Origin: Moraxella sp.
Lineage (GTDB): Bacteria > Pseudomonadota > Gammaproteobacteria > Pseudomonadales > Moraxellaceae
Direction: 5' to 3'
NCBI RefSeq assembly: GCF_030525845.1
Contig: NZ_JAUNDY010000003.1
Location: 72,552 to 136,551, forward strand
DNA: 64,000 nucleotides
Shown here: piece by piece, positions 1 to 64,000 of the stretch
How the letters are laid out: every line of letters begins with the position of its first letter
Position numbering within the stretch: position 1 is the first letter of the stretch
Position numbers and translations under genes: made by a program
The notes under the pieces: model-generated
Told to the model about the DNA's origin: nothing
Database searches by the model: none
The model's input: only the letters and a program-made list of their open reading frames with translations

Positions 1-213
1 CTGTTTGCTCCTTGGTTGAGGATTTTTATTGTATATCGTTCCTTTTTTGATTGCAACTGCTTAGATTTGGTTAAATTTGCCCAAATCTCAACTTAAAATT
101 GTGAATGATTGATAATGCTGATGTTAATTTTGGGCTTAAAGGGGAAATTTTGCAATTTACCCCTTTAAAATCAAATGCTTATATTAGGTTAAGATGGGTG
201 TTATTGGTACATT

Positions 214-1305
214 TTACACATTGAAACGAAAATGCATCACATCGCCATCTTGCACCACATAAGTTTTGCCTTCTAGGCGAGATTTGCCCGCCGAGCTTGC
301 CCCTTTTTCGCCTTTATATTCAATAAAGTCATCAAAGGCAATCACTTCGGCACGGATAAAGCCCCGCTCAAAATCGGTATGAATAACCCCTGCCGCCTGT
401 GGTGCGGTCGCCCCAACAGGCACCGTCCACGCCCGCACTTCTTTGACCCCTGCGGTAAAGTAGGTTTGCATTTTTAGAAGTTCATAACCTGCACGGATAA
501 CCCTATCCAAGCCAGCTTCCGCCATTCCCAAACTTTCCAAAAACTCTGCCTTTTCGTCTTCGTCAAGCTGGGCGATTTCTGATTCTAATTGATTGCACAA
601 TGGCACGACAATGGCGTTATCGCCTTTGGCAAATTCACGCACCGCATCTAGGTGGGGGTTGTTTTCAAAGCCGTCTTCGCTCACATTGGCAATGTACATC
701 ACAGGCTTTAAGGTAATTAGTCCGTACGATTTGATGAGTTTTTTCTCATCATCATCTAGATCTGCCATTCGTGCAGGTTTGCCGTCCGCCAAAAACGGCT
801 CAATTTTTTGGAATACATCAAGCATGGCTTTGGCTTCTTTGTCGCCCCCTTTGGCTTTTTTGCCCACATTGGTAATGGCACGGGTTACGGCTTCTAAGTC
901 TGCCAACGCAAGCTCGGTGTTGATGGTTTCAATGTCTGACAAGGGATTGACCCGTCCGTCCACGTGAATGACATTGTCATCATCAAAGCACCGCACGACA
1001 TGGGCGATGGCGTCCGTTTCACGAATGTTGGCAAGAAACTGGTTGCCCATACCTTCGCCCTTACTCGCCCCAGCGACAAGCCCTGCAATGTCCACAAATT
1101 CCATACTGGTGGGAATCACTCGTTCAGGCCCCACGATTTCGGCTAATTGTTTTAGGCGTGGGTCAGGCACAGGCACAATGCCTGTGTTGGGGTCTTTGGT
1201 GCAAAAGGGGAAGTTTTCGGCGGCGATGCCTGCTTTGGTGAGTGCGTTAAAAAGGGTGGATTTACCCACATTGGGAAGTCCGACAATACCACAATTAAAA
1301 CCCAT
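214..1305 (-). CDS. ychF: Ribosome-binding ATPase YchF (Obg-family GTPase)
   Basis: 363 aa; N-terminal P-loop '[18 protein letters not shown]'; length and C-terminal TGS-like region typical of YchF. Confidence 0.9.
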
Positions 1306-1489
1306 AAAAATCTCTCTTAATTTTCAAGTTGAACTGTTTATTATAGCAGATTTTCACACGCAAATTAAGGCAAATCATGCGTGTGATGCTAAGCGATGGC
1401 AAAATCATGCTAAAAAGTTTTTACTTTGTGTATTTTTGTAAAAAATGGGGTATAATTCACTCCGTTTTATCAATCATAAAAGGTATAAA

Positions 1490-2833
1490 ATGAACGCAGT
1501 ATTATTGGCGGTCATCGTCATGGTAGGACTATCTTTGGCACGAGTGCATGTGGTGCTTAGTCTCATCGTGGGGGCGGTCGTGGGCGGATTGTTGGCTGGT
1601 TTGCCACTGACAGACGCAGGCGAGACGGTGGGGACGCTGACCCATTTTCAAAACGGCATCAAGGGCGGAGCGGGCATTGCCTTATCTTATGCCATGCTGG
1701 GGGCGTTTGCGATGGCGATTGCTCATTCTGGTGTGCCAAAGGCTCTGTCCGATAAAGTGATTGTGTCGGTCAAAAATGCCAAAAGCGGTGGGGTAAAATG
1801 GGCGGTATTTGCCATCATCGTGCTGTTTGCCTGCCTTAGCCAAAACCTCATTCCCATTCACATTGCTTTTATTTTACTACTCATTCCGCCACTATTGACG
1901 GTGTTTAATGAATTAAAAGTGGATAGACGGCTGATTACGTGCCTTTTGACCTTTGGACTGGTTAATACTTATATGTTTATCCCTTATGGCTTTGGCGATA
2001 TCTTTTTAAACGAAATCATCATGGCAAACCTTGCCAAATCAGGGCTTGATACCTCTGGCATTTCGGTGGTAAAAGCAATGGCAATCCCTGCTTTGGGCAT
2101 GCTTTTAGGGCTATTAACAGCGGTATTTGTCAGTTATCGCAAACCCAGAGAGTATGACAACACCAAAACGCTCGCCATCAAGTCAGATGACACGCCCCAA
2201 GCTCGTGATGACAAAATAGGCTTTAAAATCGCAGTAACGCTCATCGCCATCATCGTGGCGTTTGTCATTCAGCTAAAAACGGATTCTTTGATATTAGGCT
2301 CACTCTCTGGCTTTGCGATTTTTATGGCGACAGGCGTAGTCGGTTGGAATAAGGCGGACGATGTCTTTAATGATGGTATCAAGATGATGGCGATGATTGG
2401 CTTTATCATGATTAGTGCTCAGGGTTTTGCCGAAGTGATGAAGGCCACAGGGCATATCGAGCCTTTGGTGTCGTCTGCGGTGGAAGTGTTTGGGGGAAAT
2501 AAGGCGTTGGCAAGCCTTGCCATGCTGATTGTGGGACTGGTGGTAACGATGGGGATTGGTTCATCTTTTTCTACCGTGCCGATTATTGCCACCATCTATG
2601 TGCCACTATGTATGGCGATGGGATTTAGTCCGATGGCAACCCTTGCTCTGGTGGCGACGGCAGGTGTGCTGGGGGACGCAGGTTCGCCTGCTTCTGACTC
2701 GACACTTGGACCGACAATGGGGCTTAACATGGACGGTCAGCACGACCACATCAAAGACAGTGTGATTCCGACTTTTATTCATTATAATATTCCTTTGATT
2801 GTGTTTGGGTGGATTGCCTCGATGGTGCTTTGA
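1490..2833 (+). CDS. Polytopic permease, NhaC/YuiF-like family (Na+/H+ antiporter or amino-acid:H+ symporter type)
   Basis: ~447 aa and highly hydrophobic throughout (>=10 predicted TM segments); ATG at 1490 preceded by AAGG; family assignment is by overall resemblance only. Confidence 0.45.
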   Translation: MNAVLLAVIVMVGLSLARVHVVLSLIVGAVVGGLLAGLPLTDAGETVGTLTHFQNGIKGGAGIALSYAMLGAFAMAIAHSGVPKALSDKVIVSVKNAKSGGVKWAVFAIIVLFACLSQNLIPIHIAFILLLIPPLLTVFNELKVDRRLITCLLTFGLVNTYMFIPYGFGDIFLNEIIMANLAKSGLDTSGISVVKAMAIPALGMLLGLLTAVFVSYRKPREYDNTKTLAIKSDDTPQARDDKIGFKIAVTLIAIIVAFVIQLKTDSLILGSLSGFAIFMATGVVGWNKADDVFNDGIKMMAMIGFIMISAQGFAEVMKATGHIEPLVSSAVEVFGGNKALASLAMLIVGLVVTMGIGSSFSTVPIIATIYVPLCMAMGFSPMATLALVATAGVLGDAGSPASDSTLGPTMGLNMDGQHDHIKDSVIPTFIHYNIPLIVFGWIASMVL

Positions 2834-2958
2834 GAATCCATCACAAACAACCAAACCCAATGAAAATATTTTGGCAAATCGCTACAAAAATTGTATAATA
2901 TCAAGTCATGTCAAACACCGACAATCTTGATTAACACATTAAATTTTAAGGTATATTT

Positions 2959-3708
2959 ATGGCAGGTCATTCCAAGTGGGCGAATATTAAACATCGCAAA
3001 GCCAAACAAGATGCCGCAAAGGGCAAAATTTTTACCAAAATTATCCGTGAAATCGTCTCCGCCTCTAAGGGCGGAGACCCAGACCCAGCGAACAACCCCC
3101 GTCTGCGTGCCGTGCTAGAAAAAGCCAACGCCGCCAATATGACCAAAGATGTCATCAAGCGTGCCATTGAGCGTGGGCAAGGCGGTGGCGAGGGCGACAA
3201 TGTTCAAGAAATCACCTACGAAGGCTATGGCGTCGGCGGTGTGGCGGTGATTGTTGAGACGATGACCGACAACGTCAATCGCACCGTTGGCGAAGTTCGC
3301 CACGCATTTAGCAAACACGGTGGCAATCTTGGAACAAGTGGCTCGGTGGCGTATTTATTTAGCAAACGAGGCGAGATTATTTTTAATGATGTGAGCCTAG
3401 AAGACAAAGTGATGGAAGTTGCTTTGGAGGCAGGGGCAAGCGACATTGAAAATGATGGCGAGAGCTTGCTTGTGATTACCGAACCCAATGACTTTGGAGT
3501 GGTGGTGGACGCACTCGCAGAAGCAGGGCTAAAAGCAGACAATGCCGAAGTAACCATGTCGCCTTCCACAACTGCGGACATTGATAATATTGATGACGCC
3601 CAAAAAGTGCTAAAAATGATTGATATGCTAGAAGATTTGGACGATGTCCAAGAAGTCTATACCAATGTCAATTTTAGCGATGAAGTGATGGCACAGCTTG
3701 ACGCTTGA
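2959..3708 (+). CDS. yebC: YebC/PmpR family DNA-binding transcriptional regulator
   Basis: 249 aa beginning '[27 protein letters not shown]', the YebC signature. Confidence 0.9.
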
Positions 3709-3728
3709 TTTGCCTGTCGTGCTTTTTT

Positions 3729-3765
3729 GGATATGGCAGAAGTGTCATATCCAATTTTTGTTTTT
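3729..3765 (+). terminator. Rho-independent terminator after yebC
   Basis: Inverted repeat ggatatg...catatcc followed by aatttttgttttt. Confidence 0.5.
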
Positions 3766-3779
3766 AATTCATTAAATTT

Positions 3780-4046
3780 ATGATGCAACCTTATTTAAAA
3801 TCTGATTTGCGAGCATTACACAAATTATCCAGCTATCATCGTGATTTATTAAGAGACAGTTTTGAATGTGTGTGTTTTTCTTGTTTGTCTCGTTTTGATT
3901 ATAAAAACATTCAAGACTATGATTGGGTGGATGATGGCAATACCGCCACTTGCCCAATTTGTGGCATTGACAGTGTTTTGCCAAGCGATTTTAATCATCC
4001 TATTTCTGATGAGTTATTAAAAGCAATGCAAGACTATTGGTTTTAG
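3780..4046 (+). CDS. Small Cys-rich hypothetical protein (zinc-ribbon-like CxC...CPxCG)
   Basis: 88 aa with 'CVCFSC' and 'CPICG' motifs; AT-rich; adjacent to a TA pair. Confidence 0.35.
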   Translation: MMQPYLKSDLRALHKLSSYHRDLLRDSFECVCFSCLSRFDYKNIQDYDWVDDGNTATCPICGIDSVLPSDFNHPISDELLKAMQDYWF

Positions 4047-4073
4047 AAAATTGTTTACCAAAAAGGAAATCCA

Positions 4074-4322
4074 ATGATAATCCTAGACCTACCCCCACAA
4101 ACCGTCCAAGTGATTGAACAAGTCGCTCATAAAAATGGACAAAGCATTCAAGATTTTATTACCCTAAGTGCTTATGAAAAAGCCTTACAATCTTTTGCGA
4201 AGCCAAAAGAAGAACCCAAAAAGAGCATTTCTTTAATAGAGTTTATTGAACAATTTGACAATCGCACCCCAATTGGCGATGGATTGGCAATTCAAAAGGC
4301 ATTGCGTGATGAGTGGGATTAA
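4074..4322 (+). CDS. Type II antitoxin (VapB-like small DNA-binding protein)
   Basis: 82 aa; 14-bp overlap with the downstream PIN-domain gene; AT-rich. Confidence 0.5.
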   Translation: MIILDLPPQTVQVIEQVAHKNGQSIQDFITLSAYEKALQSFAKPKEEPKKSISLIEFIEQFDNRTPIGDGLAIQKALRDEWD

Positions 4323-4686
4323 ATATTTATTAGACACTTGTTTTATTATTGAACTTTATAATGGTCATCAAGGCGTTATTCAAACCATTAAAAGCAATAA
4401 TATTGATTTAGCTTTGTGTGCAATTAATCCAATCAATCGTATGGAAGTCTTGGGGTTTGGCGATTTGACAGAACATAATGCCAAAAACCTTGAAAAATTA
4501 TTGGATAATTTAACCAATTTACCCATAGACAGAACCATAGAAAACACCGTCATTGAATTAAGAAAACGCCATAAAATCAAATTACCTGATGCGATTGTAT
4601 TGGCAACCGCATTAACCCACAATTTAGAATTATTAAGCCTTGATACGGGTTTAATAAACAAATACCAAAAAGAAATTGCCAATTAA
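4309..4686 (+). CDS. vapC: PIN-domain toxin, VapC family
   Basis: 'KYLLDTCFIIE' N-terminal PIN acidic motif; ATG at 4309 overlaps the antitoxin stop. Confidence 0.6.
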   Translation: MSGIKYLLDTCFIIELYNGHQGVIQTIKSNNIDLALCAINPINRMEVLGFGDLTEHNAKNLEKLLDNLTNLPIDRTIENTVIELRKRHKIKLPDAIVLATALTHNLELLSLDTGLINKYQKEIAN

Positions 4687-4702
4687 AATTAGGAAAAAAA
4701 CT

Positions 4703-6244
4703 ATGCTAACCCCCCATATCCGTGCCATTTTGCAAGCCACCGTTTATGAAGTTGCCATCAACACTCCGCTTGACAAAGCCCATAAACTCTCCGCCAAACT
4801 TGGCAATGACATTCGCCTAAAACGAGAAGATTTACAGCCTGTGTTTAGCTTTAAATTGCGTGGGGCGTACAACAAAATCAGCCAATTATCACAAACCGAA
4901 AAACAAGCAGGCGTCATCTGTGCGTCTGCGGGCAATCACGCACAGGGCGTGGCGTTTTCGGCAAACAAATTGGGGCTAAAAAACCTGATTGTTATGCCCA
5001 AAACCACACCCGACATCAAAGTGGGGGCCGTCAAACGCTTAGGCGGAGAAGTCTTGCTACACGGCGACAGTTTTGACGAAGCCAACCGCTTTGCCATTAA
5101 CAAAGCCCAAACGGACGGTATGACCTACATCGCCCCCTACGATGACCCCCTTGTCATTGCAGGGCAAGGCACGATTGGGGCGGAAGTTTTACAGCAATGG
5201 CGAGAAGTAGACTATGTCTTTGTGGCATGTGGAGGTGGTGGCTTACTGGCAGGTATATCCGCCTTTTTGGGGGAAATCGCCCCCCATGTCAAGGTGGTGG
5301 CGGTTGAGCCAGAGGGGGCAGCTTGCCTAAAAGCCGCCTTAGAAGCTGGTAAACCTGTTCGTCTGCCCCAAGTATCAATTTTTGCGGACGGCGTGGCGGT
5401 GGCAGAAATTGGCAAAACCCCCTTTGAAATCATTAACTTACAAAAATCTGACAACTCAGGCATACTCATCGAGCCAGAAGTCGTTACCTGCACCAATGAC
5501 GAAATTTGTGCGTCTATTAAGGACATTTTTGATGAAAACCGAGCCATTGTAGAAACGGCAGGGGCGTTATCCGTTGCAGGTATGAAAAAGTTTATTAAAA
5601 ACAATAACTTGACTGGTAAAAATTGTGTCGCCATCATCTCAGGGGCAAACATGAACTTTGACCGCCTGCGTTATGTTGCCGAACGCACCGAGATTGGCGA
5701 AAACAAAGAAGCGATTTTTGCGGTGCGATTGCCTGAAAAAACAGGGGCGTTTTTGGACTTTTGTCGCACTTTGCAAGGGCGTAACATCACCGAATTTAAC
5801 TACCGACTGGACGCCACAGACCCAAGCGTTGCCAATGTCTTTGTGGGCATTGGGTTAAAAGACGGGCAAGGAGAACGCACCACACTGATGGACATTTTGG
5901 ATAGAGGGGGCTACACCGCACACGATTTGACGGACGATGAAGCGAGCAAGACGCACATTCGCTATCTGATTGGCGGACACGGTCGCTTGACGGATGAAAA
6001 ACTGTTCCGTGTGATGTTCCCAGAACGCCCCAACGCCCTATTAAACTTCCTAGAAAAACTCGGGCAAGACTTTAACATCACGCTGTTTCACTATCGCAAT
6101 CATGGCGCCGCCGAAGGGCGGGTGCTGGTTGGTTTACAAGCCACTGCCCATTCGTCACGGCAAATTGTGGACGCTTTAAATGACATTGGTTATTATTGTG
6201 AAGATTTAAGTGAGAATGTAGGTTATGGGGTGTTTTTGAAATAA
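4703..6244 (+). CDS. ilvA: Threonine dehydratase, biosynthetic
   Basis: PLP lysine motif 'SFKLRGAYNKI'; two C-terminal ACT-like regulatory repeats; ~513 aa from the ATG at 4703. Confidence 0.9.
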   Translation: MLTPHIRAILQATVYEVAINTPLDKAHKLSAKLGNDIRLKREDLQPVFSFKLRGAYNKISQLSQTEKQAGVICASAGNHAQGVAFSANKLGLKNLIVMPKTTPDIKVGAVKRLGGEVLLHGDSFDEANRFAINKAQTDGMTYIAPYDDPLVIAGQGTIGAEVLQQWREVDYVFVACGGGGLLAGISAFLGEIAPHVKVVAVEPEGAACLKAALEAGKPVRLPQVSIFADGVAVAEIGKTPFEIINLQKSDNSGILIEPEVVTCTNDEICASIKDIFDENRAIVETAGALSVAGMKKFIKNNNLTGKNCVAIISGANMNFDRLRYVAERTEIGENKEAIFAVRLPEKTGAFLDFCRTLQGRNITEFNYRLDATDPSVANVFVGIGLKDGQGERTTLMDILDRGGYTAHDLTDDEASKTHIRYLIGGHGRLTDEKLFRVMFPERPNALLNFLEKLGQDFNITLFHYRNHGAAEGRVLVGLQATAHSSRQIVDALNDIGYYCEDLSENVGYGVFLK

Positions 6245-6261
6245 AGCATAGAGAAAAAATA

Positions 6262-6293
6262 AAGGTGCGTAAATGGTGCGTGGTACGCACCTT
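6262..6293 (+). terminator. Terminator-like hairpin after ilvA
   Basis: aaggtgcgta...tacgcacctt perfect 10-bp inverted repeat; weak T-tract. Confidence 0.3.
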
Positions 6294-6326
6294 AAGATTA
6301 TCCTAATTTTTGAATTGTGGGAAAAT

Positions 6327-6848
6327 ATGACTTTAATTCCAAAAAGCATTGCCAGTGATACGGTTTATTTTTATAAATTACAATATAAAATAATGTATGT
6401 GATTGGCATAGCTTTTATTAGTATTTTTGCTTTAACTGCTTTATCAATGTCAACAAATTCATCAATCATATTTTTTATCTTTATCATTGGAATAATTGCC
6501 TTTCATATGATGACTTTTAAGTATATGAAAGAAAACATCTTAATCCTTGCCGAAGAAGTAAAAGAAGTGGAAAACGGTTTATTTATCAGAAATGGTAAGA
6601 TTAGTGAAACAATAGAATATTCAAATATCCAATCTGTTACCTATCGCTATTCGTTTTTTTCCATCAAAAATAATGTTGTGGAATTGAATTTTATCAATCC
6701 TACCATATTAGGCGATAAAGTCAGATTTATCAGTTGGGCAGATGCCAGTAATTATCAAAGGGAATTTAACCCATTTCCCGTAAAAACTCCAGAAACACGA
6801 GCATGGGTTAATGCTTTACAAGAAAAAATTTCACAAAGCACCAAATGA
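6327..6848 (+). CDS. Hypothetical membrane protein, possibly bacterial PH-domain (bPH_2/YdbS-like)
   Basis: AT-rich; two N-terminal TM helices then a soluble domain; start taken at 'MTLIPK'. Confidence 0.35.
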   Translation: MTLIPKSIASDTVYFYKLQYKIMYVIGIAFISIFALTALSMSTNSSIIFFIFIIGIIAFHMMTFKYMKENILILAEEVKEVENGLFIRNGKISETIEYSNIQSVTYRYSFFSIKNNVVELNFINPTILGDKVRFISWADASNYQREFNPFPVKTPETRAWVNALQEKISQSTK

Positions 6849-6987
6849 GATTTACCGCAAAAATATCTCTTGATAATTCATCAAACCTTATCATTTTCTG
6901 TCAAACAGTCGTTGATAATTTATCTTTTACCCACAGATAGTAGAGATTATAATAAATCACGTTTTGTCTTATTAAAAGAGCCAAATC

Positions 6988-9117
6988 ATGCCCACACACA
7001 CCATAAAAATCACAGGCATGACCTGTCAGGCCTGTGCCACTCGCCTAGAAAAGGTATTAAACAAAAAGCCCAGCGTGCAACTGGCACAGGTGAATTTTGC
7101 CACCGAAACCTTATCGCTTGATTTAAATGAGGCTGTCAGCGATGAAGAGGTTTTAACTTGGATAAAAAAGACAGGATTTACAGGACAAATCATAAAAAAT
7201 ACCGCACAAAATCAAGAAACTAATCATCAAAACCTCCCCTACCATCTCATTGCACTCGCCGTACTCTCTACCCCTTTTTGGCTCGGCATGGTTGGCATGA
7301 TGTTTGGTACGCATGCACTTATGCCTCCTAATTGGGTGCAGTTTATGCTGGCAAGCATCGCTCAATTTGGTCTAGGCCGGCACTTTTATCAAGGGGCATG
7401 GGCGAGTGTGCGTGGCGGCTTGTTGGGTATGGACATGCTGGTGGTACTTGGCACGAGTGCAATTTGGGCGTATTCGGTCTATGCATGGCAACATGGCGAA
7501 CATGTGTATTTTGAGGCAAGCGTGATGATTTTAACTTTCGTCAGTCTTGGCAAATACCTCGAACACCGTACCAAAACAGGTAGTTTAAACGCCCTACACA
7601 AACTCATGCAACTGCTCCCCCAAACCGTCCCCAAAAAAGAAGGGGATACTTGGATTAGTACGCCTCTATCTAACATACAAATTAATGACATCTTGCAAGC
7701 GAAGCATGGCGATAAAATCGCTGTTGATGGCATTGTGATTGGCGGGCATGGCGACATCACACAAGCACACCTGACAGGCGAAAGTCATTATCTTCCCAAA
7801 AACATCGGCAATACGGTGCTAGCAGGCAGTATGGTGGTAGATGGCAGTATCATTTACCAAGCATGTGCCACAGGCGATAAAACCGCCTTAGGACAAATGA
7901 CCCAAGCACTAGCCCACGCACAAGGCACAAAAGCTCCCATTTCACGACTTGCTGACCGTGTGGCTGGTATTTTTGTACCAATAGTAATGACACTCTCTTT
8001 GCTGACTTTTTTGGGTAATCTGTACCTACTAGGCGAAGTTAATGCCGCTCTTATGAGGGCGGCTGCGGTGCTAGTCATCGCCTGTCCATGTGCATTGGGT
8101 CTTGCCACACCAACTGCAATCATGGCAGGCATGGGCGTGGCAAGTCGTCATGGGGTGCAATTTCTGGACGCTAGCACATTAGAGATGGCAGGTCAAATCA
8201 AAATCATGGCATTTGACAAAACAGGTACACTCACACAAGGCAAGCCATCGGTGGTCGACATACACACCACCATCAATCAAACGCTGTTTTTGGATATGGT
8301 TGCAAGCCTAGAAAGCCACAGTAATCACCCCCTAGCACTTGCCATCTGCCAATACACCAAACCCACTACCACATTTAATATCACGAACATCACAAGTGTG
8401 TCAGGGCTTGGCATGCAAGGGGACATTCAGGATATAGGCACCATCAAGGCAGGGACAGCGGATTTTGCGAATGCTCCTACTGATTTTGGAGAGTTTAGTA
8501 AAGCACACCCCACCGCCAGTTTGATATTTGTCTCCCTAAACAACCAACCCATCGGTGTTATCGCCCTCTCCGACACCCTAAAATCCAGTGCCAATACGCT
8601 CATACACCACCTAAAATCAGAGGGAATTTATCCCATCATTCTAAGTGGCGACCGTCAAAGCGTGGTCGATGATGTGGCAAAAAAGCTGGGCGTGGTCGGC
8701 TTTGGCGAGCTTAGTCCACAAGATAAAGCCAACAAAATCAAAGAATTACAAATTCATCACAAAACTGCCATGATAGGCGACGGCATTAATGATGCACTTG
8801 CCATGACGCATGCCGACATCGGTATGGCGGTTAGCGAAGCCACCGATGTCGCAACAGGATCTGCCAACGTCAGATTGCTGACCCCCTCAGGCGATGCCAC
8901 AACCATTTATTACGCCTACAAAATCGCCAAAATGACCATGACGAACATCAAACAAAACTTGTTTTTTGCCTTTATTTACAACATCATCGGCATACCGCTT
9001 GCCATGATGGGCGTGCTAAATCCCATGTTTGCCAGCCTTGCCATGACACTAAGCTCGCTGTCGGTACTGGCAAACGCCCTAAGATTACAAAGGGTTAACC
9101 TAAAAGACACTTCATGA
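6988..9117 (+). CDS. copA: Copper-translocating P1B-type ATPase
   Basis: N-terminal HMA 'GMTCQACA', TGES, CPC transmembrane motif, 'DKTGTLT' phosphorylation site, 'GDGINDA'. Confidence 0.9.
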   Translation: MPTHTIKITGMTCQACATRLEKVLNKKPSVQLAQVNFATETLSLDLNEAVSDEEVLTWIKKTGFTGQIIKNTAQNQETNHQNLPYHLIALAVLSTPFWLGMVGMMFGTHALMPPNWVQFMLASIAQFGLGRHFYQGAWASVRGGLLGMDMLVVLGTSAIWAYSVYAWQHGEHVYFEASVMILTFVSLGKYLEHRTKTGSLNALHKLMQLLPQTVPKKEGDTWISTPLSNIQINDILQAKHGDKIAVDGIVIGGHGDITQAHLTGESHYLPKNIGNTVLAGSMVVDGSIIYQACATGDKTALGQMTQALAHAQGTKAPISRLADRVAGIFVPIVMTLSLLTFLGNLYLLGEVNAALMRAAAVLVIACPCALGLATPTAIMAGMGVASRHGVQFLDASTLEMAGQIKIMAFDKTGTLTQGKPSVVDIHTTINQTLFLDMVASLESHSNHPLALAICQYTKPTTTFNITNITSVSGLGMQGDIQDIGTIKAGTADFANAPTDFGEFSKAHPTASLIFVSLNNQPIGVIALSDTLKSSANTLIHHLKSEGIYPIILSGDRQSVVDDVAKKLGVVGFGELSPQDKANKIKELQIHHKTAMIGDGINDALAMTHADIGMAVSEATDVATGSANVRLLTPSGDATTIYYAYKIAKMTMTNIKQNLFFAFIYNIIGIPLAMMGVLNPMFASLAMTLSSLSVLANALRLQRVNLKDTS

Positions 9118-9219
9118 CACAACGCAGTACCCCCATTTTGTCAAGTTATTCCATGCACTGATGTTTTGCAGTTGAGCATTTAAAAAATCATTAGGATTAT
9201 GTTAAATAAATTTTACCCA

Positions 9220-9251
9220 AAAAAAACGGCAACCATTGTTACCGTTTTTTG
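9220..9251. terminator. Bidirectional rho-independent terminator between copA and the metS-like gene
   Basis: acggcaac/gttaccgt stem flanked by an A-run and a T-run. Confidence 0.5.
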
Positions 9252-9256
9252 ACTAC

Positions 9257-9385
9257 TTAAAGGTCATCTGAAATTTTGCTGATGTCAATGTCAGGATTTT
9301 TGATGAGATGGAGCGTTGAAAAAATCAGCCCACCCCAAATCAATACCATCGCAACCAGCATGACGACTAGTGCACTACCACTCAT
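9257..9385 (-). CDS. MetS-like small subunit of a methionine/alanine-importer NSS transporter
   Basis: 42 aa 'MSGSALVVMLVAMVLIWGGLIFSTLHLIKNP...'; AAGGAGA RBS overlaps the stop of the upstream NSS gene. Confidence 0.55.
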   Translation of the reverse strand: MSGSALVVMLVAMVLIWGGLIFSTLHLIKNPDIDISKISDDL

Positions 9386-9395
9386 ACGATTCTCC

Positions 9396-10892
9396 TTATT
9401 TATTTTTACCATCATGGTTTGGATGGCTCTTGATGCGTGGCAACACAAGTGCCGACAACGCAAACAGAGCCACCACACCCCAACCAAACACCAGTAGCGT
9501 GCCTGTGGTATAGCCCTCGTAGTTCTTTTGAAACAATTCCACAAGCGACAAAGACAAAGTTACGATGAGTGATACAGGCGTAATCACCGTCAGCATAAAC
9601 GCCCAACCTTTGCCAAGTTTGATGCTTGAAATACGGTTGTTATGCTCAATGAGTTTTGGTAGTAGGCTACGGTGTACCCATGTTACCCAGATGATTGACA
9701 AAATCGCCCCAAACACAATGCCGATATTGTTGGCAAAATGGTCGATGATGTCCACCAAAATGAGTGCACTGGTGGTTGAGAATAGGATGATTGAGATGAT
9801 GGCACTACCCCCACCGACAATGGTCACGGCTTTGTTTTTGGACCAGCCGAATTTATCCTGCACGGCACTGATTGGCACTTGTAGGATACTTGCCATGGAC
9901 GTAACGCCCGCCACAAACAGCGAGGCAAAGAACAAGAAACCAACTAGATTGCCCACACCCCCCATCGTGGAGATGATTTTTGGAAACACCATAAAGGCAA
10001 GACCAGGTCCGCCTGCTGCCACGTCTTTGATACCCACACCTTGCGTATGTGCCATAAAGCCAATGGCAGAAAAGATACCAATACCAGCAAGCAGCTCAAA
10101 GGACGAGTTGGCAAAGCCCACCACCAAGCCTGAACCTGTCAAGTTGGCATTCTTTTTAAGGTAGGAGGCGTAAGTTACCATGATACCAAAGCCAATTGAC
10201 ATCGAGAAAAACACATGTCCATAGGCAGCAAGCCATACTTTGGAACTGGCAAGACCTGACCAATCTGGCTTAAAAAAGCCGTCCAAGCCCAGCGACGCAC
10301 CCTCCAATGATACCGCTTTGGCAACCATGATACCAAACATCACGATGAGCAAAGGGATAAAGATTTTGTTGCAAAGCTCCACACCCTTTTTGATACCGCC
10401 ATACATGATGAGCAGCACCAAAGCCCATACCACCACCAAGCCGATGAATAAGTTTGGCAGATAAGTGAACTCAACCGCACTCGCCATTTGCAAATATTGG
10501 CTTAAAAAGAAAGTTTTTGGGTCATCGCCCCAAGATTGGTCAAGAGCAAAAATGGTGTAGTTACCCGCCCAGCTTAGTACGGATGCATAATAAATACCGA
10601 TGACGGTACATACCGCCACCTGCCACCAGCCAATGCCTTCGGCGGATTTAACCAAACGGCGATAAGCGGTGGGCGGAGCACCTTTATATTTTTGCCCCAC
10701 GATATAGTCCAAAAACAGCAAGGGAAAACCCGCCGTCAAAAGTGCAACCAAATAAGGCAAAAAGAATGCCCCACCACCATTTTCATAAGCGACATAAGGG
10801 AAGCGCCAAATGTTTCCAAGCCCCACTGCCGACCCAATCGCCGCCAAGATAAATCCTGACCGAGCCGACCAACTTTCACGTTCTGTACTCAT
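9396..10892 (-). CDS. Sodium-dependent transporter, NSS/SNF family
   Basis: 'GFILAAIGSAVGLGNIWRFPYVAYENGGGAFFLPY' NSS signature; 498 aa. Confidence 0.85.
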   Translation of the reverse strand: MSTERESWSARSGFILAAIGSAVGLGNIWRFPYVAYENGGGAFFLPYLVALLTAGFPLLFLDYIVGQKYKGAPPTAYRRLVKSAEGIGWWQVAVCTVIGIYYASVLSWAGNYTIFALDQSWGDDPKTFFLSQYLQMASAVEFTYLPNLFIGLVVVWALVLLIMYGGIKKGVELCNKIFIPLLIVMFGIMVAKAVSLEGASLGLDGFFKPDWSGLASSKVWLAAYGHVFFSMSIGFGIMVTYASYLKKNANLTGSGLVVGFANSSFELLAGIGIFSAIGFMAHTQGVGIKDVAAGGPGLAFMVFPKIISTMGGVGNLVGFLFFASLFVAGVTSMASILQVPISAVQDKFGWSKNKAVTIVGGGSAIISIILFSTTSALILVDIIDHFANNIGIVFGAILSIIWVTWVHRSLLPKLIEHNNRISSIKLGKGWAFMLTVITPVSLIVTLSLSLVELFQKNYEGYTTGTLLVFGWGVVALFALSALVLPRIKSHPNHDGKNK

Positions 10893-11080
10893 GTTTTTTC
10901 CTTTCGTGTTTGTCGTGTTTTAGTTAAGAACTGCCATTTACCAAAAAAATCATGGCAAATTTTAAAAACAATCCTGTCAGCATAGTTTGATTGACTTAAT
11001 CAAAAAAGTCAAGCCCAAAAAAGCAAAACCCATAAAATGATTTTATGGGTTGATAATTCATTGATAACTTTATGGATATT

Positions 11081-11854
11081 TTAGCGAATCAAACCACGCT
11101 GGCTATTTGTCAAAGAATCAATAAAAAGCTGAATTTTTGGTTCGTCCGCCACCATGTCAGCAAGGCTCGCCAATACGTCTGCCTTGATTTTGCCAGAGCG
11201 AAACACCAAATCATAAGCCTCATCAAGTTTGGCGATGGTTTCTTGGCTCCACCCTTTGCGTCTCATGCCTTCTTTGTTCATGCCGTGTACTTTGGCAGGG
11301 TTGCCAGACACCGTAGTAAAGGCACAGACATCTTTTAAAATCAAACTCGCCCCACCCACCATCGCATAATCATCAATGCGACAAAACTGATGTACGCCTG
11401 ACTGCCCACCAACAATCACATAATTACCAACATGAGCATGACCTGCCACACCCACGTTGTTGGCAAAAATATTATGATTGCCAATCATGCAATCATGGGC
11501 GATGTGGGTATTTACCATAAATAGGTTGCCATTGCCAATCTTGGTAAGATTACCCCCATCTGCCGTGCCACGATGAAACGTGCAAGACTCACGAATGCGG
11601 TTGTCATCGCCCACTTCTAAGTAGGTGGTTTCGCCTTTGAATTTTAAGTCTTGTGGCACTTCGCCAATGCTGGCAAACTGAAAAATTTCGTTGCGTTTGC
11701 CGATGGTGGTATTATCGCCAATGATGACATGGGATTTTAAAATGGTGTCCTCGCCAATCGTGCTGTTTTTACCCACGATACAATATGCCCCAATCGTGGC
11801 GGTGGGGTCGATGGTTGCGGTTGGGTCAATGATGGCGGTAGGGTGAATGTTCAT
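11081..11854 (-). CDS. lpxA: Acyl-ACP--UDP-N-acetylglucosamine O-acyltransferase
   Basis: Hexapeptide-repeat left-handed beta-helix; 257 aa; position after fabZ. Confidence 0.9.
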   Translation of the reverse strand: MNIHPTAIIDPTATIDPTATIGAYCIVGKNSTIGEDTILKSHVIIGDNTTIGKRNEIFQFASIGEVPQDLKFKGETTYLEVGDDNRIRESCTFHRGTADGGNLTKIGNGNLFMVNTHIAHDCMIGNHNIFANNVGVAGHAHVGNYVIVGGQSGVHQFCRIDDYAMVGGASLILKDVCAFTTVSGNPAKVHGMNKEGMRRKGWSQETIAKLDEAYDLVFRSGKIKADVLASLADMVADEPKIQLFIDSLTNSQRGLIR

Positions 11855-11875
11855 AGCTTATCCAAATTTACCCAA

Positions 11876-12391
11876 TTAAATCTTTTGGCGAGCAATCATA
11901 ATCTCAGCACTACACGCCAATTTGTCATCGACATGGGCGGTGCATTCAAATTTATAAATTTCACGCTTGGCGGTAACGAGCTTTGAGCGAATGACGAGCG
12001 TGTCGCCTGTGCTGACAAGTTTTTTAAAACGCACCTTATCCACACCTGCAAACAGATACAAATAACCATCCTCACTCGATTGCCCTGCACTCACAAAGCC
12101 CAAAATGCCAGAAAGCTGTGCCATCGCCTCCACCATCAGCACGCCCGGCATGACAGGGTTGTCAGGAAAATGTCCGTTAAATAGCTCTTCGTTAATGGTA
12201 ATGTTTTTATAACCTGTAATCCAGTTATCTGCTGAAACGGCAGTAACTCGATCAATGAGCATAAAAGGATAACGGTGTGGCAAATAACGCTTAATCACGT
12301 CATAATGAAATGGCAAAGTTAAATTTTGCTCAGCAAGGCGTGCGTGGTCTTGCTCACTCATTAAATTAAGGTCTAAAATACTGTTACTCAT
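11876..12391 (-). CDS. fabZ: 3-hydroxyacyl-ACP dehydratase
   Basis: 'LPHRYPFMLIDRV' and 'GHFPDNPVMPGVLMVEAMAQ' FabZ motifs. Confidence 0.9.
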   Translation of the reverse strand: MSNSILDLNLMSEQDHARLAEQNLTLPFHYDVIKRYLPHRYPFMLIDRVTAVSADNWITGYKNITINEELFNGHFPDNPVMPGVLMVEAMAQLSGILGFVSAGQSSEDGYLYLFAGVDKVRFKKLVSTGDTLVIRSKLVTAKREIYKFECTAHVDDKLACSAEIMIARQKI

Positions 12392-13374
12392 TGGGTGTTC
12401 CTAGATTTGAATGATTGTTTTTGTCCAGAATGACGAAACTTAATGGTTGCTCGTTGCCAATCACTCGTTGGCATCGCCACCGTCCCTGATGAATATGAGC
12501 CTGCTTTATCAATGCTTTGAGCGACAAACGTCCGCCCTGTCAGCGTTACGCCATCGGCAATGGTCAAATGTCCTGCAATGCCTACACCACCACCAATGAT
12601 ACAATTCGCCCCAATGTGCGTACTACCCGCCACACCTGTCATGGACGCAATCGCTGTGCCACGTCCGATGTGGACATTATGGGCGATTTGGACTAGGTTA
12701 TCAATAATCACATCATCGCCAATGACCGTATCGCCCACCGCTCCTCTGTCCACGCAGGTATTTGCACCGATACGGACACGGCTACCGATGATGACTTTGC
12801 CAAGCTGATGGATTTTTTGCCATGCCAAGCCCTCTGCCCCCATTTTGGGAGCAAAGCCAAAACCCTCTGCCCCAATACTGGCATGAGCATGGATTTGCAC
12901 GTCATCACCAAGTATCGAGTGATGGTGAATGATGACATGACTATCAATCTTACAATCATCGCCAATCTCTACAAACTCACCAATGACCGCATACGCCCCA
13001 ATGCTCGGATTTTTGCCAATCTTGGCGGTGGGAGCAATGATGGCGGTGGGGTGAATTTGGGGGGTGGTTTGATAAGCAAATAACCCACTCACGGACGCAT
13101 ACGCCAAATAGGCATCTTTGACAATGACAATCACGGTGTTTGGCAAATTTGGCAAATCATGTGCAAACCGCTCGGAAATCAGCACCACGCCTGCTTGTGT
13201 GTTTGCCAATTCAGGCAAATATTTGCCCTTTGCCAAAAACGCCAAACTGTGCCCATCTGCCATCGCCAAATCCGCCACACGATTGACTAAGCAAGTAGCA
13301 TTTACTAACTCGGATTTATTGACAACCGTTTGGCAAAGCTCAATGGCGTTGATGATTTGGGATAATTCAGCCAT
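12388..13374 (-). CDS. lpxD: UDP-3-O-(3-hydroxyacyl)glucosamine N-acyltransferase
   Basis: Hexapeptide repeats; 328 aa; between bamA and fabZ; start ATG overlaps the bamA stop (TAATG). Confidence 0.85.
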   Translation of the reverse strand: MAELSQIINAIELCQTVVNKSELVNATCLVNRVADLAMADGHSLAFLAKGKYLPELANTQAGVVLISERFAHDLPNLPNTVIVIVKDAYLAYASVSGLFAYQTTPQIHPTAIIAPTAKIGKNPSIGAYAVIGEFVEIGDDCKIDSHVIIHHHSILGDDVQIHAHASIGAEGFGFAPKMGAEGLAWQKIHQLGKVIIGSRVRIGANTCVDRGAVGDTVIGDDVIIDNLVQIAHNVHIGRGTAIASMTGVAGSTHIGANCIIGGGVGIAGHLTIADGVTLTGRTFVAQSIDKAGSYSSGTVAMPTSDWQRATIKFRHSGQKQSFKSRNTQ

Positions 13375-15779
13375 TAAAATACGCTACCGATTTGGAATTG
13401 GACGTTTTCTACTTGGTCGTTATCCTTATTATTTAGTGGCTTGGCATAACTGATGGAGATAGGACCGATTGGCGTGTACCACGTTACGCCCACGCCTGCA
13501 CTATAACGAAGTTCTTTGTCTTGTTCAACGTAGGTTAGGTTGTCATAAGCTATGCCAAGATTAGGCATATTAATGGTTTCTGTGTCTAATTTAGTGGTGT
13601 CAAATACCTGACCTGCATCAAAGAAAATCACAGGGCGTATTTGATCAGCCCAATCTCCCTTAAATGGCACAGGCAAAATCAGCTCAGTCCCAAAAGTAGC
13701 AACGGCATTACCGCCCATCTCTGCACCACGCACAGTACGACGACCATTCGCCAAGTAGGTATAGGCTTGTGATTGTGGACCTAAACTTGATGCCTCAAAG
13801 CCACGCACCGAACCATAGCCCCCTGCATAGAAGTTTTCATAAAATGGCAGATTATTGCCATAACCCAAACGAGCATGACCACGTAGTACCATACCCTTCC
13901 AAAGTGGGTAGTAGGCGTTGGTGCGGTAGGTTAGTTTTTGGTAGGTTTGATCGCCAAAGCCTAAATTTAGGTCAACATTATGGCTTATCCCTTTGGTGGG
14001 AAATACAGGTCTGTCAAGACTTGAATAGCTCCAACCCAATACACCACCATAAGTGGCATAGTCATGTGCAAAACTATCATCATTAAAATCAGTTGTGCCA
14101 TTACGGTCGATGCTGCCACCATCTTCTAATAACTGCTTGACATTGGCAATACCCATATAAGGACCGCCACGCACTTTGGTTTTATCTAAGGTAAAACCAC
14201 CGCTGATGCGTTGTTTTTCGTCAATAGGATAACCATAAATCAGACTTGCCCCATACGAGTCAAGCACATAATTTGAGATGTTTTTGTCATCGTATTTGGT
14301 TTTTCGATAATAAGCATTTACACTCTGAGATACGCCATTGACCGTAAAGTAAGGGTCGGTCATGCCCAAGCTATAATTATCACGTGTCTCAGAACGGCTA
14401 AATGAAATATTGGCTTTGTTGCCCGTACCCATGAAGTTTGATTGCGACAAATCCACTTGGAATGTCATACCACCGCTTTGTGAATAACCTGCGGCAATGG
14501 TTGAAGAACCTGACGGTTGCTCCTCCACGATATAATTGACATCTACTTGGTCGGGACTGTTTGGTACAGGCTTAACATCGACTTGCACGTCCTTAAAAAA
14601 TCCTGTACGCATGAGGCGTGCACGAGACAGCTGGATTTTTTGGGCAGAAGTCAACGCCCCTTCAAGCTGACGCATCTCACGGCGTAAGACTTCATCTTTG
14701 GTTTTTAGGTTACCCGTAAAATTAATATGACGAACATAGACAGGGCGAGCTGGGTCAATATAATAATCCACATCCACCGTCAATGTTTCATCATTAATGC
14801 GTGAGATAGGACGAATTTGGGCGTAATAATAACCATCATCGCCAAATTTCGCACCAATCTTGGCACTGGTTGCATCTAGGTCTTTTTGAGAATATGTTTG
14901 CCCTTCCTTGAACTCAATCAACTCAGCCAGCTCTTCGCTCTTATAAGTAGGATTGCCCAAAAATTGGGTTTTACCAAACTTGTACTGCTTACCCTCGCTA
15001 ATACTCGCCTCAATAAACACCTTTTGTTTTTCATCATCGATGTTTAGAGTGGCATTATCCACACTAAATCGCACAAAACCTTCATTTAGGTACTTGGCTT
15101 TTAGGTTTTCAAGGCTAGCATTGAGTTTTTCTTGGGTATAGCGATTAGAGCGAGATAAGGGATTTAGCTTTTTGTCTTTTAGAACAAATTCATCTTTTAG
15201 GTCATCATCACTAAAAAACTCATTACCGATGATATTAATATCCACCACTTTGGCAGGCTTACCTTCGGTAAAATTAATATCCAACTTCACACGGTTGCCA
15301 TCAAGCTCGGTCTGCTTTACTTCAACATCAATGTTATAGTAACCTTGCGAGATGTATTGATTTTCAAGCTCGTTTTCTAGGCTTTGGACAGTAGATTGTT
15401 TTAAAACACCACCAACCATGAGCCCTGCACTCTCCAAGCCTTGTTTTAGACCATCATTAGGGATGAGCTTATTGCCATCAAAATTTAGCTCGGCGATGAT
15501 GGGGCGTTCTACTACATAAAACACCACTCTGCCATCTTGCACATCTGCTTGCACATTTGAAAACTGCTCGGTGGCATACAAGGCACGAATGCTATCTGCC
15601 AATGTCTCACTATTTAGCTCGCTACCCACCTCCAAAGGTAACGCCATACGCACACTTTGGGGGGTCAGTCGGCTAAACCCTGCAAAGTCAATCGCCCTCA
15701 CCACCTCAGCATAGGCATTTGCTGTCATACATGTCGCTACCGACACTGCTAAAATTTTTGTCAAAAAAGAAGTACGCAT
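13374..15779 (-). CDS. bamA: Outer-membrane protein assembly factor BamA
   Basis: 801 aa, signal peptide, POTRA region, C-terminal beta-barrel ending '...FQIGSVF'. Confidence 0.9.
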   Translation of the reverse strand: MRTSFLTKILAVSVATCMTANAYAEVVRAIDFAGFSRLTPQSVRMALPLEVGSELNSETLADSIRALYATEQFSNVQADVQDGRVVFYVVERPIIAELNFDGNKLIPNDGLKQGLESAGLMVGGVLKQSTVQSLENELENQYISQGYYNIDVEVKQTELDGNRVKLDINFTEGKPAKVVDINIIGNEFFSDDDLKDEFVLKDKKLNPLSRSNRYTQEKLNASLENLKAKYLNEGFVRFSVDNATLNIDDEKQKVFIEASISEGKQYKFGKTQFLGNPTYKSEELAELIEFKEGQTYSQKDLDATSAKIGAKFGDDGYYYAQIRPISRINDETLTVDVDYYIDPARPVYVRHINFTGNLKTKDEVLRREMRQLEGALTSAQKIQLSRARLMRTGFFKDVQVDVKPVPNSPDQVDVNYIVEEQPSGSSTIAAGYSQSGGMTFQVDLSQSNFMGTGNKANISFSRSETRDNYSLGMTDPYFTVNGVSQSVNAYYRKTKYDDKNISNYVLDSYGASLIYGYPIDEKQRISGGFTLDKTKVRGGPYMGIANVKQLLEDGGSIDRNGTTDFNDDSFAHDYATYGGVLGWSYSSLDRPVFPTKGISHNVDLNLGFGDQTYQKLTYRTNAYYPLWKGMVLRGHARLGYGNNLPFYENFYAGGYGSVRGFEASSLGPQSQAYTYLANGRRTVRGAEMGGNAVATFGTELILPVPFKGDWADQIRPVIFFDAGQVFDTTKLDTETINMPNLGIAYDNLTYVEQDKELRYSAGVGVTWYTPIGPISISYAKPLNNKDNDQVENVQFQIGSVF

Positions 15780-15961
15780 AACCCTTTACTCAAAATCATA
15801 AAATTGTCATTTGTCGCCACAACTGCGTGATTGATGTGAAGTTGTGAAATGCTGTGTTTTCATATGGTGTAAGTTAAGCTAAAAAAGTGATTTTGGCAAG
15901 CAAAATTCTCATTTTTTCGAAAAAATTCTTGCATTGTTACGCAATTCTTGCCAAATCACGC

Positions 15962-17338
15962 CTAACCGAAAAATCGTGTAATGTCATTGCTAATTGCCAG
16001 TAACATCAGCCCCAGCATCGCCACCATGCCGATATTTAGCCCCATGATTTGCACTCGTTCAGATAAGGGCTTACCAACAATCAGCTCATAAAGAGCATAC
16101 AAAATATGACCACCGTCAAGCACAGGAATGGGCAGCAAATTTAGCACCGCCAAAGACAGGCTAATCAACGCAGTGGTGGACAGCACGGTCAAAAACCCCA
16201 TCTCAAAACTTTGCTTGGACACATCAGCGATGGTAATCGGACCTGACAAATTTTCAAGACCGATTAAACCTGAGAGCATTTTACCCATTGATTTTAAGGT
16301 CATGACAGATAAGTCATAAGTGCGAGTCAAGGAAGCCATGATCGCTTCACTCGGTGTACGGTTAATCACGGTTTTATAATCGTCAGGCACGGCAATTTTA
16401 TCGTGATTTGCCACTATTGCTCCAATTTGCCCCACTTTTTCACGACTGCCCTTGACTGCTTTGCCTTGTGGCATAATGCCAAGTGTCAACTCGCTACCAT
16501 CTCGCAAAACGCTAAATTGTAACATTTTTTCAGGGTTTTTTCTAATAATTTCGGTAGCGTCCTGCCAAGTGGCGATGGGCGTATCATTAATCTTGATAAG
16601 TTTATCGCCCGCCTTTAAGCCCATCAATGCCCCTGCCCCATCAGGGGTCAGCTCGCCAATCACAGGGTTAATGACAGGCTCCCATGCACCAATGCCAAGC
16701 ACGGTTAGGGGGTCTTTGTTTTTGTCATCGCCTTGTAAAAAGTTGTTAATGGGCAAATTAACCGCAAGTTGATTATTTAAGTCATTATTTTTTAATACTT
16801 TAATTTCAACTTCTCCTGTCTCGCCTTGACGGTCAGCAAGGGCATAAAATACCCCCTGCCAAGTGTCCACTTCCTTACCGTCCACCGCCACGATTTTATC
16901 GCCCACCACAAGTCCACTTGCAACCGCTGGTTCGGCAACTTTACCAATACGAGTATTAAGCTGTTCACTTGGATTTAAAAAAATCACAAAAAACAGCCCA
17001 ATGGCGATGATAAAATTCATCACAGGACCTGCGATGACGATGGCGATTTTTTTAAGGGGGTGGGCGTTATTAAAGGCTAAATGGCGTTCATTTTCAGCCA
17101 CTTCGCCTTCTCGCTCGTCCAGCATTTTGACATAGCCCCCCAAAGGCAAGGCACTAATGCGGTAATCAATGCCTGTTTTTGGCGAAGTCCAGCCAAAAAT
17201 TCTAGGACCCATGCCAATAGAATAAGTCAAAACCTTAACCCCACACAGGCGAGCAACAATATAATGCCCCCATTCGTGTAAGGCAACCAGCGGGGTCAAA
17301 ACACAAACCGCCGCCAAAAACATCAGTAATGCGTTCAT
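15962..17338 (-). CDS. rseP: RIP zinc metalloprotease RseP (site-2 protease)
   Basis: 'HEWGHYIVAR' HExxH in TM1, PDZ domains, C-terminal 'LNLLPIPVLDGGH'. Confidence 0.9.
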   Translation of the reverse strand: MNALLMFLAAVCVLTPLVALHEWGHYIVARLCGVKVLTYSIGMGPRIFGWTSPKTGIDYRISALPLGGYVKMLDEREGEVAENERHLAFNNAHPLKKIAIVIAGPVMNFIIAIGLFFVIFLNPSEQLNTRIGKVAEPAVASGLVVGDKIVAVDGKEVDTWQGVFYALADRQGETGEVEIKVLKNNDLNNQLAVNLPINNFLQGDDKNKDPLTVLGIGAWEPVINPVIGELTPDGAGALMGLKAGDKLIKINDTPIATWQDATEIIRKNPEKMLQFSVLRDGSELTLGIMPQGKAVKGSREKVGQIGAIVANHDKIAVPDDYKTVINRTPSEAIMASLTRTYDLSVMTLKSMGKMLSGLIGLENLSGPITIADVSKQSFEMGFLTVLSTTALISLSLAVLNLLPIPVLDGGHILYALYELIVGKPLSERVQIMGLNIGMVAMLGLMLLAISNDITRFFG

Positions 17339-17464
17339 AGATTTTTAAATTTTTAAGAAAATCAACCGATTATTAAAGCAGGTTTTTTATGATTTTTCAA
17401 GATGGGAATTGTAAGCTTAATCCGTCAGAATAAAAACACTTGGTTTTATTCGATAAATTTTTGA

Positions 17465-18361
17465 TTATAATGATTTTTGCACATTTTCTCTTTCCACTTC
17501 CAAATGTTGTACCAAAAATGTCATTAACTTTTGGTATTTGGTTTCTGAAAAACGATAAGGATTGAAAAAGTCTATTACCGAACGAAACATTACCCCAATG
17601 ACATCCCTCATATATAAAGACAAATAAAAGCAAGGGGCAATAATGAAACAAAACAAGATAATGCAAAAAATTGCATTAACAAATAATTGCCCTAATAGCT
17701 CATCAGGGTTATCTGGTCTAAAAAAATTAATCAATAAAATAGCTGATAAAGAAAACAAGGCAATCAACAATCCATTAATTCTTGGTTTTGCTTCTGAATG
17801 GTAAGTGTATTTTTTCCACTGAAAATGATAAAAATAAGGATAATTATCACTATATTTTTTCCACTCTTCAAGTCTCTTAACCAATTCATATACAGAATAA
17901 TTATTTCCAAATCTATTTTTTAGCCAGTCTGCTTTAATATCATAGATATTTTGGTATTGGGTATTATATTGTTGATTGTATTTTTTAATAATGTTTTTTT
18001 CATTCATACCAATTATTTTATAATACACACCAAAAGCAGGAAACCAGAAAATCATTGGTAACATATTTAAAAAGTCATTATTATAATGAATGGATTTTGG
18101 GACAATTTTTATTGTCAAAAACACACCAAGAAATATAAAGACAAAAAATAATGGCAATAGCAACCATTGAAAACCCTGCAAATTCCTTAACGAATGCAAA
18201 TCTGCATAAAACTCATTAATAATTTTAATAGTTTGATTTTCATACTTTTTATTTTTATTTTGAACAGCTTGCATATTTTCATCAGACAGCCTTTTGATTT
18301 CAATGGTTAATTCTGTGAATTTTTGCAAAAAATTTTGATAAATTTGTGTTATTTTTTCCAT
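17465..18361 (-). CDS. Hypothetical polytopic membrane protein (about 4 TM), low GC
   Basis: 298 aa; N-terminal coiled-coil-like segment then TM helices; Tyr/Asn/Lys-rich AT-biased composition; no family I recognise. Confidence 0.4.
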   Translation of the reverse strand: MEKITQIYQNFLQKFTELTIEIKRLSDENMQAVQNKNKKYENQTIKIINEFYADLHSLRNLQGFQWLLLPLFFVFIFLGVFLTIKIVPKSIHYNNDFLNMLPMIFWFPAFGVYYKIIGMNEKNIIKKYNQQYNTQYQNIYDIKADWLKNRFGNNYSVYELVKRLEEWKKYSDNYPYFYHFQWKKYTYHSEAKPRINGLLIALFSLSAILLINFFRPDNPDELLGQLFVNAIFCIILFCFIIAPCFYLSLYMRDVIGVMFRSVIDFFNPYRFSETKYQKLMTFLVQHLEVERENVQKSL

Positions 18362-18384
18362 TAATATTACTCACTTTTAAATAA

Positions 18385-18741
18385 TCAACTCTCTTTTTCT
18401 TTTAGTCGATTTGCCAATCTCTCCATACAATCCATTAACAAATCCCTATCACTTTCAGACAAATCTGCTAACAAATTTTCAATCCTGCGACTGTGGTCAT
18501 TGATACGCACACTCCCACCACCAAGCAAATCAGATGCAGAACAACCAAAAATCTCCGCCAATTCCAATAGGCGAGCCACATTGGGCATAATTAGCCCCCT
18601 TTCCATTCGTGAAACCGTTTCGTTCCCCAATTGCAATAGCTCCGCTAGCTTTTCTTGGGTGTAGCCATTTTGTTGACGATACTTGGCAATCGTTTTACCA
18701 ATTAGCTTATTGGTCTCTTGATAGTTAATAGTTGTATACAT
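18385..18741 (-). CDS. XRE-family helix-turn-helix transcriptional regulator
   Basis: 'GYTQEKLAELLQLGNETVSRMERG' HTH_3 motif; 118 aa; immediately upstream of the membrane-protein gene. Confidence 0.7.
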   Translation of the reverse strand: MYTTINYQETNKLIGKTIAKYRQQNGYTQEKLAELLQLGNETVSRMERGLIMPNVARLLELAEIFGCSASDLLGGGSVRINDHSRRIENLLADLSESDRDLLMDCMERLANRLKEKES

Positions 18742-18878
18742 CTTAATTCCACTTCTTATGTTGAAATTGATATATATTTCAACATTTTAAGTAGATTTTT
18801 AAGGGATTTAAAAGTTGAATACTAGGCTTTTTAAGTTGAATTTTGTAAAATATCCAAAAATTTTCACGGAGCTATTCT

Positions 18879-19184
18879 ATGGGCAAAATTTCTGCTGTAA
18901 TCATATTGGTAATTGCTTTGTTTTCTTGGCAACAATTTAAGGAAAATTCAAATAAAAACAATGAGTTATATAATGAAACACACAATGAGCCAGTTGTACC
19001 AACCACCAATAAACAACAAATATTTTCCAACACCAACCAAAGTCAATTCCGCTGTGATGGGCGAACACATTGCTCACAGATGACTTCTTGTGCGGAAGCC
19101 ACTTTCTTTATCAATAACTGCCCAAACACCAAAATGGACGGCAATAAAGACGGTATTCCTTGTGAAAAACAATGGTGCAAATAA
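18879..19184 (+). CDS. Secreted Excalibur (extracellular Ca-binding) domain protein
   Basis: N-terminal signal/TM; C-terminal 'DGNKDGIPCE' DxDxDGxxCE Excalibur motif. Confidence 0.6.
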   Translation: MGKISAVIILVIALFSWQQFKENSNKNNELYNETHNEPVVPTTNKQQIFSNTNQSQFRCDGRTHCSQMTSCAEATFFINNCPNTKMDGNKDGIPCEKQWCK

Positions 19185-19285
19185 ACAATTATGCTTAGTC
19201 AATCCCAAAAAATACCAAATAAAAAACACCATTTTCCCATTTAAATAAAAAATGGTGTTTTGTTTGCTACCAAATACAATTTATC

Positions 19286-20518
19286 TTAGTTATCTAATTT
19301 TTCAACGATAATTTTAGCAATCTTTCTCACTCTTTTATCAAGCTCCAAAATATCCGCCAAATTGTCAAAACTTTTTGCTAACTCATTTGCCACTTCATCA
19401 ACATTCAAACAGTTTTCTACAATACTGGCAATATCGGTCAATTTAATTTTTCCTTTTAAAAATGCGTCCACCGCCACTTCATTCGCCCCATTTAAAATAA
19501 TACACGCCCCATTACCAAGTGCCATTGCTTTTTTGGCAAGGGCAAGACAGGCAAACTTTTGTTCGTCAGGCTTAATAAATTCCAATTTTGCCATTTCAAA
19601 TAAATTCAAAGGCTTAACCCCGCTTTCCACCCGATTAGGATAGGCAAGGGCATAGCCAATCGGCGTTTTCATATCGGGCGTACCACACTGAGCCAAAAAC
19701 GAGCCGTCCACATACTCCACCAAGGAATGCACCACGCTTTGCGGATGAATGGCGACCGCCACCTGCTCCACCCCCACGCCAAACAAATGACAGGCCTCAA
19801 TCAGCTCCAAGCCCTTATTCATCATCGTGTTAGAATCCACGGTAATTTTTGCCCCCATAGACCAGTTGGGGTGATTGACCGCTTGTGCCACGCTTGCCGT
19901 ACGCATTTCGTCATACGATTTGTGCAAAAATGCCCCACCGCTGGCAGTTAGCCAAAGTTTACGAATACCAAAATTTTTGTTATTTATCAAGGCATTATCG
20001 CCCTGAACCGCCTGTGGCAAACATTGAAAAATGGCGTTGTGTTCGCTGTCAATTGGCAAAATGACCGCCCCTGTCTCTTTGGCGGTTTTGATGACCAAAT
20101 CGCCTGCCATCACAAGGGCTTCTTTGTTGGCAAGTAAGACTTTTTTGCCCGACTGTACCGCCGATAAAGTGGAGCTAAGCCCTGCCCCACCGACAATGGC
20201 ACAGACCACTGTATCCACAGTTTGATGACTGGCAACAAAGTCCAAACCTTCGCTTGTTTTTAACACTTGCGTGGGTAGGTTTAAAGCATTGATTTTATGA
20301 TAAAATTCATCAAAATACTCATCGCCAATGACCGCAAATTCAGGGGTAAATTCTTGGCAAATATCCAATAACTTTTGTAAATTAGAAAAACCTGATACCG
20401 CAAATAAACGGTATTTGTCTAAATGCAAACGAATCAAATCAAGCGTACTGGCTCCGATTGAGCCTGTCGCACCGAGCAGGGAAATGGATTGGGGGGTGGA
20501 ACTAGAAAGCATGGTCAT
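19286..20518 (-). CDS. dxr: 1-deoxy-D-xylulose 5-phosphate reductoisomerase
   Basis: 'GATGSIGASTLDLI' NADPH-binding N-terminus; 410 aa. Confidence 0.9.
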   Translation of the reverse strand: MTMLSSSTPQSISLLGATGSIGASTLDLIRLHLDKYRLFAVSGFSNLQKLLDICQEFTPEFAVIGDEYFDEFYHKINALNLPTQVLKTSEGLDFVASHQTVDTVVCAIVGGAGLSSTLSAVQSGKKVLLANKEALVMAGDLVIKTAKETGAVILPIDSEHNAIFQCLPQAVQGDNALINNKNFGIRKLWLTASGGAFLHKSYDEMRTASVAQAVNHPNWSMGAKITVDSNTMMNKGLELIEACHLFGVGVEQVAVAIHPQSVVHSLVEYVDGSFLAQCGTPDMKTPIGYALAYPNRVESGVKPLNLFEMAKLEFIKPDEQKFACLALAKKAMALGNGACIILNGANEVAVDAFLKGKIKLTDIASIVENCLNVDEVANELAKSFDNLADILELDKRVRKIAKIIVEKLDN

Positions 20519-20533
20519 TTGTATTTTCTAAAC

Positions 20534-20743
20534 TCAATAATTAAAAGATCTGCAATGGCTGGTGTTGGCGTTATATTCGCCTATTTTTTGTTGATAATTT
20601 GAGTCTTGGATAGATGGTTTTGGAAACTGACGCTCACAACTTCTATCCATTGGCTTATATTGGGCTGGATTTTCTTGGGGCAAAGTTTTACCCACGCATG
20701 CTGTTAAATATAAAATACTTACTACAATAAAAGCTATTTTCAT
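20534..20743 (-). CDS. Small lipoprotein, hypothetical
   Basis: 'MKIAFIVVSILYLTAC' signal peptide with lipobox; ~69 aa. Confidence 0.4.
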   Translation of the reverse strand: MKIAFIVVSILYLTACVGKTLPQENPAQYKPMDRSCERQFPKPSIQDSNYQQKIGEYNANTSHCRSFNY

Positions 20744-21061
20744 TTTACAAGCTCCCAATTCAAATTAAAAGATAAATCATTAAAATACAATGGTTTAGTT
20801 TTAAAATTAAAACCGTTAGTTATCTTCAAACATATCCACAATACCATTTACAAAAGCAACATCAAAATTTATCAAACTGACCTGATAGTTTAGCTAAGTT
20901 TTATAAGATTGTCAAAGTTCAGCCCATTTTGTTATATCATAACACAATCCCACCACATCACCCTCATCTCATCTATCCATCAAGATTTATCAGAATTTAC
21001 CCAAAATCCCCCTATTGCAATATATCATTTTTTACTATATTATCATTAGTAAATCAGATGA

Positions 21062-21424
<363 letters not shown>

Positions 21425-21444
21425 CCAAACAAATGGGGGAGATG

Positions 21445-22722
21445 ATGAAATCACAAAAATTTTGGCTAAATGTCGGACTGGGGCTTGGTGCTTTATTACC
21501 GATGATGGCACATGCCAGCAACACGCTCAACACAGGCGACACCGCTTGGGTGCTGATGGCGACTTGCTTGGTGCTGATGATGACTGTACCGGGTTTGGCG
21601 TTGTTTTATGCAGGTATGGTGCGTAAAAAGAACATTTTGGGGACGATGATGCACAGCATTGGGGCGACTTTGGTGGTCAGCGTGCTGTGGGTGGTGGTGG
21701 GTTATTCGCTCAGCTTTGGACAGGGCAATGGCTTTGTGGGTGGTTTTGAGCATTGGCTACTTGCCGACATTGCCCTTGATGAGATGACAGGGAGCATTCC
21801 GACTTTGTTGTTTGTGGCGTTTCAGATGACTTTTGCGGTGATTGCGGTGGCGATTTTGTCTGGGTCGTTGGCGGAGCGGATAAAATTTGGCTCGTTTTTA
21901 CTGTTTGCGTCTTTGTGGACACTACTCGTCTATGCCCCTGTGTGCCATTGGATTTGGGGTGGTGGCTGGCTAACTGGCGATGCTCTTGACTTTGCAGGCG
22001 GTACGGTGGTTCACATCAGTGCAGGGGTTGCAGGGTTGGTGCTGGCAGTACTGCTTGGCAAACGCAAAGGCTACCAAAAAAGCTACCTTGCCCCCGCCAA
22101 TCTTACCCTAACACTGGTCGGAACGGGGCTTTTGTGGGTGGGCTGGTTTGGCTTTAATGGCGGTTCGGCACTGGGGGCAAACGGCACATCGGCAATGGCA
22201 ATCATCGTCTCGCAAGTGTCGGCATCGGTGGGTGGTTTGGCGTGGCTACTGTGCGAGTATTTACATCGTGGCAAGGCATCGGCATTGGGCGGTGCGTCTG
22301 GGGCGATTGCAGGGCTTGTGGGTATTACCCCTGCGGCGGGCTTTGTGGACATTGGCGGTGCGATGGCGATTGGGGCTTTGACGGCGGTGGGGTGTTTTGG
22401 GTTTATCAGCTTTGTCAAACACAAAATCAGCATTGATGACAGTTTGGACGCTTTTGGCTTGCATGGTGTGGGCGGTATCATTGGGGCGGTGTTGACAGGG
22501 ATTTTTGCCAGCGAACGCATCATGGGTAAACCGCTTGACACCTCATTTTTTGGACAATTATGGCTACAAATTGAAGGGGTCATCGCAACCGCCCTTTATA
22601 GTGCGGTAATGACGCTCATCATCGGCTTACTCATCAAAAAATTCATCGGACTGCGTGTCAGCCATGAGGATGAATATCAAGGGCTAGATTTGGCGGTACA
22701 CGGAGAGAAGGTGGGCGATTGA
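21445..22722 (+). CDS. amtB: Ammonium transporter AmtB
   Basis: Signal peptide then 11-TM Amt family; directly downstream of glnK; GGGGGAG RBS; start at 21433, 21442 or 21445. Confidence 0.85.
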   Translation: MKSQKFWLNVGLGLGALLPMMAHASNTLNTGDTAWVLMATCLVLMMTVPGLALFYAGMVRKKNILGTMMHSIGATLVVSVLWVVVGYSLSFGQGNGFVGGFEHWLLADIALDEMTGSIPTLLFVAFQMTFAVIAVAILSGSLAERIKFGSFLLFASLWTLLVYAPVCHWIWGGGWLTGDALDFAGGTVVHISAGVAGLVLAVLLGKRKGYQKSYLAPANLTLTLVGTGLLWVGWFGFNGGSALGANGTSAMAIIVSQVSASVGGLAWLLCEYLHRGKASALGGASGAIAGLVGITPAAGFVDIGGAMAIGALTAVGCFGFISFVKHKISIDDSLDAFGLHGVGGIIGAVLTGIFASERIMGKPLDTSFFGQLWLQIEGVIATALYSAVMTLIIGLLIKKFIGLRVSHEDEYQGLDLAVHGEKVGD

Positions 22723-23046
22723 TTGGATTGAGGGATTAATGAAAGATAATGGTTTATAAAATTAACACTCGTAGAATTTTAAAATCAATACCCCATTTTT
22801 TTAACATCCTATGAATTGAATCATACCTATTTTAAATCATAAAGGCGAATTACAATTTGCCTTTATGCCTTTATAAAAATTAACCATTTATATAAAATTA
22901 AGAATAGTGCAATCAATTCTTCTAAATGTTAAGTTTCACAATTGTTTGCCCTATTGCACCCAAAAGGGCGATGGATTGGGGAAAGTTGTCATTGAGAAAC
23001 TTATTAAAAATGATTGGAGAATTTATAAGGAAATTGATAAAAAAAC

Positions 23047-23451
23047 TTAAAGCGTTTTTGTATTTAAAATAAAAGATTTATCATATTTTAAAATTGCATT
23101 ATCTGTGGTCAAAAGGTATAATCTTTCTTGTTCGGCTTGGATAATTAAAAGACGGTCAAAAGGATCATTGTGCATTAAAGGCAATTCTGAAACACCCATT
23201 ACATTATTTGGCGTAATTGGTAATAATTGAATGCCCACTTTTCGCATTTGTTTTAACATTAAATCTGCTTTATAAGGAAAATTAGGCTTTTTTAAAGTAG
23301 ACTTAATTGCGATTTCCCAAATGGTTGCAAGACTGACAAAAAATTCATTATCCCTACGATTTTCTAAAATTTCTAAAACTTTGGGTGAAAATCGGTGCAT
23401 TTCATTACCAGCAATCCATATTAAAATATGGGTATCCAATAAGATTTTCAT
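23047..23451 (-). CDS. vapC: PIN-domain toxin, VapC family
   Basis: 'MKILLDTHILIW' PIN N-terminus; 134 aa; overlaps the upstream antitoxin stop/start. Confidence 0.65.
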   Translation of the reverse strand: MKILLDTHILIWIAGNEMHRFSPKVLEILENRRDNEFFVSLATIWEIAIKSTLKKPNFPYKADLMLKQMRKVGIQLLPITPNNVMGVSELPLMHNDPFDRLLIIQAEQERLYLLTTDNAILKYDKSFILNTKTL

Positions 23452-23744
23452 TAAAATTCCCCATTGTTTAGCATAAGTTCAACCATTTCATCATTTAACT
23501 CATCAAAACATTCGGAAAATTCTTTAAAACCTTCTGGCAAATTACCATTCTCATCAAGCATAAAGCCAAACATAGACCCCATTTTTGGTTCGTCAATCGG
23601 CACAATTTTGACTTTTGGCGTTCCTGCTTTGGCAATGGTAATCGGCTTGCCCGTACTTGCCACTTCGTCAATCAAGCGAGATAAATGGGTTTTGGCATAA
23701 TGAATATTGACATTGGCGGTAGCGGTTTGCATCATTCTCTCCAA
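23451..23744 (-). CDS. Phd/YefM-family antitoxin
   Basis: 'VNIHYAKTHLSRLIDEVA...GKPITIAKAG' Phd-type N-terminus. Confidence 0.6.
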   Translation of the reverse strand: MERMMQTATANVNIHYAKTHLSRLIDEVASTGKPITIAKAGTPKVKIVPIDEPKMGSMFGFMLDENGNLPEGFKEFSECFDELNDEMVELMLNNGEF

Positions 23745-23833
23745 ACTTAGTTTAATAACTTAGCTAATTCTAACAAAACAACAAGCCATTTTCAATCATT
23801 TATAAATTTGCCAAAAGTGCTTTATCTTTTAAA

Positions 23834-24643
23834 TCAACCCACAAAACTCACGCCCAACACTTGACAAATCAGCACACCCAACGCAAAAATTGGTGTCGCC
23901 GACAACAAACTGTCAATTCTATCAAGCACCCCACCGTGCCCTGGTAAGATTGTGCCAGAATCCTTGACCCCTGCACGGCGTTTGAGCATGGATTCAAACA
24001 AATCGCCCAACACACTCGCCCCCACCGTTACCGCCGACAACACCAAAAACACGACAAGTGGCACGGCCGGCAACTTCAAATACAACCCCACGCCTACCGC
24101 AACTGTGCTTGCGGTTACCACACCACCGATTAAGCCTTCCACCGATTTGTTGGGCGAGACATGGGGAGCAAGCTTAGTTTTGCCGAGTTTTCGCCCAACA
24201 AAATACGCCCCGCTATCAGCACACCACACAAGCAAAAACACATACAAGAGCCACCACGCCGACATTTGCCACAAGGCGTACATGGCAGTAATGCTAGCGG
24301 TAATGATGATTGTACCTATAATGAACAGTTGTTTACCATACCATTTTTCTTGCTTGGGATAGGTCAGCACCCACCGAGTTGCCAACAGCCAAATAACCCA
24401 CGCCAACGTCCACCACAGCACCCATACTTGAGGCAACAACAAACTAACAAACGCCATCACAAACACAGGCAGTACAAAAAACATCGGCTGTTTTAGAGGC
24501 GGTGTTAGTTTTGTCCATTCTTGGGAGGCAATAAATGTTCCCACCATCAACAGGGGCAAAAATAAATACGGCTTGTCGGTTGCAAACATTGCCACGCCCA
24601 CAATAATCACAAGCACGATTGCGGTTTTAATTCGTTGCCACAT
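23834..24643 (-). CDS. cdsA: Phosphatidate cytidylyltransferase
   Basis: Polytopic; C-terminal 'GHGGVLDRIDS' CTP-transferase motif. Confidence 0.85.
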   Translation of the reverse strand: MWQRIKTAIVLVIIVGVAMFATDKPYLFLPLLMVGTFIASQEWTKLTPPLKQPMFFVLPVFVMAFVSLLLPQVWVLWWTLAWVIWLLATRWVLTYPKQEKWYGKQLFIIGTIIITASITAMYALWQMSAWWLLYVFLLVWCADSGAYFVGRKLGKTKLAPHVSPNKSVEGLIGGVVTASTVAVGVGLYLKLPAVPLVVFLVLSAVTVGASVLGDLFESMLKRRAGVKDSGTILPGHGGVLDRIDSLLSATPIFALGVLICQVLGVSFVG

Positions 24644-24664
24644 AAATTTACCCTTTATTTGAGA

Positions 24665-25402
24665 TTATTGTGATTGCACCTGCTCACTGGTCTTACCAAA
24701 CCGCCGTTCACGATTGCCAAAATCCGCCATCATCTCTGAAAGCTCATCGGGCGTAAAATCAGGCCATAAGGTTTTGGTAAAAAATAGCTCCGCATACGCC
24801 GTTTGCCACAGCAAAAAGTTAGAAATGCGATAATCGCCCCCCGTGCGAATCAGCATATCCACAGGCGGGCAATCGCCCAAACTTACCCCAGCCGTAAAGG
24901 CGGTTTCGTCAATGTCATCTATGCCTATTTCGCCATTTTTTACCTTAGTTATCAATGACTTGGCACTTTGGACAATGTCCCATTTTCCGCCATAGCTTAC
25001 CGCAATGACTAGGGTCATTTTGTCAAAATGAGCGGTTTGGCTCTCCGCATCCGCCATTTTTTGTTGCAAGTGGTCAGAGAGTTTGCTTCTATCGCCAATA
25101 AAACGAAGTCGCATTTGGTTTTTTTGCATTCTAGGAAGTTGCTCATCAATAGCCTCCTCTAATAGCGTCATTAGAAGCTCCACTTCCGCCTGTGGTCTTG
25201 CCCAGTTTTCTGACGAAAAAGCAAATACCGTCAACACCTGCACGCCCTGCTCTGCACAAAATTCCACAATGGGGTCAAGGCTATCTTTACCCGCCAAATG
25301 CCCGCCCCCAGACGGCAAGCCTTGTCGTTTGGCGTAGCGGTTATTGCCGTCCATAATGATTGCGATGTGTTTAGGAATATTGGGAGAATAAGGAGTGTTC
25401 AT
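24665..25402 (-). CDS. uppS: Ditrans,polycis-undecaprenyl-diphosphate synthase
   Basis: 'HIAIIMDGNNRYA' motif; 245 aa. Confidence 0.9.
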   Translation of the reverse strand: MNTPYSPNIPKHIAIIMDGNNRYAKRQGLPSGGGHLAGKDSLDPIVEFCAEQGVQVLTVFAFSSENWARPQAEVELLMTLLEEAIDEQLPRMQKNQMRLRFIGDRSKLSDHLQQKMADAESQTAHFDKMTLVIAVSYGGKWDIVQSAKSLITKVKNGEIGIDDIDETAFTAGVSLGDCPPVDMLIRTGGDYRISNFLLWQTAYAELFFTKTLWPDFTPDELSEMMADFGNRERRFGKTSEQVQSQ

Positions 25403-25446
25403 AAAATCACTGGGGTTATGGGATTAAAAATATCAATGGTTTTTAA

Positions 25447-25968
25447 TTAACTGACATAAGCAACATAATCAAAATCACCATTTAAATCAAAATTAACTTC
25501 AATTATTTGGTCGCTTTCATTAGGGTTTATTTGATAATAAAGGCTAATATGAGCTTTAAAATACCGTTCAGGGTCATTTTTACCAAGCCAAATATTAACA
25601 TATTGCAAGTTTAACAAGTCATAAACCGTTTGTGGCAAAACTTGATTATTTTCTATTAGCTCTTTTAGGGCAGGAATATTCGCCCCATAACTCACATATT
25701 CCAAATGCTCATCAATAAAATAACTATCTGTTTCTAACTCATTGATAATATAGGGTTTAGCAATTTTGTGCAATTCCTCAATTCTTTGAATAAGATTAAC
25801 ACACTTATCCAAAATTTCAGTCGTGACCCAATCAGAAGAATTGTCCCATAACCATAATGTAACTCTTATGGGATTATTAAAATTGCTTAAAGTAAATTCT
25901 TTTTCCCAAATAACTTCGGCATAATCAAAATCAATTAAATTTAATTCGCCAAAATAAGAATGGTTCAT
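25447..25968 (-). CDS. Hypothetical cytoplasmic protein (possible orphan immunity-like protein)
   Basis: 173 aa, low GC, no signal peptide; inserted between frr and uppS. Confidence 0.35.
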   Translation of the reverse strand: MNHSYFGELNLIDFDYAEVIWEKEFTLSNFNNPIRVTLWLWDNSSDWVTTEILDKCVNLIQRIEELHKIAKPYIINELETDSYFIDEHLEYVSYGANIPALKELIENNQVLPQTVYDLLNLQYVNIWLGKNDPERYFKAHISLYYQINPNESDQIIEVNFDLNGDFDYVAYVS

Positions 25969-26043
25969 TCATTGCCTTAAAAATAATCAAAGTTGGAATA
26001 AAACGTAGGGCGTAAATTTACACCCTACTTTTTTAAATCACAA

Positions 26044-26598
26044 TCACACTTCCATCAACTCACTTTCTTTTTTGGCAAGGCGGGTATCAATCGCTTTGAT
26101 AAAATCATCGGTCAGCTTTTGAATGTCGGTTTCGGCACGGCGTTCATCATCTTCGCTTGCCTCTTTGTCCTTGACCAATTTTTTGATATCAGCCAGCATA
26201 TCACGGCGGATATTGCGTACCGATACACGGCTTTGCTCCGCTTCACTTCTGGCAAGTTTTTGCATATCTTTACGAGTCTCTTCGGTAAGTGCTGGCATTG
26301 GCACACGAATGACATCGGCACTCATTGGGTTTAGCCCCAAGTCCGCCTCACGAATTGCCTTATCCACCGCTTGCACCATTGAGCGGTCAAAGGGCTGTAC
26401 CAGTAGCGTGCGAGCATCTTCAACATTGATACTGGCAACTTGGTTTAAAGGCATTTCAGAACCATAATAGCTTACCATCACGCCTGATAAAATCCCAGGG
26501 TGAGCCCGACCTGTACGCAGTTTGGCAAAAGCACCCTCCAACGCTTCAAGCGATTTTTCCATACGAGCTTTGCCATCGGTTTTGATTTGGTTAATCAT
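26044..26598 (-). CDS. frr: Ribosome recycling factor
   Basis: 184 aa; 'MINQIK...' with typical RRF length and charge pattern; sits between pyrH and uppS. Confidence 0.9.
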
Positions 26599-26827
26599 AA
26601 AAAATTCTCCAAAATTATTTAAAAGTTTAAGATAATGCCATCTTTTAATTAAAAGAGTGATTGATTTTTATGAGAGAAAGTTACCATTTACCCCCACAAA
26701 TCTCAATACAAAACTTATCCAAGCCACTTTAAAATAAGGCATTATTAAAATTAAAATGTACTATTAAAATTTGGCATTAAAAAATACAATATTTTATTAA
26801 AAATTTACCAAGAATTTTATTCAAAAA

Positions 26828-27568
26828 TCAATGATAAACCTTTGTCCCTTCATTTTCGCCCATGACGACATTCAGTAGAGCATTCGGCTTATTCATGTCA
26901 AACACTTGCAAAGGCACATTATGCTCACGGCATAGGGCAATGGCGGTCAAATCCATGACACCCAATTTGCGTTCTAGCACTTCATCAAACGATAGGCTAT
27001 CATATTTGACCGCATCGTCATACACGCTTGGGTCTTTGTCATAAACGCCGTCCACTTTGGTGGCTTTTAAAATGAGGCCTGCCTCAATCTCAATGCCACG
27101 CAAACAAGCGGCGGTGTCGGTGGTAAAAAATGGGTTGCCCGTGCCAGCGACAAAAATACATACTTCGCCATTATTAAGATGACGAATCGCTTCACGGCTA
27201 GAATAGGGCTCGCCAATGGTGGCAATGTTCAGAGCAGACATCAGACGGCATTTGATGTTACGGCGAGCTAGGGCATCACGCATGGCAAGTCCGTTCATCA
27301 CGGTGGCAAGCATACCCATTTGGTCGCCTGTAACTCGTCCGACAAGCCCTTCTTTTTGTAGGGTTGAACCACGATACAAATTGCCCCCACCCACGACAAT
27401 ACCCACCTGCACACCAAGCCCACGTAAATGAGCAATTGATAGACTCATCTGGTCAAGGATAGATGCGTCAATCCCCATGTCCTTGCCTCCTGCTAGGGCT
27501 TCGCCTGAGAGTTTGAGTAGAATGCGGGAGAATTTGGGGTTTTTGTCGTTTGGATTGATGTCGGACAT
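26828..27568 (-). CDS. pyrH: UMP kinase
   Basis: '[11 protein letters not shown]' N-terminal motif; 246 aa. Confidence 0.9.
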
Positions 27569-27760
27569 GATGCACCTATTTTTTTAAAATAAAATTGAGC
27601 CATTTTAGCATTTTTCATTCATATTGTAAAACTTGCATTTATACCCAGTATTTTTTATGAATAAACAAGCTAAAATTCTGGTTTGCACGCCTAGCCCAAA
27701 GCAAACTTCCCAAACATCGCTCGACATTTGGGAAGTTTGGTACGTTTGGGATTATCCGCT

Positions 27761-28462
27761 TTAATTGATTTTGGTTAGCTCCATGCTAATGACTTTGCCG
27801 TCATTGGTTTGGCTAACTTTAATGGGTAAATAATTTAAGCTTGGGGCCAACCAAAAACTTGTGGCACGTCCTTTATCATCATGCACACGGTCAATGCGAA
27901 CGACATCATAAGTCCCTGCTGGCACGGTAATTTTGGCGTTGCCAGATTTTTTAAACTTCGTGGATTCAATGTTGGTTTTTTTAACCAATGGATAATTGCC
28001 ACGAAACTTGCCATTAATCAACTCTTGGCGAATCTGCACTTCCAAGCTCAAATCATCATATGCCTGAGTTTTCATGCTGAGGGTGGTCGCCTTGCCCTTA
28101 TAGGTGCTAACCACCGACTTGGCACTGTTGTTAAATTTAATGTTGTGTGTGCGTCCCACGCCTAGCACCTTAACCGACATATTGGAAGTCGCTGGGATAA
28201 TCGTTCCGCCAGACAAACTAAAATTTGCCGATTGGGTTAAACTTGCCACACCTGAGACGCTTGCCTTGACATGATAAGCGTAATTATTGCCGTTTTTGGT
28301 TAGGGTGCGTGTCGCCGTGCCACTTTTGCCATCGGCTTTTACTGCATAAGTTGCCGAAAAACCTTGCAAGTCTGTTGCATTTGCCAAATTTGCCCCAGCC
28401 AATACGCTGGCGGCAACAGTGGCAGTACCGACAGTTTTTAAGAATTTTGAAATGATACTCAT
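27761..28462 (-). CDS. Secreted DUF3108-like protein
   Basis: Signal peptide then beta-rich domain; family assignment from memory only. Confidence 0.35.
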   Translation of the reverse strand: MSIISKFLKTVGTATVAASVLAGANLANATDLQGFSATYAVKADGKSGTATRTLTKNGNNYAYHVKASVSGVASLTQSANFSLSGGTIIPATSNMSVKVLGVGRTHNIKFNNSAKSVVSTYKGKATTLSMKTQAYDDLSLEVQIRQELINGKFRGNYPLVKKTNIESTKFKKSGNAKITVPAGTYDVVRIDRVHDDKGRATSFWLAPSLNYLPIKVSQTNDGKVISMELTKIN

Positions 28463-28806
28463 CTAAATACCCTCAAATTTTGACGTGTATATGATGGATA
28501 AAATTTGTGATAATTTCAATGGGGGTTTTGCAAGAATTTGTGTGATTTTGTGAGCATGATTGCTCGTATCTTGCAGATTTGCCCATGCACAACACCTCCA
28601 TGATCTCAACACACGCCAAAAGAGATGGGGCTACTCCCAACATCAATAAGAGGGATAAATACGCCACGCACGTGTTTGCTGTTGCCGATGACTCTTTGGC
28701 AACGATTAAAAGCTGATTAGGATTTAGATAGGTGGGCTGCGATGGGATTTTGAGTTATTTTGCCCTAAAAGCAAGTCGCATGATGAATACCTAATCTTTG
28801 ACGATG

Positions 28807-28856
28807 CCACCCACAAATCAAATGCCAAGATGTTAAGATTTGGTTTGTGTGGGTGG
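28807..28856. other. Long imperfect hairpin overlapping the 3' end of mscS
   Basis: ccacccacaaa...tttgtgtgggtgg inverted repeat with a ~17-nt loop. Confidence 0.3.
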
Positions 28857-29909
28857 ATTCATGGGGCTGTCATGACCAGAGAGGTTCTTTAATATCTCCT
28901 CCAAACCGTCAATTTGTACCGTGCGGTTCGGAAAGGGAATGCTAATACCCTCTTTATCAAACAGCCCTTTTATGCATTCTAACAAATCACATTGTACCGC
29001 AAACCAATCGTCATTTGCCGTCCAAACGTACAAAGTAAGATTAACCGAGCTTTCTGCCAATTCTGTAACACGCACAATAGGCTCAGGTTCTTTTAATGTT
29101 AATTCATGAGCCAAAGCCGTCTGCATCATGATTTGACGAGCCGTCTTGATATCGCTGTCATAGCTGATACCCACAAGCACTTCCACGCGACGATTAGGCA
29201 AAGATGAATAATTGATGCTGGCAGAAGTCATGATGTCGCCATTAGGGATAATAACCTCGTGATTGCTGTTGGTGCAAATTCGGGTATTAACAAGCGTAAT
29301 CTCCTGAACTCTACCTACATGTCCACCGATTTGCACCAAATCGCCACGACGAAAGGGACGAAACACCACAATCAACACGCCCGCCGCCAAATTAGATACT
29401 TGGTCTTTGAGCGAGACACCGATGGCGACCGTCAACGCACCAAGCACCGCCACAAATGACGTTGTGCTAATACCCAGCTGGTTTAGTGATGCCAAAACCA
29501 CCGCCGCCAAAACCACCCAGTACAACAAATTACTTAAAAAACTAACCGTCGTACCATCCATAGAGCTACGCATCATGGCATGTTTAGCAAGATTAACAAT
29601 GCGTCGCCCTATCCACTTACCCACATAAAAAATGATGATGGCAAGCACCGCTTTGATAGCAAAGTCCACCGAATTTGCCATAAGTGTACGTGTATTTACA
29701 GATATACCAAGCAGTTCAAGGGTGTAATCACTGGCAGTCTCTACGGTCTTGGTTGCCTCTACCGCCACTTCTTTGGTGGTCTCTGCAACCGCCTCGCTGG
29801 TTTTGGTAGCAACAGTTTCCAACCGCTCCACAGATTCTTCGGCGACTGCCTTGACTTCCTCAATTAAAGGCGGTTCTGATTTGGGCGATTCGGTTTCTTT
29901 TTTTGACAT
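28833..29909 (-). CDS. mscS: Small-conductance mechanosensitive channel, MscS family
   Basis: TM region then 'FRPFRRGDLVQIGGHVGRVQEITLVNTRI...IPNGDI' MscS beta-domain motif. Confidence 0.8.
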   Translation of the reverse strand: MSKKETESPKSEPPLIEEVKAVAEESVERLETVATKTSEAVAETTKEVAVEATKTVETASDYTLELLGISVNTRTLMANSVDFAIKAVLAIIIFYVGKWIGRRIVNLAKHAMMRSSMDGTTVSFLSNLLYWVVLAAVVLASLNQLGISTTSFVAVLGALTVAIGVSLKDQVSNLAAGVLIVVFRPFRRGDLVQIGGHVGRVQEITLVNTRICTNSNHEVIIPNGDIMTSASINYSSLPNRRVEVLVGISYDSDIKTARQIMMQTALAHELTLKEPEPIVRVTELAESSVNLTLYVWTANDDWFAVQCDLLECIKGLFDKEGISIPFPNRTVQIDGLEEILKNLSGHDSPMNPPTQTKS

Positions 29910-29933
29910 GATAAATAAAATATACTAAGAATA

Positions 29934-30830
29934 TCAATTTGTTACTTCAATCTTATCGCTATATCGCCACGTGCGAATGATTCTAAGCTCGCTAAGCCCG
30001 CCCATTTCTTCATCAAAATGACCGTAAGGAGCCGACTGGCGAACTGATTGTTTGGCGGCTTCATCCAAGACGGCTGACCCTGAGGATTCTAGCAGACGAA
30101 TGGATTTGACATGACCGTCAGGCGAGATGGATACCATCAGGCGAACATCGCCCATGATGTTATTACGGCGTGCCTCATCGGGATAATATTGGTTGGCGAT
30201 ACGCTCGACGTGACGACGAAAATTCTCCAAATACCCTGCTGCCACGCCATGGGTGGTTGCGTTGCTGTTGACGGTGTGAATGTTAGTTTTTGAAGCAAAA
30301 ACCTGCTGTTTTTGGGAAAGCTGGGCTTCCAGCGTGCGGATTTTTTTGCGGATACGCTCTTCTTGGACATCTAGGTCATTTTGTTTTTTTTCGGCATCGT
30401 TATCGTTTTGGCTGTCGGTATAACGAATAGATAGCGTGGTTCGCAGATAGCTTTCTTGGTAGGCTTGTTGGCGGGTCTGTTTTTCAAGATTAATGATGTC
30501 TTGGGTGTCCTCCATCTCATCGCTACTATCAGGGCTTATCATGGTTGTCTCTTGGCGTAACTGCTGACGCACCTCGCCACCCCCTTCTTGACTGGCATTC
30601 GCCACAAAACGTGCATCTTCGTTTTTTTCTTTATTCTGTTCTAAAACAGACGCGACCTCCTGTGCCATCTCATCAGGTACTACCCCAGCACTAAATCCAA
30701 TCCCAAAAATCACAAACGCATGCACCGCCACCGCAATCACGGTCGCCATCGGCATGTCTAAGTTTTTGTTGTCTAGGGCATTTTGAAGGTTTTGCAAAAA
30801 ACCATCTTTGGGTAGGCTAGGCACGAACAA
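29934..30830 (-). CDS. TonB-family energy-transducer (TonB/TolA-like C-terminal domain)
   Basis: N-terminal TM; Q/E-rich linker rather than Pro-rich; C-terminal 'YPDEARRNNIMGDVRLMVSISPDGHVKSIRLLESSGSAVLDEAA' TonB_C-like. Confidence 0.5.
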   Translation of the reverse strand: MFVPSLPKDGFLQNLQNALDNKNLDMPMATVIAVAVHAFVIFGIGFSAGVVPDEMAQEVASVLEQNKEKNEDARFVANASQEGGGEVRQQLRQETTMISPDSSDEMEDTQDIINLEKQTRQQAYQESYLRTTLSIRYTDSQNDNDAEKKQNDLDVQEERIRKKIRTLEAQLSQKQQVFASKTNIHTVNSNATTHGVAAGYLENFRRHVERIANQYYPDEARRNNIMGDVRLMVSISPDGHVKSIRLLESSGSAVLDEAAKQSVRQSAPYGHFDEEMGGLSELRIIRTWRYSDKIEVTN

Positions 30831-30928
30831 TCCTATGATTTATAAAATCTTGTTATTCTACCTTATTTTTATCAAGCTGAAAAGTCCAACACTTCCCAAA
30901 TAAAACAATAAAATCATGCATAAAATAG

Positions 30929-30957
30929 ATGACAACACCCAAAAAACCTGCTATAAT
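30929..30957 (+). promoter_or_regulatory. Sigma70-type promoter for tRNA-Ser
   Basis: ATGACA (-35), 17-nt spacer, TATAAT (-10) about 10 nt upstream of the tRNA 5' end. Confidence 0.5.
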
Positions 30958-30968
30958 CTGCCCCCATT

Positions 30969-31059
30969 GGTGATGTGGCTGAGTGGTCGAAAGCGCACGC
31001 CTGGAAAGTGTGTATACGTTAATAGCGTATCGAGAGTTCGAATCTCTCCATCACCGCCA
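30969..31059 (+). tRNA. tRNA-Ser (anticodon GGA)
   Basis: Near-identical to my recollection of E. coli tRNA-Ser(GGA); long variable arm; ends CCA. Confidence 0.9.
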
Positions 31060-31065
31060 TATATA

Positions 31066-31097
31066 AGCCCCCACGTTACAGTTGGGGGCTTTTTGTT
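31066..31097 (+). terminator. Rho-independent terminator after tRNA-Ser
   Basis: agccccca / tgggggct 8-bp stem plus TTTT. Confidence 0.7.
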
Positions 31098-31108
31098 GAA
31101 TATCTACC

Positions 31109-31411
31109 TCATTCACACTCTTCATCTTCTAATGCCAGCCGATGAATATAGCGTTCAAATAAAAACGGTGCAAAAGGTAGAACTGACGCAACAAGTCCAA
31201 TAATAAAGACTTTGAGCGACCATTGTCGTAACTGACAAACAACCAATAGTACCACGATAAAAGCAATAAACAACACACCATGTGCCATACCTGCATACGG
31301 CACTAAAAATGGCTTATCAAATTTATACTTTAATGGCATGGCGATGCCAAGCAAGACAATAAACGAAACGCCTTCCAAAAAGCTAATTAGACGAAGGTGG
31401 GTGGGGGTCAT
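31109..31411 (-). CDS. Small membrane protein (DUF3817-like), hypothetical
   Basis: 100 aa, 3 TM helices. Confidence 0.4.
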   Translation of the reverse strand: MTPTHLRLISFLEGVSFIVLLGIAMPLKYKFDKPFLVPYAGMAHGVLFIAFIVVLLVVCQLRQWSLKVFIIGLVASVLPFAPFLFERYIHRLALEDEECE

Positions 31412-31431
31412 GGTTGTTTCCTGTTTTAAAC

Positions 31432-32403
31432 TTATTTTAATAAACGGATTTGGGTCTTATCATCATTTAATTCAAAATGTTTACTGTTAATATGTTTGAA
31501 CATATCTTCGGCACTTGCAAAACCACATTTCTCTGGGTTAATCCTAATGTTTTCGTATAATGTTGTGAAATCCACCCATTGCTCAACGCCGTAGCGAGTT
31601 CTAATAACTTTCTCCACAACATTCTCAAATATTTCCAATTGATACTTCCATTCCAAAAAAGTTCTCACAAGAGAAAAAACATAATCTTTTGCTTCATCCA
31701 AAGAAAAACAATTTTTTTTATCAGTTTTCTTCGTGGTAACACCATGCCTAGACAGCAAACCAACAACACTAAAATTGTTAGCTGGTTTGGTTAACTTATC
31801 TTTATCTGTTTTGAATTCTTCAAGATTTGGATAATTAGCACTCTCCGCAAAAGTAATTAAAGACTCATAAATTTTATACAAGTTAGCCCAATCATTATCA
31901 AAATACACAAGTTTCAATAAAATATAGACATCAGCAAATTTTTTTTCATCATTTACCACCTCTTCTATTGATTTGTTTGATAAATACAATAAAGCATTAA
32001 AACCAAAAACCCTTAAAATATCATCTTTATCAATCAGGGAGCTTACATTACTATCATTCCAAGCATTGTGCAATGTGTAGTTTTCAATCTCAAACTCACC
32101 CATATATTTTGTAAAAATAGAATCATTTTTTATTAATTCTATTCTATTTAACTCCTGATATGATGACAAATGATAGTAATCATCATATAGTTTGTAATAG
32201 GCTTTGAGTAACTGTAGTAGCTCTCCTGCTACCAAGAAAGCTTCATCTTCACTAAGGTTGGCTGACAGCAGCGGGCTGGTAGCCCTATAATCCTGCAAGC
32301 TACAATCAAGCATAATATCAATACTATCATGGACGGAAAATACCCCCCCCTGTATATGAGTCAAAGCTTTCAACTCTTTGCGTTTGAGGCAATCTAATTT
32401 CAT
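31432..32403 (-). CDS. Hypothetical cytoplasmic protein, low GC (orphan islet gene next to tRNA-Ser)
   Basis: ~323 aa from 'MKLDCLKRK'; the longer ORF start would overlap the topA 3' end; AT-rich codon usage; no recognisable motifs. Confidence 0.4.
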   Translation of the reverse strand: MKLDCLKRKELKALTHIQGGVFSVHDSIDIMLDCSLQDYRATSPLLSANLSEDEAFLVAGELLQLLKAYYKLYDDYYHLSSYQELNRIELIKNDSIFTKYMGEFEIENYTLHNAWNDSNVSSLIDKDDILRVFGFNALLYLSNKSIEEVVNDEKKFADVYILLKLVYFDNDWANLYKIYESLITFAESANYPNLEEFKTDKDKLTKPANNFSVVGLLSRHGVTTKKTDKKNCFSLDEAKDYVFSLVRTFLEWKYQLEIFENVVEKVIRTRYGVEQWVDFTTLYENIRINPEKCGFASAEDMFKHINSKHFELNDDKTQIRLLK

Positions 32404-32420
32404 AGCGATTATTATAAAAA

Positions 32421-35108
32421 TTATCCATTTACCCACGCCCCATTTCTCCACACAAGTGCAAACTTAGTCGCCTTACCGTCCTTTTCCGAGCCGACATATT
32501 GCTCTGACGATTTACGAGACCAACGCACAATCGTTGGATTGCCGTCCGTGTCCACTTCTGGGGCGGTCAGTAGGTAGTGAAATTTGGGGTCAAGTTCGCC
32601 TTGCACCGTTTTTAATTCACTCACTTTGGGCGGGCGGGTTTCACGCACTTTGGGGAATTTGCTTGCCGCCAAAAACAAGCCTGCCGCCCCTTCTCGCAGT
32701 ACAAAATGGTCATCAAAACGAGCTGAACGCAAATGGGGCATAGCGATAGCGGTCATTCGTGGCGGAGCGGCTTCGCCATTTTTTAAGACTTTACGAGTAT
32801 TGTCGCATTTTTGGCAAGCAAAATACGCCCCAAACCGCCCTGTTTTTAGCTCCATTTGCCCATCGCATTTGTCGCAGTCTATGGTTGGAGCGTCCGATTT
32901 GCCTGCTTGCTCAAACACCCCTTTTTCCAAAAGATAGCCATCGCAGTCAGGGTTATTGCCACAAATGTGCAGTTTCAATCCACCGTCCACAATGTAGCCG
33001 TCCATTGCCGTGTGGCATTTGGGACAGCGTTTTTTGGTCAATAGGTCAGCAATTTCATCGGTGGTGTCATCCTCGTCAAGCCCCTTTAAAGCCTGACTGG
33101 CAAACGCCTCCACCGCCATTAGGTTTTTGGTACCTTTACAACGCTCTTTGGGTGGTAGGTTGTAGCCCGTACAGCCCAAAAACACCCCCGTTCCGCCCGT
33201 GCGAATCTGCATTGGGCGGTCGCACAGCTCACAATGGACATCAGGCACATCGGTTGGGTTGTTGGGTCGCATACCGTCTTTGCCTTTGGCGATTTCTAAT
33301 TTGCCCTTAAAATCGCCATAAAATTCATCAAGCACTGTTTTGTAATTTTGCTCGCCATTGGCAACATTATCCAGCTTATCCTCCAAACTTGCCGTAAAGC
33401 TATAATCCATCAAATCAGGAAAACTCTGTGTCAAGCGGTCGGTAACAATGTCGCCCATTTTCTCGGCAAATAGCCGTTTGTTTTCGGTGCGAACATAGCC
33501 CCGCTCTTGAATGGTGGAGATGATGGAGGCATAGGTGGACGGTCGCCCAATGCCTCGTTTTTCAAGCTCTTTGACCAAACTTGCCTCGGTGTATCTGGCA
33601 GGTGGTTTGGTAAAATGCTGGCTTGGGTTTATGCCATCCACCACCAAAGTGTCGCCCACTTTGACATCAGGCAAAAGCACATCGTCCGACTTAGCAGGGG
33701 GATTGACCCTTGTATAGCCATCAAAGGTCATCACTCGCCCCTTTGCCCGCAGTTCCACATCGGCTGACTTGACGGTCAAGGTGGCGGATTGATATTGAGC
33801 AGGGGTCATCTGACAGGCGACAAACTGCTTCCAAATCAGCTCATACAAGCGTTTGGCATCTTGCTCCACATCTTTTAAATCTTTTGCTTGCACCAAGACA
33901 TTACTGGGGCGAATCGCCTCGTGAGCTTCTTGGGCGTTTTGTTTATTGCCATAGACATTGGGCGATTTGGGCAAATACTTATCGCCAAAATTTAACCCAA
34001 TAAACTCCCTGACAGCCGTCAATGCGTCCGCACTCAAAAAAGTGCTGTCGGTACGCATATAGGTAATATGCCCTGCTTCGTACAGGCGTTGGGCTAGGAG
34101 CATTGTTTTTTTGACATTAAAGCCAAGCCGAGTACTCGCCGACTGCTGTAAGGTAGAGGTAATAAAGGGGGCAGACGGCTTGGAACTGGTGGGCTTTTCG
34201 TCTCGCTCACTGACAATAAAGGGGTTATTTTTTAAAATATCAACGACTTGTAGGGTTTGGCTTTCGTTTTTTAAATTCAGCTCTTTGCCGTTTTGTTTGA
34301 CCGCCTCTAAGCGAATGATTTCGCTAGATTTTTCTTGGTGAGTGTCGGCAAAAATTTGCCAATATTCTTCTGGGACAAAGGCTCGAATTTCCCGCTCTTT
34401 TTCTACCACAAGGCGAGTTGCCACGCTTTGCACACGCCCAGCCGACAAGCCCCGAGCGACTTTCGCCCACAAAAGGGGCGAGACCATAAAGCCGACCACA
34501 CGGTCAAGAAAACGCCGTGCTTGCTGAGCATTGACCCTGTCCATATTGAGCGTTTCGGGGTTGTTAAAGGCTTCGGTAATGGCGTTTTTGGTGATTTCGT
34601 TAAAGACCACACGGCGGTATTTGCTGTCCGCTCCACCAATCACTTCCTTTAAATGCCACGCAATCGCCTCCCCTTCTCGGTCAAGGTCAGTCGCCAGATA
34701 AATGGTATCGGCACTTTTGGCAAGGGCTTTTAACTCTTTGATAACTTTGGTTTTATTGGGCAAAATCTCATACACCGCCTTCCAGCCGTTTTCGGGGTCC
34801 ACGCCCATTCTGCGGACGAGTGCTTGCTGGGCTTTTTCTTCACGGCTTAGTTTGACTTCGCTGTCTTTTTCTTTGGTTTTGGCGGTGTCCTTATCCGCAC
34901 CCCCTGCTGTTTGTGAAGAGACAGGCAAATCACGGATATGCCCCACGCTCGACCGCACGACATAGTTTGACCCCAAATATTTGTTGATGGTTTTGGCTTT
35001 GGCGGGTGATTCCACGATGACAAGGGATTTGCCTTTTGCGGTGGGGGTGTCCACCACATCGTCCTGATTGTTGGTTTTTTTGGAGGTGGTTTTTTTGGGA
35101 AGTACCAT
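32421..35108 (-). CDS. topA: DNA topoisomerase I
   Basis: 895 aa; TOPRIM N-terminus; C-terminal zinc-ribbon Cys clusters. Confidence 0.9.
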
Positions 35109-35198
35109 GAGTCGCTCTATCTGCTTAGTCTAAAATGCCCACTTTATAAAATGGCTTTATGAATTTGTCAAGGTTTTAATAAATAATTTAACAAATTT

Positions 35199-35675
35199 TT
35201 AGGGTTGATTGCCCATTTCCACCAAAAATGCCTGCAACTGCATCAAATCTTGCTCGATCACTGTCATGGCATGTTCATCTCTGACCGAAAAACTTTTGAC
35301 ATACGGCTCATCTTGCCAATAAATCGTAACACAGTTTGCCTTTGACATGACCCCTTTAATGTAAGCCTCACAAAACTTAGGAGGCAAGATGTCTGATACA
35401 GCATCGCCCTGCCACGCACCATCTGTCCACACTAAATACCGTGCAGGCAACCGCCATTCATCATTGATGAGGGTGTATTGGGCTATCATGCCACCTTTAT
35501 CCGCCACCCCGACAAGCCAGTCAGGTATGGGTACAAGTTTGGGGTTTAGGTCTAATTTGCGAGCAAACAACCTCATGTCGCCGACACGCACCTCGCTTGC
35601 CTTTGGCTTTAAGCCCATGATGTTGCCAATCACAAACAAGATGGCAGCAACGACCACCAATGTGCTAATGCTCAT
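35199..35675 (-). CDS. Hypothetical membrane-anchored protein
   Basis: 158 aa; N-terminal TM then a soluble domain; 4-bp overlap with the upstream receiver gene. Confidence 0.4.
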   Translation of the reverse strand: MSISTLVVVAAILFVIGNIMGLKPKASEVRVGDMRLFARKLDLNPKLVPIPDWLVGVADKGGMIAQYTLINDEWRLPARYLVWTDGAWQGDAVSDILPPKFCEAYIKGVMSKANCVTIYWQDEPYVKSFSVRDEHAMTVIEQDLMQLQAFLVEMGNQP

Positions 35676-36061
35676 AAAGAACGGTTTTTGGATTTTTTGG
35701 CAAGCTCTGCCAGTTTTTTGATGGCATTTACAAGCTTCTCATCAGAAAATGGCTTATAAATAAACCCCCTAGCCCCAGCTTGTAAGGCTTGCAAGGCCGT
35801 CATGCGATCAGACATCGCCGATACCACCAAAATATTCACATCGTCCTTTTTAGCAACGATACGCTTAATACATTCTAATCCATCCATCTGTGGCATGACC
35901 AAATCCATGATGATGAGCTTTGGACGGTACTGCTCATACTTTAACACTGCGTCCGCTCCGTTATTGGCTATCGCCACCACCTCAATATTCGTCTCTTCAA
36001 AACAGCGTTCGATGCGATTACAAATCACACTCGAATCATCTACAATCATCAATTCATTCAT
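35672..36061 (-). CDS. CheY-like single-domain response regulator (receiver only)
   Basis: 'MIVDDSSV', 'IIMDLVMPQMDG', 'VSAMS', 'YKPF' receiver motifs; 129 aa. Confidence 0.85.
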   Translation of the reverse strand: MNELMIVDDSSVICNRIERCFEETNIEVVAIANNGADAVLKYEQYRPKLIIMDLVMPQMDGLECIKRIVAKKDDVNILVVSAMSDRMTALQALQAGARGFIYKPFSDEKLVNAIKKLAELAKKSKNRSL

Positions 36062-36085
36062 AACTTTCTCTATGCTTATTGGGTC

Positions 36086-38182
36086 TTATTCTGGATTAAA
36101 ATTCAGGGTGATTTTGGTGCTCATGCCACGATTGCTATCTACTTGCACCTTGCCCTCCATCTCTTTTACCCACTCACGCACCACATCCATGCCTACACCA
36201 CGTCCAGCATCTTCACTAAGCGTCTTGGCGGTGGAGAGTCCAGAGCGGAAAATCAGCGGATATAGTTTGCTGTCAGGTACATTTGCCAATGCCTCAGCGG
36301 TTGCCATGCCAAGTTCCACCGCTTTTTGACGCAAAGCATCTACGTCCACGCCTGCCCCATCGTCCATGATACTCATACGAAGCTGATTGCCATAGTTAGC
36401 CAACATAAGTGTGATTTGCCCCACTGGGTTTTTGCCGACCTGTCTTCTACCCTCAGGTGTCTCGATACCGTGTGCGATGGCATTTTTAAGAAGCTGAATG
36501 CCCACATCTTGACAAAACTTCATCGCCTTTTCGCTCATGGCAATCTCGTCAAATCCTGTAACGTTTAAGGTTACTTGCTTGCCTTGGCGTGTGGCGACCT
36601 GCTGGGCGTAGTCAGCAAAATAAGCCGTCCATGGTGCTTGCGATGTTGGTACTTCTGTTGCTTGCTGGGTGTTATCCACAAATGTATCAACCCCAGCAAA
36701 ACCCTCTGTCTGCACTTGATTTTGAGCTTGACCGACATTGGCTAGGCGATCAAGCAGTTTTTCAACAAATTGGGTCAAATCCAAAACATCATTTAAGACC
36801 ACCGCAAAACCCAAAAAGTCCTGCCCCACCACCGTATTTTGTTTGCGTAAAATTGCAAGTTCGGTTTCGCCTTTTTCGGCAAGTTTGACAAAGCTTTCCA
36901 TCTTGATGGCAGATGCCTCGCCTTTTAGGGCATGCATTTTACGAAGCAGGGTCTGGGCTTTATTGTGTAGCTGTCCTTCGTTACGCAAAATCTCATTCAT
37001 CTCATCGACACGCTCATAGGTACTGGCAATGAAGCGATTGAGCAGATGAACATCAATATTGAGAATATGCCCCATCATCTCCATCTGGCGGTCATGCTGG
37101 GCTTTTTCGCTCTCCAAGGTTTTTTCAAGTACGGCAGAGTCGGTTACATCAACCACGTTGACAAAGATTTGTTTGGCATCATCTTCTTCATCTTCGTGTA
37201 CCCTTAAAAAGCTAAATGACAAATATTTAACGATGGGTTCGCCCTCTTCACTCAAAAAGCCCACACGCACCTTTTTGAGTGGGTTTAGGTCATCAATCAA
37301 CTCTGACACCACCCATGGATTATGCAGCTGCTCAATAAACAGCTTAGTTTCAGCAAGTTCCTGCGAGCCAATCATGTCTTTTAGCAAATCAAGTAACGTC
37401 CTACCTGCAATATCATGACGACACAAAATCGTCTCTAAGTTTTTGGAATACGACTCTGCCACCACAAAATTTCTGTCAATCAAGAATAGACCTTCTTGTA
37501 CTGTATCCAAGATATTGGCAGTTTGGCGACGTGCTTGCCTAATAGCATCATCAGACTGTCCGATTTTTTTGAGGAAATAAAAGAAAAACCACGAAATATA
37601 CAAAAACATCAAAATCACACCGATAATCAATGTGGATTTAGCAAATTTCGCCCAATACTCACTCTTGTTTAGTTGATTGTTCCAAATTTCATCAAAGAGT
37701 GTATACAGCTGATTCTTGTCCTCATAAATAGATTTCGCCAAAGCAGTGACGTCGCTATCTGCACTCAATGCACTTAGTTGTTTTTCATAATTTTTATCCC
37801 AAGATTTGATTTTTTGGTAGTTGGCAACATCCTCTTCATCTTCTAGCTTAATGATGGATAAGATACTACCATCATCATAATAATAATCTCCACCAGTACC
37901 AAACAGCTCAATGTACTTATCAATAGCTCGATGACTGGTAATGACTTCGTTCATCGCTATTTTTTTCTCTTCTGGGGTTTGAGCGATTTGCCATCTTTGA
38001 GTGTGTAGATTGAGATTATAAAACTCATCACTGAGTTTGCCGATGCCATCATTGATATTGGTATAATACAAGGACTGATGAGTGGCGTAGTAATTTAACC
38101 CAAGCAAAGTTGTGATTAGCACCACAAAGATAATTAACGAAAAAAATAGGTTTTTATATCTAGAATGTAATAAGCCACCCAT
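36086..38182 (-). CDS. Membrane sensor kinase with periplasmic sensor domain, Hpt (CheA-P1-like) and HATPase_c domains; lacks HisKA/DHp and CheW domains
   Basis: TM1 at ~aa 12-30 and TM2 at ~aa 176-196; 'MHALKGEASAIKMESF' Hpt His motif; C-terminal G1/G2 ATPase boxes 'DDGAGVD...GRGVGMDVV'. Confidence 0.75.
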   Translation of the reverse strand: MGGLLHSRYKNLFFSLIIFVVLITTLLGLNYYATHQSLYYTNINDGIGKLSDEFYNLNLHTQRWQIAQTPEEKKIAMNEVITSHRAIDKYIELFGTGGDYYYDDGSILSIIKLEDEEDVANYQKIKSWDKNYEKQLSALSADSDVTALAKSIYEDKNQLYTLFDEIWNNQLNKSEYWAKFAKSTLIIGVILMFLYISWFFFYFLKKIGQSDDAIRQARRQTANILDTVQEGLFLIDRNFVVAESYSKNLETILCRHDIAGRTLLDLLKDMIGSQELAETKLFIEQLHNPWVVSELIDDLNPLKKVRVGFLSEEGEPIVKYLSFSFLRVHEDEEDDAKQIFVNVVDVTDSAVLEKTLESEKAQHDRQMEMMGHILNIDVHLLNRFIASTYERVDEMNEILRNEGQLHNKAQTLLRKMHALKGEASAIKMESFVKLAEKGETELAILRKQNTVVGQDFLGFAVVLNDVLDLTQFVEKLLDRLANVGQAQNQVQTEGFAGVDTFVDNTQQATEVPTSQAPWTAYFADYAQQVATRQGKQVTLNVTGFDEIAMSEKAMKFCQDVGIQLLKNAIAHGIETPEGRRQVGKNPVGQITLMLANYGNQLRMSIMDDGAGVDVDALRQKAVELGMATAEALANVPDSKLYPLIFRSGLSTAKTLSEDAGRGVGMDVVREWVKEMEGKVQVDSNRGMSTKITLNFNPE

Positions 38183-38350
38183 GTACTCACCTTTATTTTA
38201 TCAGCACAATTATGATAGAGGTTAAATTATCCCACACCAAATCAGCCAATCTGACCGACTTAGATTTTAAGGATGGAAGCTCACACATTTTATACTAAAA
38301 TCTTAAAATATTCTAACATTAATTTGATGACTGATGGTTTTTTGACAAAA

Positions 38351-38378
38351 TAAAAACAGCCCAATGATTTGGGCTGCT
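38351..38378 (-). terminator. Rho-independent terminator after the Roadblock gene (minus strand)
   Basis: cagcccaa-tgat-ttgggctg stem with TTTTT on the minus strand; separates the GTPase unit from the kinase unit. Confidence 0.55.
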
Positions 38379-38470
38379 TACAAAATGCCTAACGGTTAAA
38401 ATGACCATGCACAGAGACGATGACCATTTTAAAATTTGGAGTGTATTTGCCGTGCTGGTTATGTGGTTTC

Positions 38471-38911
38471 TTATTTGCCGTGATACAAGCCGTCAAGCTC
38501 GACCAAACGAGCAGTAGCTTTATTCATGGCATGCATGATTTGACCAAGCAGCACTTGCTGTCTTGTAACCACAATCAAAATCATTGGCTGGTTGGCATTA
38601 GGCACAGAACCAATCATGATTTTACCATTTTCGGCATCTAAAATCACAGAACGGCAACCTGTCAACTGAGCCTCACTCGTCAAGGCCTGCACCAATGCCA
38701 AAATGGATGAGCCAACTGCCGAGAGCTTATTACCATCATAATTTTTTTGAAAAATGGACGACACTTCAAAACCATCTGACGATGCCAAAAGTACGCCATC
38801 TACACCAGCGGTCGAATGCACCAACTCATGCAAGACTTCTTTTGAGATGGTAATAAACTGTTCGGCAGGCTTAACACGATTAGAATCCAACTTAAAGGGA
38901 CTAAGACTCAT
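38471..38911 (-). CDS. Roadblock/LC7 domain protein (MglB/CvnB-like)
   Basis: 146 aa; 'GVDGVLLASSDGFEVSS' Roadblock core. Confidence 0.75.
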   Translation of the reverse strand: MSLSPFKLDSNRVKPAEQFITISKEVLHELVHSTAGVDGVLLASSDGFEVSSIFQKNYDGNKLSAVGSSILALVQALTSEAQLTGCRSVILDAENGKIMIGSVPNANQPMILIVVTRQQVLLGQIMHAMNKATARLVELDGLYHGK

Positions 38912-38959
38912 TAATTTGCTCCAATATTTTTTATAAAATCATTTGGGTTGCTGCGAGGT

Positions 38960-39484
38960 TTATACCTGCTCCAAGCTTGCAATGATACTCTCAACAAGCA
39001 ACAACACATCTTCACGCTTACGCATGTCCACAGGAAATAGCGGTAAATTGCGTCCAATGCTCGCCAAATAATCACGATAGATAGAAAATTCACGCTCAGG
39101 CTTTTTATCCACTTGACTAATGCCTAGTACAATGCGTCCCTCATAAATACCATCAAAGGTTTTTAGGTAGTGTGCCAAATCTGCCACAGGGTCTTGGGCA
39201 GAGTGGTCAATTAAAATCACAACCCCCAAAGCACCTTGTGAGAGAATGGGCCAAATGAAATTAAAGCGTTCTTGTCCCGGTGTGCCATACAGCCCAATAC
39301 TCGCCCCACCCTCAATGATAAGCTCGCCATAATCCATGCCAACCGTTGTGAGCAATTTGGCATTGGTATCAAGGTCGGTATTCATGACCTCTGTGGATAC
39401 CACAGGAATGTCAGACAAACTAGAGATGGCTTGGGTCTTACCTGCACCCATTGGACCGCTAAACACAATTTTTAAACGTTGCAT
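38960..39484 (-). CDS. Ras-like small GTPase (MglA/CvnD-like)
   Basis: 174 aa; P-loop 'GPMGAGKT', switch-II 'GTPGQERF'; no canonical NKxD. Confidence 0.75.
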   Translation of the reverse strand: MQRLKIVFSGPMGAGKTQAISSLSDIPVVSTEVMNTDLDTNAKLLTTVGMDYGELIIEGGASIGLYGTPGQERFNFIWPILSQGALGVVILIDHSAQDPVADLAHYLKTFDGIYEGRIVLGISQVDKKPEREFSIYRDYLASIGRNLPLFPVDMRKREDVLLLVESIIASLEQV

Positions 39485-39554
39485 AATGCTACCTAAATGA
39501 TTTGATGTATTTTATTACAAAAAGCGTGAATATTCAATGCGGAAGACGCACCAA

Positions 39555-40625
39555 TCATATCCCCAGTTTACGGCGTAAACGTGCCAAAAAGCCTAATTTT
39601 TCTTCTTGCTCAGCACTTTGTGGCACAGGTACGCCCTCTGGCTCTGGCACGCTAGACGATGAAGCACTTGGCGTAGATGCAATCACAGGCGTGATGACCG
39701 CTGTGATGACTTGATAGTTCTCATCACTAAGATGTTGAGCAAACAACAAAGACACCACTACTTTTTGGACAAATAAGCGACTAAGCCCCGTACGTGCCAC
39801 CAGCTCATCTATCGTGCGAGCTTTATCTTCTAGTGCCACCATTGCACGCAATAGAGGACGTCTTTCGGTGTTGTTGTCGGGTTTTACCCACGAACGAAGC
39901 TGATAGCGAGCATCTTTATCTACAAGAGGCAGTAGTTTATCAGCATTTTCCCATGCCACCTGATAAAGCCACTGATTCATGTCAATGGCACGACTGGGTT
40001 CGTCTGGTGTACCGCCCATACGAAGTCGCCATGCCGTAACATCAACCGTCTGCATACTCTTTAACCACACCAACTGACGTGAACCGTCAATAACAGCAAT
40101 TACTTCGCCGTCTTGCAGAAGTTCGAAGTTGGCTTTTGGGCGAGCGTGCAGCGTCTTTATCATCTCTATCACATCAGACAATTCGGTACTTGATGAGATG
40201 GGCTTTGGCTGTGCTGCTGCTGAGGGTCGCACAGGCTCAGATGCGGTGCTAGCAGGTGTCTTTTGGTAAGGTATGCCTTTTAGGACATTGACATTATCAT
40301 GCAGCCAATTATTTAACAGTCCAATTTGTTTTAGGGGCAACACCAATACATCACCTACAATGCGACCGTCACCCATTTCACTGCGACTGACGTACAGGGT
40401 AGGTGTGTTTGGATGCGCTTCTTGCAGTTTTTGTATGCTGGTAGAATTTCTAAAATCCTCATTAACCACATACAAATCCACACGACCAACCTGAACAGAC
40501 ACCCAGTCCAAATCGACATCTAAGCGAAGAAGTACTCGCAAATACCCCTTAAAGGTAACTTGGTCGGCGGGACTGACGCCAACCATTGCAATCTTCATGA
40601 TTTTCTTACTGTCAATATTTTCCAT
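39555..40625 (-). CDS. Hypothetical protein: degenerate receiver-like N-terminus, Pro/Ser/Ala-rich linker, conserved C-terminal domain
   Basis: 356 aa; 'KIAMVGVSPADQ...DLYVVNEDF' resembles a receiver fold lacking the acidic pocket; 'TPASTASEPVRPSAAAQPKP' linker. Confidence 0.4.
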   Translation of the reverse strand: MENIDSKKIMKIAMVGVSPADQVTFKGYLRVLLRLDVDLDWVSVQVGRVDLYVVNEDFRNSTSIQKLQEAHPNTPTLYVSRSEMGDGRIVGDVLVLPLKQIGLLNNWLHDNVNVLKGIPYQKTPASTASEPVRPSAAAQPKPISSSTELSDVIEMIKTLHARPKANFELLQDGEVIAVIDGSRQLVWLKSMQTVDVTAWRLRMGGTPDEPSRAIDMNQWLYQVAWENADKLLPLVDKDARYQLRSWVKPDNNTERRPLLRAMVALEDKARTIDELVARTGLSRLFVQKVVVSLLFAQHLSDENYQVITAVITPVIASTPSASSSSVPEPEGVPVPQSAEQEEKLGFLARLRRKLGI

Positions 40626-40937
40626 AGCTTACTCTTGGCTCGCTTAAAAATCGCCGATGTCAAAATCACAAACCAAGACACCAGCACTTAAAAATCACAA
40701 ACTCATCATTTCACAAGCAAGCCACTCATCAACAACCAACAAGTGACTCATAATGACACACACGGCAAAACCAACCGCTCACAAATCTCAAAAACAGGAC
40801 ATAGTCTGTTATCTGTACTATTTTATACCATATTTGGGTTTACGGCTATACCAAACAACAAAAAGATTTTACCTTTTAGTAACATTTTTAAATACTTACA
40901 AATAGTATGGATATAAATTAAGGGTGCAAAACACCCA

Positions 40938-41588
40938 TCATTGACACTCCCCCACCGCCATCTCCACCGATACCTTTGCCTCCGTCAAGGCAAATAAATG
41001 CTTGATTTGCTCGATTGCACTGTCTTTGGCAAGGGTCATGATGTCGCCTTGACATGCCTTTTTTAGCACCTCAATTTTACCACTTTCTTGGGCTTTATTT
41101 AAAATCTCTGGGTCGCCCGCCACCATACCAAACAGCCCTGTTTGCCAGTCATACACCTGTATGTCGTCCAAAAACACCTCAAAAATCTCTGACTTGGGCA
41201 GTTTGATACGCACTTCAACAGGAGCATTCAACTCTTTGGCGTAACGAATGTCAACATCATCGGCGGTGAGTTTGGATAAATCCACGCCTGCCAAAACTCG
41301 CCCTTTGGCGATAAACAGCCCCTTTTGTTCGTCCTGCCACAGCTTGTACCATGTGCCTTCTTTATTTGAAGTGATGATGGTATCGACATTAAAACTGACA
41401 GTGGTAAGTTTCGCCATTTTTTGAATGTCGGTTACCACCCCGTCTCGGCTGATGGCGGATATAGCAGGTTTTTCGGTCAGTTTGACCGTAAAAATAGCGG
41501 TCAAAATTACCGTCATCGCCATAAAAATGGTAATGGCAATGAGTGTCAATTTACTGTATTTGCGTTTAGAGGGTTTTTGTGCGGTCAT
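40938..41588 (-). CDS. DUF4230-like membrane-anchored protein
   Basis: Start at '[20 protein letters not shown]' with AAGGA RBS; single N-terminal TM. Confidence 0.45.
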
Positions 41589-41726
41589 ACTTTTCCTTTT
41601 TGGATAACACTCATTCATTTTATGGGGAATAAATTTAAAATTTCCATAAAAATCGCTTGCACAGTTACCAAATTTTACTTTAATATAGTGTGTTTTGAAC
41701 AAATTACCCAATTTTTGAGAAATTTT

Positions 41727-43457
41727 ATGAAAGCCAGTCAATTTACCCTAGCTACTCTACGGCAAACGCCAAGCGATGCCGACATCATTTCCGCCCAACT
41801 AATGCTCAAAGCAGGGCTTATTCGCAAACTTGCGTCAGGACTGTATGTCTGGATGCCAACAGGCTTGCGTGTCCTAAAACGGGTCGAAAAAATCGTCCGT
41901 GAGGAGATGGAACGCATCAATGCCCAAGAGTTACTCATGCCTGTTACCCAACCTGCCGAACTGTGGCAAGAGAGTGGACGCTGGGAGGATTATGGGGCGG
42001 AGCTACTTCGCTTTAAAGACCGTCATACTCGTGATTTTGTGCTAGGTCCCACCCATGAGGAAGTCATCACCGACATCGCTCGTGGCGAACTTAAAAGCTA
42101 CAAACAACTGCCAGCGACTTATTACCAAATCCAAACCAAATTTCGTGATGAAATCCGCCCTCGCTTTGGCGTGATGCGCGCCAGAGAGTTTACGATGAAA
42201 GATGCGTATTCTTTTCATATTGACAAAGAGAGCCTTGCCCAGACTTATGCCGACTTTTATGAAGCGTACAATCGCATTTTTAGCCGTTTGGGGCTAAACT
42301 TTCGTGCCGTGCAAGCCGATACAGGCTCTATTGGCGGTTTTGCCAGCCATGAATTTCACGTCCTAGCCGACAGCGGAGAGGATGACATCGCATTTAGCAC
42401 AGAATCTAACTACTCTGCCAATATCGAGCTTGCCGAAGCCATCTGTACCGACACCCGCCAAGCCCCCACCGCCGTCCGTACCGATGTCGATACGCCAAAT
42501 ATGCCAACCTGTGAGGAAGTTGCCCTACATCTAGGCATTGACCTAAAACAAACGGTTAAGACCTTGATTGTTAAGGGTTCGTATAGCGAGGAAACGCCTG
42601 ACATGCCAAAACTGGTTGCCCTTGTTTTGCGTGGCGACCATACTTTGAACGAAATCAAAGCCGAAAAACTGCCCGAAGTCAAAGCCCCCCTAGAAATGGC
42701 AACAGAAGAAGAAATGAAAGAGGCAGGACTGGTAAAAGGCTACATCAGCGTGGATTTGGCACGCTATGGCGTGCCTGTGATTGCTGACCGTACGGCGTCT
42801 GCGATGTCTGATTTTGTGAGTGGGGCAAATGTGGCAGATAAGCACACCACAGGCATGAACTGGGAACGAGATGCTATCCTGCACAGCACCGCCGATTTAC
42901 GAAATGTGGTCGATGGCGATGTCAGCCCTGATGGTAAAGGCATTTTACAAATCAAACGAGGCATTGAGGTGGGGCATATTTTCCAGCTTGGCGACAAATA
43001 TTCACACGCCCTAAACTGTACCGTTTTGGGCAAAGAAGGCAAGCCCGTTACACTAATGATGGGCTGTTATGGCATTGGTGTGAGCCGTATCATCGCCGCC
43101 AGCCTAGAACAAAACCACGATGACAAAGGCATTCTTTGGGCGGACACGCCAGACCCAAGCGATAACATCGCGCCATTTTATGTGGCGGTCGTCCCCATGA
43201 AATCCAAAGACGGCTCTGCTGAGAGTAAAGCGAACGAACTGTATGAGACGCTAAAAGCTCGTGGGGTCAATGTGCTACTCGATGACCGTGATGAGCGGGC
43301 GGGCGTGAAGTTTGCTGACTTAGAACTCATCGGTATCCCCCACCGCATCGTGGTCTCCGAGCGTAATCTGGTAGAAAATAAATACGAGTACGCCAAACGA
43401 GGCAGTGATGATAAAGAGTTACTAAGTCTTGATGAGGTACTTGCGAAGTTTTTGTAA
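41727..43457 (+). CDS. proS: Proline--tRNA ligase
   Basis: '[34 protein letters not shown]' ProRS N-terminus; ~576 aa with editing domain. Confidence 0.9.
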
Positions 43458-43607
43458 AATGATAACAACTAGGGTGTGTTGTAACACAAGCAATCAATAC
43501 TCAACACGTCTTATACAAAACGATACAATCACAACCAAAAACTAAGTTATAATAACCCAAGAGCCAAATAAATTCGCTCTTACCAATCAAACACTTAGGA
43601 GAAATTT

Positions 43608-43910
43608 ATGAAACTAGCCAAAGTCTTAGGTCTTGCCATTGCTGTTGCCACCGCTGGTGTTAGCGTTGCCCATGCTGACGATGACTATCTAGAGCATGCC
43701 GCCTATCAAGACCCAGCAGTTCATCAAACTCTTGCAAAAGCACGTGCCATCATTACCCAAAAAGGCTATCAAATCATTGATGAGCTTGAAATTGACGAAA
43801 AACGTGGCAAACTTTACGTAGAAACCGAAGCCATCAAAAACGGCAAAAAATACGACATTCGCCTAGACTATCCAAGCCTAAAAAACTTCCGTGCTAAACT
43901 GGACTACTAA
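43608..43910 (+). CDS. Secreted PepSY-domain protein
   Basis: Signal peptide; 'KGYQIIDELEIDEKRGKLYVETEAIKNGKKYDIRLD' PepSY-like. Confidence 0.55.
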   Translation: MKLAKVLGLAIAVATAGVSVAHADDDYLEHAAYQDPAVHQTLAKARAIITQKGYQIIDELEIDEKRGKLYVETEAIKNGKKYDIRLDYPSLKNFRAKLDY

Positions 43911-43917
43911 TTAAACT

Positions 43918-43954
43918 AAATCAAGCCCTGTATTACGCAGGGCTTGATTTTATT
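43918..43954. terminator. Bidirectional rho-independent terminator (PepSY gene / queF)
   Basis: tcaagccctg-tattacg-cagggcttga perfect 10-bp stem with flanking A/T runs. Confidence 0.75.
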
Positions 43955-44798
43955 GCCTCACAAATCGCCCAACCTCCCCCATAGGCACATCAAATACCCG
44001 CACAGGATTGATGTCAATACCGCCACGCCGTGTATAATTGGCAGACACTCGCAGAGCCTGTGGCTTAAACCATGTCATCAAATCTGCAAATATTCGCTCC
44101 ACACACTGCTCATGAAAACCATTATGCTGTCTAAACGACAAAATATATCTTAACATCGCCCCAAAATCCAACTCGTATTCGGTATGAATGTCAATTTGCA
44201 CCGTTCCCCAATCAGGCTGATTGGTAACAGGGCAATTTGAGCGTAAGAGATTGCTATAAAATTGATGGCGTTTTGGTGTGCCTTGTTTGGCATTTTTTAA
44301 CCATGAATTATCAATATCATCGACAAGCTCAATGTTGTCGCCATGCTCATTTAACACCTCATCAATACACACGCCAATAGGCTGAACAATATTTAAATTC
44401 CCATCTGTTAATTGAATGATTTGCACTTGAATTGGCACACCCACACAATGTGATAAATCTTGTTCTATGGTATTTTTGACATCATTAATGTCATTAAATT
44501 TGGTAAAATTTAAACTGTTTAAATACAATTTTAAGGATTTAGACTCCACAATATAAGGCGATGTGGCAGGAATAAAAAATCGTGCCATCGCCACTTGGGA
44601 GACACCCACAGGATTGAGCCATGACAATTCAAAGGCTTGCCACACATCAACGCCCTTTGTATTGGTCTCATCAAAAACAAAGCCTGTTTCTTTGATAATT
44701 TCATCTCGTCCGATTTGTCGTGAGATGGGAAATAAAATACTAGGGTCATAGGTTTTAGAATAACTGGTACTCTCGCCAAGTACGCCATGAATGCTCAT
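43950..44798 (-). CDS. queF: NADPH-dependent 7-cyano-7-deazaguanine reductase (two-domain type)
   Basis: 282 aa; QueF-like N-terminus 'SKTYDPSILFPISR'. Confidence 0.8.
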   Translation of the reverse strand: MSIHGVLGESTSYSKTYDPSILFPISRQIGRDEIIKETGFVFDETNTKGVDVWQAFELSWLNPVGVSQVAMARFFIPATSPYIVESKSLKLYLNSLNFTKFNDINDVKNTIEQDLSHCVGVPIQVQIIQLTDGNLNIVQPIGVCIDEVLNEHGDNIELVDDIDNSWLKNAKQGTPKRHQFYSNLLRSNCPVTNQPDWGTVQIDIHTEYELDFGAMLRYILSFRQHNGFHEQCVERIFADLMTWFKPQALRVSANYTRRGGIDINPVRVFDVPMGEVGRFVRQ

Positions 44799-44826
44799 TA
44801 TTATTTACCTTTTAAAAATATGTCAA

Positions 44827-45603
44827 TCAAGAAATACGAATCCGCTTACCGTCTTTTAATATTTGATAAGCCACGCCATAAAATATCACGCAAAATCCCA
44901 AAATTGCCACCAGCGAATACATCACATTGACATCAGAATGACCCAAAATGCCATAACGAAAAGCATTTACCATATAGACAATGGGGTTTAGTAGTGATAA
45001 GTTTTGCCAAAAGGGGGATAAATTTTCCAAAGAATAAAACACCCCACCCAGATAAGTCAGCGGTGTTAAAATAAAACTAGGCACAATAGAAATGTCATCA
45101 AAAGACTTGGCAAAGACTGCATTGATAAACCCACCAAGCGAAAATAACACAGAAGTCCCCAAAATGGTTAATGCCATGACCCCAAAATGACTGATGCTCA
45201 ATTTGGTAAAAAATAACGCCACCACACTCACAATCATCGCAATCGCCAAACCCCGAAACACCCCACCTGCCACATAACCCATCAATATCATATGCTTTGA
45301 AATGGGCGACACCAACAGCTCATCAATACTGCCATGAAATTTGGTGCTAAAAAAACTTGATACCACATTGGAATAACTGTTGGTAATGACCGACATCATA
45401 ATTAAACCCGGCACGATAAACTGCATATAGCTCACCCCGCCCATGTCGCCGACACGAGAGCCAATCATTTGCCCAAAAATCACAAAATACAAAGTCATGG
45501 TAATGACAGGAGGCAATAAAGTCTGAGGCCAAATGCGTAATATGCGTTTGATTTCTTTATATAATATGGTATAAAAAGCGGTGAATTCTTGGGTACTGGT
45601 CAT
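44827..45603 (-). CDS. ABC-2 type transporter permease
   Basis: 258 aa, 6 TM, ABC-2 family profile. Confidence 0.75.
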   Translation of the reverse strand: MTSTQEFTAFYTILYKEIKRILRIWPQTLLPPVITMTLYFVIFGQMIGSRVGDMGGVSYMQFIVPGLIMMSVITNSYSNVVSSFFSTKFHGSIDELLVSPISKHMILMGYVAGGVFRGLAIAMIVSVVALFFTKLSISHFGVMALTILGTSVLFSLGGFINAVFAKSFDDISIVPSFILTPLTYLGGVFYSLENLSPFWQNLSLLNPIVYMVNAFRYGILGHSDVNVMYSLVAILGFCVIFYGVAYQILKDGKRIRIS

Positions 45604-45618
45604 TATTTATCTCAATAT

Positions 45619-46593
45619 TTATTTATCGTGATTGGCAGGATTGGCGTGATTCATTTTACCGTCATGAAAATGGCTATCCACCACCCCCATAAACAATTCT
45701 TCTAGGCGGTTATTTTTATTTCTCATGCTCAAAATTTCAATATTTAACTCATTAAATTGAGCAAAGATATGATTTAGGCTTTGTTCTTTATTTAGGGTAA
45801 TTTCCAATGTTTTTTCATCGGCTAGTTGGGCGTAGACGATGTTATTAAAATTGGGTAAAGTAGTCAATGCCTGTTTTAAATCAAAAACAAAGGTTTCAAA
45901 AGATAATTGCGTGAGCAATGATTTCATATCAGTATTGATTAAAATCTCGCCATGATTTAAGATGGCGATGTATTTGCACAATTGCTCCGCCTCCTCCAAA
46001 TAATGCGTGGTTAAAATAATCGTGGTATTTTCCTCACGATTGATTTTTTGCATAAAATCCCACATCGAACGGCGTAACTCAATGTCCACGCCTGCGGTAG
46101 GCTCGTCCAATATCAACAAACGAGGTCGGTGCATCAAGGCACGAGCAATCATGAGCCGTCTTTTCATGCCCCCAGAGAGTGAGCGAGATTTGGTGTGGCG
46201 TTTCTCCCAAAGCCCAAGCTCCTTTAATAAAAACTCAGCTCTCGGCAAAGCCTCTGCCTTTTTGATGCCATAATAACCCGCTTGGGTGGTCAGTATGTCA
46301 AGGCATTGCTCAAATTGGTTAAAATTAAACTCTTGGGGAACAACGCCCAGATAAGATTTGGCAAGGCTGGGATTTTGGTGCAAATCCACCCCAAAGATTT
46401 CTACCGTACCATCGGTGGGTGGAAATAGTGAACTGATGATACCAATCATCGTGGATTTGCCCGCCCCATTTGCCCCAAGCAGGGCAAAAAATTCGCCCTG
46501 TGGCACGGTCAAATCCACCCCTTTTAGGGCGGTAAAGCCGTTGGGATAGGTCTTTTTTAAGTGAGAAATTTGTAGGGCAGGTATGTTTGACAT
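45619..46593 (-). CDS. ABC transporter ATP-binding protein
   Basis: Walker A 'GANGAGKST', signature 'LSGGMKRR', Walker B 'LILDEPT'. Confidence 0.85.
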   Translation of the reverse strand: MSNIPALQISHLKKTYPNGFTALKGVDLTVPQGEFFALLGANGAGKSTMIGIISSLFPPTDGTVEIFGVDLHQNPSLAKSYLGVVPQEFNFNQFEQCLDILTTQAGYYGIKKAEALPRAEFLLKELGLWEKRHTKSRSLSGGMKRRLMIARALMHRPRLLILDEPTAGVDIELRRSMWDFMQKINREENTTIILTTHYLEEAEQLCKYIAILNHGEILINTDMKSLLTQLSFETFVFDLKQALTTLPNFNNIVYAQLADEKTLEITLNKEQSLNHIFAQFNELNIEILSMRNKNNRLEELFMGVVDSHFHDGKMNHANPANHDK

Positions 46594-46673
46594 GGCAAAA
46601 CCAAAAAGCTAAATGATAAAAACACCAAACAGCCTAAGCGATTGCTCGCCTAAGCCGTTGGCAGAAGATGAGG

Positions 46674-47132
46674 TTATTTGGATTGACTTAGGATATAATC
46701 AACCGCATTTTTCACTTCATCATCAGAGATGTCCGCACCACCACGAGCAGGCATGGCGTTAAAGCCGTTGATAGCGTGGTCGTACAAAGTAGCCGTGCCT
46801 TTGGCAATACGTGGTGCCCAGTCAGCCGTACCAATCTTGGGTGCTCCCACCAAGCCTGCATCATGACAGGTGGCACAGATAGCTTTATAAAGCTGGTCAC
46901 CGGGACGAGCCACACCCTCTACCGCAGGAGCCAGGACAGTGATGTTAATGTCGCACTCCTCGCCATCGTAGCACACCTTGCCCACAGGAGCGATACGAGC
47001 TACAAGCTGTGGGTACATGGCAATCAGTTTCTTGACCTGAGCACTATCCTCTGGTGCTTCATTTGCCGAGCTGGTCATCATGCCAGAGATTGCCAGCAAC
47101 GTGGCAAAAGATAAAGTTGCAATTTTTTTCAT
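46674..47132 (-). CDS. Periplasmic class I cytochrome c (c5-like)
   Basis: Signal peptide; single 'CATCH' heme-binding site. Confidence 0.75.
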   Translation of the reverse strand: MKKIATLSFATLLAISGMMTSSANEAPEDSAQVKKLIAMYPQLVARIAPVGKVCYDGEECDINITVLAPAVEGVARPGDQLYKAICATCHDAGLVGAPKIGTADWAPRIAKGTATLYDHAINGFNAMPARGGADISDDEVKNAVDYILSQSK

Positions 47133-47290
47133 TGTCTTATCTCAACTAGCCTTGAGTAAAATATTACTCTGGGTTTGGAAAAATTACCCTACTATTATAA
47201 AGGAAAACACAGTTAAATTGCCATGTTTTTTATATTGTTTACAAAAAAAACGTGTGATTTTCTTGGTTTTTGACCAACATCACAAAAATC

Positions 47291-47320
47291 TTGGTAGCCA
47301 GCTACAAAATGTGCTATAAT
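47291..47320 (+). promoter_or_regulatory. Strong sigma70 promoter with extended -10 for tRNA-Arg
   Basis: TTGGTA, 18-nt spacer, TGcTATAAT about 12 nt upstream of the tRNA. Confidence 0.55.
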
Positions 47321-47332
47321 TACGAGAGTCAT

Positions 47333-47409
47333 GCACCTGTAGCTCAGTTGGATAGAGTGTTGGCCTCCGAAGTCAAAGGTCGTGGGTTCAATTCCCGCCA
47401 GGTGCGCCA
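47333..47409 (+). tRNA. tRNA-Arg (anticodon CCG)
   Basis: Cloverleaf with loop CUCCGAA; GTTCAATTC T-arm; ends CCA; similar to E. coli argX-type tRNA. Confidence 0.85.
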
Positions 47410-47466
47410 CTTTTCCCAAAGCTCCCCTCTCTTTATTTTACGCATACCCACCTCCATCACACAAAA

Positions 47467-47832
47467 TCACGACTTATCAATCCGCTTGCCATTTTCATCA
47501 AAAATACCGTATTTTTTGCGTTGAGCCATTCTGTGTGCCCGCTCGCTCTTAGTTTCCTCTCGAAATTCTGGGCGAATGATTTGCAAAGGTTGGTTTTTAC
47601 GTCTTTTAAAGCGTTTTGGTTTGTTTTTACTTTCAGCCCCCAAAAACACACCAATACAAATACCAATCACAATACCGACAATCACATATGGTGGCATGGC
47701 TTGAATGACTGGGTCATCTAGCAACTTTTTATAAGGGCTTTGCTCGACATGCATCGTATCTTCACTATAAATACGATTATCACTAAGCTCGATAAACTCT
47801 TGATCATCATTGTGTTGTTGGTTTTCGCTCAT
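47467..47832 (-). CDS. Hypothetical single-pass membrane protein
   Basis: 121 aa; acidic N-terminus, one TM, basic C-terminus. Confidence 0.35.
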   Translation of the reverse strand: MSENQQHNDDQEFIELSDNRIYSEDTMHVEQSPYKKLLDDPVIQAMPPYVIVGIVIGICIGVFLGAESKNKPKRFKRRKNQPLQIIRPEFREETKSERAHRMAQRKKYGIFDENGKRIDKS

Positions 47833-47902
47833 GGTAGCACCCTAAACTGGTTAATTTTCGCTTAAAATGTAACAGTTGCTAAAAATACTTTTTGCCAAAA
47901 TA

Positions 47903-47938
47903 AATACGCCCACACTCATCGTACGGGCGTATTTTTTT
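47903..47938. terminator. Terminator hairpin downstream of gloA
   Basis: aatacgccc...gggcgtatt stem plus T7 run. Confidence 0.55.
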
Positions 47939-48467
47939 AATATTTTAACTCGATAATCTCCACCCAATATCCGTCTGGGTCTTTGATGAAGGCAATATCT
48001 TTCATGCTACCATCTTCTGGGCGTTTTTGAAAAACCACGTTATTTTTATCAAACCACGCCACCGCCTCAGCAAGGTTTGGTACGGCAAAGCAAATATGCC
48101 CAAACCCTCTTGGTTCGCCATTGCCATTATGGTAGGCAAAATCAGGGTCGTTTTCTGTGCCATAGTTGTGCGTTAGCTCCAAAATACTACGCTGACGAGA
48201 CACATAAGCACTCAAATCAGCGGTCGCTGGCAAGTTATTACGCTCCTCTTCGGTCAATTTTGCCAAAAAGTACAAATCAAACTTCGCCTCAGGGAACTGG
48301 CTATGACGAAGCAAGGTCATACCCAGCACACCTGTATAAAATTCAAGCGATTTGACAGGGTCTTTGATGCGAAGCATGGTATGGTTGAAGGTAAAGCCCT
48401 CAGAGGCGGCAGGAATATCTTTGACGCCATTTGCGGTAAGTGCGTTGGCAGGTTGAGAAATGGACAT
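47937..48467 (-). CDS. gloA: Lactoylglutathione lyase (glyoxalase I, long form)
   Basis: 176 aa; VOC fold with 'TMLRIKDPVKSLEFY'. Confidence 0.8.
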   Translation of the reverse strand: MSISQPANALTANGVKDIPAASEGFTFNHTMLRIKDPVKSLEFYTGVLGMTLLRHSQFPEAKFDLYFLAKLTEEERNNLPATADLSAYVSRQRSILELTHNYGTENDPDFAYHNGNGEPRGFGHICFAVPNLAEAVAWFDKNNVVFQKRPEDGSMKDIAFIKDPDGYWVEIIELKY

Positions 48468-48655
48468 GGTTTACTCCACTTGGTTTAACATATTAATATA
48501 TATAGCTAGAATTTTAGATATGACAGTCAGCACCTAAACATTTTGACTGTTTTTATTCACATCATTTTAGCACATTCTCCCGAACAAGCCATGATAATTT
48601 TTCTACTTGTTACAAAAAAACAGTACAACATTTATCATGGTTTATCATTTTTCAA

Positions 48656-49279
48656 TCATTCAAAAAAGATAACCTTACCTGTTGCCACATCATACTCTGC
48701 ACCAACAATGGTTAGCTTGCCGTTATTAATCATGTCTTCTAAGCTACGAGAGCCAGATTTTAGCTGACTAACTGACATACGTACATTGGCACGCACCGCT
48801 CGGTCGATAAACTCCTCCATATCCACCTCGCCTGCACTCGCCGTTAAAATCTCATGTAAATTATATACACTAGGACGAATCCTATCCACGATGGATTGTA
48901 AATTTGGTGCATAAGACTGCTCGGGATTGACCAACATCTCGACACACGCTGTTACCGCCCCACAGTTGCTATGCCCCAAGACCACCACAAGCTCCGTACC
49001 AAATTTCTCAACCGCAAACTCCACCGAGCCAATCTGACTTGGTGCAACCACATTACCTGCCACACGAATCACGAATAACTCGCCTAACTTTTGGTCAAAA
49101 ATCAATTCCACAGGCACACGTGCGTCAGAACACCCCAAAATAATCGCAGAAGGTAGTTGTTCCTCCACCAACATCGGCGGAGGCTGATAATGATTTTGGG
49201 CTTTTTTGATTTTATTGACAAAACGCAGGTTGCCCTCTTTGAGCTGATTTAGTACCGCCTGAGCATTAAGATTTTTCAT
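48656..49279 (-). CDS. can: Beta-class carbonic anhydrase
   Basis: 'CSDARVPVE' and 'GHSNCGAV' zinc-ligand motifs. Confidence 0.85.
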   Translation of the reverse strand: MKNLNAQAVLNQLKEGNLRFVNKIKKAQNHYQPPPMLVEEQLPSAIILGCSDARVPVELIFDQKLGELFVIRVAGNVVAPSQIGSVEFAVEKFGTELVVVLGHSNCGAVTACVEMLVNPEQSYAPNLQSIVDRIRPSVYNLHEILTASAGEVDMEEFIDRAVRANVRMSVSQLKSGSRSLEDMINNGKLTIVGAEYDVATGKVIFFE

Positions 49280-49290
49280 GACTCTCTCGT

Positions 49291-50256
49291 TTACTCATCG
49301 CCTGGTATATTCATAGGCGGTGCAGGTTCTAAATCTGCTACATTTGCTTCCTGTATCGGCTTGGCAGATTTGTCATTTGACTCAGTTTTTGGAATAGGTT
49401 TATTGTCAACCTTATCCTCTTTTTTGTTTTCCTTTGGTTTATCCACTTCCTTAGGGATAGCAGTTGGTGGCATTTTTGGCTTAGCCAAGACCTCGGATTT
49501 TTCCAAATCGGTGTTAGCCATCGTTTCTTTTTCGGTGGCTTTTGGTTTTTTGACTTCTTTGGAGGCCTCTTCTTTTTTGGGTGCATCCTCTTTTTTGGAA
49601 GCCTCAGCAGGGATTTCTTTTTTGGTGGGCTTGAGAGTTACCGCACGTGGTGCTGACTCTGACAAATCAACCATGATCTCCGAACGCTCGTAATTATCTA
49701 TCATGCCAGCGTAACGCTTCATCTCTTCTGATACGGGCGTAACGCTCGGAGGCAATCCAAAATCCACCACCTTAATCACACCAAGTGCCTCTTGGGGGCT
49801 ACCCATCACGCCATAAGTCAAGATATATCGTTGTTCGTTATTGCTGTTGTGATAGCGAAAATAGGCGAACTTCTCACGGTCCGACCTGCCGTTTAGATAC
49901 TCGGTAATAATCTCGTTTTGGGCAACGTCCATCACTTGCACTGTCCAACGCTTACTATTATCCTCAAAAAACTTTTTGCCTTTAAATTCACTAGGATAAT
50001 TACGCAAGTCCCTAACCACTGTCTCAAAATCAATGGGTGGCACTTCCCTTGTAAGTTCATCAAGGTGGTCGATGGTGCTTGGCAGACTCACTTCCTCTGC
50101 TACCGCTTGTGTTTTTTTGTGCTCTTTGATGGTTGTTGGCACATGATTAAAAAGCGACGCCAAAACCCACACGATCAACATGACAGCCGCCACTATTAGC
50201 CACATGAGTGCTTGTCGTTTGCTTCTATTGCTAATTACAGATACGCTTTGGGTCAT
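49291..50256 (-). CDS. DamX-like SPOR-domain cell-division protein with KE/P-rich C-terminal tail
   Basis: N-terminal TM; 'RWTVQVMDVAQNEII...YILTYGVMGSPQEA' SPOR-like; positioned after aroB as damX is in E. coli. Confidence 0.55.
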   Translation of the reverse strand: MTQSVSVISNRSKRQALMWLIVAAVMLIVWVLASLFNHVPTTIKEHKKTQAVAEEVSLPSTIDHLDELTREVPPIDFETVVRDLRNYPSEFKGKKFFEDNSKRWTVQVMDVAQNEIITEYLNGRSDREKFAYFRYHNSNNEQRYILTYGVMGSPQEALGVIKVVDFGLPPSVTPVSEEMKRYAGMIDNYERSEIMVDLSESAPRAVTLKPTKKEIPAEASKKEDAPKKEEASKEVKKPKATEKETMANTDLEKSEVLAKPKMPPTAIPKEVDKPKENKKEDKVDNKPIPKTESNDKSAKPIQEANVADLEPAPPMNIPGDE

Positions 50257-50445
50257 GATTTTACCTGTGGTTATGTAAATAAGTGTGTTGAATTTAGATA
50301 AATGGTTATATCAAGGCAAGGTTTTGGCATGCCAATACATCAGAGGCATTTGTATGAATACACCTACAACGAAAATCGCCCATCTTTAAACGTGCGACTT
50401 TCTTGTATCATGTCAAAATGGCAAGCTAACACAAATCAATGCGTT

Positions 50446-51564
50446 TTACAAAAACTCGTCTACGCCATCTAAGACTTGTTGTAATGTCGCCATTTCAAAA
50501 TCCTTAGTAACAAATGCCTGACCAAGTTTTTTGAGCAATACCAAACGAATATTACCCTGCTGAACTTTTTTGTCATGACCCATCAAATCAAGTGCCACCG
50601 ATGGCTCAATCACAGGGGGCTTGACTGGCAAATCAAATAATTGCAAAAGCTTAATCACACGCAAGACATCATGATGGGCAATCAATCCAAGCTTATGCGA
50701 CATGACCATCGCTTGCACCATGCCTACTGACACCGCCTCCCCATGTAGCCAGTTGCCGTAACCCATGTGCGTTTCGATGACATGACCAAAGGTATGTCCA
50801 AAATTAAGCAAAGCACGCATGCCTGACTCACGCTCATCACTAGCGACAATTCTCGCCTTAAAATCACAGCACTGATACACCATCTCACTCAGCGTCTTAT
50901 GATCTCTTGCGTTGATTTTATCGGCGTGATTTTCAAGCCACGCCAAAAACTCTTCATCAAAAATCAGTGCGTATTTTACCACTTCTGCCATGCCTGCTGC
51001 AAATTCTCTATCAGGCAAAGTATCGAAAGTCCGCATATCCGCCAACACGCACACAGGTTGCCAAAACGCCCCTATCATGTTTTTACCCAATGAGTGATTA
51101 ATGCCTGTCTTACCGCCTACGCTAGAATCCACCTGTGCCAGCAAGGTGGTCGGCACCTGAATGAAGCTTACCCCACGCATAAAACTAGCCGCTGCGAATC
51201 CTGTCATATCGCCAATCACACCACCGCCTAGCGCAATGAGCGTGCAATCTCTGGCAAAATGATGCTCCATTAAAACGTCATAAATGACATTAATACTGTC
51301 TTGGTTTTTGTATTGTTCGCCATCAGGCAAAATACAGCTGACCGCCACTAAATCCGACTTTTTCAGCCTTACCATCAAATTTTCCAAATACAAAGGAGCG
51401 ATGGTGTCGTTGGTAACAACCAGAACCTGCTTACCCTTAATAAAAGGCAAAATCGACCCCGCCAAATCTAACTGAGCAATATCTAGCGATGGGCTTGCAC
51501 CGATAAAAATTGGATAATCATGACTTTGGGTGCTGACAGTCAATGTGTGGTTAATCTGCGTCAT
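50446..51564 (-). CDS. aroB: 3-dehydroquinate synthase
   Basis: 372 aa; NAD-binding 'GGGVIGDMTGFAAA'; metal-binding His residues. Confidence 0.9.
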   Translation of the reverse strand: MTQINHTLTVSTQSHDYPIFIGASPSLDIAQLDLAGSILPFIKGKQVLVVTNDTIAPLYLENLMVRLKKSDLVAVSCILPDGEQYKNQDSINVIYDVLMEHHFARDCTLIALGGGVIGDMTGFAAASFMRGVSFIQVPTTLLAQVDSSVGGKTGINHSLGKNMIGAFWQPVCVLADMRTFDTLPDREFAAGMAEVVKYALIFDEEFLAWLENHADKINARDHKTLSEMVYQCCDFKARIVASDERESGMRALLNFGHTFGHVIETHMGYGNWLHGEAVSVGMVQAMVMSHKLGLIAHHDVLRVIKLLQLFDLPVKPPVIEPSVALDLMGHDKKVQQGNIRLVLLKKLGQAFVTKDFEMATLQQVLDGVDEFL

Positions 51565-51578
51565 GTTTATATTCTCGT

Positions 51579-52184
51579 TTATGGTTGTGGAGTTTTAGCA
51601 TCTTTGGCATAAGCAATCAAAACATCTAATATCTCACTCATCATTTGCTTGGGGTACGCCTTTCCCGTGGGAATAACAATATCCGCCACCTCCCTATATA
51701 AAGGAAGTCGCCTCTGATACAACGTCTCTAAGACAGTTTTTGGGTTTTCTGTTTGGAGTAAGGGGCGATTTTTGTCTTTTTTGGTGCGAGCAAGCTGAGT
51801 CTCCACGCTGGCATCAAGAAAAATTACCAGCCCATGTTTTAGGTATTCACGATTACACGCCCTTTCTACCACGCCACCGCCCGTCGCTAGCACAATGCCA
51901 GACATGGAGGATAACTCTTCCATAGCACGGCTTTCACGCTCACGAAATCCTGCTTCGCCCTCTTTTTCAAAAATCCACGGAATGTCCGCTCCCGCCTTTT
52001 CGCTGATATACCAATCAGCATCTACAAAAGGTCGTTTTAGATGTTTAGCGAGGAGCTTGCCAATGGTGGTCTTGCCAGAACCCATCGGTCCTACCAAGAA
52101 AATAGATGGCAATAAATGAGTATAATGATGAATGGGTTTTTCAACAAATATTTCTTCAATTACAGATACATCTTCTGATAACAT
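51579..52184 (-). CDS. aroK: Shikimate kinase
   Basis: 'FLVGPMGSGKTTIG' P-loop; ~25-aa N-terminal extension. Confidence 0.85.
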   Translation of the reverse strand: MLSEDVSVIEEIFVEKPIHHYTHLLPSIFLVGPMGSGKTTIGKLLAKHLKRPFVDADWYISEKAGADIPWIFEKEGEAGFRERESRAMEELSSMSGIVLATGGGVVERACNREYLKHGLVIFLDASVETQLARTKKDKNRPLLQTENPKTVLETLYQRRLPLYREVADIVIPTGKAYPKQMMSEILDVLIAYAKDAKTPQP

Positions 52185-52306
52185 AATTACATCACTAACA
52201 TAAATTGCTCTATCATACAGGTTTTGACCAATTATGGCTAGCGGTTTTTGTGATTTTTCAAAATAAAAAGCAGACCTAATGCCTGCTTTTTATGGATAAC
52301 CACTCG

Positions 52307-54412
52307 TTAGTAACGACCCACATTATCATTAACAATTCTTGGTGTTACAAAGATAAGTAGCTCTTCTTTGTTATTGGTTCTTGTGTCATTTCTGAACAAC
52401 TTGCCAACAGCAGGTAGATCGCCCAAGAAAGGCACCTTAGCCTGATTATTACCTACAATGTGCTTAAACACACCGCCTAACACCACAGTTTGACCATCTT
52501 CTAAGATGACGTTGGTATCCACCTCATCTTTGGTAAGAATTGGCACACCCAGTGCATAACGCCCAGATTCTTCTGCGTTGGTAATTTTCAATTCCAGACC
52601 AATTTTACCCTCTGGTGTGATGTTAGGCGTTACTTCTAGTGCTAGGGCAGCTTCCTTGAAGCTGACAGAAGTGGCACCACTGGCTGATGCTTCTTGATAA
52701 GGAATCTCAACACCTGAGGCGATTTTGGCTTTTTGCTTGTCCGCTGTCAGTACTTTTGGCGAGGAAATGATTTCACCGCGGTTATCCGCTTGCATGGCAG
52801 ATAATTCTAGTTGAAGTACTGTATTTGAGATATTTAACAATCCAAGAGAGATACCGCTGGTTGATGCGGCACCAACACCTAAGTCTACCGCATATCTAGA
52901 TTCGTCACCTTGATAATTAGCATTAAAGCCGTCCATACCCCTAATTCTCACACTAGGGTCAAGTCGAGAATTATTATGAAATACACCCCATCTTACACCA
53001 AGTTGTTTTGAGAAAACATCTGATGCTCTAACAATACGAGCCTCAATCATGACCTGTCTGACTGGAATGTCAATTTTCTCAATCATTTCACGAATGCTAG
53101 CGATACTCTCGGCAGTATCGTTAATGATAACGGTATTGGTACGACCATCAAATACTGCACTGCCACGAGGACTAAGTAATGATGAGCGACCATTATCTCT
53201 GCTACTACCACCGCTTGACTCTTTTAATAAGTCATGCAAGTCAGAAGCTTTGGCGTAATTTAGCTTAATGTACTCTTTACGTAGTGGTGCAAGCTCAGTT
53301 ACTTTCTTGGCGTCTTCTAGCTCTTTAATCTCTTGGGCAGCAAGTTCAGCAGCAGGAGCGACCAAGATAACGTTTTTATTCTTACGCTGACCTAAGTTTT
53401 TGCTCTTTAAGATGATGTCAAGAGCCTGATCCCATGGCACATTGATAAGTCTTAGTGTAATATTGCCTTGTACATTATCAGCAGCCACGATGTTGTTTTC
53501 GGTAAACTGACCCAAAACATCTAGTACCGTACGCACCGACACATCTTGGAATTCCATCGATAGTGGTTCGCCAGTATACACCTTTTCTTCAATGGTTGGC
53601 TCACGAAGCATTTTTGGTGGCAACACGGAGATGTTTAGCGTAGAACCAGACTGATAAGCCTGATATTCAAAGTCGCCTTTCATGTTAATGGTAATGATAC
53701 CACTTTGCCCCTGATTGACGGCATTAATGTCAGCCACTAAGCCACTACCATTAATACGTTTTAAAAGATGGCGTGGAATAGTTGTACCACTAGTACGCAC
53801 CACCAATTTATTGCCTTGACGCTGTACGTCCACAGGAATGGCTTCGTTGGTTAATGCAATCGTAATATTGCCGCCATTAGCATTGCCTGAATAATTAACC
53901 GCTGATACGCCGTCATAATTGGAAGCAAGGGAGGCAGAAGTTGGTGCAAGTAGTGGGTTTACCTTTACAGTCATGGTATCTGCCACGGGAACTGGGGAAG
54001 TACTTTGGCTAACCGATGGCAAAGCACCTTGCTTAATATTAATAACCAGGCTGTTGCCCTCAATAGTACTGGTATAACTTGCCGCATCTTTTAAATCAAT
54101 CATCAGGCGTGTCATAGAACCGTTATTTAGAGCAGTAACCTCATTAACCAAACCACGGTTAATTGGCATGCTTCTTGGCAGACCTTCGCTGCTGACTTGA
54201 TTAAAATCCAAAGCAAGCTGTCTACCGCCTGCTTGTTGATAGGCCACAGGTGTTACTGGCTGACCATCAAAAGCAACTTTAATCTGGGTAGTGTCAGCAC
54301 TAAGCTGGCTAGCTGATAGACCTCGAATAGCAAGAGCGTGAGCCTCGCTTGTCATCAAACCAATTGCCAACGCAGAATAAGCAAAGGCAGATTTTTTATT
54401 GAAAAAACTCAT
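52307..54412 (-). CDS. pilQ: Type IV pilus secretin PilQ
   Basis: 701 aa; AMIN/N-domains and C-terminal secretin domain. Confidence 0.9.
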   Translation of the reverse strand: MSFFNKKSAFAYSALAIGLMTSEAHALAIRGLSASQLSADTTQIKVAFDGQPVTPVAYQQAGGRQLALDFNQVSSEGLPRSMPINRGLVNEVTALNNGSMTRLMIDLKDAASYTSTIEGNSLVINIKQGALPSVSQSTSPVPVADTMTVKVNPLLAPTSASLASNYDGVSAVNYSGNANGGNITIALTNEAIPVDVQRQGNKLVVRTSGTTIPRHLLKRINGSGLVADINAVNQGQSGIITINMKGDFEYQAYQSGSTLNISVLPPKMLREPTIEEKVYTGEPLSMEFQDVSVRTVLDVLGQFTENNIVAADNVQGNITLRLINVPWDQALDIILKSKNLGQRKNKNVILVAPAAELAAQEIKELEDAKKVTELAPLRKEYIKLNYAKASDLHDLLKESSGGSSRDNGRSSLLSPRGSAVFDGRTNTVIINDTAESIASIREMIEKIDIPVRQVMIEARIVRASDVFSKQLGVRWGVFHNNSRLDPSVRIRGMDGFNANYQGDESRYAVDLGVGAASTSGISLGLLNISNTVLQLELSAMQADNRGEIISSPKVLTADKQKAKIASGVEIPYQEASASGATSVSFKEAALALEVTPNITPEGKIGLELKITNAEESGRYALGVPILTKDEVDTNVILEDGQTVVLGGVFKHIVGNNQAKVPFLGDLPAVGKLFRNDTRTNNKEELLIFVTPRIVNDNVGRY

Positions 54413-54441
54413 TTTTTTGTCCTCGATAAATCCAGTTGGCG

Positions 54442-54969
54442 TTAATTCGGTGATACTAAATTGGCAGCTTTTTCGATGTATTGCTCATCTACATCTTGAA
54501 TAATTTCAATCAAATTAATCTGTGTAGAGGTAATTTCAACAATACGCCCATGATTCTTACCTAGATAATTACCTACCTGTACGTCATGTACTCTCATGTC
54601 AGGTGTCTGAACCAAGCCGTACTCTTGACCATTTGGCGCAACAACCTTGCCACGATATACCAATTGAGTCAATTCATAAGCTTCAAGCGGCTCTTTTACA
54701 CGAGTCTCATCAGGCTTCACAGAAGGTGCTTGCTCAATTTTTCTTTGACGTTCAAGCAAACTCTTCGCCACAAAAGGACTACGAACATTCTGGGCGCCGT
54801 AGGTAAAGCCCTCAATTCTAAGAGGTTCTGGCGGCGCCGAGATGGGCTGAGCAGGCGATTTTTGAATCTTTTGCATTTCAGCTTCGGCAAGACTAACACG
54901 GTCAGTGCAACCCACCATCAACACACCCATAGCAAGGACACAAGATGTGATTTTAAGAGAATGCATCAT
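54442..54969 (-). CDS. pilP: Type IV pilus assembly lipoprotein PilP
   Basis: 'LMVGC' lipobox; 175 aa. Confidence 0.8.
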   Translation of the reverse strand: MMHSLKITSCVLAMGVLMVGCTDRVSLAEAEMQKIQKSPAQPISAPPEPLRIEGFTYGAQNVRSPFVAKSLLERQRKIEQAPSVKPDETRVKEPLEAYELTQLVYRGKVVAPNGQEYGLVQTPDMRVHDVQVGNYLGKNHGRIVEITSTQINLIEIIQDVDEQYIEKAANLVSPN

Positions 54970-55811
54970 TTCTTGCCTCCTTTGTCTTTTTTGTCATCTT
55001 TTTTGGGCGTTGCTGCCATTTCCTCCGAGCTCTTAGCGCGATAGGTCTTGGCTTGTATCACAAGTTGCAGTTCAGGCATTCTATCAAGCGAAGGTTGCGG
55101 ATTCTTAATCTCAAAATCATGCATGGTAATGATTCGAGGCAGTGCAGCTACACCACTCACAAATGAACCAAACTGATGATAATCGCCTAAGCCGATAATT
55201 TGGATTGGCTGTTCTATAAAGAACTCGTGCGTAATTTCAGCTTGCGTTGAGATATTCTGGAAGCGAACACCACTGCCACTACCCACCATGTTGATGTCAT
55301 CAACAAGCTCAGGAATACGCGTGTCTTTTGGCAACTGATTAAGCAGTTTTTCAAATTCAACTTGCATTTGAGCCACTTGCTCTTCGTAAGCCTGCAAATG
55401 GCGAGCCTTAGATTCTTTTTCTTTGTACTTTTCAAGCAAGACTGTTTGTTGGGCTTCTGCCGCTTTAATCTCATCAATCTTCTTAGAAATAAGCAAGAAC
55501 CATGCCAATGCTAAGATGAACGCCACAATCGCCACCAAGATAAAAATCTTTACTGGCACTGGCGCAGAACCATAGTTCTGACCATTAAGCGAGTTTACCT
55601 CTGCCATGAACTTTTTAAAATCAAAGGCGGGCTTTTTATTTTTTGGTGCTACTTTCTTGGCTTTGCTTTTAGCTTTTGGCTTGGACGAGCCACCAAAACC
55701 CTTGGGCTTAGACAGACTTGACTTGCCCAATTTGAGCTTCTTCCCACCCTCTTCTGGTGTAGCGGTCGTTGTCTCAGCGGCTGTTTTGGATTTTTTCAAT
55801 GAGAATTTCAT
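54966..55811 (-). CDS. pilO: Type IV pilus assembly protein PilO (with Lys-rich N-terminal extension)
   Basis: TM then PilO core; 4-bp overlaps with pilN and pilP. Confidence 0.8.
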   Translation of the reverse strand: MKFSLKKSKTAAETTTATPEEGGKKLKLGKSSLSKPKGFGGSSKPKAKSKAKKVAPKNKKPAFDFKKFMAEVNSLNGQNYGSAPVPVKIFILVAIVAFILALAWFLLISKKIDEIKAAEAQQTVLLEKYKEKESKARHLQAYEEQVAQMQVEFEKLLNQLPKDTRIPELVDDINMVGSGSGVRFQNISTQAEITHEFFIEQPIQIIGLGDYHQFGSFVSGVAALPRIITMHDFEIKNPQPSLDRMPELQLVIQAKTYRAKSSEEMAATPKKDDKKDKGGKK

Positions 55812-56668
55812 TGTTGACCTCCCGCTTGGGCATTACTGTTATCAACCACAGGTTGTGCGTCTTGTGGCGCTACTTGCTCGGTAACCGCAGCAGGTTGATT
55901 TGCACTAGCAGTCTCGCCTGCATTTGCTGGGGCAGGAGCAGGCGTATCCGCAGGTGCATTCTCAATGCCAATCGGTGCCACCTCTGGCATCTCTGCCACA
56001 TCTGTAATCGGAGGCAAGACAACATCTGCATCGCCACCAGTCTGAGACTTGGCTTTTTCTTCTTCAGTTTGTGGGTTTTGAACTTTGGTAACTACCACAA
56101 ACTCAACATAGCTGTCCTCAGGATAGATAGGGCGTGCCTTATCCGCATTTGCCTGCTTAGGAGCAATGTCTTGATATGCTTCAAGTCGACTCTTGATACT
56201 GGAAACCACCGAACCATCTAGCCATTCACTAGCGTTTAGGTTGCGTACCAAAGAAGCGACAACATTAGGGTTGGCAGCAAAACCTGTCAAAGTAATGGTG
56301 TCAGCATCTCTCTTGATGCTATTTAGATACATCGCTTCTGGCATGGCTCTTGCAATGTCGTCCCAAACACGCACAGGAATAGAACGGCGACCTTGTAGGT
56401 CTTGAACCACTTTCATCTGAGCAATCATTTGGTCGCGTTGAGCTTCTAACTCCTCAATGGATTTTAGTGCCACATCAAGCTGGGCATTAGCATCTTCAAT
56501 GCGCTTATTGGCATCTTGTTGGTTAGATAAATCCCTACCCAATAATGACAATGCCAACACAGTAACCAAGACCGCAACACCAGCTGTCGCTCCTGCAAGT
56601 AGGTTGAATTCCTTGTTCTTGCGTTCACGCTGTTCTTTGCGCCAAGGCAATAAGTTAATACGTGCCAT
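55808..56668 (-). CDS. pilN: Type IV pilus assembly protein PilN (with A/P/Q-rich C-terminal tail)
   Basis: 'MARINLLPWRKEQRERK' PilN N-terminus. Confidence 0.85.
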   Translation of the reverse strand: MARINLLPWRKEQRERKNKEFNLLAGATAGVAVLVTVLALSLLGRDLSNQQDANKRIEDANAQLDVALKSIEELEAQRDQMIAQMKVVQDLQGRRSIPVRVWDDIARAMPEAMYLNSIKRDADTITLTGFAANPNVVASLVRNLNASEWLDGSVVSSIKSRLEAYQDIAPKQANADKARPIYPEDSYVEFVVVTKVQNPQTEEEKAKSQTGGDADVVLPPITDVAEMPEVAPIGIENAPADTPAPAPANAGETASANQPAAVTEQVAPQDAQPVVDNSNAQAGGQQ

Positions 56669-57732
56669 TAGTCAAACCCCCTTAAAGCCAACCCACAAGC
56701 CCCCATCAGGCTCGGTGCGTCTTTTTGAAGCATGGTGGCATCAATACGTGAATCAATGGACATGCCCTCGAATGGATTTGCCACTGATACCATACCTCCA
56801 ACGCGTTGTTGCACCATCTGAGCAAGACCCGGCAGGGCAGACGTACCACCACATAATACAATATGGTCTACATTATTATACTCACTTGATGAGAAATAGA
56901 ACTGCAACGAACGGCTAATTTGCTGAACGATGTTTTCCATAAAAGGCATTAGCACACTTTCATGATAATCAGCTGGCAAGGTGTACTCATGCTTACCGAT
57001 GGTTGCATCATGATAAGGAATGCTATAACGAGCTTGAATTTCTTCGGTCAGCTGTGCACCGCCAAAACCTTGTTCGCGGCTATAAATAAATTCACCATCT
57101 TTGGCGATGTATAAAGTGGATTGCTTATGACCCAAATCAACCAAAGCCACCACCTGAGGGTCGTTTGGTAGATTATCTGTCATCAAGCTAAATGAACGCT
57201 CAATAGCATGAGATTCAATGTCCATTACCTTAGTGGTAAGACCGCCAAGTTGTAGTGTCTCAACACGCTGTTCTACGTTCTCAGAACGAGAAGCAGCAAG
57301 CAACACACGCACCAAATTAGGGGCGGCGGTTGATGGTCCTAACACCTCAAAGTCAATATTTACCTCAGAGAGCGGATAAGGAATGTATTGCTCAGCATCC
57401 AACTTAATCTGCGCTTCACGGTCAGAATCAGACATGTTATTTTCCATGTCAATAACTTTCGTGATGACCGCCGAACCAGACACCGCCGTTGCTGCGTCTT
57501 TTGAACCAGCACCTGAGCGTCTCACTAAGCGAGAAATAGCCTCGCCCACTTCTTCGGCGTTCACGATATTTTTATCAACAACCCAACCCGGCTCAAGTGG
57601 CTCAACGCCATAAGACTTCAAATGGAGTCTTCCTTGTTGCTTTGTCAGCTCAACAAGTTTAACAGAAGTGGTACTGACATCTAAGCCGATAAGATGCCGA
57701 CCCTTAGGAGAAAATAGCCCCACAGACTTCAT
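56668..57732 (-). CDS. pilM: Type IV pilus assembly ATPase-like protein PilM
   Basis: 354 aa, actin-like fold. Confidence 0.9.
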   Translation of the reverse strand: MKSVGLFSPKGRHLIGLDVSTTSVKLVELTKQQGRLHLKSYGVEPLEPGWVVDKNIVNAEEVGEAISRLVRRSGAGSKDAATAVSGSAVITKVIDMENNMSDSDREAQIKLDAEQYIPYPLSEVNIDFEVLGPSTAAPNLVRVLLAASRSENVEQRVETLQLGGLTTKVMDIESHAIERSFSLMTDNLPNDPQVVALVDLGHKQSTLYIAKDGEFIYSREQGFGGAQLTEEIQARYSIPYHDATIGKHEYTLPADYHESVLMPFMENIVQQISRSLQFYFSSSEYNNVDHIVLCGGTSALPGLAQMVQQRVGGMVSVANPFEGMSIDSRIDATMLQKDAPSLMGACGLALRGFD

Positions 57733-57962
57733 TCCTTATATTTTTGACCCAAACCAAACAAAAACAGCAATGTTTGGTTATAATAATGGTCCTCTTAAAG
57801 TACAATATGCTACCTTTTGCATGCCTGATAACACCAATTTAACAGTTTTGTTAACAGTTTTATCAGAAATCTGCTATACTTAGCGGTAATTTTAACATGA
57901 ATTTTATAAAATTACACATACTTTGTAACACATTCTTTACACAAAAGATATGATACAACATT

Positions 57963-60743
57963 TTGGCAACAATTTTAACCACTAGAAGTGCTATGTCTCA
58001 AAAAAATACCGCCGTTCGTCTGATTTCTTACCTAAAAAACCTAATTTTGGCAATTTTTGCCTTGATTTTAATCTTGGTGCTTGCCTTTCCTATCGGCTTT
58101 TATGGTATGGCAATGTATCTTGAACCGAGCTTGCCCGACATCAAAGATTTAAAACGCATGCCCCTAGAAATGCCCTTGCAAATCTACACAGCAGATAATA
58201 AGCTCATCGGTCAATACGGCAACCGATATTCTTTGCCTGTTGCCTATGAAGATATTCCAGAAACGATGATTCATGCGTTTTTGGCAGCAGAGGACGATAC
58301 CTTTTTTGAGCATAGCGGTATCAGCGTCAAGGGGCTTGGGCGTGCTATCACAGAAATCATTTCATCTGATGGTGGGCAAACAGGTGGTTCTAGCATCACT
58401 CAACAAGTCGCCAAAAACTACTTTTTGAGCCCAGAACAAACCTTTGAACGTAAACTCAATGAGCTTTTTATCTCTCGTAAAATCGAAAGCGAGATGTCCA
58501 AAAAAGAAATCATGACTTTATATGTCAATAAAATCTATCTTGGACAAGGGGCATACGGCATTCGAGCGGCCGCTAAACGATATTATAGTAAGTCGTTAAA
58601 TAACCTTACGGTTGCTGAGATGGCAATGCTCGCTGGACTTCCCAAAGCACCTTCTGATTTTAACCCTGTCGTCAATCCAAAACGTGCCATCGAGCGACGC
58701 AACTGGATTATTGGGCGTATGCTCAATGAAGGCTACATCACTCAGGCACAGCATGATGAAGCCATTAGTGCAGACATTGGGCTAAATATGTACCAAGAGA
58801 CGCTTGACCTAAATATGCCCTACATCGCTGAAATGGCTCGCTCATCACTGGTGCATAAATACGGCGAGCAAGTCATGCACAGTGGCTGGCGCGTACAACT
58901 TACCATTAATAGTGCTGACCAAATCAAAGCACGCCAATCGGTGCTACAAGGCATTTATAGTCATAACGCCTACACTAACACCAGCTATCGTGGCGTGGAA
59001 GCCTTGACGGGGGAATTGGGTTATTTTAAACCTTTTACTTTTGGCGAGGGTGAGAGATTTCCCAACATGCTCCCCGCTAAGGTGGTTGAAGTTAAAAAGG
59101 GTCAAATCAGAGCCGAGCTTCAATCAGGCGAGGTTGTCCGTGTCTTTATGAACATGAATTATGCAGGCAAAAAAGGTGGATTTGGCACCAACTTAGTCGC
59201 TGGCAAACGCTCCGACCTCAAACCCACTATTGAAGTTGGCAACATCATTCGTGTAACCAAGCGAGACAATAGCTGGTATGTGGCACAGCCACCACGCACG
59301 CAAGGGGCATTGGTTTCCATTAATCCCCAAAATGGTGCCTTAGAAGCTGTTGTAGGCGGTTTTCATTTTAACCAAAGTAAATTTAACCGTGCCACACAAG
59401 GCTATCGCCAACCGGGTTCTATCATCAAACCTTTGGTGTACTCTGCCACCTTTGAAAACACCAAACTAAGCCCATCAGATGCCATCTCTAACGAAGCCAT
59501 CAGCATCGGTGGCTGGAAACCCAAAAACGCAGGGGGTGGCTCTGGCGGTATGGTTAGTATTTCTGGGGCATTGGCACGTTCGCTAAACTTACCCTCCATT
59601 CGCATGATGCAAAAAGCTGGGGTTGAACAAACCAGAAGCATGCTCTCACAGTTTGGTCTAGAAAAAGACCGTCTGCCCGCCTCTCTTGCACTTGCCTTAG
59701 GTGCTGCTGATGCCACCCCCCTACAAATGGCAACCGCCTATGCTACTTTTGCCAATGGCGGACACCGCATTCAGCCCTACTTTATTGAGCGAATTTATGA
59801 TTTTGATAGCAACACCATTTTTCAAGCGAACCCCGCCCAAGCGTGTGCTGTCTGCTTTAATAAAGAACTTAGCAAAATCAACACCAAATTGCTAGATGGT
59901 TTTGGTTTTGAATCCTCATTGGACGATAAAGCAGATAAAAAAGCTGACGATGAATCTACTGACAAACAGACAGCTTCTGACAAAGAAGATGCCAAAGCCA
60001 AAAAATCCACCAAAAAGACCAAAGACAGCAAAGAAGTCGATGATGACACCAAAGAACCCCCAAAAACCAAAGACGACACCAAAACCATCATCACTCGTGG
60101 CAACGCTGCCCAAAAAGAACTTTTGGCACGTCAAGAGGCTTATCGCAAAGAACACCCAGAGCTTGATGCTGCCCCCATCTTTGACCGCCTAAATCCCAAG
60201 CAAGCTGTCCAATATGGCATTGCCGAGCAAGCACCTCGTATTTTATCAGTCAAGACCGCCAAATACATGTCTAGCATGCTAAAAGGCGTGATGACAGGTG
60301 GTACAGGTAGCAAGGGCAATTTCCGTTCTGATTTGGGCGGAAAAACAGGTACTACCAACCAAGCTCGTGATGTGTGGTTTGCTGGTATTCAGCGTAACCA
60401 TGTTGCGGTGGTCTGGGTCGGTTATGATGAACCTGCCTCGCTTGGTGCTAAGGCCTTTGGTGGCACACTCGCCATGCCGATTTGGGTGGATTATATGAGA
60501 TACCAACTCAAAAATGAGCCGATTGCATGGGTTGCTGATGGCAATATCGCCAAAACCAAAAAATCCACCCAAAAAATCATTGACATTACCAATGACAACG
60601 AGGCAGCCGCTCTTGATGAGTTAATTAAACAAGAAGCCGAAGATGCCCTGTCTGATGAAATCTTAGGCAAAAACGTGGACGTTGTCGAAAGTTCAGGCGA
60701 TGAAATTATCCCTGAGGGCGACGGCGAGGAAATTACCGATTAA
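57963..60743 (+). CDS. mrcA: Penicillin-binding protein 1A (bifunctional transglycosylase/transpeptidase)
   Basis: GT51 motifs 'EDDTFFEHSG'; TP 'SIIKP'; 'KTGTT'; K/D-rich insert near the C-terminus. Confidence 0.9.
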   Translation: MATILTTRSAMSQKNTAVRLISYLKNLILAIFALILILVLAFPIGFYGMAMYLEPSLPDIKDLKRMPLEMPLQIYTADNKLIGQYGNRYSLPVAYEDIPETMIHAFLAAEDDTFFEHSGISVKGLGRAITEIISSDGGQTGGSSITQQVAKNYFLSPEQTFERKLNELFISRKIESEMSKKEIMTLYVNKIYLGQGAYGIRAAAKRYYSKSLNNLTVAEMAMLAGLPKAPSDFNPVVNPKRAIERRNWIIGRMLNEGYITQAQHDEAISADIGLNMYQETLDLNMPYIAEMARSSLVHKYGEQVMHSGWRVQLTINSADQIKARQSVLQGIYSHNAYTNTSYRGVEALTGELGYFKPFTFGEGERFPNMLPAKVVEVKKGQIRAELQSGEVVRVFMNMNYAGKKGGFGTNLVAGKRSDLKPTIEVGNIIRVTKRDNSWYVAQPPRTQGALVSINPQNGALEAVVGGFHFNQSKFNRATQGYRQPGSIIKPLVYSATFENTKLSPSDAISNEAISIGGWKPKNAGGGSGGMVSISGALARSLNLPSIRMMQKAGVEQTRSMLSQFGLEKDRLPASLALALGAADATPLQMATAYATFANGGHRIQPYFIERIYDFDSNTIFQANPAQACAVCFNKELSKINTKLLDGFGFESSLDDKADKKADDESTDKQTASDKEDAKAKKSTKKTKDSKEVDDDTKEPPKTKDDTKTIITRGNAAQKELLARQEAYRKEHPELDAAPIFDRLNPKQAVQYGIAEQAPRILSVKTAKYMSSMLKGVMTGGTGSKGNFRSDLGGKTGTTNQARDVWFAGIQRNHVAVVWVGYDEPASLGAKAFGGTLAMPIWVDYMRYQLKNEPIAWVADGNIAKTKKSTQKIIDITNDNEAAALDELIKQEAEDALSDEILGKNVDVVESSGDEIIPEGDGEEITD

Positions 60744-60754
60744 TCCTACCACTC

Positions 60755-60783
60755 AAAAACACGGCTTCGGTCGTGTTTTTTGT
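60755..60783 (+). terminator. Rho-independent terminator after mrcA
   Basis: cacggc-UUCG-gtcgtg stem plus T6. Confidence 0.65.
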
Positions 60784-60886
60784 ATCTAATCACACTCAAT
60801 CATGTCATGATAGTCGCAGAAAAAGTGCTTTTGCGACATAGAGAAATTTGTTATAATGGTCAATTAATTTTATTTAGAGTATACAT

Positions 60887-61381
60887 ATGACTACTTTTAC
60901 CGAACAACGCACTGCCATCACTCACATTGAAGGAGCATTACACGACAACACCAACCTACGCATCGGCATTGCTGTTGGGCGATTTAATGGATTTTTGGTT
61001 GAAAGTTTGGTGGAGGGAGCGTTAGATGCCCTGCTTCGTCATGGCGTACAAGGCGAAAACATCACGGTCGTGCGCGTACCAGGTGCGTTCGAGCTTCCTC
61101 TGACCGCCAAACGCATGGCTGTCAGCGGTAATTATGATGCCATTGTCGTACTAGGAGCAATTATTCGTGGGGCGACACCCCATTTTGACATCGTAGCAAG
61201 CGAGAGTGCCAAAGGTTTATCGCACGTTGCATTACATCACGATATTCCTGTGATTAACGGCATTCTTACCACCGAAAACATCGAACAAACCATTGAGCGT
61301 GCTGGCACAAAGGCTGGCAACAAAGGCTTTGAAGCTGCCATGACCGCCATCGAGATGGTTAGCACCCTAAATGCCATCTGA
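60887..61381 (+). CDS. ribH: 6,7-dimethyl-8-ribityllumazine synthase
   Basis: 164 aa; '[13 protein letters not shown]' motif. Confidence 0.9.
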
Positions 61382-61441
61382 TTGACGACTATTTTTTCCG
61401 TTGGGTGATGACCCCAGTGTAGTATTATTTTAAGGTAATTT

Positions 61442-61999
61442 ATGACAACTTCCACGCCCCAAAACGACAGCTTTGACATCAACGAAAGCACCTACAAAAC
61501 CAGCCATACCGCCGTCCGTAAGGCACGCCGTTTTGCTGTACAGGGGCTTTATGAGTGGCTGATGACTGATTATCGTTTTGCCACCCAAAATCGTGATTTG
61601 CTCGGTGGCAATGAACCTCACACCATCGTGGCTCGCACTCGCAGCGAAAACGCCATGCACACTGTACATTTGGGCTACTATCACGAACTCATGCGTGAAA
61701 TCCCTCTAAAATCTGGCGAACTCATCGTGGAGATTGCTCGTTATCTTGACCGCAGTTTTGATAAGTTGGACGTGATTGAGAAGGCGGTTTTACTGATTGG
61801 GGCGTACGAGCTCAAATACAGCAAACACATTCCCTATAAAGTGGTGCTGGACGAAGCCATGCAACTTAACACCCATTTTGGGGCGACTGACGCACATAAA
61901 TTCATTAATGCAGTGCTAGACAGGTACGCCAAAGAAGCTCGAACGGTAGAATACCAAGCCAATAAAGCCGAAAAACAAGCCAAGCAAGACCATCAATAA
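61442..61999 (+). CDS. nusB: Transcription antitermination factor NusB
   Basis: '[12 protein letters not shown]' motif; ribH-nusB-thiL order. Confidence 0.85.
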
Positions 62000-62003
62000 A
62001 ACT

Positions 62004-62030
62004 TAGGGCGATATTTCCGCCCTATTTTTA
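62004..62030 (+). terminator. Rho-independent terminator after nusB
   Basis: agggcg...cgccct stem plus TATTTTTA. Confidence 0.55.
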
Positions 62031-62047
62031 CAATCATTAAAATCAAT

Positions 62048-63013
62048 ATGTCCGAATTTTCTTTAATTCACCGTCATTTTAAGCACGCTACCCAAAAACA
62101 CATCAACACCACCTTAGGCATTGGCGATGATTGTGCGGTAAGTATCATTCCGCCCGATTGTGAATTGGTAAGCTGTATGGATACGCTGGTGGCGGGGCGA
62201 CATTTTCCGTTGGATACGCACCCTTATGCCATTGGCTATAAATCGGTGGCGGTCAACTTATCCGACATCGCCAGCATGGGGGCGACGCCTTATGCGATTC
62301 TATTGGGTTTGTCTTTACCCAGCAATGATGATGAGTGGCTAAAAGAATTTGCTCGGGGCATTGGCGACATTTGCAAAAAGTTTAATGTAGAGTTAATCGG
62401 TGGCGATACCACCAAATCAGACATTTTAACCATTTCCATTACCGCACTTGGATTTATCAAAAAAGATAAAAGCATAAAAAGAAATAATGCCAAAATCGGC
62501 GATATCATTTGTGTCAGTGGCAATATCGGCTCGGCAAGCTTGGCGTTAAAACATATTTTGGGCGAGCATGGACATTGCAAACATAATAATTCTTTAAATG
62601 AATTATCTCCCACTTTACGCAACGCTTTACAATATCCATTGCCACAAGTAGAATTGGGGCAAAAGCTAATAGGGTTTGCCACAAGTATGATTGATATTTC
62701 GGACGGCTTGGGGCAAGATTTGGGGCATATTTTAAATAATAGCCAAGTCGGAGCAAAGTTATATTTGGAAAATATTCCTTGTGCTGATGAAGTAAATGCC
62801 CTACCCTTTAATCAAAAATATCAGCATATTTTAAATGGCGGTGATGATTATCAGTTGTGCTTTACACTACCCCAAGAGAACTTTGATAAATTTAATCAGC
62901 AATATCCCAATTTAATTTATCCCATTGGGGAAATTGCAGAAAAGCAAGGCATAGAAATTTATTATCAAAATCAAAAAATTGATTTTAAGATGAAGGGGTG
63001 GGAGCATTTTTGA
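62048..63013 (+). CDS. thiL: Thiamine-monophosphate kinase
   Basis: 'LGIGDDCAV' AIR-synthase-related N-terminus; 321 aa. Confidence 0.85.
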   Translation: MSEFSLIHRHFKHATQKHINTTLGIGDDCAVSIIPPDCELVSCMDTLVAGRHFPLDTHPYAIGYKSVAVNLSDIASMGATPYAILLGLSLPSNDDEWLKEFARGIGDICKKFNVELIGGDTTKSDILTISITALGFIKKDKSIKRNNAKIGDIICVSGNIGSASLALKHILGEHGHCKHNNSLNELSPTLRNALQYPLPQVELGQKLIGFATSMIDISDGLGQDLGHILNNSQVGAKLYLENIPCADEVNALPFNQKYQHILNGGDDYQLCFTLPQENFDKFNQQYPNLIYPIGEIAEKQGIEIYYQNQKIDFKMKGWEHF

Positions 63014-63069
63014 TGAATGATACAATTTCTCCAATTTTATCGACAATCATCTAACAATAGGAATTATTT

Positions 63070-63783
63070 GTGAAAAAGTTCATATATTTCAATGCTCTAT
63101 ATATCACTGCATTACCAACCATTGCCTTTGCCAACACTGTCAATTTTAGCCAGTTTATCCCCAAAAAATTTAACTTATTAGAACATCATTGCCAAGCAGA
63201 TTTAAATAAAGATGATAAGAAAGATTGCGTCTTAATCATCAAAGATACCAAAAAATCTGGTTGGGTAAATGACCCTTTTAAAGGTATGATTGATAGAAAT
63301 CGGCGTGGTATCATTATTCTATTTAAAACGGATAATGGTTACCAAAAAATATTGGAAAATAAAACCTTATTTGCGTCCGAAAACGAAGATGGTGGCGTAT
63401 ATTTTACCCCAGAATTGTACATTGAAACCAAAAATAATAAATTATTGTTAAAGTATGGGCATGGGCGTTATGGGCATTGGTCTTATACCTTTGATTATCG
63501 TACGATTAATGGGAAGCAAGATTTTTATTTAATTGGTTACGATTTAAGTTCTAATATGGGACCCTATGTGAATTATACTTATAGCGTCAATTTTTTAACC
63601 CATAAATTTCGCCACCAAATGAATATAGACCAAGAACGAATTTCTGAAATTCCAAAACTTAAAACCACTTGGTATGATTTACCCAAACAGGATTTAATCA
63701 AACTTTCGCAAATTGCTGATTTGGACGAATTGGGCTATAATTTAGACAAACAACTTTATGAATTGAGTGATGATAATGAGTAA
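63070..63783 (+). CDS. Secreted hypothetical protein, low GC
   Basis: Signal peptide 'MKKFIYFNALYITALPTIAFA'; 237 aa; stop overlaps the pgpA start. Confidence 0.4.
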   Translation: MKKFIYFNALYITALPTIAFANTVNFSQFIPKKFNLLEHHCQADLNKDDKKDCVLIIKDTKKSGWVNDPFKGMIDRNRRGIIILFKTDNGYQKILENKTLFASENEDGGVYFTPELYIETKNNKLLLKYGHGRYGHWSYTFDYRTINGKQDFYLIGYDLSSNMGPYVNYTYSVNFLTHKFRHQMNIDQERISEIPKLKTTWYDLPKQDLIKLSQIADLDELGYNLDKQLYELSDDNE

Positions 63784-64000
63784 TCACAAACCCGACATTC
63801 GTAAATCCAACCCCTGTCCCCCTTGTCCAACTTCTGCTACCACTTGGGAAAAGTGTGTTTATTGGCTTGGCATTGGCTTAGGTTCAGGCTTACCAAAAAG
63901 AGCGGCAGGAACTTGGGGGACAGTGGGCGGATTGATTGTCGCTTTGCCGATGTTGTTATTGGGATTTTGGGGATTTTTAATTATCACGGTCATTGGCTGT
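63776..64000 (+). CDS. pgpA: Phosphatidylglycerophosphatase A (5' partial, runs off the window)
   Basis: 'VYWLGIGLGSGLPKRAAGTWGTVGGL' PgpA N-terminus. Confidence 0.75.
   Translation, partial: MSNHKPDIRKSNPCPPCPTSATTWEKCVYWLGIGLGSGLPKRAAGTWGTVGGLIVALPMLLLGFWGFLIITVIGC

Follow-up and report, generated by a model that had tools for sequence, protein, structure and literature searches.

A candidate self-contained, CheA-type sensor histidine kinase in Moraxella

We analysed a 698-codon gene of Moraxella sp. within a 64-kb window (the whole stretch of DNA under study). It most probably encodes a self-contained, array-independent CheA-type ('class II') sensor histidine kinase that would need neither CheW nor a receptor array, a reading to which we give a probability of about 75%. 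The predicted protein in effect unites chemoreceptor and CheA core in a single polypeptide. CheA is the textbook kinase unable to sense by itself, and this reading would mean that its P1-P4 catalytic pair also exists outside CheA, in a transmembrane kinase that stands alone and senses directly.

Domain architecture and catalytic core

The gene and the segments of its product are, from the N-terminus onwards:

36086..38182, minus strand: sensor kinase gene (698 aa), with four-helix-bundle sensor, TM helices, PAS, CheA-P1-like Hpt and CheA-P4
38096..38152, minus strand: TM helix 1, residues 11-29 (Kyte-Doolittle peak 2.47; helix in the AF2 model)
37631..38095, minus strand: periplasmic sensor domain, residues 30-184, a four-helix bundle of chemoreceptor type in which residues 98-110 form a small beta hairpin
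37562..37630, minus strand: TM helix 2, residues 185-207 (Kyte-Doolittle peak 2.36)
37145..37561, minus strand: PAS-fold domain on the cytoplasmic side, residues 208-346, capped by an N-terminal helix (core 231-345; AF2 and Foldseek)
37058..37144, minus strand: connecting helix between PAS and Hpt, residues 347-375 (AF2 helix), holding the non-conserved H363
36710..37057, minus strand: CheA-P1-like Hpt four-helix bundle, residues 376-491, with predicted phospho-acceptor H417 and K420, G421 and E439
36632..36709, minus strand: flexible tether between Hpt and P4, residues 492-517 (pLDDT <50 for 491-514)
36089..36631, minus strand: CheA-P4-type ATP-binding domain, residues 518-698, where the protein ends without a P5

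What we established by computation is the topology, the domain identities, the residues and operon partners that are conserved, and the lack of P3, P5 and DHp. The reading frame has AAGGTGA 5' of its ATG and closes at the stop codon at 36086-36088. Hydropathy places basic residues at the cytoplasmic sides of both TM helices, with a loop of about 155 aa between them, in agreement with the original prediction of a 698-aa protein whose two TM helices bracket a periplasmic domain. The AF2 model of the whole protein has a mean pLDDT of 82, with an inter-domain arrangement that is unreliable (pTM 0.43). In Pfam, the periplasmic domain was unmatched to the chemoreceptor four-helix-bundle families.

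The segment at 208-346, previously taken for a cytoplasmic linker, is a PAS-fold domain. Modelled alone with AF2 it reached a pLDDT of 84 and a pTM of 0.75, and the best 50 Foldseek matches in the PDB were all PAS/LOV domains (FixL E 6e-7, TMq at most 0.65). The domain was recognised by fold search only: neither Pfam at E<=1 nor a profile of 16 sequences run against every PDB sequence gave a match. This region is the most conserved segment of the family apart from P4. The original prediction had missed the PAS domain, the chemoreceptor type of the periplasmic domain and a family-wide CheX partner.

The clear Hpt motif that had been proposed is borne out by a Pfam Hpt match over residues 380-468, with a score of 26.6 bits that is barely over the cut-off of 24.6 bits. 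As a single sequence against the PDB, the Hpt gave marginal matches only (CheA P1 at E 0.66), and profile-profile comparison was needed. With hhalign, the family Hpt aligned to CheA P1 with a probability of 98.1% (E 1e-13). In this alignment H417 falls on the CheA phospho-His and K420, G421 and E439 on CheA reactivity residues, E439 being aligned with the conserved CheA Glu. H417 (codon 36932-36934) lies within the motif HALKGEASAIKMESF and is invariant in 30 homologues; its distance from TM2 is 207-215 residues in 26 of the 30 sequences.

The stretch that spans the tether (reference residues 480-520) varies from 21 to 51 residues across the family and leads into a P4 with N box Q563, N567, H571 and E574, G1 box D607, G609 and G611, and G2 box G660, G662 and G664. 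Pfam HATPase_c matches residues 563-695 (E 2e-11), the NCBIfam CheA models cover P4 alone in the kinase, and in an hhalign comparison with true CheAs the family's P4 reached 100% probability at 37% identity, with the alignment stopping at the C-terminus. H417 and the N-box Asn567 are 150 residues apart, as expected from the earlier placement of a HATPase_c domain with G1 and G2 boxes about 150 residues past the Hpt. Both CheA catalytic elements are present, i.e. a P1/Hpt with its phospho-accepting His and a CheA-type HATPase_c. H417, G421, E439, N567, H571, E574, G1 and G2 remain invariant even at 22% identity, and 29/30 homologues retain K420. Q563, also invariant in the family, replaces the invariant N-box His of CheAs, so that catalysis may differ in detail from that of CheA.

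The remaining CheA domains were sought in several ways. In Pfam, HisKA, H-kinase_dim (PF02895) and CheW-like (PF01584) families were all unmatched in the kinase at E<=1. The full-profile alignment to CheA begins beyond P3. CheA P3, sought in the Hpt region, in the connecting helix plus Hpt and in the tether, gave probabilities of 0.2-1.2% (0.2% for the tether), and CheA P5 reached at most 0.1% against the PAS and Hpt sub-profiles. At most 11 residues follow P4 in all 30 homologues. With PF01584 unmatched and the chain ending with P4, the claim that there is no CheW/P5 domain holds. Across the 64-kb window we found no P3-like, P5-like or CheW-like ORFs, and the annotated flanks of 12 related loci contained no MCP or CheW Pfam families.

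The layout of the protein (TM sensor, PAS, helix, helical bundle and CA domain) mimics that of class I kinases, Foldseek aligns the full model loosely with WalK and LOV-HK, and the helix at 347-375 carries a superficially H-box-like 'AQHDRQ'. One could therefore suspect an ordinary class I or hybrid kinase with an overlooked DHp/H-box, the Hpt being merely a downstream relay. We consider this extremely unlikely. HisKA-type Pfam families are unmatched at E<=1, and H363 was rejected as a cryptic H-box residue: it is a His in only 9/30 homologues and N, S, K, E, A or Q in the others. H417 and H571 are the only invariant histidines of the family, and a conserved H-box His beside the CA domain is absent. 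Response_reg has no match in the kinase itself, i.e. the receiver domain between putative DHp and Hpt that a relay requires is missing; the CA domain is specifically a CheA P4, and the Hpt lies N-terminal to it, not after it. Pfam found neither a HisKA between TM2 and the Hpt nor a C-terminal CheW, and the earlier statement that there is no DHp or H-box stands. From the CheA P1 alignment and the lack of any alternative conserved H-box His, the Hpt histidine is the sole plausible phospho-acceptor of this transmembrane sensor, as originally predicted.

Operon partners, family and proposed mechanism

The surroundings of the kinase gene comprise the following features:

35672..36061, minus strand: CheY-like single-domain response regulator, 129 aa (Pfam Response_reg E 8e-30)
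35199..35675, minus strand: third operon gene, 158-aa protein with an N-terminal TM helix (3-21)
38287..38324, minus strand: putative promoter-like block (TTAGAA, spacer, TATAAA) 5' of the kinase, conserved with M. bovis
38354..38379, minus strand: intrinsic-terminator-like hairpin and T-run after the Roadblock gene, with an 11-bp stem, 5 GC pairs and tail TTATTTTG

The CheY-like receiver adjoins the kinase, as had been noted, and starts 24 nt past its stop codon. Residues D8, D9, D53, S81 and K103 are intact and invariant in 10 orthologues, and the closest NCBIfam models are CheB/CheY receivers. A cognate receiver with an intact phospho-acceptor pocket is hence encoded beside the kinase, and this arrangement recurs: a receiver with 38-70% identity lies directly downstream of the kinase in all 19 of the related loci. 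A CheX phosphatase gene follows the receiver in 13 of these 19 and is absent from Moraxella-type loci.

The operon also includes a third gene, with 4 nt shared between its start and the receiver stop; it fills the slot held by CheX in most other lineages. Its 158-aa product matched nothing in Pfam, NCBIfam or PADLOC; it has only 8 close homologues, all unnamed, and the gene is conserved in M. bovis and in locus L087. We considered it as a divergent CheX and rejected this identity: it has no tblastn similarity and no family match, it bears an N-terminal TM helix, and it is without the GE[IV]xNT motif conserved in the six CheX sequences compared.

Upstream, the promoter-like block is the best-conserved stretch of a 288/363-nt intergenic alignment with M. 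bovis, the remainder of which aligns poorly. We class it as putative because it scores under the threshold of the consensus scan. Rfam detected no regulatory RNA in the 288-nt leader.

The family comprises at least 150 clusters at 50% identity, with full-length matches of at least 618 bits, and is widespread in beta- and gammaproteobacteria, Moraxella, Psychrobacter and Suttonella among them. Its members are named only "ATP-binding protein" or "CheA" in the sources; on our reading, the proteins automatically given these names in these genomes are neither. Our scan of contigs for relatives used peptide patterns situated in P4 and was consequently dominated by genuine CheAs; only about 10 of 80 loci proved to hold family members. 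In the literature covered, which left most subscription journals outside its scope, we found no description of a TM-PAS-Hpt-P4 kinase, and an earlier one may exist. The family is large, apparently unstudied, and apparently works normally with its own CheY and CheX. Its sensor set combines a chemoreceptor-type ligand-binding domain and PAS with this dedicated CheY and CheX.

Two further explanations bear on activity. The protein could be a decayed CheA remnant, a pseudokinase that has lost P3 and P5 and is kept for scaffolding or ATP binding. The bare name 'ATP-binding protein' in the sources and the Gln in place of the CheA N-box His would suit such a relic, as would the possibility that Moraxella and Psychrobacter, which together with Suttonella are to our knowledge non-flagellated, carry remains of a chemotaxis system. 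We judge this very unlikely: the family is large and uniform in architecture, the ATP-binding and phospho-acceptor residues are all invariant at 22-72% identity, and so is the active site of the cognate CheY. Moreover, most lineages co-encode a dedicated CheY-P phosphatase, which makes sense only if CheY is phosphorylated and hence argues against a pseudokinase.

Alternatively, the Hpt might be fed by another kinase or backwards from CheY~P, with P4 serving mainly as a regulatory nucleotide sensor in a phosphotransferase/phosphatase hub. Stand-alone and fused Hpt domains are often relays, and the Moraxella operon is without CheX, so that reverse transfer could act as a sink. Such a hub is highly doubtful in our view. 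In CheA P1, residues of this Glu/Lys type tune the phospho-accepting His for P4-catalysed phosphorylation, and they are matched here by the invariant E439 and the near-invariant K420; the tether, short and conserved, leads to an intact P4, which favours direct catalysis, and no second kinase is conserved nearby in the related loci.

We favour an active, array-independent CheA-type kinase, for which we infer all biochemical steps, dimerisation mode, ligand and output as follows. A stimulus would be received by the periplasmic chemoreceptor-type four-helix bundle, either by direct binding or via a periplasmic binding protein, the latter being suggested by relatives linked to such a protein (loci L087, L089 and L090). 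The signal would pass through TM2 and the fixed-length PAS module to the monomeric P1-like Hpt bundle, and P4, on its tether of about 25 residues, would bind ATP and phosphorylate H417. Dimerisation, normally provided by P3, might come from the region of sensor, TM, PAS and connecting helix; this replacement of P3 is a guess, as is the choice between cis and trans phosphorylation. The phosphate of H417~P would then move to D53 of the CheY-like protein. In most lineages CheX, encoded next, would reset CheY~P; in Moraxella-type genomes the small membrane-anchored protein stands in its place. CheY~P presumably acts on a protein target, since the regulator is without an output domain. Should the kinase prove active, it would allow the on-off control of P4-to-P1 phosphorylation to be studied in a minimal system free of arrays. 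It would also be a natural intermediate linking histidine kinases of classes I and II, and would belong to a signalling pathway that is unexplored in the Moraxellaceae of veterinary interest and in those associated with humans.

The neighbouring GTPase/Roadblock unit

Upstream of the kinase, and outside its system, lies a three-gene unit:

38471..40625, minus strand: module of putative Group 3 MglA type
39555-40625, minus strand: 356-aa protein with a weak winged-helix Pfam match
38960-39484, minus strand: small GTPase (Pfam ATP_bind_1/small_GTP)
38471-38911, minus strand: Roadblock/MglB protein (Pfam Robl_LC7)

Group 3 MglA systems of beta- and gammaproteobacteria consist of an unknown protein (receiver-like N-terminus and wHTH C-terminus), an MglA-like GTPase and one or two MglB/Roadblock proteins (PMC4316618), and gene content and order of this unit fit that description. 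In the translated GTPase, G4 reads 'SQVD' and lacks Lys, and G5 is DxR-like, the same features as given for Groups 2 and 3 (PMC4316618).

The original prediction had tied the kinase and its receiver to this unit, as a phosphorelay controlling, or controlled by, the GTPase/Roadblock switch. Such a relay would resemble the gating of MglA/MglB by Frz (CheA/CheY-like) in Myxococcus. The window, M. bovis and another Moraxella all have the two units side by side on one strand. These genomes are also without CheX and have a lineage-specific membrane protein, hence the module would seem rewired; a CheY-like regulator with no output domain needs a protein target, and the GTPase's 356-aa partner is of a type reported to have a receiver-like N-terminus (PMC4316618). 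The adjacency is nevertheless confined to Moraxella loci (the window, L001, L002 and L087). No GTPase/Roadblock gene occurs in the kinase flanks (at most 7-10 kb, less on short contigs) of 15 non-Moraxella loci, Psychrobacter included. As an example, the kinase of locus L092, 49% identical and of the same sensor type, likewise lies beside topA and has a Na/Ala symporter and a DUF1543 gene upstream, without the GTPase unit. The survey of Group 3 MglA systems names no kinase among their conserved neighbours (PMC4316618). The predicted terminator hairpin separating the units was found, at 38354-38379 instead of 38351-38378; a comparable hairpin followed by a T-run occupies this place in M. bovis, and in both genomes the conserved promoter-like block also lies in between.

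Because the adjacency is limited to Moraxella, is absent beside a 49%-identical homologue and is interrupted by a terminator, we regard the proposed link as unsupported and the shared phosphorelay as unlikely. In the form we would give it, which is similarly improbable, a kinase-CheY module was captured beside a Group 3 MglA/MglB unit in Moraxella, lost CheX and gained the membrane protein, and CheY~P would gate the switch or its partner. If true, this would amount to a minimal counterpart of the Frz-MglA polarity circuit, with a single protein as its input, in a genus of non-flagellated pathogens, and would supply the uncharacterised Group 3 MglA systems with their first input pathway.

Comparison with known systems

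Among systems that combine such components, the Frz system of Myxococcus xanthus likewise has a CheA-type kinase, CheY-like receivers and an MglA/MglB-type pair in one genome, which in Moraxella are adjacent. Frz relies on a receptor, on CheW and on a complete CheA, and its GTPase is of Group 1; here the adjacency is genus-specific, a terminator separates the units and the GTPase appears to be of Group 3 type. Actinobacterial conservons (CvnA-D) also encode a sensor kinase-like protein next to a Roadblock protein and a small GTPase of the ATP_bind_1 type. CvnA, with HAMP, an HK-module (autophosphorylated dimerisation domain and ATPase) and a C-terminal LPxR motif, is encoded in the same operon without a response regulator; the Moraxella kinase, of CheA type and paired with a CheY of its own, forms a separate unit. 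We rejected a conservon-like system on these grounds, together with the terminator, the lack of a Pfam match to DUF742 (CvnC) in the 356-aa protein and the non-conserved linkage.

For the sensor, the closest known systems are the four-helix-bundle chemoreceptor ligand-binding domains of McpN, PilJ, PcaY and Vc1313. There the bundle sits on a HAMP/methyl-accepting signalling domain, and here it is fused to a kinase. Class I PAS kinases (WalK, FixL-type) have the same topology of PAS, signalling helix, phospho-His bundle and CA domain, yet they have a dimeric two-helix DHp with an H-box in place of the monomeric four-helix Hpt (P1), and a short DHp-CA loop in place of a CheA-type CA domain on a disordered tether.

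The catalytic part is closest to CheA (P1-P2-P3-P4-P5), with which it shares the P1-like Hpt, P4, the flexible tether between them and CheA-like partners, i.e. a CheY-like receiver and, in most family members, the CheX phosphatase. In contrast to CheA, it has no P2, no P3 dimerisation domain and no P5/CheW-like domain, and carries Q563 at the position of the invariant N-box His. Membrane anchoring is known for CheA1 of Azospirillum brasilense, a CheA-type kinase held on the membrane through its own TM segments; it retains P3 and P5 and acts in receptor arrays, and its TM region is not known to serve as a sensor that binds ligands in the periplasm. CheA 'lacks a sensor domain', and P1, P3, P4 and P5 were present in all of 13,673 CheAs surveyed (PMC10782961); unlike these, the Moraxella kinase has a transmembrane sensor of its own, with two TM helices and a periplasmic four-helix bundle, and a PAS domain.

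Domain architecture of the kinase

A good Shine-Dalgarno sequence, AAGGTGA, precedes the ATG of the kinase gene by five bases.

36086..38182, minus strand: kinase ORF, 698 aa

Hydropathy places transmembrane (TM) segments at residues 11-29 and 185-207, each with basic residues at its cytoplasmic end, and a loop of ~155 residues between them. The only Pfam matches are Hpt (380-468; 26.6 bits, cut-off 24.6) and HATPase_c (563-695), with no HisKA, H-kinase_dim or CheW at E≤1, and NCBIfam CheA models cover residues 522-695 only (158 bits vs a full-length cut-off of 950). Since the ORF, TM, Pfam, receiver and hairpin checks agree, the original prediction had described the gene correctly (TM pair, Hpt, HATPase_c, neighbouring receiver and hairpin).

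In an AlphaFold2 model from 30 homologues (mean pLDDT 82), TM1 leads into a helical bundle in the periplasm that includes a small beta hairpin, and TM2 extends as a long helix, followed by an alpha/beta domain (231-345), a helix (347-375), a four-helix bundle (378-491) whose second helix bears H417, a disordered stretch (491-517) and an alpha/beta ATPase domain (518-695). Residues 208-346, initially read as a cytoplasmic linker, had no match in sequence-profile searches. When they were modelled alone (pLDDT 84, pTM 0.75), the best 50 Foldseek hits were PAS/LOV domains without exception (FixL, E 6e-7). By its fold, this cytoplasmic region is a divergent PAS domain.

We compared a profile of the kinase family with one of 13 genuine CheAs. 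P4, the ATP-binding domain, alone aligned (100% probability, 37% identity, query 520-698), and the alignment ended at the kinase C-terminus, exactly where CheAs run on into the CheW-like P5. Comparisons with sub-profiles matched the family's Hpt to P1, the CheA phosphorylation-site domain (98.1% probability, E 1e-13); the dimerisation domain P3 reached at most 1.2% in the Hpt, with or without the connecting helix, and 0.2% in the P1-P4 tether, and P5 at most 0.1% in PAS and Hpt. P3 and P5 HMMs found no match anywhere in the 64-kb window, and every homologue aligned (n=30) has at most 11 residues beyond P4. The P1 alignment sets H417 on the CheA phospho-histidine, K420 and G421 on the K-G just after it, and E439 on a conserved CheA glutamate; H417, G421 and E439 are invariant (30/30 sequences) and K420 is kept in 29/30. 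This supports and sharpens the proposal that the Hpt histidine is the phospho-acceptor, which would be H417. The sole H-box-like histidine between TM2 and Hpt, H363 ('AQHDRQ'), is kept in 9/30. With profile, conservation and HMM tests all negative, the expected absence of a HisKA H-box in this interval and of a CheW domain beyond P4, which ends the protein, is borne out.

The kinase family and its partners

A word-indexed search returned 62 proteins with Hpt and/or HATPase_c and without P3 or CheW, mostly full-length homologues; genuine CheAs matched over 23-41% of the query only. Exhaustive profile search over 1.84 billion cluster representatives gave at least 150 matches, nearly all full-length (those listed at E≤1e-180 and at least 618 bits), so that the family amounts to at least 150 clusters at 50% identity. 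Annotated members bear the names 'ATP-binding protein', 'Hpt domain-containing protein' or 'chemotaxis protein CheA' and no others; among their taxa are Moraxella, Suttonella, Agaribacterium, Psychrobacter, Marinagarivorans, Lysobacterales, Steroidobacteraceae, Rhodoferax, Brachymonas and Burkholderiaceae. One representative, P0143 (4858 aa), contains 32 separate profile-matching stretches, the best one C-terminal, and probably represents a giant ChpA-like protein with multiple Hpt domains.

The length of the cytoplasmic core is rigid, with TM2 and H417 lying 207-215 residues apart in 26/30 sequences. The N-terminal sensor is variable (four-helix bundle (4HB)/PilJ-like, GAF, or short), and the stretch across the P1-P4 tether runs to 21-51 residues over the family. 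Q563 (codon 36494-36496, minus strand), an invariant glutamine in the family where 13/13 aligned CheAs have the N-box histidine, may be a catalytic signature.

The receiver starts 24 nt past the kinase stop. A single-domain receiver, 38-70% identical to the window's, directly follows the kinase in 19/19 related loci examined, and D8, D9, D53, S81 and K103 are invariant in 10/10 aligned orthologues. After it come one or two CheX genes (PF13690) in 13 loci, including Psychrobacter, Marinagarivorans, Lysobacterales, Rhodoferax, Steroidobacteraceae, Brachymonas and metagenomic contigs; CheX was not found in Moraxella-type loci nor in L088-L092, further loci with kinase relatives. The window has a third operon gene.

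35199-35675, minus strand: third operon gene, 158 aa, one N-terminal TM helix

Its start and the receiver stop share 4 nt (ATGA), and it is apparently translationally coupled to the receiver. In Moraxella the gene encodes a membrane-anchored protein of 158-175 aa; the window's copy matches nothing in Pfam, NCBIfam or PADLOC and has only 8 close homologues. It is unrelated to CheX, though placed where other lineages have it.

Five loci carry a periplasmic binding-protein gene (Peripla_BP_1/4 sugar-type or SBP_bac_3 amino-acid-type) immediately 5' of the kinase, a hint that a binding protein mediates sensing in some members.

L086 6060-6932: solute-binding protein gene, upstream of kinase
L087 6116-6991: solute-binding protein gene, 10 nt gap to kinase
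L088 272-1183: solute-binding protein gene, upstream of kinase
L089 3500-4555: solute-binding protein gene, upstream of kinase
L090 4354-5400: solute-binding protein gene, upstream of kinase

No such gene lies upstream of the window kinase. One chromosomal slot within Moraxella holds either a solute-binding protein gene and a 738-aa kinase with another sensor domain, or the 698-aa kinase alone; a swap of the sensor module seems to have taken place.

For the kinase, computation establishes the domain identities, the conserved catalytic and acceptor residues and a conserved CheY partner, usually joined by CheX. We infer that ligand bound at the 4HB would signal via TM2 and a fixed-register PAS/helix module, which would govern whether the P1-like bundle can reach the tethered P4. 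P4 would phosphorylate H417, the phosphate would move to CheY D53, CheY~P would act on a protein target, and CheX would reset the signal in lineages having it. Because P3 is missing, dimerisation, if needed, would have to come from the sensor, TM, PAS and helix regions.

The neighbouring GTPase unit

Upstream of the kinase, the following features were found.

38471-40625, minus strand: GTPase unit (356-aa protein, GTPase, Roadblock)
38354-38379, minus strand: terminator-like hairpin and T-run at the Roadblock gene end
38287-38324, minus strand: promoter-like block AATTAATGTTAGAATATTTTAAGATTTTAGTATAAAAT (-35/-10-like) before the kinase

In the GTPase the P-loop reads GPMGAGKT, G3 is TPGQ, G4 ('SQVD') lacks the customary Lys, and 'VDMR' resembles a G5 motif. 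For the 356-aa protein the sole match is a weak one to a winged helix, at 254-282. In beta- and gammaproteobacteria, Group 3 MglA systems combine an MglA homologue and one or two MglB homologues with a further protein, receiver-like at its N-terminus and winged-helix at its C-terminus, and no kinase is listed among their conserved neighbours (Wuichet and Sogaard-Andersen, PMC4316618). By its composition the unit is a candidate for such a system.

A phosphorelay linked to this GTPase had been proposed. Adjacency of the unit to the kinase is confined to the window and to Moraxella loci L001 (M. bovis), L002 and L087, throughout which the proS-to-topA region is syntenic; the unit is absent from the flanks of all other kinase-family loci examined. 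In locus L092, a 49% identical kinase with the same sensor type abuts topA, with a Na/Ala symporter and DUF1543 upstream. The expected terminator-like hairpin is present between unit and kinase, and the M. bovis Roadblock gene ends in a hairpin and T-run too. AATTAATGTTAGAATATTTTAAGATTTTAGTATAAAAT is the best-conserved stretch of the kinase leader between the window and M. bovis (L001 7638-8000); the remainder of this AT-rich leader (288 nt and 363 nt, respectively) is poorly alignable, and no Rfam match was found in it. Genus-limited adjacency, terminator and promoter-like block leave the linked phosphorelay unsupported and favour coincidental, genus-level synteny. The same adjacency could possibly reflect a lineage-specific functional capture of the kinase module beside the unit in Moraxella.

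Just downstream of topA lies a 339-aa ORF (31432-32451, minus strand) with no Pfam or PADLOC family; M. bovis has an NYN/OST-HTH protein in this slot, which therefore varies although the region around it is syntenic. With the GTG listed as its start, the ORF shares 31 nt with the 3' end of topA, and translation may therefore really begin at a more internal codon. Rfam (RF00005) identified two tRNA genes, the first of which accounts for the spurious 95-aa ORF at 30916-31203.

30969-31056, plus strand: tRNA gene
47333-47406, plus strand: tRNA gene

Comparison with CheA and class I kinases

A survey of 13,673 CheAs, its sequences gathered via the MiST database, reports P1, P3, P4 and P5 in all of them and a CheW domain in 100%; it states that CheA 'lacks a sensor (input) domain' (PMC10782961). 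The window kinase lacks P3 and P5 and carries a sensor. We suspect that CheA assignment in MiST requires a CheW domain, in which case this family would fall outside the survey. A full-text literature search, its coverage excluding most subscription journals, returned no description of the architecture. By the field's definition (PMC10782961) the window kinase is not a CheA, and because it has no DHp it is not a class I kinase either; judging from its sequence, it would work like a CheA catalytic core placed under a direct, class-I-style sensor.
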